From Mustelus asterias (Eukaryota), in contig NC_135804.1 in NCBI RefSeq assembly GCF_964213995.1, positions 69,316,001-69,380,000 of the forward strand: a stretch of DNA of 64,000 nt, read 5' to 3'. The position numbers and the translations under genes were made by a program. The notes below the pieces were generated by a model. That model did no database searches, had not been told where the DNA came from, and saw nothing but the letters and a program-made list of their open reading frames with translations. Positions 1 through 64,000 of this stretch are shown in pieces; the first letter of the stretch is position 1; the number at the start of each line of letters is the position of its first letter.

Positions 1-104
1 CTCTCACCAACTTTTAAAATTCGCCATAGGAAACATTTTTTTCTGGTTGCTTCACAGCTTGGTATGGCTTCTGCTCTATCCAAGACCACAAGAAACTACA
101 AATG

Positions 105-520
105 GCCGTCAACGACGCCCAGCCAATGTTGCAAAGTAACCTCCCATCCATTGACTCCGTCTACACTTCCTGCTGCCTTTGAAAAGCGGCCAGCATAATC
201 AGGGAGCCCACGCACTCCCGACATACACTCTTCCACCTTTTTCCATCGGGAAGAAAGATATAAAAGTCTGTGGTCATCGACCAACCGACTGAAGAACAGC
301 TGCTTTCCCTCTACCATCAGACTTTTGAATAGACCTACCTCGTATTTAGTTGATCTTTCTCTGCACCTTACCGACGAGTGTAACATTACATCCTGCGCCA
401 CCTCCTTTCCTTCTCTATGTACGGTATGCTTTGTCTGTATAGCGCACAAGAAACAATAGTTTTCACTGTATAATAATACATGAGACAATAATAAATCAAT
501 TCAAATCAAATCAAACCAAA
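105..520 (+). mobile_element. Rex1/Babar-type non-LTR retrotransposon, 3' fragment
   Basis: Similar to the copies at 2472-3195 and 54790-57085, which encode the YRCTIE..L.GCI..W C-terminal motif typical of Rex1 ORF2; ends in AATAAA followed by (TCAAA)n. Confidence 0.75.
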
Positions 521-1244
521 TTAATTCCAACTTCCAAATCATTAACAGTATAATGATGACCATGAAACCATTGTCAATTGTTGTAAGAAATCATCTGATT
601 CACTAATGTTCATTAGGGAAGAAAATCTGCCATCCTTAACTGGACTGGCCGACATGTGACGCCAAATCCACAGCAATGTGGTTGACTCTTAAATGGCCTT
701 AAGGTTGGCAATAATCGCTGGCCCAGCGAGCAATGCCCACATCCTGTGAATGAATGAAAGGAATGTATCCACATTAAACTGCATGTGTATGTATATGCCA
801 ACTCTATCAGTCTGTCCAAATCACACTGAAGCATCATTGTATCCTCCACAAAGCTCACCCTCTCACCTGGAAATCATCATCTGTAAATTTCAAGATATTG
901 CATTTAGTTCCCAAATCCAGATCATTCATACGCAATGTGTACAGTTGAGGTCCTCGCATTGATCGCTGCATTGCCCTACCAGTCACTGCCTGCCAACTGA
1001 TAAGAGACCCATTTATTCCAAACTTTGATTTCTTCCTGCCAAACAGCTTTCCCTCCATGTCAAGACACTATCCGCAATCTTAAGCATCTCAACTTTATAT
1101 TGTAGTCTGCTATTTGTGACCTTGTCACAAGATCTCTGAAAATGTAAATAAGCCACTCCCACGTGTTCTCCTTCTTCAATTCTACTCGTCCCATCTTTGA
1201 AGAATTCCAGTAGATTTGGCAAGCATGATTTACTTTCATCGATT

Positions 1245-1524
1245 CAAGTAAGGTTTATTTATTTGTCAAAAGTAGGCTTACATTCACACTGCAATAAAGT
1301 TAGTGTGAAAATCCCCGAGTCGCCACATGCTGGCTCCTGGACACTGAGGGAGAATTTAGCATGGCCAGTTCACATAACCTGCACATCTTTGGACTGTGGC
1401 AGAAAAGCAGAGCACCCAGAGGAAACCCACACAGGGAGAATCCACACAGACAGTGCCCTAGGCCGGAATCGAACTCCGATCCCTGGCGCTGTGAGGCAGC
1501 AGTGCTAACCACAGTACCACCGTG
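1245..1524 (-). mobile_element. tRNA-derived V-SINE with alternative (non-CR1) 3' tail
   Basis: Reverse strand reads GGTGGTACTGTGGTTAGCACTGCTGCCTCACAGCGCCAGGGATCGGAGTTCGATTCC (A/B boxes), then the V-domain, then a tail ...CAGTGTGAATGTAAGCCTACTTTTGACAAATAAA shared with 47368-52760. Confidence 0.8.
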
Positions 1525-1924
1525 TTTGCTTGGCAACATCACTGTTTTCCAAGTGCTGTGCTATGAAATCCCTGATAATGAATTCTAGTAACTTCCCTCC
1601 TACCAACGTTATCCTCACTTATCTATAATTCCCTGTTTTTTTTCTCGAACTCTCTTCTTGAATAGATTGATTAAACGTTATCTAGCCTCCGACCTGTAGG
1701 AACCATGCCAGAGTCCAAATAATTTTGTAAAACGACGAAAGTGGATTTCTATTTAGAGTCCCACTTCCTTAAGTATTCTGAGCTGACGAGTATCCAGCGC
1801 TGGAGATGTTTCCGCCTTCAGTCCCATAAATTTCCACAAAACTATTTCTCTATTAATACTGATCGGTGCAGACTGGAACAATAATTTTCACTGTATTCAA
1901 ATACATGTGGCAAGAATTAATACT

Positions 1925-1995
1925 GGTCGGTGCAGACTCGATGGGCCGAATGGCCTCCTTCTGCACTGTAGGGTTTCTATGATTTCTTTCTATGA
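1925..1995 (+). mobile_element. 5'-truncated HE1-type SINE 3' end
   Basis: GTCGGTGCAGACTCGATGGGCCGAATGGCCTCCTTCTGCACTGTAGGGTTTCTATG matches the tails of the full SINE copies in this window. Confidence 0.85.
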
Positions 1996-2471
1996 TTGTC
2001 TCCGGCTTCTCACTAAAATTAGTGTTGCGAAGAACTTCCGATACATTATTCCTGTCTTCCTTTGTGCAAACAGAAGCAAAGTACACATTTATTTCCTCAG
2101 CCAATTTATTGTTCCACTTTATGAAATTCCCCCTTACTGAATGCAAAGGGCCTACATTCGTTTTTGTTTATCTCTTTTTTTGCATACATTAAAAAACGTT
2201 TACAGTCAGGTTATATGTTCCCCATTAGCTTGCTTTCACGTTATATTTTCTTCCTCTTAATCAATTCCTTGGTCTGCCTTTGCTGAATTTTTAAACTGCT
2301 CCCAATGCACAAGTCTATTTGTTTTTCTTGCGAATTTTTAAGTTTGTTATTTGAATATAAAACAATCTCTAATTTCCCTTGTTGGCCATGGTTCGCCACG
2401 TTCCATATGTACTCTCGCGCAAAATGGGAATACACAACTTTTGGAGTTCACCTGTTCATTCCTTGCATGCA

Positions 2472-3195
2472 TACGATTCTCTCCAATTTTTACAGATGCA
2501 CGATAGAAAACGTGCTTTCCGGATGTATCACAGCTTGCCACGGCTCCTGCTCTGAGCAAGACCGCAAGACGCCCGCTCGGCACCGCAGGGGTTGGGGTGC
2601 GTTATCGACCCTAATAATCACATTTTAATTTGATGTTTTTAAGTTTCCTTTGTACTTTGATTTCTGTTCGGGCTGTTCCCCCTCCTTTTTGGGGAGCTGC
2701 CCCTTTTACTTTGTCCTGACTGAATCTGAGTTTGTTTTTTTGGTTTGACCTACAAAGAGGGCAAGACCGCAAGAAAATATAACGGGTTGTGAACGGAGCC
2801 CAGTCCATCACGCAAACCAGTCTCCCATCCATTGGCTCTGGCTACATTTTCCGTTGCCACAGAAAATCCGACAGCATAATTAAGGAGCCCACGAACCCCG
2901 GACATACTCTCTTGCAACTTCTTCTGTCGGGAAAATGATGAAAAATTCTGAGATCACGTACCAAATGACTCAAGAACACTTTGTTCCCTCCTGCAGCAGA
3001 CTTTTGTATGGACCGACCACATATTAAGTTGATCTTTCTCGACAGCCTAGCTCTGACTGAAACTTAGTCTACACTCTTTTCCTTCCCTTGTTTGCTCCTT
3101 CAGTGGTATGTTTTGTCCGTCTAGGGCGCCTGGAACAATAGTTTTCACTATATTCAAATGCATGTGGCAAGAATAAACCAAATCAAATGAGATGT
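2472..3195 (+). mobile_element. Rex1/Babar 3' fragment
   Basis: Encodes TILSNFYRCTIENVLSGCITACHGSCS (ORF 2305-2628); ends AATAAACCAAATCAAAT. Confidence 0.8.
2570..2760 (+). mobile_element. Tx1-like LINE 3' end inserted in Rex1
   Basis: Matches the 3' UTR of the Tx1 copy at 15592-16229; flanked by the 14-bp direct repeat GCAAGACCGCAAGA (2556-2569, 2761-2774). Confidence 0.75.
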
Positions 3196-3899
3196 TCTTT
3201 TCTCGTTTGTGTTCTTCTTTACTGCCTAATGCTAATCCCAACATTACCACGGCAATTTGGTGTCTGTAAACCATCTCTACGAATGTTTTGTGCCCCTTGG
3301 CGTTTCTCAACGCGACACATGCAGATTCTATATCGTCTGCCATAATATTTTCCTTCAATATTGTATCAATATCTCAGTGAATCAACAGTGCAGCTCCAAC
3401 ACGTTTTCCTCTCTGTCTGTCCTGCCTTAACACTAAACAGCCCTCAGTATTGACTTCCCATCCTTGGGCACCTTGGAGGTGTGTCTCCGTAATCCCAACT
3501 ATATCATATTACTTTACATCTATATGTACAACTAATTCTTCTGCTTTATTTCGAATGCCCCATGCATTCCAGCAAAACCCAATGGCTAGTCTTTCTAACG
3601 TTCCTTGTCCCGTTTCTGTTTTTGTTTATTCTGTCCTGATCTGATTCTGGTCCCTGATTTCTCCACTTATCACTTTTTAAATTCTCCTTGCTGTGTTTTC
3701 CTCTTGTTCTTAATTCCACTTGCTCTGAAAAGTTACAGACGTCGCCATCCCCGCCATATTAGTTGAACCCGCCCCAAACACTCACCAAGTAGCCGCCCCC
3801 TCCCCGTCTCCACCCTCCCTCCCGCCAACCCAACGCACATGCCCAAGCGCATCTGTCTCAGTCCTATTCAGGTATAAACCCTGTTAATAATACAATGGT

Positions 3900-4950
3900 A
3901 ATGATAGCCCCCTCAATTACAGACTCGTCAGTTTGACAACAGTGTTGGCAAGCTTCCAGAAACATTTATTCGCGATAGAAAGAGTAGTCACTGTAGTCAC
4001 TGGAAAAGAAGATGAGTTAAATTGGAAGAGATACCATGGATTTCTGTAGGAACAATCCTGCTTAACGAACTTGCTGCGATGCTTTTATAATGTAACAGAA
4101 ATAATCCACGAGAGTAACGTTTTTGAGGTGACTTAAGGGGACTTCAAAAGGCACTTGTTGAAATTTCACACAACAGACTTGTGAGAAAATTTAAAATTCA
4201 TGAAATAAAAGTGATAGTCTCAAAGTGGTTGCGCAATTGGTTAAATAATTGTAAGCAGTTTAATGGTAATTTTCTCCTCGTTCTTTTTTGTGTATACATA
4301 ATTGAGAGAGCAATTAATAAGGTACATTGTATTCTGGGCTTTATTAAAAGGAACGTGGAGTACAAGAGGAAGGTGGATATGCAGAATTTAGACAAAATAC
4401 CAGTTACACGTCAGCTGGCGTATTGCGTCGTTAATGGACGCCACACGACAGGAAGGATATGAGCACATTGTGAGAGTGCTGGTGGGGTTGACAGTAATTA
4501 TTCCAGGAATGAGAAACGACAGTTATGAGGATAGATTCGACACATTGGGGCTGTTCTCCTCGGAGAAAGGTGGCTCAGAGGAGATTTCATGGAGATTTTC
4601 AACATCATATTGGGCTGGACAGACTAGATAGGCTAAACTGTCTCCGCCCATAAAACGATCAAGAACGAATGGTGACAGATTGAATGTGATTTTCAATAGA
4701 AGCAAATGGAATGCGAGGAAAAACATTTTCAAACAGCCAGTAGTACGGTCCTGGAGTGCATTAGTTGGAATTCTGGTGGAGGCATTTTGAATCGCTGCAC
4801 TCAAAATGACATCAGATGACTATTGAGATAGAAGCAATATGCATGGGTACGGGGAATAGGAAGAGGAATGGAAATAAGTCTGGATTTACTTTTGGACGGC
4901 CCGTGCAGTTATGGTGGGCCAAATTAACTAATTCTCTGCCATACGAGTTG
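3900..4950 (+). mobile_element. Old CR1 RT/3' relic
   Basis: Degenerate NYRLVSLT, SCLTNL, ILGFIKRNVEYK and LGLFSSEK motifs followed by a CR1-type tail. Confidence 0.7.
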
Positions 4951-5281
4951 TCATCGTTGAAAACGATCACAACCATTGTTCCACTGGAGCAAGCAGAGAG
5001 GGAGTGATTTGTGGCAGAAGTGCTGGTGAGCGATTTATTTATTTAGTTAGTGTGTTTTTTACCTTTATTTTTCGAGTAGTTTTTTCTCAACTTTAAACTG
5101 AAAACCGGAAGTTGGCCCCTAGGGAGTCTGGGAAGGATTTTTTTTAAGTGCGCGAAGTATAAAAGGTGGGCTGCAGTATACAGCGGGCAGCGTCGGGAGC
5201 GGGCAGTGGAGTGAATGGGCAGCAGAGTGTGAGATATAAGGGCTTTGGCTCACAGGGCTTTGGGGAACAGGGCGAGCAGGG

Positions 5282-6301
5282 GTGGGTTTTTCACTCTTAT
5301 TTACTTTTCTGTGTGTGCCTTGGTATAAAGGGGCAAATAGGAGTGTGAGGCCAGTGTGTTGCTCCCAGTGTAGGATGTGGGAGGTCCTGGAGGCACCTGG
5401 CCTCCCAGACATCCACATCTGTGAGGGGTGTGTCGAGCTGCGGTTCCTGAGGGACCGTGTTAGGGAGCTGGAACTGCAGCTCGAGGATCTTAGGCTGTTA
5501 AGGGAGAATGAGGAGGTGATAGACAAGAGCTATCATCAGGTGGTCACACCAGGGCCACGGGTGGAGGCCAAGTGGGTGACGGCCAGGAAGGGTAAAGCTC
5601 GGGTGGTTGAGAGCACCCCGGTGGATGTGCCTCTACACAACAAATACTCTTGCCTGAGTACTGCTGGAGGGGACAGCCTGCCTGGGGGAAGCAGCAGTGG
5701 CCGTGTTTCCGGAGTGGAGTCCGGCCCTGTAACTCAGAGGGCTAAGGAAAAGGGGAGGAAGTCAGTGTTAATCGGGGACTCGACAGTAAGGGGGTCGGAC
5801 AGGCGTTTTTGCGGAGGCAGGCAGGAGTCTCGGATGGTGGTCTGCCTCCCTGGGGCCAGGATCCAGGATGTCGCTGGTCGAGTCCCAGAAATCCTGAGGG
5901 GGGAGGGAGAGGAGCCAGAGGTAGCGGTACATATTGGTACCACTGATGTGTGGAGGAAGGGGGAAGGGATCATGAAAAGAGAGTACAGAGCATTAGGGAG
6001 ACAGCTGAGAAGGAGGAAAGCAAAGGTAGTAATCTCAGGATTGCTGCCTGTGCCACGGGAAGGTGAGGGCAGGAATGGAGTGAGGTGGAGGATGAATGTG
6101 TGGCTGAGGGACTGGTGCAGGGGGCAGGTATTCAGGTTCCTGGACCATTGGGATCTCTTCAGGGGAAGGTGTGACCTGTACACAAAACACGGGTGGCACT
6201 TGAATCCCAGGGGGATCAATATCCTGGCGGGAAGGTTGGCTAAGGCTACTGGGGAGAGTTTAAACTCGATAGGTTGGGGGGAGGGGATCGAGACGAGGTG
6301 A
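5282..6301 (+). CDS. CR1 ORF1p: N-terminal CxxC..CxxC zinc finger and coiled coil plus SGNH/GDSL-like esterase domain
   Basis: CCSQCRMW..HICEGC, LRDRVRELELQLEDL, IGDS block, CLPGA, VHIGT and HLNPRG; 339 codons open; true start codon uncertain. Confidence 0.85.
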   Translation: MGFSLLFTFLCVPWYKGANRSVRPVCCSQCRMWEVLEAPGLPDIHICEGCVELRFLRDRVRELELQLEDLRLLRENEEVIDKSYHQVVTPGPRVEAKWVTARKGKARVVESTPVDVPLHNKYSCLSTAGGDSLPGGSSSGRVSGVESGPVTQRAKEKGRKSVLIGDSTVRGSDRRFCGGRQESRMVVCLPGARIQDVAGRVPEILRGEGEEPEVAVHIGTTDVWRKGEGIMKREYRALGRQLRRRKAKVVISGLLPVPREGEGRNGVRWRMNVWLRDWCRGQVFRFLDHWDLFRGRCDLYTKHGWHLNPRGINILAGRLAKATGESLNSIGWGEGIETR

Positions 6302-6401
6302 CTGGGAGTGGGAATTTAGCTCGCAAACAGAGAAGGGTTATAGACAGTGCAAGAGGGAGGGTGGACGGGGGATAGAGAAGGGGAGAGCTCAGACCAAAGG
6401 A

Positions 6402-8476
6402 TTGAGATGTGTTTACTTTAATGCCAGGAGTATAGTGAATCAAGGGGATGAGCTCAGAGCGTGGATCGATGCCTGGAAGTGTGACTTGGATGTCTCAGGG
6501 ACAGGACTGGACACTCCAGATGCCGGGATTCAGATGTTTCAGGAAGGACATGGAGGGTGGCAAGAGAGGGGGTGGAGTGGCACTGCTGATCAGGGATAGT
6601 GTCACAGCTGTAGAGAAGGTGTATGCTGTGGAGGGAATGTCTACAGAGTATCTGTGGGTGGAAGTTCGGAGTGGGAATGGGTCGATCACTTTGCTGGGAG
6701 TTTTCTATAGGCCGCCCAATAGTGACAGGGATGTGGAGGAGCAGATAGGGAAACAGATCCTGGAGAGTTGCAATAATCGCAGAGTTGTTGTGATGGGAGA
6801 CTTTACTTTCCCAAACATAGATTGGAATATCCCTAAGGTTCGGGGATTGGATGGAGAGGAGTTAGTTAGGTGTGTTCAGGAGGGTTTCCTGACACAGCAT
6901 GTGGACAAGCCTACAAGAGGAGAGGCTGTACTTGATCTGACACTGACCAATGAACCTGGACAGGTGTCAGATCTCTCAGTGGGAGAGCATCTTGGGGATA
7001 GCGATCATAACTCTATCTCCTTTATGCTTGCATTGGAAAAAGAGAGGATCAGGCAAGCTAGGAAAGCGTTTATATGGAGTAAGGGGAAATATGAAGAGAT
7101 AAGGCAGCAAATTAGAGGAGTAAATTGGAAGGAGGTATTCTCGGCGAAATATACTGAAGAGAGGTGGCAGTTTTTCAAGGAATGTCTGTCTCGAGTTCTA
7201 CAGGACAACGTTCCGAGCAGACAGGGAGGAGTTGGTAGGTTAAAGGAACCGTGGTGCACGAAAGCTGTGCAGAACCTAGTCGAGAAGAAAAGGGAAGCAT
7301 ACAAAAGGTTCAGAGAGCTTGGCGAAGATAGAGATCTAGACGAGTATATGACTTGGAGGAAGGGACTAAAGAAGGAAATTAGGAGAGCCAGAAGGGGTCA
7401 CGAGAAGGCCTTGGCAGGTAGGATTAAGGAAAACGTAGGCGTTCTATCAATATATGAAGAGTAAAAGGATGAGACGTGAAGGAATAGGGCCGATAAAAGG
7501 TAAAGGCGGGAAAATCTGTATGGAACCAGTAGAAATGGCAGAGGTGCTTCATGAGTATTTTGCCTCGGTTTTCACAGAGGAGAAGGACATGGGTGGATGT
7601 ACTGCGAGCTTGTGGTGGACTGAAAAGATTGAGTATGTAGACTTTAACAAAGAGGTTGTGCTGGAATCTTTGAATGGCATCAAGATAGATAAGTCACCAG
7701 GTCCGGATGGGATGAACCCCAGGTTACTGTGAGAGGCGAGGGAAGAGATTGCAGAGCCTCTGGCGATGATCTTTGCGTCGTTGATGGAGACGGGAGAGGT
7801 GCCGGAGGATTGGAGGATTGCGGATGTTGTTCCTATTTTCAAGAAGGGGAATAGGGATAGCCCAGGAAATTACCGACCGGTGAGTCTAACCTCAGTGGAT
7901 GGTAAGCTGATGGAGAAGATCCTGAGGGATAAGATTTATGAGCATTTAGAGAGGTTCAGTATGCTCAAGAATACTCAGCATGGCTTTGTCAATGGCAGAT
8001 CGCGCCTTACGAGCCTGGTGGAGTTCTTTGAAAATGTGACAAAACACATTGATGAAGGGAAAGCGGTCGATATGCTTTATATGGATTTTAGCAAGGCGTT
8101 CGATAAGGTCCCCCATGCAAGGCTTCTAGAAAAAGTGAGAGGGCATGGGATCCAAGGGGCTGCTGCCCTGTGGATCCAGAACTGGCTTGCCCAAAGGAGG
8201 CAGAGAGTGGGTATAGATGGGTCTTTTTCTCAATGGAGGTCGGTCACCGGTGGTGTGCCCCAGGGATCTACTCTGGGACCCTTGCTGTTTGTTATTTTCA
8301 TAAATGACCTGGATGAGGAAGTGGAGGGATGGGTTGGTAAGTTTGCCGATGACATGAAGGTTGGTGGGGTTGTGGATAGTCTGGAGGGATGTCAGAAGTT
8401 ACAGAGGGACATAGATAGGATGCAAGACTGGGCGGAGAAGTGGCAGATGGACTTCAACCCAGATAAATGCGTAGTG
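6402..8476 (+). pseudogene. CR1 ORF2 (APE endonuclease + reverse transcriptase), frameshifted and truncated
   Basis: YFNARS, GVFYRPP, MGDF, SDHN, NYRPVSLTS, DFSKAFD, GVPQGS and KFADD spread over several frames, with a stop at about 7730. Confidence 0.93.
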
Positions 8477-8479
8477 TAT

Positions 8480-9780
8480 GCTCCCTGCTACTCAGGATGT
8501 GTGCTGAACATAAGTGATTTGATTGAAGCATCATTGATCTTATTAAAATTTCTCTTATCCAGCTAAGTACTTTGATTTCAGGCCCATGACTCTAATTTGC
8601 CATAACGATCTTAAGTTGAACAGATTTATGATCACTGTCTGCAATATGCTCCCCCATTGATACTGCAACCACTTCCTCGGTTTTGGTTAAATTTAAAATG
8701 ATGGCCAGAACCCTCTCTTGCAGGCCCTTCTAGGTCCTGGCTTAAAAGGTTACGCTGCATGCATTTTAAGAATTCTGCTCCATCTAACCAATTCATAATA
8801 TGGCTGCCCCAGATCATGCTCCGGCCGTTGAAATCCCCCACTATCAATATCGTATTGCTTTTACACTTCTCTGGAATTTCCCTCCATATCTGCTCTTCTA
8901 TTTCTCTCACACTGTTCGAGGGCTGTTGTAGTTGATCCGCTGATCAAAATCGTGGCATACCCTTCTCTTTCACATCCTTTGCTGTCTCACAAGATGTTAC
9001 TATATCATTGCAATATTGACCAGGCAATGCCACACATCTCTGTACCATGTCCCAGTGAGAGCAATGAAAAATACCAACATGTTTTAGTTTGTGTCCTCAA
9101 CTCCAATTCATTGTTCATCAGACTCCATGCATTGAAATATATACAATCCAATCATGCCAATCTATCTTTTGCCTGAATTCGTCATAGAGTCAAAGAGGTT
9201 CACAGCATGGAAACAGGCCCTTTGACCCAACTTGTCCATGCCGCCCTTTTTTTAAAACCCCTAAACTAATCCCAATTGCCCACATTTGGCCCATATCTCT
9301 CTATATCCATCGTACCCATGTAACTATCTAAATGCTTTTTAAAAGACAAAATTGTCCCCGACTGTAACACTACCTCAGGCAGCTTGTTCCAGACACTCAC
9401 TGCCGTCTGTGTGAAAGAAATTGATCTAAAACATCTATGCATTCCTTACTGACTTGCTTTGTTTTCTAATTCTCTCTGTGCATCGCTCCCTACTGAGAAT
9501 TCAGTCAAGACCCCATCCCCTTTCCAACTTAGTATAAACCTATATCAAGAACACTAACATCCCTGTGAGGTTTCTGCTCCAATTTCAGCTCAGGCGCAAA
9601 ACATCCTCCTTGAGCAGATCCCAAAATCCACAAACATTGTCCCAAATCGGCTAAATCCATCCGTCCAGCATTATCTCTCCAGCCACATATTCAACTGGAC
9701 TAACCTCCTATTTTTTTATACTCACTATCACGGGGCATCAAAAGTCATCCAGAGATTATCTATGAATACACAAACAACGA
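8480..9780 (-). mobile_element. Old CR1 endonuclease/ORF1 relic with a nested CR1 3' tail (9183-9420)
   Basis: EIEEQIWREI..KC....IVGDFN (ORF 8632-8910); the nested tail is the reverse complement of the tail at 14640-14828. Confidence 0.65.
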
Positions 9781-9832
9781 AGTGGCTCAGAGATTAGAAA
9801 ATGCTACAACTGACATTCCATTTTTTAAAAAT

Positions 9833-10171
9833 GGGCGGCACGGTAGCACAGTGGTTAGCACTGCTGCTCCACAGCTCCATGGGCCTGGGTTCGATTCCTG
9901 GCTTGGGTCACTGTCTGTGTGAAGTTTGCACATTCTGCTCGTGTCTGCGTGGGTTTCCTCCGGGTGCTCCAGTTTCCTCCCATAGTCCAAAGATGTGCGG
10001 GTTTGGTTGATTGACCATGTTAAAAATTGCCCCTTAGTGTCCTGAGATGCGTAGATTAGAGGGTTTAGCGGGTGCAATATGTAGGGATACGGGGGTAGGG
10101 CCTGGGTGAGATTATGGTCGGTGCAGACTCGATGGGCCAAATGGCCTCTTTCTGGACTGCAGGATTTCTAT
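9833..10171 (+). mobile_element. HE1-type V-SINE (tRNA head, V domain, CR1-derived tail)
   Basis: GGGCGGCACGGTAGCACAGTGGTTAGCA..GGTTCGATTCC head, GTGGGTTTCCTCCGGGTGCTCC core and GATGGGCC..ATGGCCT tail. Confidence 0.9.
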
Positions 10172-10229
10172 TAACATCTGCATCCTGTTTTTTTAACTGC
10201 TTCTCAGATCCCTAACTTCTACTTAACAG

Positions 10230-13200
10230 AGAGCATAGAACAGTATCGCAAAGCAACAGGCCCTTTGCCCATGGTGTTCTGCCAAATTAAACAAACCCCA
10301 TCTGCCCTCCCTTGGCCTATATTCCTCTATTCCTTGTATATTCAGGTGCTTACCTAATTGTCCGTTAAACAAACATCTCTATCGTATCTGTGTGCACCAC
10401 TGCCCCTGGCAGCGCATTCCTAACAGTTACCACTCTCTGTAAAACATTTGCCCCTTACATGTCCTTTGAACTTTCCCCCTTTCATCTTAAGTGCATACCA
10501 CTGAGTATTCCACATTTCAACTCTGGGAAAAAATATTCTGACTCTCAAGCCTTCTCATAATTTTAGGGGTTTCTAACAGGTCTCCCTTCAGCCTCCACTG
10601 CCGCAGAGAAAACAACACTAGTTTGTCCAGCCTCTCCTTATAGCTCATATCCTCTAATCCAGGCAGCATCCTCGTGAGCCTCTCCCACTCGCCAAAGCCT
10701 TTACCTCCTTTCTGTAATGTGGCAAGCAGAATTGAGCACCACACTCTCAGTGTGGCCTAACCAAAGTTTTATAAAGCTGCAACATGACATCCTGACTCTT
10801 GTACGTAATGCTTTGACCAGGAAATACAAGCATGCTATAAACCTTCTTTACCACCCTGTCTACTTGTGTGGGTATTTTCAGGGAGCTATGGACTTGAACC
10901 CCAAGATCTGTCTTCAGGTTCTTGCCATTAACTATATATTTACCCTTAACATTTCATCTTCCAAAGTGCAGCACCTCACACTTGCCTGCATTATACTCCA
11001 TCTGCCATTTCTCTGCCAAAATCTGCAACTGATCTGTATCTCACGGTATCTTTTGACAACCTTCTACACAATCCACAATTCCACCTGCATTTGTGTCATC
11101 TGCAAACTTACTAACGGATCTCCATCCAGAAAAGCACTCTTCCACCATTACTCTCTGACTTCTACGGGCAAACTAATTCTGAATCCAAGTGACCAAGTCA
11201 TTGTGGATCCCATGCATCCGTATCTTTTGGATCAGCCTACTCGAATGGACCTTGTCAAAACCTTTACTAAAATCGATGTAGGTAACATCCACTGCTCTGC
11301 CCTCCAGGATCAACTTCGTCACCCCATTGAATAAATCAATAAAGTTAGTAAGACATGATCTGCCCTGCACAAAGCCATGCAGACTTTCCCTAACTAGGCC
11401 ATGTTTTTCCAAATGCGTGCAAATCCCATCCCTATGACTCCTCTCCAATAGCTTTCCAACCACTGATGTGAGCCTGACCAGTCTATAATGTCTTGGATTA
11501 TTCATTTTTCCTTTCTTGAACAGAGGGACAAAACAAGCTGCTTGCCAGTCCTCTGGGACATCTCCAGTAGTTTTCGAGGATACAAAGATTTTTGTCAGGG
11601 CACCATAAATTTCCTCTTTTGCACTCTCAACAATGGATCCCATCGGTTTCTGGGGGCTTATCTATTTAATGGTCTTCCATAGATCCAACATGACTTCCAT
11701 CTTGAGCACCAAATGCCCTTGCATATTAGCATGCTCCACACTAATCACACTCATCTCTATGTCCTTCACATTGGTGAATACCAATGCAAAGTGCTCATTT
11801 AGAATCTCACTCACATCCTCTGTCTTCAAGCACAAGTTCTCTCCTTTATCCGTGAATGGTCCTACCCTCTCCCTAGCTATCCTCTTGTTTTAATATATGA
11901 ATAAAATGCCTTGGGTTTCTTTAACCCTACCTGTCAACTTCATTTCCAAATTATCTGTATCAGTTATATCCTGCTGTCTTTATATTCCTCATGGGCCCTG
12001 TCCGATTGTAGCTTCTTAAACCTTAAATCTGCAGATTTTCCCCCCTTTTGATAGGATTCACAACCTGCTACATAATCCAACGGTCTCTTACCTTACATCC
12101 TGGCCTCTGCTCCTTACTGGAACATACCGATCCTGAATTCTGATATGCAGGTATTTGAACAATTGCCACGTGTCAAAATTGGACTTAACCGATATCAGAT
12201 GTTCCTAATTAACTCTCCATAGCTCGTTCATAATTCTGTCGTAATTTGCCATCCCCCAATGTAGTAACTTCCCACAAAGTCCTCACTGATCCTTATTCAC
12301 AGCTATCTTAAAACTTCAGGGGTTGTGATCTGTTTCCAAAATGGTATCCCGCTGAAAGTTCAGTCACCTGGCCAATACATTATCCAGTATGGCCCCTCCT
12401 CCATTTGAACTATCCGCATACTGTTTCAAGAAACTCTCTTGTCTGCAGCTGAGAAATTCTTACCCATCTCAGCCTATTTCTCTAAGGAATTCCCAAACAA
12501 TATTGGGAAAGTTAAAGTCACCCACTATGTCAACATTGTTGTTATTGCATCTTTCTATAATCTGCCTATATATTTGTTCCTCAATGTCCTGGTGGCTGTT
12601 GGAGGGGGGAAGATAATATAGCCCCATCAGAGTGAATTCACCCTTCTTGTTTTTTAGCTCCACCATATTGCCTCAGTGAAGGAGCCCTCCATCATGTGCT
12701 CTCTCAGTGCAGATGTGGCATGCTCCTTAACTCGTAATGAAACTCCTCCACCTGTTTTGCCTGCCTCTCTATCGCGTCCAAAAACATCAAAGCTCTGGAT
12801 AGTTGAGCAGCAAGTGCTGTTCCTCTCTCAACCAAGTATCTGTAATGGACACAACATCATAATCCCACGTACTGATCTATCTCCAAGCACATCTGCCTTA
12901 CTCATATTATTTAGTGTCGTGAAATAAGCACATGTCAGCCGATCAGTCCCATTGTGTGGACTAAAATGTACCTGCCTGTTCTTCCTTTCAGACTTACTGG
13001 TCCTAACATTTATCTTCCCCTCAATCCCTCCACTTGCTGACCTGCTGCTCTCGTTCATAGCCCCCTGCCACTCCAGTTCCACGTAGCATTAGCGATCCTC
13101 CCTACAAGAATATTGGTTCCCCTACAGTTTAGATGCAACCCCACCCTCTTCTACCCCTGCCCAAGAAAAGATCACAATAATCCATGAACCTGACACACTG

Positions 13201-13930
13201 CCCCTGCACCATCTCCTTAGCCACGCATTCATCTGTCCTGGCTTACTATTCCTTGCCTCGTTGGCACCTGCCACTTACAGTAATCTAGAGATTACTACCC
13301 TGGAAGTCATGCTTTCAGCCTCTTCCCTAACTCCCAATACTCACTTTGCGGGACCTGCTCCCATTTTCAACCCATGTTGTTGCTCACCCACCCCCTCAAG
13401 GAATTCCGCTCAGATACATGCTTCACCCTGGCAACAAGGGGTGAATATGTCGTCCTGGGTTCTGGAACGTGGCAAGTGAAATGCCTATCTGTGCCCCTAC
13501 CTAACATGTCTACTACCACTATTGCTCGCTTGGACTTTGCCCCACCCTGCTCTACAGCAGAGCCAGTTGTGGTGCCACAGGCCTGGATGTTGTTGTTATG
13601 CTCCCCTGAGACGCTATCTCCCCTGAACAGTATACAAAATGTTTTACTTGTTGGAGAGGGGAATGGCTACAGAAGACTCCTGCACTATCTGCTTGTCTCT
13701 CTTGGCCGTCACCCTTCTACATGACTGAACTTGCTGCGTGATCATGTCCCTGTATCTATCTCACTCTCTGTCCCCTGTACGCTACTCAACTGTGTCCAAC
13801 TGCCGCTCCAAACCGCACCACGCTGTTTGTGAGAAGCTGCAGCCCGTCACACTTCCTGCAGGCTGTTCCCTGATCTCCCACATCTGGCAGGAGGATCAAA
13901 CAACTGCCCTAACTGCCATCTCTGCCTCGT
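10230..13930 (-). mobile_element. Decayed near-full-length CR1 LINE
   Basis: Tail at about 10230; RT (11173-11643: HYRLVRLTSVVGKLLE, DFSKGFDKV); endonuclease (12469-12666: IVGDFNFP); ORF1-like sequence at 13.2-13.9 kb. Confidence 0.8.
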
Positions 13931-14129
13931 TACACTAAGAAAGAGAAAATAATCTTACCTTGCGTCTACCTTGCTCGCCTTTCTCAACGTAGCCCGTTAT
14001 CACCTAAGCCCGTACTTATACAAACCAGCAATACTTCCACCACACAGCCCTCTCAAAATATTTTCTTGGTAATTACTAATTAACTCGTTACTTATATTAC
14101 AGTACAAACTTTAAAAACAGTCCAGCTAC

Positions 14130-14828
14130 CTGTTCATAGCTCCTTGAAAGTGGAGTTAGAGGTGGACAGAGTGGTGAAGAAGGCATTCGGATGCTTGGTT
14201 TCATCAGTCAGAACAGTGAATACAGGAGTTGGGACGTCTTGTTGAAGTTGTACAAGACATTGTTAAGGCCACACTTGGAACACTGTGTGCAATTCTGGTC
14301 ATCCCATTATAGAAATGATATTATTAAACTAGAAAGAGTGCAGAAAAGATTTACGAGGATGCTACTGGGACTTGATGGATTGAGTTATAAGGAGAGGCTG
14401 AATAGACTGGGACTTTTTTCTCTGGAGCGTAGGAGACTGAGGAGTGACCTTACAGACGTCTATAAAATAATGAGGGGCAGAGACAAGGTAGATAGTCAAT
14501 ATCTTTTCCTAAAGGTAGGGGAGTCTAAAACTAGAGGGCATAGGTTAAAGGTGACAGGGGAGAGATACCAAAGTGTCCAGAGGGGCAATTTGTTTCACAC
14601 AGAGGGTGGTGAGTGGCTGCAACAAGCTGCCAGAGGTAGTACTAGAGGTATGTGGAATTTTATCTTTTAAAAAGCATTTAGATAGTTACATGGGTACGAT
14701 GGGTATCGAGGGACATGGGCTAAATGCGGGCAATTGGGATTAGCTTAGGGGTTGAAAAAGAAAGGGTGGCATGGACACGTTGGGCTGGAGGATCTGTTTC
14801 CATGCTGTAAACCTCTATGACTCTATGA
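14130..14828 (+). mobile_element. 5'-truncated CR1 3' end
   Basis: ORF 14191-14670: LYKTLLRPHLEHCVQFWS..LERVQKRFTRML..LGLFSLERRRLR; tail ends in CTCTATGA repeats. Confidence 0.9.
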
Positions 14829-14899
14829 CCTTCTCGGCTCTAACGATTTTTCAGAACAGTTTGTCTCAATCTTTCTGCTCTTTTGGTTTCTGGAGGAGG

Positions 14900-16700
14900 G
14901 AAGAATGGCAACATTCCGTTAATGTATTGTTTGGGGCTTACTATTCGGGTTCGTCTGCAATCCATCTTTCAGTTGTTGTGACTGAGCCACTTTCTCCCAG
15001 AATGTTCCTCTGCTCCTTCTGTTGAGGTCCCAACAGGACCACATCCTTTCTTTCTACATATATCGGTCGTTTCAATAATTACCACGGTTTCTGTCTGTTT
15101 GCCCTCCCTCTTTGGAAAGCGCTGACACCGTTTAGGTACCTGCCTGACCCTCGCACCTGAAAGACAACATACCATCGTAGAGCCTCTTTTGCGACCGCAG
15201 AAACTCCTATTTGCTCTCTTACAATTCAGCATTATAGTTCTGCCATTCTTCCTCCTCATTTCTTGTGAAGCAGACCCACAATGAAGTTGGCTGCCACTGC
15301 TTTTCCCTGCACAATCATCTCACCCAACAGTATCCAAAACAGTATACCTTTTGGAAAGAGGGATGGCCACAAGAGATTCCTGCACTAACTGCCTTCCTCT
15401 ACTCTGCCTGGTGGTCATCCATGTGCTTTCTGCCTGTTGAGTCTTCACCATTTGTGACCGCCTTAGTGGACATGCGATCCGATGGCTAGTTAGGTTTCGG
15501 TGAATCCACTCGCACTAACACCCAATTGCGGCTGGCCAATGGTTTCAGTTGAACACATTTCCTGCACACGTGGTCGGCGGGGAGCACTGACCTCTTTTTA
15601 GGGCAAACCAAATAAACAACTCAGATTAAGTCAGGACAAAGTAAAAGGGGCAGATTCCCAAAAGGAGGGAGGGGGGGGGGGGGGGGGTAACAGCCCGAAC
15701 ATATATCAAAGTACAAAGGTAACTTAAAAACATCAAATCAAAATGTGATTGTCAGGGTCAATATCGCACCCCAACCCCTGCGGTGCCCAACGGGCGTGGA
15801 AGGCGTCAACCGTGCCCGTGGACACCGCATGCTGCCTCTCCAGGGACACCTGGCTGCGAACGTAGCTGCGGTAGAGGGGCAGACAGTCAGGATGGACGGC
15901 CCCCTCTATCGCCCGCTACCTGGACCGGTAAATGGCGCGTTTCGCCAGGCCCAGGAGCAGGTTCACGAGGAGTTCGCATCCCGACCCTCCCCTCTCCGCA
16001 CCGGGTGTCCGTAGATCAGGAGCGTGGGACTGAAGTGCAGACAGAACATCCATAAAAGGTTCTTCAGGAAAACATAAAGGGAGTGCAGCCTAAGACACAC
16101 AACATAGACATGGTCCACGGACTCCACAAGGCCACAGAAAGGGCAGTCTTCGGAGCCCGTGAACCAGTGAATCCGACGGTTGTGAGGAACTGCTGCATGC
16201 ATCACCCTCCACCCCAGGTCCCCGACGTAGCGGGGAGCTCTGACGCTTCCATGATTTGTCACATCGCACAGAATGAGAATATGGCGGATACGAGGTCTTT
16301 CTGACGACCTGTAAGCACTTTATTTGCGTTCTGAACAAAAAATAGGCTTTCGTATGAATGTTATTAACTTTCGTCTCTTACGCTAACTTTGCTTCCCTTA
16401 CGCTACATTCCCCGTTTATATTACTTAACTATGATGACTCTGACATTCACTTACTTGGATTTTTTTTCCTCAATTAATCCCGTCTTCCAGAATAAAAGCA
16501 CACTACATCAGTTCATGTAACGCCGACAATTAACAAACTGCCACATGATTTATTTTTATTTTTTTAATTTTCGACGAGTATTAAGTTTCCAACCAAAATA
16601 TTTTCCCTCTTTGCCGTCAGTTTGGAAGCAACTGAGAATAGGTAATTCCAATTAGTTACTCAGCAACTAATGGACTTCCGGTTTCCTTGTGATGACACTA
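14900..16700 (-). mobile_element. Old CR1 ORF1/5' UTR relic, host of a Tx1 insertion
   Basis: RSFCGRKRGSTMVCCLSGARV (ORF 14969-15259); AACCGGAAGT 5' UTR motif at about 16675. Confidence 0.6.
15592..16229 (-). mobile_element. Tx1-like (L1 superfamily) LINE 3' fragment
   Basis: GDLGWRVMHAAV..CPFCGLVESVDHVYVVC is the C-terminal zinc-binding region of Tx1 ORF2; 15-bp TSD GCGGGGAGC(A/T)CTGAC at 15577-15591 and 16230-16244. Confidence 0.85.
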
Positions 16701-17329
16701 TTTTTCCACGATTGTTTATGATAAACTCTTTCCCCGCCACTCCAGTCCTGTGTTTTTAACTTGACAACTCCTCCTTGCTCTCTGCAATCTTTGTTAAAAT
16801 CTAACCTCTCTGCCCGCGATCCTTGTTTCCAAACTGGAACAAAATTTCTAACACAAGACAACAGGAGGTCAGGAGTCTATTGTTTTTAATATTTTCCATA
16901 TCTTCCTCGAATTAGTTCTCCCATAATGACCGTAAAAGTTCTACAAATTGGCTTTCTGCAGCATTTCTGATTTATCTCATGAATGATGAAGAGGTGGTCA
17001 GTCAACTGTTGGCAATCAGGAAATTTTCAGTTCCATGTAATCCATCCGACATCGAAATAAGGAAGGGCGAGTGCCACCAGCTGAAAATTTGGACCGTGAG
17101 CGTAAGAATTTACCGAATGTAACAAACGGTTATGATCATAATTTTTTAAAAATCTGTCCAATGCAAATTCCTTTTGGACACACTATTGTTTTATGGTGCT
17201 GTTTCGATGGCAGTGGCTAAAGGTGCGATCTGGCCTCATGAATGCACTGAGCTATAGATCACGGAAGTAAGATTAATTCATTGCGTTTGAGAAGTAAAAG
17301 GACTGGCAGGAAGACAAGATATTTTACAA

Positions 17330-19920
17330 GCAGGAAGCATACATAGGGAATACAATTATGTTGCAGCTGAATAAGACTTTGGCCAAGCCGCATTTGGAGT
17401 ATTATGTACAATTCTGCTCACCACACTACTGGAAGGATGTTGATGCACTGAAAGGGTGCAGACGAGATTGATCAGGACGACTTGGAGTATATGGACTATG
17501 CAGAAAGGTTGAACAAGCTTGTATTGTTTTCATTAGAGTGTCGTAGGATAAGGGGGGTGCTGGTGGAGGGGGGGGGGGCGATGTCGCTGATAGGGGTTTA
17601 CAGGGTTATGACAGGCTTGGATGGAATAGTCAAAATCTTTGTCCCAGGGTCGAAGGGTCAATTGCTCGAGGGCATAGGTTGAAATTGAGAGGGGGGAAGT
17701 TTAAAAGAGATGCAAGGGGCATGTTTTTCACAGTTTATCAATTAACCAGGATTCAGAAAATCGCTGAGAAGGAATTTGATATGCTACAGTTAGATCAAGT
17801 GGGATCTGATGGAGATAGTTTGACCCACACCAATCACATTAACATTAATATCTGCAACTAAACCATATGCATCTTCAGAGAAGAAGAGGGGATAAAAGAA
17901 GAGGAGGGATTGTGTTATTATTTACGGAGTCAGTTAGTTAAGAAATAATAGACGATATCTTGGAGGGAGCATCTAATGAAGCTTTGTGATAGAGCTTCAA
18001 AAATAGCAGCCACTTTGCTGGGTGTTTATTACAGACCGCTAGGTAGACAGCAGGAAATTGAGGATGAATATGTGCACAATTGGTGAAGGTGTGTAAAAAT
18101 AATAACAATCGGATAATTAGAATAGGTGATTTCAACATTCCCGATATTATCTGGGATATACATAAGGTTAAGGTTCTGACCGAAGTGGATTTGTTTATAC
18201 GTATGCAGGAGAACGTGGTGGGAGATATAGGAAGGATATCAGAGGTAGGTTCTTTACGCAGAGAGTGGTTGGGGTGTGCAATGGACTGCCTGCAGTGATA
18301 GTGGAGTCAGACACTTTAGGAACATTTAAGCGGTTATTGGATAGGCACATGGAGCACACCAGGATGATAGGGAGTGGGATAGCTTGATCTTGGTTTCAGA
18401 TAAAGCTCGGCACAACATCGTGGGCCGAAGGGCCTGTTCTGTGCTGTACTGTTCTATGTTCTATAATCCAACGTGTCGTGTCCAACAGGGGAAGGAGCTG
18501 CACTGTGCCTAACTCTGGGAAATGAAAATGACAGGCGGTCGAGGTAGTGGTTGGGGAGCACTTTTAACGATAACAATCACAACATGGTACAATTAGAGCT
18601 TATTTTGAGCAAGGATATAGACAAGTTGCAAAAAAAAACGTTTGGATGGGGGAGAGCGTAGTTTAATAAAATAAAGAAGGATCTGCCAAGGCAGACTGGG
18701 AACAGCGACTGGTGGGGAAAGAGCACTCGAATAGGAAATCGAAATGGTATTATCTCTATGCTGAGAAGACGGAGGAACAAGGCCAGAGAAACATGGACGA
18801 CCAGAGATATCAAAGGTAAGATGACAAAGCAAAGAGAGGTTTTTTTTATCAGATACAAGGGGAGCCAATCAGCGGAGACATTGGTGAAGTACAGGAAGTG
18901 CAGGCTGGAGCTTAAGAAAGCAGCTATAAATACAAAGAAGGGACACGAGAAAGCACTGGCTGGTAAAAGTAGGGACAATCCCAAAATATTCACTAATTTA
19001 TGAGGAGGGCCAAACTAGTGAAAGAGTAGGCCTATTCGAGACCAAGGAAGAGGGCATTGGTAGGTTGTTGAACAAATACTTCACTTCTGTCATCACCCGA
19101 GAATGAGGATGAAGATAGGGAATTCAAAGAGAAAGGCTGCGAGGTACTTGAGTAAATTGAGATAGGGAAGGACATGGTATTGGAGGTGTTGGCAGGCTTA
19201 CAATTTGACAAATCTCCATGTCCAGATGACATGGCCTAACATCAAGAAATTCAGTGAAACAAAGTGACGTTGGCATATTTGTTAACAGACCTCTAAATAC
19301 GGAAGGGCATGTCAGTAGGTTGCTGTAAATATCATATAACAATCCAGGCACAGATTGCAGTTGCATAGAACTTTGTTGAGGCCACAGCTAGAGTACTCTG
19401 TGCAGTTCTGGTAGACACGATTTCGGAGGGATGTAATTACACTGCAGAGCGTGCAGAGGAGGATTAACAGACTGTTGCCTGGGGTGGAGCGTTTCAGTTA
19501 CGAAGAGAGGTTCGATAGGCATTGGTAATTTTCTTTGAAGCAGAGATGACTGAGTAGCGACCTGATCGCCGTGTACAGGATTATGAAGGGCATGGCAGAA
19601 TAGATAAGGAGTAGCTATTCCCATTAATTGAAGAGTCAGTCACGAACGAATGCAAGTTCAAGTTGAGGGGCAGGGAGTTTAAGGGGGATGTGAGAAAAAC
19701 ACCTTTTAACCCAGAGGGTGCTGACAGTTTGGAATGCACTGCTTGAGTGGATGGTAGATGCAAGTTGCTTCATATCCTTCAAAACGTGTCTGCATCAGCA
19801 TTTGTTACGGCGTAACATTCAAGGCTATGGACCACGTACTGGTAAATTGGATTAGCTGTGATCTAAGGTATTTCACACACGTTGGCGGAGACTCGATGGG
19901 CCGTACATTCCCTACAGTGC
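17330..19920 (+). mobile_element. Patchwork of old CR1 ORF2 relics with a younger CR1 tail at about 18215-18465
   Basis: RIGDFNIPDI, KKGHEKALAGK and ERLNKLVLFSLE fragments; the inner piece ends in TTCTATG repeats. Confidence 0.7.
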
Positions 19921-20526
19921 ACAAGGAGGCCATTTGCCCATGGAACCTACATCAACTCGTCGAAGTCTAATGCCCTTGAATATGTTGGAAATATTGGAGA
20001 AAACTCTGCTCATATTTTATGAGCTGATGCCAGGTCATTGGGCACTGTCATAAATTCGCAATGGAAAAGGTTACGTGGAGGTTTTCATGGAGACAGCCAC
20101 TTTCGTTAAGCGAGGCATTCCCTACGTGTCCTTTATTTCTTTCAGGGAGGAGCGAGTATTTGCAAGGCTGATAATGCAATGTAGAAGGTGGAGCGACCAC
20201 AGTCTGCGCACGTGTCCAACAGCTTTGAGGTTTTGCAGCCTGTGCACACTCGAAAACTTACAATTGGCAGCATGAACAATCTGACCACAGTAGTGTGGAA
20301 CGGGTCGCCAGTCAAGTTGTGGGAGGGAAAAGAAATGCTTTGGTAACACGTAAACGGCGCATTACAGATTGGTATGCTGTTCGCTGCAGCCGATAATAAA
20401 ACTCCCAAAAGCGATCTCGCCTGCCTGGTACCAAGATGGAGGCCATTTCCTCGTGTCTAAAAATACAATTAGAATGGAATGGAAGGGATCCAGTTACCGT
20501 GGTGCACCTGTGCTTCAAATACATTG

Positions 20527-20697
20527 TAAGAAGTCTCACAACACCGGGTTAAAGTCCAACAGGTTTATTTGGTAGCAAATACCATAAGCTTTCGGAGCAC
20601 TGCTCCTTCGTCAGATGGAGTAGAAATGTGCTCTCAAACAGTGCAAACAGACAAAATCAAGTTGCAGAATACTGATTAGAATGCGAATCCATCTCCA
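20527..20697 (-). mobile_element. Penelope-like element terminal (pLTR) fragment inserted in an old CR1 ORF1 relic
   Basis: Flanked by the 14-bp direct repeat CTTCAAATACATTG (20513-20526, 20698-20711); contains a minimal hammerhead motif followed by AATAAA on the minus strand. Confidence 0.65.
20582..20618 (-). ncRNA. Minimal type I hammerhead ribozyme
   Basis: Minus strand reads CCAU-CUGACGA-A-GGAGC-AGU-GCUCC-GAAA-GCUU-AUGG: core boxes intact, stem II GGAGC/GCUCC, stem I CCAU/AUGG, palindromic stem III AGCU. Confidence 0.75.
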
Positions 20698-21396
20698 CTT
20701 CAAATACATTGACAGGAAACAATAAGAGGATCTTCTTGATTATGCATTTACTACTTCAAGGGATGCAGGTGTCACTGGCGAGACCAGTGTGTTTCATCTA
20801 TTCGGGATTGTCATTGAGAAGGTTGTTCTGAGTCATTTCCAAGAACCACGAAAGCCCCTGTGGATGGTACATCCGCAGTGTGGTTAGTGAAGGAATTCCC
20901 ACAATATAGACCGAGTGAACGTAAAGAAACAGAGAAATAGTTCCTAGTAAGGATGGTGTGTCACTTTGAGGGCAACTTACAAAACGTGGTATTTCAGTGC
21001 AGTGTTTCTGTGTCCTTCTACCACATAGAAGTGTCAAGTTTGGAGAACGCTGTCGACGACGCCTTGTAGATTGTCTTGCATGCATCCGGTAGATATTGCA
21101 CTGCTCCCACGATGCGTTGGTGGCGGAGAGACTGAATGTTGAAGTTGGTATATGCGGTACCAAACAAATCAGCGATTTTGCCCTGGAAAGTGTCTGACTG
21201 TTCGATTATCTACCACCACTCATAGCTCGATTTGGCCGGCCGGACTGCAAATCTTTGATATGATTCATTGGCTGTGGAAACACTTATTCCTCTTCCTCCC
21301 AATGTTTGTAGTTTTACCAGGTCGGTACAGCATTTTTGCTACGTCCTGTGGCGTTCACGGCATGCTTCCTGCACTTTTCTATTGAACTAGTGATCA

Positions 21397-22940
21397 AGAA
21401 CAAAGAGCAACGAAAATTACAGCACAGGAACAGGCCCTTAGGCCCTCCAAGCCTGCACCGACCATGCTGCCTGACTTAACCAAAACCCCCTACGCTTCCG
21501 GGGACCATATCCCTCTATTCCCATCTCATTCAGGTACTTGTCAAGACGCCCCTTAAAAGTCACTACCGTAACCGCTTCCATTACCTCCCCCGGCAACGAG
21601 TTCCAGGCACCCACCACTCTCTGTGTAACAGATCTGCCTCGTACGTCTCTTTTAAAACTTACCCCTCTCACCTTAAACCTATGCCCCCTAGTAATTGACT
21701 CTTCCACCCTGGGAAATAGTTTCTGACTATCCACTCTGTCCACGCATCTCATAATCTTGTAGATTCCTATCAGGTCTCCCCTCAACCTCCGTCGTTCCAG
21801 TGAGAAAAAAACAAGTTTCTCCAACCTCTCCTCATAGCTAATGCCCTCCATACCAGGCAACATCCTAGTAAATCTTTTCTGTACCCTCTGCAAAGCCTCC
21901 ACATCCTTCTGGTAGTGTGGCGACCAGAATTGAACACTATATCCCAAGTGCGCCTCACTAAGGTTCTATAAAGCGTCAACATGACTTGCCAATTTTTAAA
22001 CTCAATACCCCAGCTGATGAAGGCAAGCATGCCGTATGCCTTCTTGACTACCTTCTCCACCTGCATTGCCACTTTCAGTGACCTGTGTACCTGGACACCC
22101 ATATCCCTTTGCCTATCAATACTCTTAAGGGTTCTGCCATTTACTGTATATTTCCTATCTGTATTCGACCTTCCAAAATGCATTACCTCACATTTGTCCA
22201 GATTAAACTCCATCTGCCATCTCTCCGCCCAAGTCTCCAACTGATCTATATCCTGCTGTATTCTCTGATGGTCCTCATCGCTATCCGCAAATCCACCAAA
22301 CTTTGTGTCATCCGCAAACTTACTAATCAATCCAATTACATTTTCCTCCAAATCATTTATATATGTTACAAACAGCAAAGGTCCCTGAGGAACACCACTT
22401 GTCACAGCCCTCCATTCAGAAACGCACCATTCCACTGCTACCCTCTGTCTTCTTTGACCGAGCCAGTTTTGTATCCACCTTGCCAGCTCATCTCTGATCC
22501 CATGCGACTTCACCTTCTGCAACAGTCTGCCATGAGGGACCTTGTCAAAGGCCTTACTGAAGTCCATGTAGACAACATCCACTGCCCTAACCTCATAAAT
22601 CATCTTCGTCACTTCCTCAAAATACGCGATCACGTTCGTGAGACACGACCTCCCCTTCACAAAACCATGTTGCCTCTCACAAATACGTCCACTTATTTCC
22701 AAGTGGGAATAAATCCTGTCTCGAAGAATCCTCTCCAATAATTTCCCTACCACTGATATGAGGCTCACTGGCCTGTAATTACCTGGATTATTCTTGATAC
22801 CCTTCTTAAACAAAGGAACAACATTGGCTATTCTCCAATTCTCTGGGACCTCCCCTGTAGCCAGTGAGGATACAAAGATTTCTCTCAAGGCCCCAGCAAT
22901 TTCCTCTCTTGCCTCTCTCAGTATTCTAGGGTATATCCCA
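21397..22940 (-). mobile_element. Younger 5'-truncated CR1 (RT and 3' tail)
   Basis: ORFs 21782-23161 and 21438-21947: NYRPVSLISVVGKLLE, DFSKAFDKVPH, KFADD and QFWSPHYQKD. Confidence 0.93.
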
Positions 22941-22986
22941 GAATACTGGGATATCACGTGCTGATCACCTCTCCGATTTAAGGTAA

Positions 22987-23327
22987 TCATTGAAATCATG
23001 GAAACCCTACAGTACAGAAAGAGGCCATTCGGCCCATTGAATCTGCACCGACCACAATCCCACCCAGGCCCTACCCCCATATCCCTACATATGTTACCCA
23101 CTAATCCCTCTAACCTACACATCTCACTAAGGACACTAAGGGGCAATTTTAGCATGGCCAATCAAACTAACACGCACATCTTTGGACTGTGGGAGGAAAC
23201 CGGAACATCCGGAGGAAACCAATACAGACACGAGGAGAATGTGCAAACTCCACACAGACAGTGACCCAAGCCGGGAATCGAACCCAGGTCCCTGGAGCTG
23301 TGAAGCAGCAGTGCTAACTACTGTGCT
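22987..23327 (-). mobile_element. HE1-type V-SINE
   Basis: Reverse complement of the SINE seen at 35969 and 51069. Confidence 0.9.
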
Positions 23328-24252
23328 ACTGTAAAAGTAGATATTGGGATTTCCAGGGCCATGAATGGACAGAATTGTAAATATTATGAGGGAGTTGCCT
23401 TGAACACCCTCAGCATTCAATCTTGACCCATGTAGGTGATAAAAGAAACTGGAACACGTTGTGCACTGTGGTTGAATGCAATTTAGCTGCCCGTTTTGGC
23501 CCACGGGGCCTCGTGTTTGGCCTATTTTCAGTTGTTCTATTTGCCCGAAATCTATCCTACTTATCTTAGTGATAGAGCCACACACCACGTGGAATCATAT
23601 GCCCAATGTGAACCAGAGGCATCATCCACACAATTTTAGGTGCAGAGGTCACTATTACTAACGCACTGATGTACCAATCCATCTCTGGCAGGTAGATTTC
23701 CGCAGCCAAGCCAGGTTTTCCATCTTATCCCCCACAAAATTGCACCAGCTGTCACATATTTTGACTCGTCGAGGTCTGTCATTGCTGGTATTATCAATCA
23801 GAATTTGCTGAAGAACATTGAAGCCCCCACGCTGTGCAAGTTCTGTGAGCATCCCATCTTTGCAGTCTGTTGCATTTTTCTATCACTGGGTTTGGGAAGG
23901 TGTGGGGTTAGCGGGTGCGGGTACTGATTCGCCAGTTTAGGTGTTGCAAAATTCAGTAAACAGTGGGATAGACGAACGGATTTAATGAGGTATTATGCGA
24001 TGTGAACCACCAGGGAATCAACCGATCGACAATATGACACAGTTTTCCCACCAATCCTGGATCTGGCGGTGGGATATGGAATAGCCAGGAGTGCTGATAT
24101 TTGGGACGTCTCCTGTAAGGTGTGATTTGGTGAGTTTGGATATGTAATGATGTCAATTTGTCAAGCTGTTAATAATGATAACCTGACAGTGTTCTTAATA
24201 TATATAGCCAGTCGCATTACCTGCGGTACCTGTGCTGGTCATTTGATTTCAG

Positions 24253-25175
24253 ATGGTGGCATGTGGTCTTTAAGTCATTTTTTTTTATCCATCTGCGCAA
24301 TGGCCATCTTGATTTAAATAATTTACTCTTAAATAGTTTTTTATGTTCTCGCTTCATGAAGATTTCATTCTTTCAATTATAGATAATGCGGGCTATTCCC
24401 TTAATTGAATTCCCTTATTGCTTTAATATTTAAATTTTATTTATTATTGAAGAGCGGTCTACCTTTTATGAAACCTCGCTCCTTTTCTTTAGTTAACACG
24501 AAACTCCATATGTGCCCGTTCATTGCTTTACAAGAAAATGTCGGCCATTTGAAAGTCAACCGGAATGGCATGGTTCGGCAGCACTAATTTGCCGGAAGAT
24601 GTCTTCTCCAAAATGGCATCAGTGAAGTAGATTACTTTTTACAACAACGCCTTCACCATTATTGTGGATCCCGTTAATATAGTTCCAATTGCACACATTT
24701 ATGTGCTGGGATTTGAACGCAATACCCTCAGGACATTATGCCCGGCCTGTGGGTCATTAGTCCAGTGACAATATCACTGCGCCACCACCTCCTCTTTACT
24801 TAGCCTAAACATGGCCTTTCATGGTAATTTGTACCATGTCAACAGATTGTCATTCCTTCTTGTCCGAATATCATCGATTTACCATTAATGGTGGCATGTG
24901 GTCTTTAAGTCATTTTTTAAAATCCATCTGCGCAATGGCCATCTTGATTAAAATAATTTACTCTTAAATAGTTTTTTATGTTCTCGCTTCATGAAGATTT
25001 CATTCTTTCAATTATAGATAATGCGGGCTATTCCCTTAATTGAATTCCCTTATTGCTTTAATATTTAAATTTTATTTATTATTGAAGAGCGGTCTACCTT
25101 TTATGAAACCTCGCTCCTTTTCTTCAGTTAACACGAAACTCCATATGTGCCCGTTCATTGCTTTACAAGAAAATG
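24253..25175. repeat. 288-bp near-identical direct repeat pair (24253-24540 and 24888-25175)
   Basis: Both copies run from ATGGTGGCATGTGG to TTACAAGAAAATG with only a few differences; this produces the twin ORFs at 24405 and 25040. Confidence 0.95.
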
Positions 25176-26699
25176 GATTTAAAAAACGCCGCCCACCACT
25201 GAAATTAAACAAAGTATTTTCTGGGACTATCCTTACACATTCCCATTGCAAATCTGCACCTTAAATTACTTTGATGGTTTCCTCCCAAATCAGTCCAATT
25301 GCATAATTTAATTTCGCAGACCCCAGTACGTCCACGTTTCTAGCTGGCATCAACCACACTGCTCAGGATATCCTCTTAAACTGAAATTCCATCCGCTCTT
25401 TAAGTTTTATCCCTGAACCATCACCCCAATCGATATTTGGGGAAATAAATTCCATCACACAATTCTCCACCATTTGTTCTGATTTTCCAGCAAACGTGTT
25501 CCAGGATTGCTCTGTTAGTAAGGCTATACACCGAGAAGCGCTACCTTATCATTCTTGCTTTTCTACTCTGAGGAATAGATTCTCCCATGTTCCTCCAGGG
25601 GCATCCTTTCTCAACATAGTGTAATTCGATTTTGTCAGGATTACTACCCATCACTGTTTCCCCACTGCTCTATCTTTCCTGAACTCTTAACACTTTAAGA
25701 CTCAACGCTCGTCATTTTAAACCACATTTCTGTTATTATTACTCTCTCATTTCCCTACATTGTTTTGTGTATAGGAAGTCGTACGGCACAGTCGGTTGTG
25801 CTGGTTCCTGCAAATCCGCAGCGTGAGCGTGCAACCCAGGGGAAGAGGCGTGGTGGCAGCGACACCTTGACAATATGTTCCGCATGGAGAGTTCATTACA
25901 CGTTTCAATGGGCCAATAGCTCGAAATCTTTCCAGTATTTCCCCCACTCTTTCCAAAAGGAAAGAAACAGTGTGGTGTCAAGATACACCTTGGAAAACTG
26001 TGAAATGTGATTCCAGCTTAAATGGTAATTTGCGTAGTGTAAACATAGCGGCAGTGTCCATACGACTGGAGAAAGTGTTCTGTGTTTAAGACACACACGA
26101 GGAATGATGTGCATGGAAGAGATTTAAAAGTTCATTTATTAGTCACAAGTAAGGCTTACATTAACACTGCAATGAAGTTACTGTGAAATTCCCATAGAAG
26201 AGGAGTCCATTAAGCGTTGACCAATATCCATTATTCACAAAAATGTAAAGAGGTATACAGCACAGAAAAAGGCCATTCGACCTGTCGCGTCTGTCCGGGT
26301 CAAAGACATTTAAATATTTTAATCCCATTTCCAAGCACTTGGCCCCTGGCCGTGTATGCCTTGGCATCATAAGTACACATCTAACTACTTCTTAAATGCT
26401 ATGAGGATCGCTGCCTCCACCATCTTTTCAGGCAGTAGCTAAGGCTTCTAAAACCCTTTGGGTGAAGCATCCCCTCTAAAGCTCCTGCCCCTCACCTCAG
26501 ATCGAATTCCCCTCGTCATTGATCTCTCCAGTAAAGAGAAAGGTTTCATTCTGTCTACTCTCTCTGTGCGCCTCATAATTTTTACACATCTCAATCAGCT
26601 TCCCTCAGTTATCTTCCAAGGACTATAACCACACCCTATCATTTCATTGTGAGGAAACGCTGCAAGTGAAGAAAGATACTTTGCCAGTACAGCTATATC

Positions 26700-28100
26700 A
26701 CTGCCATCCGCCTGGCATTGTGAACGATTGTCTTCCACACAACCGGGCCAATTACCATGCTACCCATCCTCTCTCGATCATCGTTAAAATGACAGAACGG
26801 GTCATTAACAACACTGTCAAACCGTACTTCTTCAACAATAATATACTCACGGACGCTCAGTTTTTGTTTCCCGGGGTCACTCATCTCCTGTTGTTATTAC
26901 AGACTTGAACGAGCACGGACAAAAGTGCTGAAAGCCAGAGGTGAGCTGATTGCGACTGTCCTTGATATCACTGCGGCATTTGATTGAGTATCATATTAAG
27001 GAAGCCTTGCAAAACTGGAGTCAATGGGAAACTGGGAAAAAAAACTCCACTGATTGGAGTCATACCTGGCACTAAGGAAGATGGTTGAGTGGTTGGTGGT
27101 CAATCACCTCAGCTCCAGGAGATAATTGGAGGAGATCCTTGGAATGGTGACCTAGGCCCAACGATCTTCAATTGCTTCAACAACGATCTTCCTCCCATTA
27201 TAAGGTCAGAGGTCATCTGCATATTCGCTGATGACTGCACAATGTTCAGTACTATCTGCGACTCTTCAGGTATTGAAGGAGTCCATGCTCAAACGCAGAG
27301 AATATGGACTATATCCAGGCTTGGCCTTAAAGTGGCAAGTAATCTTTGCGCCACACAAATGCCAAGTAATGACCAACTCCCACAAGAGAGTGTCTAATCA
27401 TCACATCTTTGAAATTCAATGACATTATCATCGTTAAATCCCCCAGAATGAACTTTCTGCGTGTCGTCATTGACCTGAAACTGAACTGGACTAACTATAT
27501 AAATAATGTGGTTACGAAAACAAGTCAGAGGCTAGCAATCCTGCGACTGGTAAGTCAACACATGACTCCCCAATCCTGTCCACCATCGACGAGGCAGAAG
27601 GCAGGAATTTAGTGGAAAACATTTTACGTACCTGGTTGAATGCAGCTTCAACAACACTGAAGGAGCTTGACAGCATTCATAGCAAAGCCGGCTGCTTGAT
27701 TGCTATGCTTTCCATAAAGAGTTAATCCCTCCACCACAGATGAACAGTGGCAGCAGTGTGTCATCTACAATACTCACTACAATAACTTGCCATGGTTCCT
27801 CAGTCAGCACAATCTAAACCAATAACCATTATCATCTAGGTAGAATGGAGCAGCATATATCACCATTTGGAACTTGCCCTCCAAGCCATTCACCATCCGG
27901 ATTTAGAAATGCATCGCCATTCCTTCACTGCCGCTGGGGCTAAATCGTTGAACTACCTAACTAATACACGGTGGGATCACCATACTGTTGGGTCGACAGC
28001 GTTTTGAGAAGACAGCTAACCACCTGCTCCTCACGACCATCTAGGGATGAGCAATAAAAATGCTGGTCTCGCCAATGACGCCCACATCCCGTAAAATGAA
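26700..28100 (+). mobile_element. Old CR1-clade LINE of a second family (RT and 3' tail)
   Basis: LGPTIFNCFNNDLP..IFADDCTMFSTI, KWQVIFAPHKCQ and DLKLNWTNYINNV; tail ..GGCAATAAA..GCCAATGACGCCCACATCCCG; related relics at 520-760, 30840-31300 and 41300-42540. Confidence 0.75.
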
Positions 28101-28627
28101 TAAATATACATGCATTTTCTTTTCATTTCAAATAGTCCTCTCATATCGAATGTTGCAAACTGTTTCTCCACTAGGGTCCAAACTCACTGCATTCGCATTT
28201 TCCTTCTTTTTTCTAATTCCATATGCCAGATAAATTCTGCCTGCCAATTTTTTTCAAACGCTTCCCAATTACGAAACCCCCGCGAGGACATTGGTCCGAG
28301 TCGTGCTGAGGTGCAACATACCTTTTATGAATAAACTCCATCAATCCTAGAACTGGTCCTAATGACCCAAAAATGTGTACCTCATCCTCCTGCAACATAC
28401 TTACAAACCTCACCGATCATTTCTATGATCGCATTTCTGCAGTGCTTGGCAGACCGCACTAGGTGTAATGTAGAAATCACTAAATACAAGGTTCTACCAG
28501 TTAGCATCCGCCCAAGATCCTGAAAGTCTGCGCTAATAATTGTTGTCTAGTTTTACTCACAGAAACATGCCACAAATGTTAGTCTCGCTCTCTTCCTCTG
28601 CAGTGTATGCTGCAGCTTTTCTGTGAG

Positions 28628-29446
28628 ATTCTTTGTTCTAACACCGAGAGGCAATACATCTTGTGGGGCGCACAATAATAATCGACAGCATGCCTTTCTG
28701 CTCCGATACAGTGGAAACTTCTGCGAAAACAGTTAGTTTCTACAGGGTGGATCGTGCTGTGTAGTCCCTCGCCAATCTGGTGTCAAGGTCTGAGCTGTAA
28801 TGCTTCAAGATACCGTCACTCCCAAATCTAACATTCAATGTCTGCTTGAGAGTGACGCTAACCACGCAATCTCCTGTACTCTTTGCATTTTCCAGGGCCT
28901 TGAGATGGCGGCCCTACGAGTATACTAACCCATTTACTGCCTTTGGCTGACAACACCCCAGAAGGTACAAATCAACTAAATTGCATCCTGCATGAGAGTT
29001 CGCATTAATTCCATTTGGCCCTCAAAGTTGAAGACATCAGCTCCAGCTGGAAGGGAAGGAGACATGCCTTGCACTCATGTTAGAACAAGGCATTGAAACT
29101 GCACAGAAGATCCAAAATAGCGCAGAATCTGCAATCAGCCGACGCAGATGCGCAGGTATTACAAAACAATGTTTGCAACCTGTTGAAAACTACTAATATT
29201 ATTGAAAACGTGTTCAACTACTCTATGCTTATAGGTTATTGATCCTCTCCGTACCAGCAACGCGATTTGAAAGTGCTAATTTCAGTTCTCATGAAAGAAA
29301 GAGACTTGCTGTTTCGAATGATATTCATCATCCAGAGAAGCAGAATAATGCACAAATTTAAACAGAGCAAAAAATCGCAAGTGCGCAAGCCCACCCTGAC
29401 TGAGGCATTGGCATGCACAAAGAGCCAGGAAACAGTTATTCTCCAT
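28628..29446 (-). pseudogene. Possible decayed Ig-superfamily V segment (leader, V-like exon, RSS-like signal)
   Basis: Leader-like MENNCFLALCACQCLSQ with phase-1 donor (29446-29395); acceptor TCCTTCCCTTCCAG at 29047; LICTF..MG*Y; DYYCA at 28683-28669 followed by CACAAGA-22 nt-ACAAAGAAT. Several stops, a frame change and excess length. Confidence 0.2.
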
Positions 29447-32400
29447 GTTTTGCGCAATGCGTGGATCCGTTCTTTCTATTTGCAGTCCAAATCCCGCCCT
29501 GTGATTGAGCATTTGCTGAAACCAGTTTCTTTACCCGCCCCCACCCCCCAACCCTCCCACACCCACGTGCTAATTGTAATGATGGGGAATATTAAAGGAT
29601 TTCGATTGTCAACAACATAAAATCTAGTATATATAGATCGTTGTGAGTGTTTACGTTATTGTTGCTGCAATTCCGGTTTCCCATAGTTATCCAAAAAGCC
29701 CTTCTGGAATTTCCAGGCATCTCTCACCAAGTTTCGTAATCCAGATGTTTTCGTATGCGATACTCCAGAAACAATGAAGGTGTCTGCAAAAAATGTTTCT
29801 GTTACTTGACTTACAATTTCATTTCAAAATGTAAGGATCGCACAGGGATCAGCACCGTTGCTTCACAGCGCCAGGGACCTGTGTTCAATTCCGACCTCGC
29901 GTGACAGTCTGTGTAAAGTTGATCTCGAAATAGGCCATGCAATACAACAGATCAGGGAGGTGTGTTTAAGGACAATCTTAGTCAACAACCATCATGCCGC
30001 AGTATGGTCTGAGAAAATGATTGAAAAGTACAGGGACGGGGTGGGCGGAGGGGGGGGGGGGAGGTGCGGGGGTTGGAGAGAAAACACAAAGCTCCAAAAT
30101 TTGCGGCAAAAGCGGGGAGGGGACGGAAGGAAGAATGGTGCAATGGAGATGAAAATAAACTCCTGAGTGACTCGAAAAAATGACTTGCAGGCAGCGTAAA
30201 AGAAGAACAGATGGAAATAATAGAAGTGGTTATCAACAAAACGCGGGGTAATATTTGATAATTGACGCATGAATAAGAAACAATAACGAATACTAACCAT
30301 GTAGAATCGTCGAAAAAAGAGTGGCACAACTAAGATGAAAGCGAACTACACACCTCAATGTTTAGAGGGCGAAAGATGATGCAACATTGGCAGGCAGGTG
30401 GCAGATCACGTTCAATGCAGAGACGTGTGGGATAATGTATGTTTGTAGGAAGAACATAGAGCAACAAAATGAAATAAGGCCTGAACATATTAACGGGATG
30501 TAGTGCCAGAGAGACCTGGCTGAATATCGGCATAGTTCACTAGAGATGGCCGTACAGGTGGAGCGAGCAATTAAAAAGCGTGGTATTCTTGGAATGGGGG
30601 ACGGAAGTAAGGACGTTATGCTGAATTTACACAAGACAGCAGTTATACCTCAGCTACAGTATTGCACACAATTGTGTATGGCGCACTACAGGAGCGACTG
30701 TCGAAGAGGATTACACAAGTGGTTCTAGGAATGCGAATTGTCAGTTGAGAGGACAGATTGAAGTGGTTAAGAGTTTTCTCCTTGAAGATCAAAACGCTAG
30801 GAGAAGTTTTTAAATTAACTTACACGATATGGGCACTGCTGCCTAGGCCGGCACTTGTTGTTCCTTCCTATTTGCGATAGACAAGGTGGTGAGCTGCATT
30901 CTTGAACAGCTGAAGTACATGTGGTGAAGGTACACCCACAATGTTGATGTGGCGGGAGTTCCAGGATTTTGGCCCAGAGTCATTGAAGGAGCTGAAATAT
31001 ATTTCCAAGTCAGGATGGTGACTGACTTAGCGTGGCACATCCAGGTGGTGGCATCTGCTTCCATTGTGCGTCTCCAAGGTAGGAAGCGGCTTCTCATTGG
31101 GTTAGGAGGTGCTGCCGAAGGAATATTGGTGTGTTACTGCAGTCCACCTTGTAGTTGGTGCATATGACTGTCATTGTTGATAGGGGAAGTGAATTTTGAA
31201 GTTACTGTTGGATACGGTGCCAATGGATTTTGGGGTCTGGAAGCTGTTGAACATGTTGAGTGTTGGGTAAGCAGTCATGAGCACATTTGGCGAATATAGC
31301 ATCACACTTCGTACCGATTGCTTACAACTGAGTTACCATCTAAGTGTCAACCACATTTCTGTGGTGCCACATGTAAAGTTGGTAGTTTTTTCTCCCTCAA
31401 GGACATTAATTAACCAGTTGGGCTTTTACGGCAATGTGCAATGGTTTAATCCCGTGGTGGGATTCGAACCTGGGACCCTAACACATTACGTTGGATCGCT
31501 GGAGGTTACCGATGCAGTAACGAGACCACTCCGGCACTAACCCCTCGACATACAAATGATCCGAATTATTAGGAGGGTGGTGGCTGTGCGGGGGGCGGGG
31601 GGTGGGGGGGGGGGGGGGTGGGGGCGGCGGGGGCAGGAGGGGTGATTGAGGGGGTGGGGGGATTTCGGTCTCATTGGCTGGACTGAGTATGTAGAAAAAC
31701 TATTACCATGCTTAAAAAGATCAGAACGACGAGGGAGCACAGGCCTACAGTGTGATGCAAAATAAGTAAAGGTGATGTGAACGAATGATTTTTTTGTTAC
31801 ACAACGACCGGTTCGGATCTGGCATGCATTAGTTGAAAATGTGTTTGATGTCGTTTCAACCAAGGCATTTAAAAGGGCATTTTATTGTTATTTTAATAGA
31901 ATCAATGTGTAGGTGTCCCGCGAACAGACAAGGTCAAAATGCTCATTTGGAGGTGCGATGCATACTTCATAGGCCAATTGGCCTCCTGCTCAGTAAGAAT
32001 GGTAAACATACGGGATACAGAATGGTGTAGAAAAAAATAAATTACAATACAAATGTAATGTTTAATGTTGATAATGAACAAAAAAAAATAACTGTAAGTG
32101 ATTAACACTCCCATAAAGGAACCTCGCTGGAAAATATGCAGTCACTTCACAGTCAATTTCCGAAATGGTAAATTATTATTTTGTTTCGGTTATTGCCATG
32201 GAAACTGCCATGTTACAGTTGCCGTTTTATTAGGAGATCGAGCATGAAGCAGTTTTCTTAGAAGCAGCAGAGAAAATCGGGAAGTTAATAAGATTTAGAT
32301 AGTATAACGTTCTCTTGTGGATTAGTTATATCCGAGCTTATTAAACTAAGTTAAAGATGAGATAACTTAGTCATTGTTAAACATGGGGTGGTGGTGGGGG

Positions 32401-34989
32401 CGGGGGGGGGGGGGGGGGGGCGGTGGGAGGCGGTCTTGTGGGGGGGGGGGGAAGTGTGGAGAAGCGGAAGAACGAATTGGATGCGGGCAGGAAATCTGTT
32501 CAAACCGGTGATAAAGCAAACATGGAGAACTCTTACGGCAATTAGACACATTATTGTAATATCAGTTGCCAAATAGATAGTGGGACCATGAATCAAAAAC
32601 ACTTAAGGAATAATGTCCTATTTGAAAACATGAAAAATATAACCCCGCTTTCTTTAATGTAATCTCGAGGTTATCCAGCATGATTGAACACTTTGAAACA
32701 GAGTCGATAAGGCTCCTCCAAAACGCTTTCAATTAACTGTTATTTGCAGACAAATGACTAAGTTCAGAAGATGTATCGCCAGGGAAAGCAGAAGGAGCAA
32801 CAAATTAGCTACGAAATACAATATGATGAAGCAGGCCTGAAAAAATAGATACTCAGTCATTTTCCACGGAAATCCTTGCCAGAACAACTGTTGCTTAATA
32901 TTCGAATAAATGGTGGAACACCAGCATGAAAAATGCAACTTCGAACTTAGGGAGGAGAATGATTTGTGTGTGTGAAGTGTAGCTTTGGGATCAGTAAATG
33001 CAGAACAGCATGGCGAAAACATGGAGTGTTGCGTGAATAACCACTTATAAACGGCATATTATTGGTCACACGTTTTAGGCCTATAAAAAGCTTTACAGTG
33101 ATGAGTCAGAAGGCTGCGCATTGATTAAAATGTTGTATCTGTCGACGAAGAAAGGTAAAAAGTGTGCAGTCGCATAGAACGTTGAAAGTAAGGACGTCGG
33201 TTTCTAAAATTATTTAGACATGATTTCAGATCTACGGAGATATAATGGAATCATCTGCATAAATTATAAATCATTGAGTACAGCGTGAACGGTTTGTCCA
33301 CGACTAAAAAAAAATTAGAACGACTGGCAAGGTTTTTTGTTAATTTGCATGGAGCCAGAATTAAGATGTTATGCTTTCGTGAAATACGGAAAAGCTTGGA
33401 TCTCTGAGCAGTGGCCTGATAGATGTTCTCAAGTATTTGACAGAGTGGACTAGAACCAAGACTCATCAACAGACATGCAAGAATAAATGCATTTCGCAGG
33501 AAATGGGCTGCATAAATTGAAACGAACTTTTGGAGAAGTAAAAAAGACGATAAGAATATGATTAAAATCAGGACTAGGGATATTTATGGTATTCACTCAT
33601 TCAGTTGGAAGTTAGACGATTAGGTAAGGGCGAAATGACAAGAAAAAGAACGGATATCACAGAGGACTGACGAAGTGTCGATGGAGATTGTGGAATATAA
33701 TTACCAATATGACTTACTGGGCCGAAGGTCTCGTTCTGTGTTGTAAATATTTAGAATGACCAGTATTGTAACTTACTTTATTTGAAGGGAGTAATGTGAA
33801 ATGTACATATTCTGCATTCAAGCAAAAATACACGATAACGGATAACGAGTGCTATGAGTATTATCGGACACTATCATATATATGAACGAGAACTATACTA
33901 TTTTCATCCCAGTAACGCTAGAGTCATTCCACACGGCGAAACTACATTATCCGCTTAAGGATCTACCAGCAAAGTTTAGTGGTCTGATCCGAAATCATTT
34001 GTGTATTAAGTCCCTGCCGAAGAATGCCAAATTTCTTTCAGTCGGCTCTAATTTGATTGCAGCATATTCCGTACAATTTTCCTTCTGCTTCTGCATTCCT
34101 CTTAGCCGTACCAATCGTATTTACGGCTGCATAAGCCAAATTGCCATTGTCGTTTCTCTCCAGGATCTGTAGACATAAAAATATCAAACATTTAATGACA
34201 CCTTTTCAGATAGATAGTTAAAAAATACTTGGACGCGCAGCCCTATCTTCTACTACAAAATCTGACTTTGGATACCTGAGTGATAACGACATTGAAGTGG
34301 AATTATTTTATATGTTGACACCGCCCTACACAATACGCTATAATCAGGGACCTATGAATGATTATTTTCACATTTTGTACGTAAATAAATGTATGTCAAA
34401 TTGTTGTGCGTCAAGAAAGATATTGTCGTTTGGTTTCGCGCCTTCAATTTCAAGCGTATACTAGATGAACATAAACAAGTTGAGCACAGAAAGATCAGAT
34501 AGCCCATGTGTCGATCCGTGTATTTAAAGATGCATAATCTGAATTATTCATTCAATCTTGATGCATAGTTTTCATCTTCATTCTCGATTTCAATTAGGTA
34601 CTGTTCGTATTAGGAGGCAATCCCCATATGTTTAAATCGTGTTGTTGTATTATTTCGTGCATTCCTGATACACTTCATCCTTCAGAAAACAGGATAAATT
34701 TTACCCGAGATGGAAAAAAAGGGAATGGTTAATTTCAAAATGTTATTCGTCTTCGAGTCAACTTATGGGCTTTGTGCAATCAAATTATGATTTTGTTGGA
34801 AACATTTTTGAATAACCAATCTCTGTGGAAGCTGTAATTTCAGAGAATGCAATGATGATGATCTTCTGGTGTGTCACTCGGTATTAGGTCGTTGCTCTTT
34901 TTCCGTATACTCGAGAATCAGACTCTGAGAGTCCGTGATGAGGTTGTTCGATCGCCATTCACTAATTCTTATGCGTTCATTTTTTTAAA

Positions 34990-35319
34990 TTAGAATCCCT
35001 ACAGTGCAGAAGGAGGCCATTCGGCCCATCGAGTCTGCACCGACCACAATCCCACCCAGGCCCTACCCCCACATATTTTACCCGCTAATCCCTCTAACCT
35101 ACCCATCTCACGACTCTAAGGGGCAATTTTTAACCTGGCCAATCAACCTAACCCGCACATCTTTGGACTGTGGGAGGAAACCGGAGCGCCCGGAGGAAAC
35201 CCACGCAGACACGAGGAGAATGTGCAAACTCCACACAGACAGTGACCAGAGCCGGGAATCGAACCCGGGACCCTGGAGCTGTGAAGAAGCAGTGCTCACC
35301 ACTGTGCTACCGTGCCGCC
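34990..35319 (-). mobile_element. HE1-type V-SINE
   Basis: Full-length reverse-complement copy. Confidence 0.92.
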
Positions 35320-35968
35320 GGTCCCTACTTCTTGCATCTTTTTCCACTTTGCCCACTTCCAAGTCTAGTGAGGCAGGAATTTCACATCACATTTTTGCTC
35401 CTGTATCAGACGAATGTGCAGCCGACTGTATGCGCCGAAAGAATAATGCAGGGAACCCGGAAAAACTGTCAAAATGGGAACGGTTGAAACATTTTCTTTT
35501 TTTCATCTCCTCGGGGAAAGAAAAGATGCTGCGAACAAGCATCTACCTTTTTTATTATGGTTTTTAATGTGGTTCACAGTTTTCGTAATTTGCATATAAA
35601 CCACTGGAGGATGTGGCAAATAATTTTAGAGTTTCACACCTTTTACAACTTTTATCGTCTCGAAATTAATTCAAAGCATGATTCGGCTGTCATACCACTT
35701 AGAGTACTGACGCTCTTCACTCATATTTTAAAATATTTCGTAGACCTTGTTCTGATTTCCAGATTCCTGCAAAAATATGCATCGTTTCTATGCTCCAATT
35801 GGGTCACGCGCATTCAATTTGCATGGCCATTGTAACACGCAGAAATAGTGTGGAAACGTACTTAAATTGAGTGACCACACGATGAGGCTGGACTTTTATT
35901 TTGCCTAATAGCTTGGTACAGTGCAGCATTCAGGTATCCTTATTCTCACATTCAACTTTTACTTAGTC

Positions 35969-36303
35969 GGGGCGGCACGGTAGCACAGTGGTTAGCACTG
36001 CTGCTTCACAGCTCCAGGGTCCCGGGTTCGATTCCCGGCTCGGGTCACTCTCTGTGTGGAGTTTGCACATTCTCCTCGTATCTGCGTGGGTTTCCCCCGG
36101 GTACTCCGGTTTCCTCCCACAGTCCAAAGATGTGCGGGTTAGGTTGATTGGCCAGGTTAAAAAAATGTCCCTTAGAGTACTGGGATGCGTAGGTTAGAGG
36201 GATTAGCGGGTAAAATATGTGGGGGTAGGGCCTGGGTGGGATTGTGGTCGGTGCAGACTCGATGGGCCGAATGGCCTCCTTCTGCACTGTAGGGTTTCTA
36301 TGT
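35969..36303 (+). mobile_element. HE1-type V-SINE
   Basis: Full-length copy with A/B boxes, V domain and CR1-type tail. Confidence 0.92.
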
Positions 36304-38546
36304 AAATGATTGCACGATACTGCCACTCCATCCCGAAAGACTTTCCAACAGCTTCTCCCAAATTTATTTTGTGATTGTGAGTTTTTGCGCCTTTTCTTTC
36401 GTCTTAACTTCATTTACATGAGTTTAATTGAATTTCAACGAATGTGCCAGGAATGCCGTGTTCCCATGTCTGTTTGTTTTTTTTAAATAAGCATTACTCT
36501 TTTAGAACCTGTAGAACGAAAGAAAAACGGTTGCAGAATTGAAACGACATTCAGTCCATCATTACTGCACCGCGAAAAAAAGACCAGGAAAGCGCTTATT
36601 TTAAGTCAGCTGCCCAGCACGATTCCGTAGCCTTACAGCACGGCAGATTCAGATCCTTGTACCTTTTAAAACATTGTCCATTTCAGCCTCAAAAGTCAAC
36701 TCGCACAGTGAATTCCAAGGTGCCAGCACCAACTCGCTGAAAAACAGTTTCCTTCATGCCCCCTGCAATTCTATCGTCATCACCTGAAATCGTTCCTGAG
36801 TAAATGACATATCAGCTAAGTCTTTCCTGTCTATGATATCCTGCCCTCTCGTTATTTTATACGACTGAATTAAGTCACCGCTTGCTCTCCTTGGTTCCAA
36901 GGAAAACAGATCCAATCTACTTTTTTTTCTCATTGCTTAAATGTTTGTTTCCTGCAACATTCATTTAAATATCCTTTCCATGCTATCTGGAGCCATTGTC
37001 CCCTTCGTGTATTTTGGAGACTAGAACGCTAGCCAAAATTCCATCTGCGACGAAACCACTGTTTGGAACTCTTCCAACATTTATCGACCATAGCTCATTG
37101 AAAAAATGAAAATATTCATTGGTTTCTTTGCCAATTCATCCACATGCGCTGCCACTTTTAGGGACCTATGAGCATACACCTCAAGATCTCCCACGTCCGC
37201 TACCCCTCTCAATATCCTCCCGCTTATTGAGTATCCCAATGCTTTATTTGCCCTCCACTCTAACACTGGTTGAATTCTATTCAGCTATTTTCTGCCCACT
37301 CCACCTAACAACGGCTCGATGCTTCATGAAGAACTACACGGTCAATGTTCGTGTAATCTTCGAAATGTTCAATCCTGTCTCCGCGTCTACACTCATGTAA
37401 CAACCATCCAGGACCCAATATTGCGCCTTCTGGAATACCACTGGAAGTTACGCTCCAGACGCAGGCATATTGTTTCATCATTACAGTTTTTCATTCTTGT
37501 TGAGCGAATTTTTGAATCAACAGGTCACTTTTCTCCTCATGTAAGAGGATTACTTTTATTATTGGTCTGAAACGTTGCACCTTATCAAATGACTGCATAA
37601 ATATACACTGCCTCAGAAACAATTCTTGTTCCTAGCTCAAGCAATGGATTAATTTGATAAGATATAAAAGCTGTTGCCTGTCCCTTATCGATAGTTGCCT
37701 TTATAAATGATATGTCATCCTGTTTCTCATAAACTAAGTGTCATAATTTGGCAAACGCCAAATTCAGATTGGTCTATAATTATTTGAGCAGTCCCTCACA
37801 ACTTTCCAAAATAATGGTGCAATATTCACCGACTTCCAATCATATAGTAACTCGCTTCTATTTGATGAAAATTTCAACATGATCCGGTAATCCGCTATTC
37901 CAATCCCAGGTGTTTTAACAGCTTGGGAACTATTCATCCCACCATGGTGATTTTACCATCTTCAAGTACGTCAGTCCCTCCAAAACTCACTCTCTCATGA
38001 TGCCTGTCATCTCTTCCCTTACGAACCACAAAGAGGAACTACTCATTGACAACATTACCCATATCTTTGCATCAACACATGTTAGCTGGTACATATTTGA
38101 TAAGTGTCATCTTTGCCTCAGTGATTCTCTTGCGCTCCATGTAATGGCAACACCTCTATGTATTTTCCTGCCTTGTACGTGCCATTTTTTTTTACATTTC
38201 TTTGTTTTTCTAATTTCATCTTTTGCAACATCCGTACTATTATTCTGCTGCTTTCGGCAGTAAGCCAATTTTGTGACTGACTTTTGTTTTAATTTCCTGC
38301 TTTTGCCAGAGATTTTGCAGTGATACCATATTTGCTGGGGGTCCAATCTATATTTTGCCCATAGAATCTAGCTTTTGTAGGTCGCCCACTAATTTGAAGC
38401 TATTTCCCCTTCTAGATGTTGATTCGAAAACTCACCTTTTAGCATAGAAAATGTTGTGCTCTGCAATTTAGCGCTTTTATGTCTGTTCCGATTTGTCCTT
38501 TTCTTTAATGGCAGTATGGCGCTTTCTTGGCGTTATGGTCTCTCTC

Positions 38547-38548
<2 letters not shown>

Positions 38549-38590
<42 letters not shown>
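38549..38590. repeat. (AT)n microsatellite
   Basis: About 21 uninterrupted AT units. Confidence 0.95.
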
Positions 38591-38593
<3 letters not shown>

Positions 38594-39147
38594 TATCCAG
38601 GGCCACTTCCTTAAGCACCCTGGGATGGAGATTATTTAGCCCTGGAGATTTATCCACGTTCAATCCCCTTAATTACCGCGAAACCATCTCTCTACTAATA
38701 CTGATTACCTTCAGCTCCTCGCTCGAACTTGTGTTTCTCAAAACTTCCAGTACATTATTCATGGCTTCGTTTGTGAAGGCAGAAGCAAAGTACGAATTTA
38801 GTTCCTCACTCATTTATTTGATCCGCATCATGATTTTTTTCTGTTTCTGACTGTACATTAGTTTTGTAATTTTTTTTCTCTTTACATATTCATCGGAACT
38901 ATTACAGTCAGTTTTTATGTTGCCCGGTGTCTTTCTTTAATTCTCCATTTTCCCCTTCCAAGTCAATCCCCTGGTCCTATTTGCTGAATTTTAAACTGCT
39001 CCCAATACTGAGGTCGATAACTGTTTCTTGCCAGATTGTATGTTTCTTCTTTGAATCTTATACAACCGCGAATTTCTCTTGCAATCCATGGTTTGGCCAC
39101 AGCTCCCTTACCACTCTTGCAGCAAACAGTAACAAACAACTTCTGGA

Positions 39148-39407
39148 AATCATAGAAACCCTACAGTAAGAAAGAGGCCATTCGACCCATCGAGTCTGCA
39201 CCGACCGCAATCCCACCCAGGCCCTCCCCCCGTATCCCTACATATTTTACTCACTAATCCCTCTAATCTACGCATCCCAGGACACTAAGGGGCAAATTTA
39301 GCATTGCCAATCAACCTAACCCGCACATCTTTGGACTGTGGGAGGAAACCGGAGCACCCGGAGGAAACCCACGAAGACACGAGGAGAATATGCAAACTCC
39401 TGGAGCT
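39148..39407 (-). mobile_element. HE1-type V-SINE lacking most of the tRNA head
   Basis: Tail and V domain present; head deleted. Confidence 0.85.
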
Positions 39408-42400
39408 CAGCTCTTCGTTCCTCAATTGTCTATCATTGCTTGCCCACTCTCCTTCCTTTCAGTAATGTTTCCTACCCTCTCATAGCCAATTCATATCTCA
39501 TACCATCATAGCTACCTTTATTGGGACTCAGAATCCAGGTCTCAGACTCAACTACATCATTATCCACCATGACAAAGAATTATATCGGTTTACTCATCCT
39601 TAAGGATTTTCTCTCACAATTTCTCATGACATTGTTCACCTCCATATGGCGCCCCCTCAAAGTACTCTGCTCTAAGAAGAACAATCACGCCTATCCAGCC
39701 GACCAGCAAAAACAGTCGAGCCCACGCAATCTCCAAATGAATCTCCTCTGCACATTTTCCAGCAGAATTTGAACCTTCCAAATGTTTGCCGACGTTGACT
39801 GCACACATTTCTCTTCTATGGCCTACTGAGTCTTTCATACAGCTCTCTCATATCCACCTCTTATATTCCATGCCTTGCCTGGAAAAGTCAAGTATCCCTT
39901 ATGCATTTTAACCACGTTATCTCCCTATGCTGCTGCGGTCAGGACCTATGCATATGTACCTCTGTACTTCCTAGCGTCCTGCTGTTTATTGTGTGTTCTT
40001 TCCATTCCAGTCCTCCGAATTTCAGGGTTGAATTCCATTTGCGCATCTTCTGTCCATTTCACCAACCAATCTGTACCGCCCTTTAATCTGAGGCTTTACA
40101 TCTCGCCATGCGAAGCTGCCAGGCTGGCATTGCCCTAGTGGCAAGCCCACTTGCCTCAGGCTCCCGGAGGTGTGGCAGGGCTCAATGGCCTCCTGTTCTA
40201 TCAGAACTATTAAAACTCCGTCCCTTATGCACCTGCTGTCAGGTTATTATTCTATATTGTTTTCAAACTCAAGTATTTCGTGCAGCTTTTCGACTTTGGC
40301 TCTGCTAAAAACTGAGGAAAATGGAAAATATAGAATGGTAAGAGAATATTCACTCTCTCCTCACCATTCTCCGTTACTCAGCAAATTTATGGCAATTACT
40401 CCAGTTGCACGTAATGCAGCTGAACGGAGCCGTCATTATTTGTACTACTGAGATTCAAATGACTCTACGACTTGACAGTTACAGAACGATATTAGGCCAG
40501 TTAGATATTTATCAGATCTCACCTGCTCTCGAGAAGAGATCTTCAATTAGGTTGGTTATCGCTGCACAAGCCCAGAAGAAAACTTAACAAAAGTAAATTT
40601 ATGTTGAAATGCAAAATTGCAAACAAGTCATACTACCCTTCAAATTTTAAATTTTACTCCCTCACTCGTCAATCTCCCAATAATTATACTCAGTAACAGC
40701 TGCATCCCGTTTCCTTCGAGGCTTTCTTTACAAGGCTGAAAATCACAATTGCACTCGCTATTCATCACAACATTGGTTTATAAAACACAAACGCGATTGT
40801 GGTAGTTTACTCTGATCAATGTTTCGATTACGCCCACCTTTCGTGGAATTGAGAATATTATGTTCCCGCAGTGGTCTATCTGACAGAATGCATAGTTTAC
40901 GAATATCCCCCACAGATATGCTTCCACTTATTTGGTGCTTCGTTCAATGTTACATTGGGAGAAATGACGAGGATTTTCCGGTCGCAGTAGCCCCGAAGCC
41001 GGAATCCTGCCCGAGGTCAATCTATCCCTCGTCCTCTCGGATTCGCCTCCCTGGCGAAAGGGGAAATTCTCCTCAATCGTTTGCCAGTTTGACGGCTCAA
41101 AAAGTGGTTATTATTATTCCCAAAGTATTTGTTCCGTTGAAACAGCATTATACCCATGTGCCATACGGCAAAGGCTGTGGACCGTGACATCGTGAGCGCA
41201 GTATTAGTAAAGATCTGCGCTTGACAACGAGTTGCACCCCGAGACAGTGTTGCAGAACGTCTACAGCACTGCCACCAAAAGGGCGATGTAAAAAAGTGCC
41301 ATTCTTCACCTGACTGTGCAGAGTTAGGCAAATGTAACACAGCCAATTATCAGCCTATCTGTCTTCTCTCGATAATTAGATAAGCGATGGAAGCTGAGAC
41401 CACCAGATCTACAATTTGACACTTAGATAGCAATGCGATGTTGAGCGACGATCAGGTTTGCTTCCACCAGGGCCGGTTAGTTCTGTTCAGATTTTTTTTT
41501 AAAACTTGTGTCGAAAACGAGATTTAGGGCTGGATTCAAGAGGTAAAGCGAATAAATCCCCTGATATCAGCGAGCTAGCATTAAAGCACAGCATCATGGC
41601 ACTTTGTAAAACTGCTATCAATGATAATTTTGTCAATAGCCGAACTTGTTTTTCTGATGCCCAACAAAACGATGATGCTTGTGTTTGTAGATGCCCAAAA
41701 ATCTCACTCCCAGGCTCCTGCAGCAGGAGTTTCACAGTTGTGTGTTCCAGGTCGAACAATATTTAGCTCTATCATATCTGTGTTACAAATGTTCGTCAAC
41801 GATTACAAAATTTCCATCAACATTCGCCGTCACCAGATATTGAAGCAATTGATATACATATGCAAAAAAAGCCTGGACTACAATGATGTTCCAGCTGATA
41901 AGTGAAAAGTAACATTCACGCAATGCAAGTGACAGGCAATTATCTTGTTCAACTGCAGAGAATCTAACTGGTTCCTTCATATCCAAATATGTAATTGTAG
42001 CTATTTCATCCATCATCAACATTCTCGATGTTACCATTGAAAAACATCGCAACTTGACGAGCCATGTAAATACAATAGCGAAAAGAGAGTGTCAATATTT
42101 GGTTTGCTGCGGTGAAGAACTCACCACTTGCCTTTCAAATTATGTCCACGATTTAACCGGTCACGAATTAGGTGTACAATGGACCTTCACTTTCCTGGAG
42201 CGGTATAGCTTTAAAAGCCAAGGATCTCGATATCGTTCAAGCCTCAGCAAGCTACTCGATATGGCACGCGATCTACCACCTTCGGTATTCGATCCATCCA
42301 CCAAAGGCACACTGCGCCTGCAGCGTGTGTAGGATCTATAAGTCGGACTGAAGCAACTCACCATATTTTCTTCAATACCACCTTCCCAAATACACATCTT

Positions 42401-42599
42401 CTACGACTGAGACGCACAAGACATGCAATGCCATGCATTCCCATTCAAGCCTCTAGCATCCTGACTCGGAACAAAATTGCATTTCCTTCCCTGGCTCTGG
42501 GTCCAAAACATGTAACAACTTCTCTAAGAACACGAGTGAACTTGTTCAATATTCATCTCACATTATTCGTAAAATTCAAATGCAAATTTGCCACAGATT

Positions 42600-43260
42600 C
42601 TTAGGCATTGACAGCAAAGTAAGCGGTCATTCGGACCAACAAATACCTGATTTCAACGATCCCATTTTTCTGTGACTTGCCCAAAACTCTGGAGGTTATG
42701 GCAGTGAAAGCTATTATCTACCTACTTCTTAAATATGACGGCATTTCTTCTTCAACCACCCACGCAGTGAGTTCCAGACATGCACCACCCTCTGGTTGAA
42801 CAAAATCTTCCTCATCTCTCCTGTCAGCATTCAGCGTCTTGACATAAAGCAATGGGGTCACGGACCCACTTTGAATGGAAAACCTGCCTTCATTTTAACC
42901 CTGTCAATGTCCCTTATAATCTCAAACACCTCAATTTGCTCCCATCTTAAACTTTGCTTCTCTAAGTAAAACAGCCCCAGTCCATCCAACCGTTCCTCAA
43001 GTCTCAGATCAGCCAGCACTTGAAGCATCTTGGTAGATCTCCTCTGCACGCTTTCGAATCCAATCACATACGTCCGATAATGTGATGACGAGAACTGCAC
43101 ACATCATTCCAGTTGTGGCCTAACAACAGTTTCATGTAATTCCTGCATGCCTACCCTGCCGTTTGATTCCATACCTGTGGTACTAAACGCAAGTACCTCA
43201 TATGCATACTTAACCACCCTTTTTCCTTCTCCTGTCACCTTCAGGGATCTGTGCACATGC
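42600..43260 (-). mobile_element. Old CR1 3' fragment abutting the ERV 5' LTR
   Basis: ORFs 42858-43100 and 43104-43337: VVRPQLE, ESVQRR.TKML and LGLFYLEK. Confidence 0.75.
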
Positions 43261-44207
43261 TGATGGGGTCGGGGGCCGGGGGGGGGGGGGGGGGGGGCGG
43301 GGGGGGGGGGGTGATTAGGCTGATAGAAAACACGCAATCATGGTTTGAGAACACTAACACAAATCTGACTTAAGAATGAATGATCTTAGACAAGAGAAAG
43401 CGCTGACAAGAGGCTGTCACTTGAAGAGAGATCTAACTGAATAACAAGTATTTCCCATTTACAACATGCGTTTTGAATATATAAAGTGGATGTAGTTTGT
43501 TCTCAGAAAATATCTTGTGAAACTTCAGCGAACAGCAAGGTACAACAGGGCTTGATGGATGAGGCAGTAGACAGATCCTGCATTTTCGAGGAAAATGGTG
43601 TTACTGCATGCAGCCACTTTATTAGCAGTTGTCGGGAAGAAAACGTCTACCAATGCCAGTTTGATGAATAGAACTATACAGCTCAAAACACAGGTGCAAA
43701 GCAGACATAAGTATTTTCTCAGGGTCGGACGAGTGCCACGTGTGTTTGAGTCTTTGGGAATCATTCTGCCATTTCACTGTCCAGCATCTCGTGCTGCTGA
43801 ACAACCGAGGGAGGTAACCTCCTGAATTAAGGACCAACAAGATCCCAGGAGGTCAGGCTGTTAGTTGTTATTGGCTGGAGTCGGAGACAGGGATGGCTAT
43901 TGACTGATTTGTTGGAATGTTTACTGGATTATGCTTACGGGAAAGGTGGGAAATCTGATTTTGAAAATGTATAATTGCCCTCACGGAGGCATTGCTCTTC
44001 AGAGTTATATTGGGCTGCCCGCATTCTCTACCTGGAGTGCTGGGCTTCTTTATATCATTCTCCATTCGATCGGTTGGTTGATAAAGTCACGTCTTAGAAT
44101 CAGTACATTGAGTTCGTGAGTCTCTATGTTTGGCTTAATTTGTAGCAATGCACAGCCTCTAAAGAAAACCTCATCAATTATTTGGCGCTGCCCGCCGGCT
44201 GCCGTCA
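43261..44207 (+). repeat. ERV 5' LTR (3' boundary 44176 or 44207)
   Basis: About 600 bp align by eye with 46723-47367, and 43940-43970 matches 52761-52792; ends in CATCA or CGTCA before the PBS. Confidence 0.75.
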
Positions 44208-44208
44208 T

Positions 44209-44227
44209 TGGCATAAGTTGGCAGGAC
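44209..44227 (+). promoter_or_regulatory. ERV primer binding site, tRNA-Ser-like
   Basis: TGGCATAAGTTGGCAGGAC versus the tRNA-Ser complement TGGCGTAGTCGGCAGGAT (recalled); differences are mainly CpG transitions plus one inserted base. Confidence 0.6.
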
Positions 44228-44530
44228 TCGACTCCTAAGTGAGGGTGAGTATATTTTTATATTTGTTCGAGGAGTCCTTTTCAGGCCGTCAGGACCATGA
44301 GCTGACTCACGCGAATCGACGTGAGGGTGTGAGGACCACAGTGTTACTGCAGAGTAAACCGCGCTCAGAGGAGGGGGTATGGAGAGACAAAAGCTACCGC
44401 TCTCCATAGCGGACTGAAAAGGCATGCGGTAGGGCAGACGTGAGGACTTGAGGGCATTAAATACGAAGGACCGCGGTGAAAAATACCCCGATCACTTAGC
44501 CAGCAGGGCCAGAGAGAGCTGCACCCAAGG

Positions 44531-44983
44531 CAGTGCCGGATTTCGACTTGGTGAGGCCCTAAGCTATATAAAGCTTGGAGGCCCCTTGTTAAAAAGTTAC
44601 AATTTAAAAACTGGAAACGTAATTATGTTGTTTCAACTGTGAATGTCGGCTCTGCAACGCTCACATTTGCATCACTTCCAGTGTTTTCCTCAGCTGAGAT
44701 TCCAGACTCTGTTGTCTCAGTCGCAGATGAACTCGGCTGTGGTTGTTTTAGACTTTGCTGATCACCTTGGGTTTGTGGATCCTTATCTGTTTCTGGAGTA
44801 AATTAGCTGTCAACTTTTGGTAATCCTTTGAGTTGCTCTTCAAGCTGATGCTTTCTTTTTCTTTTCTGGTATCCGCTCTTAAATGTTCTCTTCATTGTAA
44901 ACCTTCTGAAATTTTGTGATGCCCCTGCGGATTGTGAGGCCCCAAGCTGTAGCTTGTTTAGCTTATGCCTAAATCCGGCCTTG
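44531..44983 (-). mobile_element. Non-autonomous hAT-like DNA transposon
   Basis: Imperfect TIRs CAGTGCCGGATTT / AAATCCGGCCTTG, subterminal GAGGCCC motifs, and a transposase-like N-terminus MKRTFKSGYQKRKRK; no 8-bp TSD recognisable. Confidence 0.6.
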
Positions 44984-45459
44984 AACAACTCGAAGAGAGA
45001 GAGTGCCGCATCAAGAAGTGACAGAGGTTATCGGTGCTAGAGGTCCTCACAGGACGACAGCTAAGGGGTGATTAGGAGACAAAAATAGTGAAAGCGCTAG
45101 AGAGAGAGAGAGCGTCAAAAGTCCCCGTGGAAGGGGGTGTTGTGGGGGAGGGCGGGGGGGGGGGGAGGGGCGGGTGCGGGGAGCGAGGGTGGTGAGAGTA
45201 CCGGGTGGATTTAGAGCGGGACTCAGGAAGTTTACAAAATACAGAGAGAGAACGGCAGACAGGCTGTGAGTATCCAAGACAGCCTGTGACAGAGAGGGCC
45301 GATCAGAAGGGTCGGAACGCCCTCGTGTGAATGCTTGTAAATTGCAGGTCAATTGTTAAACCGTTTCCAAATCCCAGGAGTTAGTGTTGTTAGTGGAATT
45401 AATTCAGACACTTTAAAATCAAATAGGGTCTTGAAATTGCTTAATTTCCAGGAAACAAC

Positions 45460-45720
45460 AGCAGAGAGAATGCTGCAGGAGGGTTAACAGTGCAAGGGAC
45501 AGAGCATGAATGTGTCGTGAAAGTGACAGAATCAGCAAGCGAAAGGCTAGCAGAGGAACCACTCGCAGGGGAAGGAATGATTAATCTGTATGTAGATAGA
45601 GCCAGAAAGTATGTCAATGGTGAACGCCACAAAGCATGGACGGTGGTGAATGGCGAAGGAACAGGGATTGCAGGAGAACAAATCCCAGGGAGTAATTCAG
45701 CAGAAGTAGCACATTTGTTC
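45460..45720 (+). pseudogene. Retroviral pol remnant (tether/RNase H N-terminus)
   Basis: EHECV..EEPLAG..NLYVDRARKYVNG..AWTVV..IPGSNSAEVAHL resembles the (F/Y)VDGS..G(W/Y)AVV..SAQ.AEL pattern. Confidence 0.7.
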
Positions 45721-45959
45721 GATTTAACAAATACTTAAAATGCAGACTCAGAGGGCGAACGATAAGGCTGATGAGAATGTGAGAGAGCTGTTGGTACAGC
45801 CTAGACGGAATTCAAACAGCAGGTCTGGCAGCCGCACAAGCCAGGGAAGTCGCAGAAATTGATGTGAAATAAATGCAGGAACAAGCATCAGAGAAAGAGA
45901 AAGATAAATGGGAAAAACGTGGAGGAAAGAGTGGTCAATATGGTGCATGGAGAATCGAA

Positions 45960-46600
45960 TATAGAATAATTGTCCAAGAAGTAATACAACAGATCATATT
46001 GCCGGCAAATCGTATTGGTTTCCTGTTTTATGAAGGGTTCTTATTACCTTAGAGAATCTTCCGTGCACATATCATACTCTTAAACTCCCTTGCTTGCCAA
46101 GAATCTGCGAGCTACTACAGAGGGAAAACATTTTTGGCACAATGTTTCTCCAATGTGGAGTGGCTAGAACAATGCAAGAGATTATAATTGTGTGCTCCAG
46201 TTTGAACAAGTTGCCAAATGATACAGCAACTGCCCTTGTGAAGATGAATTTCTGAGATGGTTGCCATGCGTACAGTGGTACTTCAACACAGAATGGCATT
46301 GGGTTACGCCGTGGCAGCAAGGGGAGGGACATGGGCAGTAATTAGATTGGAATGTTGCATTTGTATATCAGACAGAAAACATAACTAGTCTGGTTGTACA
46401 CATCAAGAAGGAGATGAAGAAACTCAAAGACCCAGAACAATTTATCTTAGGTGGTTGGCTCTCAAGCTGGATAGGTTCTTTGGGTACATCGATCCTGTGA
46501 GGGATTATATTATTTTTTCTTGTGAAACTAGTGTCAGCAGTAATTGCATACTTGATCACGACTTTCTAAGTCCATTGAAAGCACATCAGCAGTGATGGCA
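45960..46600 (+). pseudogene. env: Retroviral env remnant, gamma-type TM subunit
   Basis: NDTATALVKMN/EMVAMRTVVLQHRMALGYAVAARGGTWAVIRLECCICISD: immunosuppressive domain plus (C>W)X6CC, then WLSSWIGS and a hydrophobic anchor; frameshifted. Confidence 0.88.
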
Positions 46601-46722
46601 GTCAGAATAAGCAAGAGTAGACCCCAGAAACCAACTTGTTCTTTAAGGACCAAGGCTAGTTACTAAGATCCTTTTGTGTAGTGGCCTTACTTGGTCTTTA
46701 ACCAACAGCCAAGAGGGGGGAC

Positions 46723-47367
46723 TGATGTAAGTGGGCTTAATTCGGCTAATAAAAAAACACATGGTTTGAGAACACTAACACCATACTGACTTAAGAGTGA
46801 ATGATCTTGGACGAGAGAAAGCGCTGACAAGAGACTGTCAATTAAAGAGAGACCCAACTGAATGACAAATATCTCCCATTTAAAACATGTATTTTTAAAT
46901 TTATAAAGTGGATGCAATTTGCTTTTAGTATACATTTTGTGAAACTTCACCAACAGCAAGATACAGCAGTGCTTGGTGGGATGAGGCAGCAAGACAGTGC
47001 TTGCATTCTGTCGGACAATGGTTTTACTGAATGTGGCGACTTTATCAGCAGTTGTTAGGAACAAAATGGCTACAAATGCCCGCTTTATGAATAGAAACTA
47101 TTCAGCTCAAAACTGATAACATAGGTGCAAGGCAGACATAAGGATTTTCTCAGGGTCGGAAGAGTGTCACGTGGGTTAGAGTCTGTGGGACTCATTCTCT
47201 ATTTCACTACCCAGGGTCCTGTGTTGCTGGGTAACTGAGCGAGGTCACATCCGAAATTAAGGACAAATGAGATCCCTTGAGTTCAGTGTGTAAATTGTTA
47301 TTGACTGGAGTTGGTGATACGGATGATTGGTGACTGATTTGTGTTAATGTTCACTGGATTATGCCAC
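46723..47367 (+). repeat. ERV 3' LTR, left part (resumes at 52761-52792)
   Basis: Begins TG two bases after the PPT; homologous to the 5' LTR. Confidence 0.8.
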
Positions 47368-47580
47368 GATGGCACAGTGGTTAGCATTGCTGCCTCACAG
47401 CGCCAGGGACCGGGGTTCAATTCCACACTGTCTGTGTGGCGTTTGCACGGTCTTCGTTCGTTTCCTCCGGGTGCTCCAGTTTCCTCCCACACTCTGACAG
47501 ACGTGCTGGTCAGGTGCATTGACCCGAACAGCGCCGGAATGTGGCGACACGGGGAATTTCACGGTCACTTCATTGCAGTG

Positions 47581-47910
47581 TGTGGTGAACCATCATTGGT
47601 TCCCACCAGGTAGTACTGAGCCAGGGTCTGGCCAGTACTATGAGTCTGTATATATGTTACTGTTGGGTGAGGGTTGGGCTGTTCTACATGTTACTGTTGG
47701 GGTTAGGGTTGGGCTGTTCTACCTGTAATATAATTATTATGGTACATCCCAGTCGGGCTCCGCCTCCTGGGAGAGGTATAAAGGTCACTGCTCTGTCTGG
47801 GACCCTTTAGTCTGGGATCGTGTATTATATATGGTAGCTCTATTGTAGTAGTCAATAAAAGCCTTTATTCCCTCGAGCATCTCTAGCCTCGTGAGTTATA
47901 TCGCGCATCA
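47581..47910 (+). repeat. Gypsy 5' LTR
   Basis: TG...CA, 330 bp; about a dozen differences from the 3' LTR by manual comparison. Confidence 0.95.
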
Positions 47911-47971
47911 ATTTTATTGACGACTAATTGAACTCTCGTCGTTGAAAAAAAAAGAAAACGACACAGAGAGC

Positions 47972-49078
47972 ATGGAGCAAATGCTTAAACCCGAACGGCT
48001 TACACTGGACCCACGTGCGGCGGGCGCCTCAAACACCTTCGACCACTGGTTGAAATGTTTTCAGGATTACTTCGAAGCCTCCGCAGCGGTCACCACAGAT
48101 GACGACAGACGCCGGATCCTCCACGCGAGGGTAAGCGACGCTGTATATTTAGCGATCCATGCGGCCACCGACTTCAAAGCGGCCCTCGAGCTTCTAAAGA
48201 AGCGCTACATTAAACCGCCAAACGAGCTGCATGCTCGATATTTCTTAGCCACTCGACGACGGCATCCCAGCGAAACGAAGGAACAGTACGCGTGCGAGCT
48301 CCTACAGCTAGCCAGGGGCTGTAACTGCAAAGCAGTGTCGGCAGACCAGAACATGAACGACCTCGCTCGAGATGCGTTTGTGGCGGGAATCGGATCGTCA
48401 TTTATCCGACTTCGGCTGTTGGAGCAAGGTAATCTCAATCTCACTAAGTCTATAGAGCTAGCGGATGCGCTAGAAACGGCCTCCAAAAGCCTGGCGATGC
48501 ATCCCACCGACCACGTGGAGACAGCGTGGCAGGGGTAGTCACAGACCCCACTTCATCCAGCGGGACCGAAAAGCTGCGTGATTGCGTTCCCACCCTCGGG
48601 CCTGACGACAGCAGCAGCTCCTGGCGGCCCATGGTGTTACTTCTGTGGGGGAGTGAAGCACACTCGGCAGCGATGTCCCGCTAAAGCGGTGTTGTGCTCC
48701 GAATGCGGCAAGAAGGGGCATTATTCGAAGGTATGTCGATCCAAACTTTCATCCAGGAACAGCAGTGCGGCGTGTGACTCCCCGGAGCCGGTTTCCTCAT
48801 CGTCGGCATCGTCAAGGGTTTCTTCCACGTGCGAGGCCAGGACGTCGCCATTCCAGATGACGGAGTCGCAAGAGACGCGCGACCACCAGGGGTCGCTGAT
48901 TTTGGCGCCACGCCCACGTGTGACCTATGGGAGCAGCCATTTTGGTCGGCACCGACCGCGAATGACCAGCAGGTGTCGTCATCATCCATCTCAGCTGCCT
49001 GCAGTGGCGCCCACGAACCAACGGTGGTGTCGATTATCCTGGACCAGGCAAAGCCTCACATACTCGACAAGTCCATGA
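47972..49078 (+). pseudogene. gag: Gypsy gag with zinc knuckles and one in-frame stop at 48536-48538
   Basis: MEQMLKPERLTLDP..; ORFs 47942-48538 and 48578-49078 share a frame; CYFCGGVKHTRQRC and CSECGKKGHYSKVC. Confidence 0.85.
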
Positions 49079-52000
49079 TGGACATACAGGTAAACAAATG
49101 CATGATTTATTGTCTGTTTGACAGCGGGAGCACGGAAAGCTTTATTCACCCAGACGCCATGAAGCGGTGTGGCCTCCAGATCCAGCCTGTCAAGCAGACA
49201 ATTTCGATGGCGTCAAGGTCTCGGTCTGTCACTGTGCTAGGGAGTTGCGTGGTAAATCTAACGGTGCAGGGCACGGTATACGAGAGCTTCAAGCTCCTGG
49301 TGTTACCGCACCTTTGCGCGCCAGTACTCCTCGGACTAAATTTCATGGTCCACTTGGAGAGTGTAACCCTACAGTACGGTGGGCCGCTCCCTCCGCTTTC
49401 AGTGGGAGACTCGCAGCCTCTAAATTGCCCAATGCGCTCCACCTGTAGCCTCTCGACGCTCAAGATTACCACACCCTCCTTATTCCAGAATCTTGTGCCA
49501 GGCTGCAAGCCCATCGCGACTAAGAGTAGGCGTTACAGCGCTGAGGATCGGATCTTCATTCAATCTGAGGTTCAACGGCTCCTCAAGGAAGGGATCATAC
49601 AACCTAGCGCTAGTCCTTGGAGAGCGCAGGTCATGGTGGTCAAGAGTGCGAACAAACCCCGGATGGTCATAGACTATCGTCAGACCATTAACAGATACAC
49701 GCAGCTGGATGCGTATCCCCTCCCACGCATATTTGGCATGGTCAACCAGATTACGCAGTACCGGGTGTTCTCCACCATCGACCTAAAGTCTGCCTACCAC
49801 CAGCTCCCCATTCGCCCAGAGGACCGACAATACACGGCTTTTGAGGCGGATGGTCACTTGTACCATTTTCTAAGGGTTCCCTTTGGTGTCACGAATGGGG
49901 TCTCGGTCTTCCAGCGTGCTATGGACCGAATGGTGGACCATAACGGACGGCGGGCTACCTTCCCGTACCTGGATAACGTCACCATCTGTGGCCACGACCA
50001 GCAGGACCACGATACCAATCTTCTTAGATTCCTATGCACTGCATCTCGCCTGAATCTGACCTACAACAGGGAGAAGTGTGTATTTCGCACGCGCCGCCTA
50101 GCTATCCTCGGATACGTGGTGGAAAACGGGGTCATTGGCCCTGATCCAGACCGTATGCGTCCCCTCCTCGAACTTCCCCTGCCCACTAGTGTAAAAGCAC
50201 TGAGAAGATGCTTAGGCTTCTTCTCTTACTATGCACAGTGGGTTCCCAATTACGCGGACAAAGCCCGTCCGCTCATCAAGTCTACCTCTTTTCCCCTGGC
50301 ACCAGAGGCTCGTTTGGCCTTTGAAAAACTAAAAGCCGACATCGCGAAAGTCACGATGCACGCTATCGATGAGTCCATCCCCTTCCAGGTGGAGAGCGAT
50401 GCATCTGATTTCGCCCTGGCCGCCACACTTAACCAGGCAGGCAGGCCCGTCGCCTTTTTCTCTCGCACCCTCCAAGGCCCTGAAATTCGACATTCGGCGG
50501 TGGAAAAGGAGGCCCAGGCCATTGTGGAGGCCATCCGGCATTGGCGCCATTACTTGGCGGGAAAACGGTTCTCCCTGCTCACGGACCAGCGGTCCGTGGC
50601 GTTCATGTTCAATAACACGTTACGGGGCAAGATCAAGAACGATAAGATCTTGAGGTGGAGAATCGAACTCTCCACCTATAATTACGACATCATGTATCGT
50701 CCAGGGAAACTCAACGAGCCCTCGGATGCCCTGTCACGTGGAACATGCGCCAGTATGCAGGAGAATCGATTGCAGGCTCTCCACAATGACCTCTCCCATC
50801 CAGGGGTCACTCGGCTCTACCACTTCATAAAAGCCCGGAATCTACCCTACTCGGTGGAGGATGTCAGGTCCATAACCAGAAGCTGCCGGGTATGCGCGGA
50901 ATGCCAACCGCACTTTTACCGACCTGACAGGGCACAACTCATTAAGGCCACTCGTCCCTTCGAAAGACTGAGTGTGGATTTTAAGGGGCCCCTTCCCTCG
51001 ACAGATCGGAATGTGTACTTCCTCAATGTGGTTGATGAGTACTCACGATTCCCTTTTGTCATTCCCTGGGGTGGCACGGTAGCACAGTGGTTAGCACTAC
51101 TGCTTCACAGCTCCAGGGTCCCGGGTTCGATTCCCGGCTCGGGTCACTGTCTGTGTGGAGTTTGCACATTCTCCTCGTGTCTGCGTGGGTTTCCTCCGGG
51201 TGCTCCGGTTTCCTCCCACAGTCCAAAGATGTGCGGGTTAGGTTGATTGGCCAGGTTAAAAAATTGCCCCTTAGAGTCCTGGGATGTGTAGGTTAGAGGG
51301 ATTAGCGGGTAAAATATGTGGGGGTAGGGCCTGGGTGGGATTGTGGTCGGTGCAGACTCGATGGGCCGAATGGCCTCCTTCTGCACTGTAGGGTTTCTAT
51401 GATTCTATGTTCTGATACGACCGCTGCCACTGTTATCAAGGCATTTCGTGATCTTTTCACCCTGTTCGGTTACCCCTGTTACATCCACAGTGATAGGGGC
51501 TCGTCGTTCATGAGCGATGACTTGAGGCAATACCTGCTCTCATATGGGATTGCTTCTAGTAGAACCACGAGCTACAACCCTAGGGGTAACGGACAGGTGG
51601 AACGTGAGAATGCTACAGTCTGGAAGGCTGTCTTACTGGCGTTGAAGTCAAAAGGCCTTCCAGTCTCCCGTTGGCAAGAGGTGCTCCCTGATGCGCTCCA
51701 CTCCATACGCTCACTCCTGTGTACGGCAACCAACGCTACTCCCCATGAGAGACTGTTTTCATTCCCTCAGAAGTCTTCCTCTGGGACCTCATTACCATCT
51801 TGGTTGACGTACTCAGGACCTGTCCTCCTGCGGCGACACGTTAGGACCCGCAAGTCCGACCCTTTGGTTGAACAGGTCCATCTCCTCCACGCCAACCCTC
51901 AGTATGCCTATGTGGCATACCCTGACGGGCGAGAGGACACGGTCGCGATTCGAGACCTGGCGCCTGCAGGGGGCTTGGAAACCCCTGTCGCTCCCATACC

Positions 52001-52307
52001 TCCTGTTAGAAACCCCCCAACTATTGTTTCCCCTCCTGACACGGCGCGGGCAGCATCGGGACCATCACTTAACCCTTTTACTCCCGTGTCCAGCTTGCCT
52101 GAGTCCAGGAGATGGTCGCCACTTCAAGGCGTGTCCGAGTTCAGCGGATTGTCACCACCTCGGGGTCTACCGGCCCGTGATACATTGGAGGAGCCATTGG
52201 ACACCGCCTTGGGGATAACGCCACCGCGAGTGCCTACACCGGTGTCATCGCCGGTGTTGAGGAGGCCACAACGACGGTGCCGTCCCCCAGACCGTCTGAA
52301 CTTATAG
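48829..52307 (+). pseudogene. pol: Gypsy pol (protease, RT, RNase H, integrase) interrupted by a SINE
   Basis: LFDSGS, DLKSAYHQ, VPFGV, YLDN, ESDASD, HPGV..CRVC, VVDEYSRF, HSDRG and GNGQVER; removing 51069-51409 restores FPFVIP-CSDTTA. Confidence 0.93.
51069..51409 (+). mobile_element. HE1-type V-SINE inserted in the Gypsy integrase
   Basis: Full-length SINE between ATTCCCTG and TTCTGATACG; the tail ATTCTATG resembles the target ATTCCCTG. Confidence 0.95.
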
Positions 52308-52374
52308 ACTGATGACCAATTGTTCTGTGTTTTTTTTGTACTCCGCCGGCCTTAGTCTTCAAAGGAGGGGTGAA

Positions 52375-52705
52375 CGTGGTGAACCATCGTTGGTTCCCAC
52401 CAGGTAGTACTGAGCCAGGGTCTGGCCAGTACTATGAATCTGTATATATGTTACTGTTGGGGTTAGGGTTGGGCTGTTCTACATGTGACTGTTGGGGTTA
52501 GGGTTGGGCTGTTCTACCTGTAATATAGTTATTATGGTACATCCCAGTCGGGCTCGGCCTCCTGGGAGAGGTATAAAGGTCACTGCTCTATCTGGGATCC
52601 TTTAGTCTGGGATCGTGTATTATATATGGCAGCTCTATTGTAGTAGTCAATAAAAACCTTTATTTCCTCGAGCATCTCTAGCCTCGTGAGTTATATCGCG
52701 CATCA
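52375..52705 (+). repeat. Gypsy 3' LTR
   Basis: 331 bp, follows the PPT; first base is C instead of T. Confidence 0.95.
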
Positions 52706-54133
52706 CAGTGTTAATGTAAGCCTTACTTGTGACTAATAAATAAACTTTACTTTACTTTCCAGGAAAGGCGGGAAAGTTGATTTTGAAAATGTTTGGCCAA
52801 TTCATCTAACCTGCACATATTTTGACTGGGAAGAAACACGAGCACGTGGAGGAACGCATGCAGACACGGGGGACGGGGCGGGGGGGGGGGGGGGGCGGGG
52901 TAAGGAGTGGGGGGAGGCGGTGTGGAGGGGTGGATTGTGCAAACTCCAGAGAGTCACCCAAAGCCGGAATTGAAGCCGGGTCCCTGGAGTTGCGGGGGGA
53001 TATTCCTTGTCCTAAAGCTGTCGCCAAGGAGGATTTGAAAATTACTTTCGATGCCCCACGTATCTCCTCACCTGCCTCCCTCAACAACCTGTGATGCATA
53101 TCATCCATGCCTGCAGTTGTGCTCACTTTTAAGGCCGTTAAGCATGCTAGTACCTTCTTGCTTTATGTTAATTTTCTTTAAAATATCATTGTCTTCCACT
53201 CTGATGCCTACAACTACGTCCTCTTTTTCCATTGTGAAGATCGTTGCAATGTTATTGAGGACTGTATCCACAACTTCCGGGTCACCCCACAGATTGCCCA
53301 TATGGCCTCTAATTGACACTATGGTTTTCCTCAAATTATTTGATACTTCATTTATTTAAAGTATATTTAGATGACCTGCATTCGAGTTCCTGGTTTGGAG
53401 TCTGCCTGAATCTGCCAATTTGGGAGTGGTTGTGCCCTGCTATTGATTGACATATTCATGGAAGCACAAATTCACGATAAATATCTCTAAAATAGAAAAT
53501 ATGGCATATTAGCGAATACTAATATGAAATATTTCCTGTCAGTTGTCACTGAGGTTAGCAACGAAGGGTTTTCCTACAAAATTGAGGTTACTTTGGAAAT
53601 CTTGAAAACATATTTTTCCCGTCATAATCTCATCTCTTTAATATCTTTGATTCTCTCTCTTTTTCCGCACCTCTCCCTTGTTCAATTTTAGGTTTCATAT
53701 TTCTTTTTTTTATGTGCAGACGTTCACGTTGAATTACAGCTCCAAATTAAATGATAGGTCCGCGTGCGGATTGGTCAACCTGCTCGTTAAATTTATATTG
53801 CACAGTAAAATACGGATGTTGACATTTGAAAGACAGCCACACAGTTTAACATCTGACTGCCTTAACGTTGGTCGTACAGGCTCTGCAACCTCAACGACTT
53901 TAACTTTGAAAACAGAATCGGATCAGTTTTCATTCCATTTTCCGACGTACAAATTGATAATGAAAACTAAACTGGAAGTTCTGTTTGTCATTTCCAAAGT
54001 GGTATGCCAGAATTAGCAGATAAACATAATCTAAGATTTTGAGCACATAAATAAAGATACAGAAAACGAACATTTTTTTAACGTAACAAAATGAATTCAC
54101 TGCTTACGTTGTGTTTAAAACATGTAAACATAC

Positions 54134-54171
54134 CGTTTCTGCAGAAGGAGGCGATACATCTCCAGCTGTCA
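54134..54171 (-). CDS. Candidate 38-nt cytoplasmic microexon ((V)TAGDVSPPSAET)
   Basis: Acceptor TTTTATTTTCAATGCATAG, donor GTATGT; the phase-1 start is compatible with the upstream TM exon. Confidence 0.45.
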
Positions 54172-54554
54172 CTATGCATTGAAAATAAAAATCGAAACGA
54201 AATTGTCAGGTTATTTGTTTTACAGAGCAGGTGAGAATACAGTTTGCATCTTTGAAGTAACATACGGTTCCGAATTCTCCCATTGCGCTCGCCACTGGAA
54301 TTTTAGCGGGCGGTGGGGGTAGTGGGGGGAGGAGGGGGGGGGGGGGGGGAGAGAGACTGGGGGAGTGCCGGACGATGTAAAGGTCCATTGAAGCCGGGCA
54401 GGAACCTCCGGTTTTTAGGCGAGCGCGGCCGGAGATCTGACATTATAAATGTACATAAATATAAGTGTGCACGCACTATTCAAATATTCAACTGGCGTCA
54501 AGTTTCGACATGCATTTTAACATTTTAAACGTAAATTGCTCAATCTGTTCTTAC

Positions 54555-54686
54555 CTTTGCAAGTCCGTAACGCGCATTGCTTCCCGATGATGGTCACAAG
54601 CACAAGACAGACGAGCCCACTGACTACGCACCCAGCTGTCAACAGTACAAATTTAATGCCGGTATCGGCAAGATTAATGAATAATA
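54555..54686 (-). CDS. Candidate transmembrane exon of a type I membrane receptor
   Basis: 132 nt, phase 1-1, acceptor TTCCTCTCAG, donor AAG|GTAAGA; encodes LFINLADTGIKFVLLTAGCVVSGLVCLVLVTIIGKQCALRTCK (hydrophobic span followed by basic residues). Confidence 0.55.
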
Positions 54687-54789
54687 CTGAGAGGAATCTT
54701 CATATAGGAGTAGGGAAAAAAATAACTCCAAAAGGATGACAAAATAACTGCACAAAAAATATTTTATTAGCTTCCTTCTTTCAGTGCAA

Positions 54790-57085
54790 CTGTGATTTGA
54801 TTCGATATATTGTTGTCACATATATTAGTATACAGTGAAAAGTATTGTTTCTTGCGCACTATACAGACAATGAATACCATTCATTGAGAAGGAAACGTGA
54901 GAGGGCATGGGATCCAAGGGGCTGCTGCCCTGTGGATCCAGAACTGGCTTGCCCAAAGGAGGCAGAGAGAGGGTATAGATGGGTCTTTTTCTAAATGGAG
55001 GTGGGTCACCAGTGGTGTGCCCCAGGGATCTGTTCTGGGACCCTTGCTGTTTGTCATTTTCATAAATGACCTGGATGAGGGAGTGGAGGGATGGGTTGGT
55101 AAGTTTGCCGACGACACGAAGGTTGGTGGGGTTGTGGATAATCTGGAGGGATGTGAGAATTTACAAAGGGACATAGATAGGATGCAAGACTGGGCGGAGA
55201 AGTGGCAGATGGATTTCAACCCAGATAAATGCGTAGTGGTCCATTTTGGCAGGTCAAATGGGATGAAGGAGTACAATATAAAGGGAAAGACTCTTCGTAC
55301 TGTAGAAGATCAGAAGGACGTTGAGGTCCGGGTCCATAGGACTCTAAAATCGGCCCCGCAGGTGGAAGAGGTGGTTAAGAAGGCGTATGGTGTGCTGGCC
55401 TTTATCAATCGAGGGACAGAGTTTAGGAGTCCGGGGATAACGATGCAGCTATGTAAGACCCTCGTCAGACCCCACTTGGAGTACTGTGCATTACAGGAAG
55501 GATGTGGAAAAGATTGAAAGGGTGCAGAGGAGATTGACAAGGATGTTGCCTGGATTGAGTGGCATGCCATATGAGGATAGGCTGAGGGAGCTCGGTCTTT
55601 TCTCCTTGGAGAGACGTAGGATGAGAGGAGACCTAATAGAGGTATATAAGATGTTGAGAGGCATCTGTTGGGTGGACTCTCAGAGGCTTTTTCCCAGGGT
55701 GGAAATGGCTGCTACGAGAGGACACAGGTTTAAGATGCTGGGGTTTAGGTTCAGGGGAAATGTTGGGGGGAGGCTTTTCACACAAGAGGATGGTGGGCGG
55801 GTGGAATCGGCTGCCGTCAGTGGTGGTGGAGACAAACTCAATAGGGTCTTTTAAGAGACTCCTGGATGAGTACATGGGACGTAATAGGATGGAGGGTTAT
55901 CGGTCGGCCTAGAAGCTAGGGATATGTTCGGCACAACTTGTGGGGCCGAACGGCCGGTTTTGTGCTGTAGTTTTTCTCTGTTTCTATGTTTCTAAGGAAA
56001 GGAGAGAATGCAGAATGTAGTGTTACAGGCATAGCTGCGGGTGCAGAGAAAGATCAACTTAATGCGAGGTAGGTCCATTCAAAAGTCTGATGGTAGCAGG
56101 GAAAAAAACTGTTCTTGAGTCGGTTGGTACGTTATTTCGGACTTTGGTATCTGTTTCCCGACAGAAGAAGGTGAAAGAGAGTATGTCGGGGGTCCGTGGG
56201 ATCATTGATTATGCTAACTGCTTCTCCGAGGCAGCAGAAAGTGTAGACAGTGCCCATGGACGGGAGGCTGGTTTGATTGGTAGACTGGGCTTCGTTCACA
56301 TCCCTTTGTAGTTTCTTGCGGTCTTGGGCAGAGCAGGAGCCATACCAAGCTGCGATACAATCAGAAATAATGTTTTCTAAGGTGCATCTGTAGATGTTGG
56401 TGAGAGTTGTTGCGGACGTGACAAATTTTCTTTGTCTGCTGAGAAAGTGGAGGCGTTGTTGGGCTTTCCCATCTATCGCGTCCGCATGGAGGAACCAGGA
56501 TAGATTGTTGATGATCTGGACACCTAAAAACGTGAGGCTCTCCACTATTTCTACTTTGTCTCCTTTGATGCAGACAGGGGCATGCCCTCCACTACGCTTT
56601 CTGAAGCTGATGACTATCTCTTTCGATTTGTTGACATTGAGGGAGAGATTATTGTGGTCACCCAGTTCACCAGAATATCTAACTCTTTCCTGCACAGTGT
56701 CGCGTCATTAATGAGATACAGCCCATAACCGTGGTGTCATCAGCAAACTTGAAAACCGAGTTGGATGGGAATTTGTCCATACAGTCAAAGGTGAATAAGG
56801 AATATAGTAAGGGGCTGATGCCATAGCCTTGCGGGAGCACCGATGTTGAGGATGATCACGGAGGAGGTGTTATTGCCTATCCTTACTGACTGCGGTCTGT
56901 GGTTTAAGAAGTCAAGGATCCAGTCGCAGACAATGGAGCCGAGCCCCAGGCCATGAAGTTTAGAGATGAACCTCGGAGGAACAATCGTGTTAAAGGCTGA
57001 GCTGCAGTCTATGAATAAGAGTCTGACATAGATGTCTTTGTTTTCTAGGTGGTCTCGGGTTGAGCATAGGGCCAGGGAGATTTTT
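54790..57085 (-). mobile_element. Rex1/Babar LINE fragment (RT and 3' end), split by CR1
   Basis: YVRLLFIDCSSAFNTIVP (56785-57117); NNLSLNVNKSKE..YRCTLENIISDCIAAWYGSC (56132-56695). Confidence 0.9.
54896..55993 (+). mobile_element. 5'-truncated CR1 of the same family as 5000-8476 and 58220-60322
   Basis: GHGIQGAAALWIQNWLAQRRQR..KFADD..; 7-bp TSD AAGGAAA (54889-54895, 55994-56000). Confidence 0.95.
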
Positions 57086-57409
57086 GAATCGTTGTGATGA
57101 TAATTTAACTTAGGCACTTAGAATCCCGAATGTGATCAAAAGTACAACACAATATATTTTAAAGATGTTAATCTTGGCTTTCTATCTGTATTGTTGGTTG
57201 ACTTGTGTTCGATCTGTCTGATTTGCTTTCAGCCATAAAGTTGAACATCACTTTTTTAAATCAGCCACCGAACACAAACTTAGCCTGACATGGATTTGAT
57301 TGGCCGCAACTCGGAAGCCACATAGTAGGCAGCTCAAAGTTAGTCTTGCAAACCAATCGGAGATATCTATTCACTGTGCATTTATGAGAAGTGATCCTCA
57401 TAGATTTAC

Positions 57410-57661
57410 CTGAGTTCTAGGGTAGCGGGCGTATTGCGGCACAGGACCTAAGAGCGCACATTTTTAATAGCAATAGTGGCGCGGTTCAGGGTTATTGATA
57501 TGTACTGGAAGCAACAGAATACGAAAGCAGATCTTAGGGTGCAGAGCTTGCAGAAACCAGAGGGGCTGTAATGAATGCAAGTGGAAACATTTCAAAACTG
57601 CTGCCGACTTAAGCGATTTAGAGTCAAAGAGAAACACAGGATATCTGAGAAACATAGAACG
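57410..57661 (-). pseudogene. Candidate degenerate Ig V-set exon
   Basis: Acceptor TTGCCCTATCCGTACAG, donor AG|GTAAAT; pieces FYVSQ / YP..SAAVLKC..PLWF / NRATIAIKNVRS..ATLEL occur in V-domain order but in three frames; no DxGxYxC motif. Confidence 0.33.
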
Positions 57662-58219
57662 CTGTACGGATAGGGCAACAGGACGGAAGACAATCAGATA
57701 ACAGGTCACTGAAATATTACAGTAATTTGAAACACATTTCAAAATATTACTTTTAAAAGGGGGATTGGTGTGCTTGAAGAACAAACGGTGTTCACCGCTT
57801 GCACTTTGTGGAGACGAAGATCAAAGAATACACTGGGAAAGACCGACCAGTGTTACTGAGAACCGTGGCTCAATGTTGAAAACTAGTATGGGGAGATTGT
57901 GGCGTAATCGTATGGTCACTCGACTCGTAACCCGGGGACCGCGGGTAAAGCCCTGGAGACTAGCTTCAAAACCTACCACAGTAAATAGTGCAAGTTCAAT
58001 TCAATCATTAGCAATCTTCATATAAAAGTGTAATGCCCACTGAGAAACTCTTGTTGAGTGTCGTACAAACAGAGCGTTCTTTAGGAAAATAAAATCTGTT
58101 CCAATACATCAGTGCAAAAAATAAACCTGAAGCTGTTACAATCATCGTCATTGAAAAGTTGTCGAGTGGAGTATCCATTTCGCCCTGCTCCTGACGTCGC
58201 CATGGATTACGCATTCGAT

Positions 58220-60322
58220 TCATAGAAACATAGAAAACTACAGCGCAAAACAGGCCCTTCGGCCCCACAAGTTGTGCCGAACATATCCCTACCTGGTAGG
58301 CCTACCTATAACCCTCCATCCTATTAAGTCCCATGTACTCATCCAGGAGTCTCTTAAAAGACCCTATTGAGTTTGCCTCCACCACCACTGACGGCAGCCA
58401 ATTCCACTCGCCCACCACCCTCTGTGTGAAATACTTCCATCGAACCTTTCCCCTGTACCTACACCCCAGCAAGTTAAACCTGTGTCCTCTCGTAGCAGCC
58501 ATTCCCACCTTGGGAAAATGCCACTGAGAGTCCACCCGACCTATGCCTCTCAACATCTTATATGCCTCTATTAGGTCTCCTCTCATCCTACGTCTCTCCA
58601 AGGAGAAAAGACCGAGCTCCCTCAGCCTATCCTCATATGGCATGCCACTCAATCCAGGCAACATCCTTGTCAATCTCCTCTGCACCCTTTCAATCTTTTC
58701 CACATCCTTCCTGTAATGAGGCGACCAGAACTGAGCACAGTACTCCAAGTGGGGTCTGACGGGGGTCTGATATAGCTGCATCGTTATCCCCGGACTCCTA
58801 AACTCAACCCCTCGATTGATAAAGGCCAGCACACCATTCGCCTTCTTAACCACCTCCTCCACCTGCGGAGCCGATTTTAGAGTCCTATGGACCCGGACCT
58901 CAACGTCCTTCGAATCCTCTACCGTACTAAGAGTCTTTCCCTTTATATTGTACTCCTTCATCCCATTTGACCTGCCAAAATGGACCACTTCGCATTCATC
59001 TGGGTTGAAGTCCATCTGCCACTTCTCCGCCCAGTCTTGCATCCTATCTATGTCCCTCTGTAACTTCTGACATCCCTCCAGACTATCCACAACCCCACCA
59101 GCCTTCGTGTCGTCGGCAAACTTACTAACCCATCCCTCCACTTCCTCATCCAGGCCATTTATGAAAATGACAAACAGCAAGGGTCCCAGAACAGATCCCT
59201 GGGGCACACCACTGGTGACCGACCTCCAATTAGAAAAAGACCCATCTATGCCCACTCTCTGCCTCCTTTGGGCAAGCCAGTTGTGGATCCACAGGGCAGC
59301 AGCCCCTTGGATCCCATGCCCTCTCACTTTTTCGAGAAGCCTTGCATGGGGACCTTATCCAATGCCTTGCTAAAATCCATATAAACCACCTCTACCGCTT
59401 TCCCTTCGTCAATGTGTTTTGTTACATTTTCGAAGAACTCCACCAGGCTCGTAAGGCATGTTCTGCCACTGACAAAGCCATGCTGAGTATTCTTGAGCAT
59501 AGTAAACCTCTCTAAATGCTCATAAATCTTATCCCTCAGGATCTTCTCCATCAGCTTACAAACCACTGAGTTTAGACTCACCGGTCGGTAATTTCCTGGG
59601 CTATCCCTATTCCCCTTCTTGAAAATAGGAACCACATCTGCAATCCTGCAATCCTCCCGCACCTCTCCCGTCTCCATCGATGACGCAAAGATCATCGCCA
59701 GAGGCTCTGCAATCTCTTCCCTCGCCTCCCACTAGTAACCTGGGGTACATCCCATCCGGACCCGGCAACTTACCTATCTTGATGCCATTCAAAGATTTCA
59801 GCACAACCTCTTTGTTAAAGTCCACATACTCAATCTTTTTGGTCCACCGCAAGCCCACAGTACATCCACCCATGTCCTTCTCCTCTGTGAAAACCGAGGC
59901 AACATACTCATTGAGCACCTCTGCCATTTAGACTGGTAGCGTACTGATTTTCCCACCTTGACCTTTTATAGGTCCTATTCCTTCACGGCTCATCCTTTTA
60001 CTCTTCACATATTTATAGAACGCCTTCGGGTTTTCCTTAATTCTACTTGCCAAGGCCTTCTCGTGACCCCTTCTGGTTCTCCTAATTTCCTTCTTCAATC
60101 CCTTCCGACAAGTCATATACTCATCTAGATCCCTATCTTCGCCAAGCTCTCTGAACGTTTCGTACGCTTTCCTTTTCTTCTCGACTAGGTCCCGCACAGC
60201 TTTCGTGCACCCCGTTTCCTTAACCTACCAACTCCTCCCTGTCTGCTCGGACCATTGTCCCTGGACAGACATTCCTTGAAGAACTGCCACCTCTCTTCAG
60301 TAGATTTCCCCGAGAATACCTC
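58220..60322 (-). mobile_element. 5'-truncated CR1 (linker, RT, tail)
   Basis: ORFs 59928-60197, 59607-59927, 59324-59695 and 58302-59327; near-identical to 7130-8476 and 54896-55993. Confidence 0.95.
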
Positions 60323-63300
60323 AAAGAACAAAGAACAAAGAACAATGCAGCACAGGAACAGGCCCTTCGGCCCTCCAAGCCCGCGCCGCTCCCTGGTCCA
60401 AACTAGACCATTCTTTTGTATCCCTCCATTCCCACTCCATTCATGTGGCTATCTCGATAAGCCTTAAACTTTCCCAGTGTATCCGCCTCCACCACCTTGC
60501 CCGGCACTGCATTCCAAGCCCCCACCACCCTCTGTGTAAAATACGTCCTGCTGATATGCGTGTTAAATCTCCCCCCGCTCACCTTGAACCTACGACCCCT
60601 CATGAACGTCACCAAAGACCTGGGAAAAAGCTCCCCACCGTTCACCCGATCTATGCCTTTCATAATTTTATACACCTCTATTAGGTCACCCCTCATCCTC
60701 CGTCTTTCCAGTGAGAACAATACCTGTTTACCCAATCTCTCCTCAGAACTATGCCCTTCCATACCAGGCAACATCCTGGTGAAACTCCTCTGCACACTCT
60801 CTAAAGCCTCCACGTCCTTCTGGTAGTCTGGCGACCAGAACTGGGCACAGTATTCCAAAGCGGCCGAACCAACGTTCTATACAAATGCAACATCAGACCC
60901 CAACTTTTATACTCTATGCCCCGTCCTATAAAGGCAAGCATGCCATATGCCTTCTTCACTGCCTTTTCCACTTGAGACGTCACCTTCAAGGATCTGTGGA
61001 CTTGCGTGGACTTGTCTCTCTGCGTATCTACACCCTTTATGGTTCTGCCATTTATCGTGTAGCTCCCCGCTACGTTAGTTCTACCAAAATGCATCACTTC
61101 ACATTTATCTGGATTGAACTCCATCTGCCATTTCTTTGCCCAAATTGCCAGCCTATCTATATCCTTCTGTCGCCTCTGACAATGTTCCTCACTATCTGCA
61201 AGTCCAGCCATTTTCGTGTCATCCGCAAACTTACTGATCACCCCAGTTACACCTTCTTCCAGATCGTTTATATAAATCACAAACAGCAGAGGTCCCAATA
61301 CAGAGCCCTGCGGAACACCACTAGTCACAGGCCTCCAGCCGGAAAAAGACCCTTCCACTACCACCCTCTGTCTTCTGTGACCAAGCCAGTTCTCCACCCA
61401 TCTCGCCACCTCCCCGTTTATCCCATGAGATCCAACCTTTTGCACCAACCTACCATGAGGGACTTTGTCAAACGCTTTACTAAAGTCCATATAGACGACA
61501 TCCACGGCCCTTCCCTCGTCAACCATTCTGGTCACTTCTTCAAAAAACTCCACCAGGTCAGTGAGGCATGACCTCCCTCTCACAAAACCATGCTGACGAT
61601 CGTTAGTGAGTTTGTTCCTTTCTAAATGCGCATACATCCTATCTCTAAGAATCATCTCCAACAACTTCCCGACCATGGACGTCGAGCTCACCGGCCTATA
61701 ATTTCCCGGGTTATCCTTCCTACCCTTCTTAAATAACGGGAGCACATTAGCTGTACTCCAATCCTCTGGGACCTCACCTGTGTCCAGTGACGAGACAAAG
61801 ATTTGGGTCAGAGGCCCAGCGATTTCATCTCTCGTCTCCCTGAGCAGCCTTGGACAGATTCCATCAGGCCCTGGGGATTTGTCAGTCTTTATATTCCCTA
61901 AAAAACCTAACACTTCCTCCCTTGTAATGGAGATTTTCTCTAACGGGTCAACACTCCCCTCCGACACACTCCCAGTCAACACATCCATTTCCTTTGTGAA
62001 TAGCGACGCAAAGTATTCATTTAGGATCTCCCCTACTTCTTTGGGCTCTAAGCATAATTACCCATTTTTGTCCCTGAGAGGTCCGATTTTTTCCCTGACA
62101 ACCATTTTGCTCCTAACGTATGAATAAAATGCCTTGGGATTCTCCTTAATCCTGTCTGCCAAGGAAATTTCGTGACCCCTTTTTGCTCTTCTAATTCCTC
62201 GTTTGAGTTCTTTCCTACTTTCTTTGTATTCCTCCAGAGCTCCCTCCATTTTTACCTGTCTGGGTCTAACGTGCACCACTCTTTTCTGTGTGACCAATCG
62301 CTTAATTTCCCTGGTTATCCACGGTTCTCGAATCCTACCCTTCCTATCCTTCTTTTTTACAGGCACATGCCTATCCTGTAGCCCTAACAACAGTTCCTTA
62401 AAAGACTCCCACATGCCAGATGTGGATTTACCCTCAAACAGCCTCCCCCAATCAACAGCTGCCAAATTCTGCCTAATACCACTAAAGTTAGCCTTCCCCC
62501 AATCCAACACCTTACCCTTGGGACACCACTCATCCTTTTCCATCACTATCCTAAAGCTAACAGAATTGTGGTCACTATTTGCTACATGTTCCCCGACCGA
62601 AACTTTGAAGACCTGACCGGGCTCAGGTCCAGTATAGCCCCCTCTCTAGTCGGGCTATCTCCATATTGTTCCAAAGAACCTTCCTGTACGCATTTTACAA
62701 CTGCCTCCCCATTCCGACTCCCACCCCGACGCTATTTCCAGTCTATGCCAGGGAAATTGAAGTCTCCCACTACAACAACCCTATTTTTCCTGCACCTATC
62801 CGTTATCTCCTGACATATCCGTTCTTCCACTTCCCTTGGGCTGTTGGGGGGCCTGTAGTATACCCCCAACATAGTGACTGCACCCTTCCTGTTGCTGAGC
62901 TCCACCCACAGTGACTCGTTACACGACCCCTCTGGATTGTCCTCCCTCTGCACCGCTGTAATATGCTCTCTAACTACTACTGCTACTCCCCCACCTCTTT
63001 TGGCCCCTCCTCTGTCTCACCTAAAACACTTGTACCCCGGAATATTCAGCTGCCAGTCCTGTCCCTCTTTCAAACAAGTCTCTGTCACTGCAACCACATC
63101 CAAATTCCTCGTAAGCATTAAGGCTCTAAGTTCGTCTGTCTTACCTGCTACGCTCCTTGCATTGAAGTAGATGTACTCCAGACCTCCAGGCCCATTGAGG
63201 TCATCCTCCCCCAGAGTGCTCTTCTTCTTTGCCAGCCTTGTCCTGGCCCCAAGTTCGTCCCCAGCCTCTACACTTGTCGACCTAAATTTTTTGATCCCCA

Positions 63301-63860
63301 CCCCCCTGCCATATTAGTTTAAACCCACCCGGACTGCACTAGCAAAGCTCCCAGCCTGGATATTCGTGCCCTTCCAATTTAGTTGTGACCCATCCTTGTA
63401 CAGGTGCCCTCCTCTCTTGAAAACTTCCCAGTGATCCAGGAATATGAAGACCTCCCTCCTGGACCAGTCCTTTAGCCAAGCGTTCAATTGTCCTATCTCC
63501 CTATTCCTAGCCTCACTGGCCCTAGGCATTGGGAGCAGCCCAGAGATTGCCACTCTGGAGGCCCTACTTTTTAGCCTATTTCCCAACTCCCTGAATTACT
63601 CTCGGAGGATCCCCCTGCTCTTCCTATCTACGTCATTTGCACCAATGTGTACAATGACATCCGTTTCTTTATCCCCCCCTTTTAATATGCCTCTTATCCG
63701 CTCGGAGACATCCAGTACCCCAGCCCCAGGTAGGCAGACTACCATCCTGGAGTCCCATTCCCAGCCACAGAATCGCCTGTCCGTGCCTCTAACCGACGCG
63801 TCCCCCACCACTATTGCTCTCAATTTCAATTTACTCCTTCCAATTGCTCCTTCCAATTTA
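60323..63860 (-). mobile_element. CR1 LINE of another family (ORF1 esterase, endonuclease, RT, TTCTTTG-repeat tail)
   Basis: VVGDASVRGTDRRFCG..CLPGA..VHIGAND, YFNARS, GVYYRPP..VVGDFNFP, RT 60801-61988 and C-terminus 60403-60858; several frameshifts. Confidence 0.95.
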
Positions 63861-64000
63861 CTCCTCTAATTTGCTGTCTTATGTCTTCATATTTCCCCTT
63901 CGTCCATGTAAACGCTTTCCTAGCTTGCCTGATCCTCTCTTTTCCAATGCAAGCATAAAGGAGATAGAGTTGTGATTGCTATCCCCAAGGTGCACTCCCA

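What the first reader, a model, noticed from the sequence alone, without database searches (positions are those of the whole stretch)
47826..47926. Gypsy element with no tRNA PBS but an LTR-complementary site: candidate self-priming
Seen: the 5' LTR is followed by A-TTTTATTGACGACTA (47912-47926), not by the TGG expected of a tRNA PBS. It is the reverse complement (14/15) of TAGTAGTCAATAAAA inside the LTR (47846-47860), with a perfect 10-bp core at 47851-47860, about 25 nt downstream of a TATATAT box (47826). Known: Tf1/Tf2 and sushi-group chromoviruses prime reverse transcription by annealing the first ~11 nt of their own mRNA to the PBS. Inference: this element self-primes, although its integrase ends RRPQRRCRPPDRLNL with no chromodomain, so it may be self-priming outside the chromoviruses. 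A second TATA-like box at about 47778 is an alternative promoter, so the start site is unproven.
Basis: partly seen in the sequence, partly recalled or inferred. Interest (0 to 1): 0.75.

Follow-up and report, generated by a model that had tools for sequence, protein, structure and literature searches.

The report
Self-priming Gypsy with long capped primer
This jumping gene and its relatives in many animals have no tRNA primer site; they carry one that pairs with their own end-repeat, so they likely start copying with a piece of their own RNA, and mis-copied insertions in the same genome suggest that this piece is about 50 bases long rather than the 11 known from yeast.

Summary
Confirmed and extended. 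The element (47581-52705, 5-bp target duplication) has no TGG site. After a 1-nt spacer, 47912-47926 pairs with LTR 47846-47860, which holds AATAAA. The register holds in 38 of 38 LTR-defined elements, and across 19 families 242 of 247 pairs are Watson-Crick, with compensatory changes. The clade lacks a chromodomain and is rejected as one group with fungal/vertebrate chromoviruses (AU p 0.005; proxies, not Tf1 itself). The primer would then be a capped ~52-nt fragment of which the last 13-16 nt pair. New here: 42 genomic copies in which the primer site runs on as an inverted LTR copy. One ends at the predicted cap site and one switches haplotype between 47796 and 47825. Self-priming about 0.88; long primer about 0.65. 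No RNA start data. This scan noted the same clade four times on other DNA; the summaries I saw mention neither the fold-back copies nor primer length.

The parts
47576..47580 (.). left target-site duplication CAGTG (the element sits inside a SINE)
47581..47910 (+). 5' LTR, TG...CA, 330 bp
   Evidence: 318 of 330 aligned positions identical to the 3' LTR
47777..47784 (+). TATA box TATAAAGG, conserved among the related families of this genome; likely the real promoter
   Evidence: 30 of 30 family copies
47807..47813 (+). initiator-like TTAGTCT; predicted cap at A 47809 (32 nt after the T of TATA) = predicted 5' end of the primer
   Evidence: initiator at 29-34 nt in 15 of 19 elements with TATAAA; fossil support
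47826..47832 (+).
   Evidence: 1 of 38 elements; 29 of 30 copies of this family
47846..47860 (+). LTR segment complementary to the primer site, including the poly(A) signal AATAAA 47854-47859; predicted 3' end of the self-primer at 47860
   Evidence: the junction of all 18 fold-back copies lies at this base
47861..47910 (+). rest of R plus U5 (50 nt) = predicted minus-strand strong-stop; begins with a purine-CC motif predicted to form a second helix stacked on the primer helix
   Evidence: weak in this family: 2 perfect pairs
47911..47911 (+). 1-nt spacer between LTR and primer site (A in 37 of 38 elements, G in 1)
47912..47926 (+). primer-binding site complementary to the element's own LTR, no TGG
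47972..52307 (+). gag-pol (CCHC, protease, RT, RNase H, integrase; no chromodomain). This copy is broken by an in-frame stop at 48536-48538, a frame change before the protease and a SINE in the integrase
   Evidence: 4 of 37 family copies keep an open frame of >=1200 aa
49966..49977 (+). RT catalytic motif reads YLDN instead of YxDD
   Evidence: N in 169 of 240 homologs, D in 65, not read in 6
51069..51401 (+). SINE inserted in the integrase, absent from the family copies compared
52361..52374 (+). polypurine tract
52375..52705 (+). 3' LTR
52706..52710 (.). right target-site duplication CAGTG

Best explanation
This is a broken copy of a chromodomain-less Ty3/Gypsy family whose primer site pairs with its own LTR instead of a tRNA, and the clade likely primes reverse transcription with a capped 5' fragment of its own RNA predicted to be about 52 nt long, of which only the last 13-16 nt (ending in the poly(A) signal) would pair. 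Steps: (1) transcription likely starts at A 47809 (inferred from the conserved TATA and initiator); (2) 47846-47860 pairs with 47912-47926 across a 50-nt loop (complementarity and covariation shown; pairing in RNA predicted); (3) the RNA is likely cut between 47860 and 47861 by the RT's RNase H, as in Tf1 (inferred by analogy; the position is fixed by the register and by the fold-back junctions); (4) the 3' end at 47860 primes the minus strand through the spacer and U5, and the 50-nt strong-stop transfers to the 3' R between the poly(A) signal and the tail (inferred); (5) the plus strand normally copies only about 13-18 nt of the primer, which regenerates the primer site and keeps it matched to the LTR (inferred; it explains the covariation); (6) now and then it copies more of the primer, cannot make the second transfer, folds back on its own LTR or jumps, and is integrated as a palindrome with two U3 ends (products shown, route inferred). 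Hiding the 5' poly(A) signal may be a side benefit.
For: 38 of 38 LTR-defined elements pair at 10-13 of 13 in one register; tRNA-site Gypsy elements of the same genome reach 7-10 with a looser search. In 19 families 242 of 247 pairs are Watson-Crick against a partner-swap mean of 167.9 (max 201, 0 of 20000); positions 12 and 13 pair in 19 of 19 with four pair types, so the primer is longer than 11 nt. TATA plus initiator at 29-34 nt in 15 of 19 elements with TATAAA, giving 51-64 nt to the cut. 18 fold-back copies in this family share one junction, 13 of 15 with exact 5-bp duplications, and 24 more occur in sister families. In L256 the inverted arm carries five linked variants at 47825-47853, shared with L260 and absent from its own left arm, yet shares the private variant 47796C with that arm, so a separate template was copied for >=36 nt and the switch lies between 47796 and 47825. 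L319 is a two-LTR mini-element with an exact duplication whose inside is a 52-53-nt inverted copy ending at the initiator A (chance about 0.04). The Ty3 polymerase and RNase H sites are about 13 bp apart (PMC5371799, passage), matching the invariant paired length.
Against: There are no RNA start or cleavage data. The long primer rests on promoter motifs and two single copies. L256 could be gene conversion, and no ordinary element of the L260 type is among the 341 loci held. L319's end is blurred by 1 nt of microhomology, and the other natural short arm (L313) ends at 38 nt. Most fold-backs would also form from a 15-nt primer, so they do not measure its length. The 19 metagenome relatives have no TATA within 120 nt, so their start is unknown, and positions 9-11 are conserved as if they were a start motif. 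Some arms run past the LTR into the polypurine tract and pol (L314, L316, L332, L327), which shows that 3'-end templates are also used. The tRNA screen covered only 10 anticodon types. The covariation null does not remove relatedness among families.
Confidence: 0.65

Rival explanations
1. Tf1-type self-priming: a second start site right at the paired segment makes the primer the first 11-16 nt of the RNA; the upstream TATA/initiator drives a different transcript.
For: Positions 9-11 are conserved (C-G at position 10 in 19 of 19) and often look like a start motif. The invertebrate relatives have no upstream TATA. Tf2 uses alternative starts (PMC5341516, passages).
Against: Pairing extends to 13 in all families and to 14-16 in 12-14 of 19, with no sharp edge. 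No TATA lies 30 nt before the segment, whereas the chromovirus control L231 has one 35 nt before its site. L256 and L319 need 36-52 nt of primer.
Confidence: 0.15
2. The primer is the 3' copy of R: the genomic RNA is cut after its 3' poly(A) signal and its own 3' end (or that of a co-packaged RNA) primes the minus strand.
For: The cut coincides with the poly(A) signal in 14 of 19 families. Some inverted arms continue into the polypurine tract and pol. The bottom strand of a palindrome reads U3-R-minus strand.
Against: The two arms share their U3 haplotype (different at 47615 in 0 of 15, at 47808 in 0 of 15; 7.5 expected each for two random templates), which argues against priming in trans. L319 stops at the initiator, which a 3' primer would not mark. 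The 5' copy is 50 nt from the site and folds with it (mean pair probability 0.51-0.99).
Confidence: 0.08
3. The pairing only hides the 5' poly(A) signal (as in the HIV-1 poly(A) hairpin, recalled) and priming uses an unknown host RNA or an internal tRNA fragment.
For: The paired segment holds the only AATAAA in this LTR and a canonical hexamer in 14 of 19 families. The tRNA screen was partial.
Against: In 5 of 19 families the segment has no canonical hexamer, and in 2 of these one lies downstream, unpaired. The register is fixed at the primer position. The site varies between families in step with the LTR, which a host RNA cannot follow. No TGG site exists in any of the 38 post-LTR 20-mers.
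Confidence: 0.07
4. The fold-back copies are post-insertion rearrangements or assembly errors and say nothing about priming (this would leave self-priming standing but remove the evidence on primer length).
For: Not confirmed in independent reads. 5' and 3' LTRs of ordinary copies also differ at shared variants (27 differences against 52 expected at random), so conversion may be active.
Against: There is one base-exact junction in 18 of 18, exact target duplications around the whole palindrome in 13 of 15, diverged arms, many chromosomes and several families.
Confidence: 0.05

Closest known systems
Tf1/Tf2 (Schizosaccharomyces pombe) and the Tf1/sushi chromoviruses (Tj1, Tosmo, Tcn1)
   Same: No tRNA site; the primer site directly after the 5' LTR is complementary to a segment of R; a multi-helix junction is predicted ('pretzel', PMC10085805 passages); RNase H cleavage is assumed.
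   Different: Tf1 uses the first 11 nt of the RNA (PMC7175516 passage). Here the paired stretch is 13-16 nt, ends in the poly(A) signal and probably lies 36+ nt inside the RNA. There is no chromodomain or Tf2-type SH3, the RT branch is separate, and YxDN occurs in most members.
TAR / Houba / Osr-1 plant Ty1/copia lineage (predicted self-priming)
   Same: Self-priming inferred from LTR-primer-site complementarity outside the chromoviruses (PMC6317226 passages).
   Different: Copia, plants; this is Ty3/Gypsy (order PR-RT-RH-IN) in animals.
Named invertebrate Gypsy clades Cigr-1 and MolGy1-16 (PMC6238403)
   Same: Compact non-chromovirus Gypsy elements of marine invertebrates; homologs here are named from a gastropod, a tunicate, cnidarians, flatworms, nematodes, arthropods and cartilaginous fishes.
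   Different: No reference sequences were available, so the identity is untested; that paper has 0 occurrences of 'PBS' or 'primer binding'. Cigr-1 as the likely name is recall only.
Ty1 RT D211N (YxDN mutant)
   Same: Asparagine at the last aspartate of the motif; keeps polymerase activity in vitro (PMC2148107 abstract).
   Different: In Ty1 it abolishes transposition unless RNase H suppressors arise; here it is the natural majority state (169 of 240) of a clade with young copies.

Membership tests
Ty3/Gypsy LTR retrotransposon | TG...CA LTRs, 4-6-bp target duplication, polypurine tract, pol order PR-RT-RH-IN | tested here: met
   best solved relative is Ty3 RT, E 3e-51
Chromovirus / Tf1-sushi group | chromodomain at the integrase C-terminus | tested here: not met
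   none in the window, in the precomputed domains of 120 long homologs or in 15 rescanned; present in control L231 and most rows
Chromovirus / Tf1-sushi group | RT-RNase H groups with chromoviruses | tested here: not met
   clade 100/100; chromoviruses 99/97 on the other side of tRNA-site lineages (20 rows, 40 rows); AU p 0.005 against clade plus fungal/vertebrate chromoviruses. Tf1, sushi and Ty3 themselves were not in the tree; chromodomain-bearing elements and their close hits stood in; unrooted.
Tf1-type self-priming (works like) | primer site complementary to the element's own 5' LTR, no tRNA site | tested here: met
Tf1-type self-priming (works like) | primer = first ~11 nt of the RNA | tested here: not met
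   indirect only: pairing >=13 nt, promoter 51-64 nt upstream, L256 and L319; no cap data
Tf1-type self-priming (works like) | additional helices around the primer helix (pretzel) | tested here: inconclusive
   a helix starting at the cut is enriched (sum 74 against 57.0, 11 of 5000 shuffles; >=4 perfect pairs in 11 of 19); a third, U5-leader helix was not seen consistently
Tf1-type self-priming (works like) | cleavage by the RT's RNase H | not testable with these tools
   RNase H domain present; activity not testable
tRNA-primed Gypsy | TGG site matching a tRNA 3' end, or an internal half-tRNA match | tested here: not met
   no TGG site in 38 of 38; longest complement 5-8 nt for 11 sites against 29 distinct tRNA sequences of only 10 anticodon types, control L140 17 of 18; the half-tRNA part is incomplete
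Cigr-1 or MolGy clades | RT groups with the reference elements | not testable with these tools
   no reference sequences in the searchable text or the 4 readable supplements of PMC6238403

The most novel reading that the evidence does not exclude
An animal-wide, chromodomain-less Gypsy clade with a natural YxDN reverse transcriptase evolved self-priming independently of Tf1/sushi. It uses a ~52-nt capped primer cut out at its own poly(A) signal, and the genome keeps a fossil record of that primer as integrase-inserted palindromes and mini-elements that map both of its ends.
Probability: 0.55. Interest if true: 0.82.

Novelty: new variant of a known kind. Interest (0 to 1): 0.72.

Why it matters
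In the papers found, self-priming among Gypsy elements is tied to the Tf1/sushi chromoviruses. A second, independent and very widespread animal clade would show that tRNA-free priming arose more than once and need not use the cap-proximal end. It would also explain why tRNA-based annotators see no primer site in these elements. The fold-back insertions offer a way to read reverse-transcription intermediates (cut site, primer length, template switches) straight from genomes, and they create 500-600-bp palindromes in the host. The natural YxDN active site, which blocks Ty1 unless RNase H changes, can now be tested for a link to this priming chemistry.

Tried and rejected
No RNA holder was listed for the LTR; contigs of four runs could not show starts or ends. 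The fold-back junction is not confirmed in independent reads. Scans of viral contigs for clade members found none. Searches for a chromovirus in this genome by chromodomain, Tf2-type SH3 and an RT motif found none; controls came from viral contigs and protein search. I first read differing palindrome arms as proof of two templates; the control on ordinary elements and the haplotype table overturned this. An 11-nt primer suggested by the conserved positions 9-11 was rejected because positions 12-13 covary. L325's short arm is a SINE interruption, not a stop. Rfam gave no match at E <= 0.1 over 47300-53000. ESM Atlas on a homolog's Gag gave only generic Gag clusters. The clade could not be named. 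Ten paper searches listed nothing on self-priming in non-chromovirus animal Gypsy elements, on natural YxDN Gypsy RT, or on such fold-backs. The primary Levin papers and the Esnault and Levin review were not held; Repbase, GyDB and subscription journals were not searched.

Full report
THE ELEMENT. The window holds a Ty3/Gypsy retrotransposon at 47581-52705. Its LTRs (47581-47910, 52375-52705) are identical at 318 of 330 aligned positions, it is flanked by CAGTG on both sides, and a polypurine tract lies at 52361-52374. It encodes CCHC-Gag, protease, RT, RNase H and integrase without a chromodomain. This copy is broken by a stop at 48536, a frame change and a SINE at 51069-51401. The family is large and young: 2950 first-look candidates of which 40 were scored, 234 exact matches to the LTR/primer-site junction with 0 for the reversed control, and 4 of 37 copies with an open frame of >=1200 aa. 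The closest named homologs are from sharks and rays (78-83% among the best rows), then cnidarians, a gastropod, a tunicate, flatworms, nematodes and arthropods.

THE OBSERVATION. It is as described: a 1-nt spacer, then 47912-47926, complementary at 14 of 15 to 47846-47860; shuffles gave this in 1 of 3000. Of 30 copies, 21 pair 15/15 and 9 pair 14/15. The LTR segment contains the LTR's only AATAAA.

CLADE-WIDE COVARIATION. From 80 metagenome loci I tested the 46 with enough flank and could fix an LTR end in 19. The rest had no usable LTR pair; L053 lacked its LTR end and L039's repeat pair was not used. From 20 related loci of this genome, 18 had an LTR pair. With the window that makes 38 elements, and all 38 pair at 10-13 of the first 13 positions with a fixed 1-nt spacer (my note of 39 was a miscount). 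Two more loci from genome contigs gave 13 of 13. The register was chosen to maximise pairing, so a control matters: other Gypsy lineages of the same genome, with TGG sites, reach only 7-10 of 13 with a looser search, and one of them matches a tRNA-Thr end at 17 of 18. I grouped the elements by eye into 19 families and took the first-listed copy of each. 242 of 247 pairs at positions 1-13 are Watson-Crick against 167.9 +/- 6.6 when partners are swapped (0 of 20000); positions 4-9 give 111 of 114 against 62.8, and 11-16 give 95 of 114 against 53.0. This null ignores relatedness. Positions 1-3 and 10 are invariant, 12 and 13 pair in 19 of 19 with four pair types, 14-16 pair in 14, 14 and 12, and 17-18 in 6 each. 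The segment ends 20-65 nt before the LTR end. It holds a canonical poly(A) hexamer in 14 of 19 families; in 2 of the other 5 the hexamer lies downstream, outside the pairing. A second helix beginning at the first base after the segment is enriched (74 against 57.0, 11 of 5000; folds). A partial tRNA screen (10 anticodon types) gave at most 5-8 complementary bases.

NOT A CHROMOVIRUS. There is no chromodomain or Tf2-type SH3 in the precomputed domains of 120 long homologs or in 15 rescanned. In RT-RNase H trees the clade is one branch (100/100), chromodomain-bearing elements and their hits are another (99/97), and tRNA-site lineages of this genome lie between (20 rows chosen from the 40, themselves 40 of 58 extracted). 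Forcing the clade with the fungal and vertebrate chromoviruses is rejected (AU p 0.005). The tree is unrooted and lacks Tf1, sushi and Ty3 themselves. The control chromovirus L231 shows the Tf1-type layout: a complementary site 35 nt after a TATA box.

WHERE THE RNA STARTS. Among 22 elements of this genome, 19 have TATAAA 83-95 nt before the end of the segment, and 15 of these 19 have an initiator 29-34 nt after it, predicting 51-64 nt from cap to cut, 52 in the window. The 19 metagenome relatives show no TATA within 120 nt, so this holds for the fish families only. No RNA data were available.

FOSSILS OF THE PRIMING STEP. I asked whether any copy continues the complement past position 15. Nine of the 234 exact junctions do, and a DNA search (40 of 1355 candidates scored) raised this to 18. 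Their structure is LTR, spacer, then the LTR inverted from 47860 back to its first base, so both ends are U3 ends. The junction is the same in 18 of 18, and 13 of the 15 with both ends located have exact 5-bp target duplications. Sister families gave 24 more. Of 8 with both ends located, 4 have exact duplications, 1 matches at 4 of 5, and 3 run on into the polypurine tract. The arms mostly share their U3 haplotype (0 of 15 differ at 47615 and at 47808 where 7.5 each are expected for random templates; 1 at 47806 against 5.4; but 5 at 47736 against 7.4), which points to fold-back of one plus strand. Three copies bear on primer length. L256: the inverted arm has five linked variants at 47825, 47840, 47841, 47848 and 47853, shared with both arms of L260 and absent from its own left arm, yet both arms share a private base at 47796. 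A different template was therefore copied for at least 36 nt, with the switch between 47796 and 47825, which brackets 47809. L319: two LTRs with an exact duplication enclose only a 52-53-nt inverted copy that ends at the initiator A and jumps to the sequence before the polypurine tract. L313: a 38-nt arm, then a jump to the U5 end, with an exact duplication. The chance that one of these two natural ends falls within 1 nt of the initiator is about 0.04. Against: these are single cases, conversion could mimic L256, no ordinary L260-type copy is among the loci held, ordinary elements also differ between LTRs at shared variants (27 against 52 expected at random), and the junctions are not confirmed in reads.

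MECHANISM. Shown: complementarity, register, covariation, absence of a TGG site, and the fold-back products. Inferred: cap at 47809, RNase H cut at 47860/47861, priming, and plus-strand copying of about 13-18 nt that regenerates the site. The invariant 13 bp equals the distance reported between the Ty3 polymerase and RNase H sites (PMC5371799, passage). That distance could both position the cut and release the plus strand after about 13 nt of primer; this is my inference. Tf1 cDNA is known to keep a single-stranded copy of its primer site at the 3' end (PMC11042837, passages), the kind of end needed for fold-back. Odds: self-priming of some form 0.88; with a long capped primer 0.65; short Tf1-type primer 0.15; 3'-R primer 0.08; poly(A) masking with a host primer 0.07.

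WHAT IS KNOWN. Tf1 uses its first 11 nt, cut by RNase H (PMC7175516, passage). Self-priming is described for the Tf1/sushi group and predicted for Tcn1 and the copia TAR lineage (PMC6317226 and PMC10085805, passages; PMC4600332, passages). PMC3601003, PMC6934838, PMC5341516 and PMC6894440 were seen as passages; PMC6238403 as passages plus a term search of 4 of its 5 listed supplements (a scanned PDF and a slide file were unreadable and could hold the reference tree); PMC2148107 as abstract. Ten searches listed no description of this clade's priming, of natural YxDN Gypsy RTs or of such fold-backs, but the primary Tf1 papers, Repbase, GyDB and subscription journals were not seen. The labels Mag-like, Gmr1-like, Cigr-1 and the HIV-1 hairpin are recalled. 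This scan noted the same self-priming clade four times on other DNA (unchecked AI notes, not support); a look-up for fold-back copies returned only other element types.

VERDICT. A real, clade-wide feature and a new variant of a known kind: it works like Tf1 self-priming, is not a chromovirus, and probably uses a longer, internally pairing primer. Interest 0.72.

Noticed in passing
window 49966-49977; proteins P0001-P0240: The RT motif is YxDN in 169 of 240 homologs (D in 65, unread in 6), with both states spread over the clade. The same change blocks Ty1 transposition unless RNase H is altered.
   Followed up: partly
L273-L312 (ordinary family copies): 5' and 3' LTRs of single elements often differ at shared, non-CpG family variants (27 differences at four sites in 33 elements against 52 for random pairing), although 27 of 37 copies checked have exact target duplications. 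This suggests intermolecular plus-strand transfer or conversion and would inflate LTR-based ages.
   Followed up: partly
L243-L260, LTR positions 47825-47826: A T-to-C change at 47825 appears in 6 of 30 palindrome arms in the table (and in L259) but in 0 of 66 ordinary LTRs; 47826 changes in two more arms. Unexplained.
   Followed up: no
L293, L294, L340, L341: Fold-back copies whose left side is an inverted 3' half of the element ending in a U5 end; in L294 the outer ends carry a 5-bp duplication. These look like auto-integration products.
   Followed up: partly
L338 848-5524: An LTR joined at the cut site to a whole inverted element; the flanking 5-mers are reverse complements of each other rather than a direct duplication.
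   Followed up: no
L259: A palindrome in which the 35-bp U3 repeat unit has expanded to dozens of copies in both arms.
   Followed up: no
L160-L163: Clade members sit in bacterial genome bins; L160 and L161 are ~4-kb contigs with terminal repeats, probably eukaryotic contamination or one-LTR circles.
   Followed up: partly
window 43339-43970, 46760-47364, 52757-52792: A diverged 3.4-kb tandem duplication; the SINE holding the element lies in the second unit.
   Followed up: no
window 54893-55988 and 58221-59331: Two LINE RT fragments about 93% identical in inverted orientation, 2.2 kb apart.
   Followed up: no
L231 (viral contigs): A chromodomain-bearing element with a Tf1-type self-complementary primer site 35 nt after a TATA box; used as control.
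   Followed up: yes
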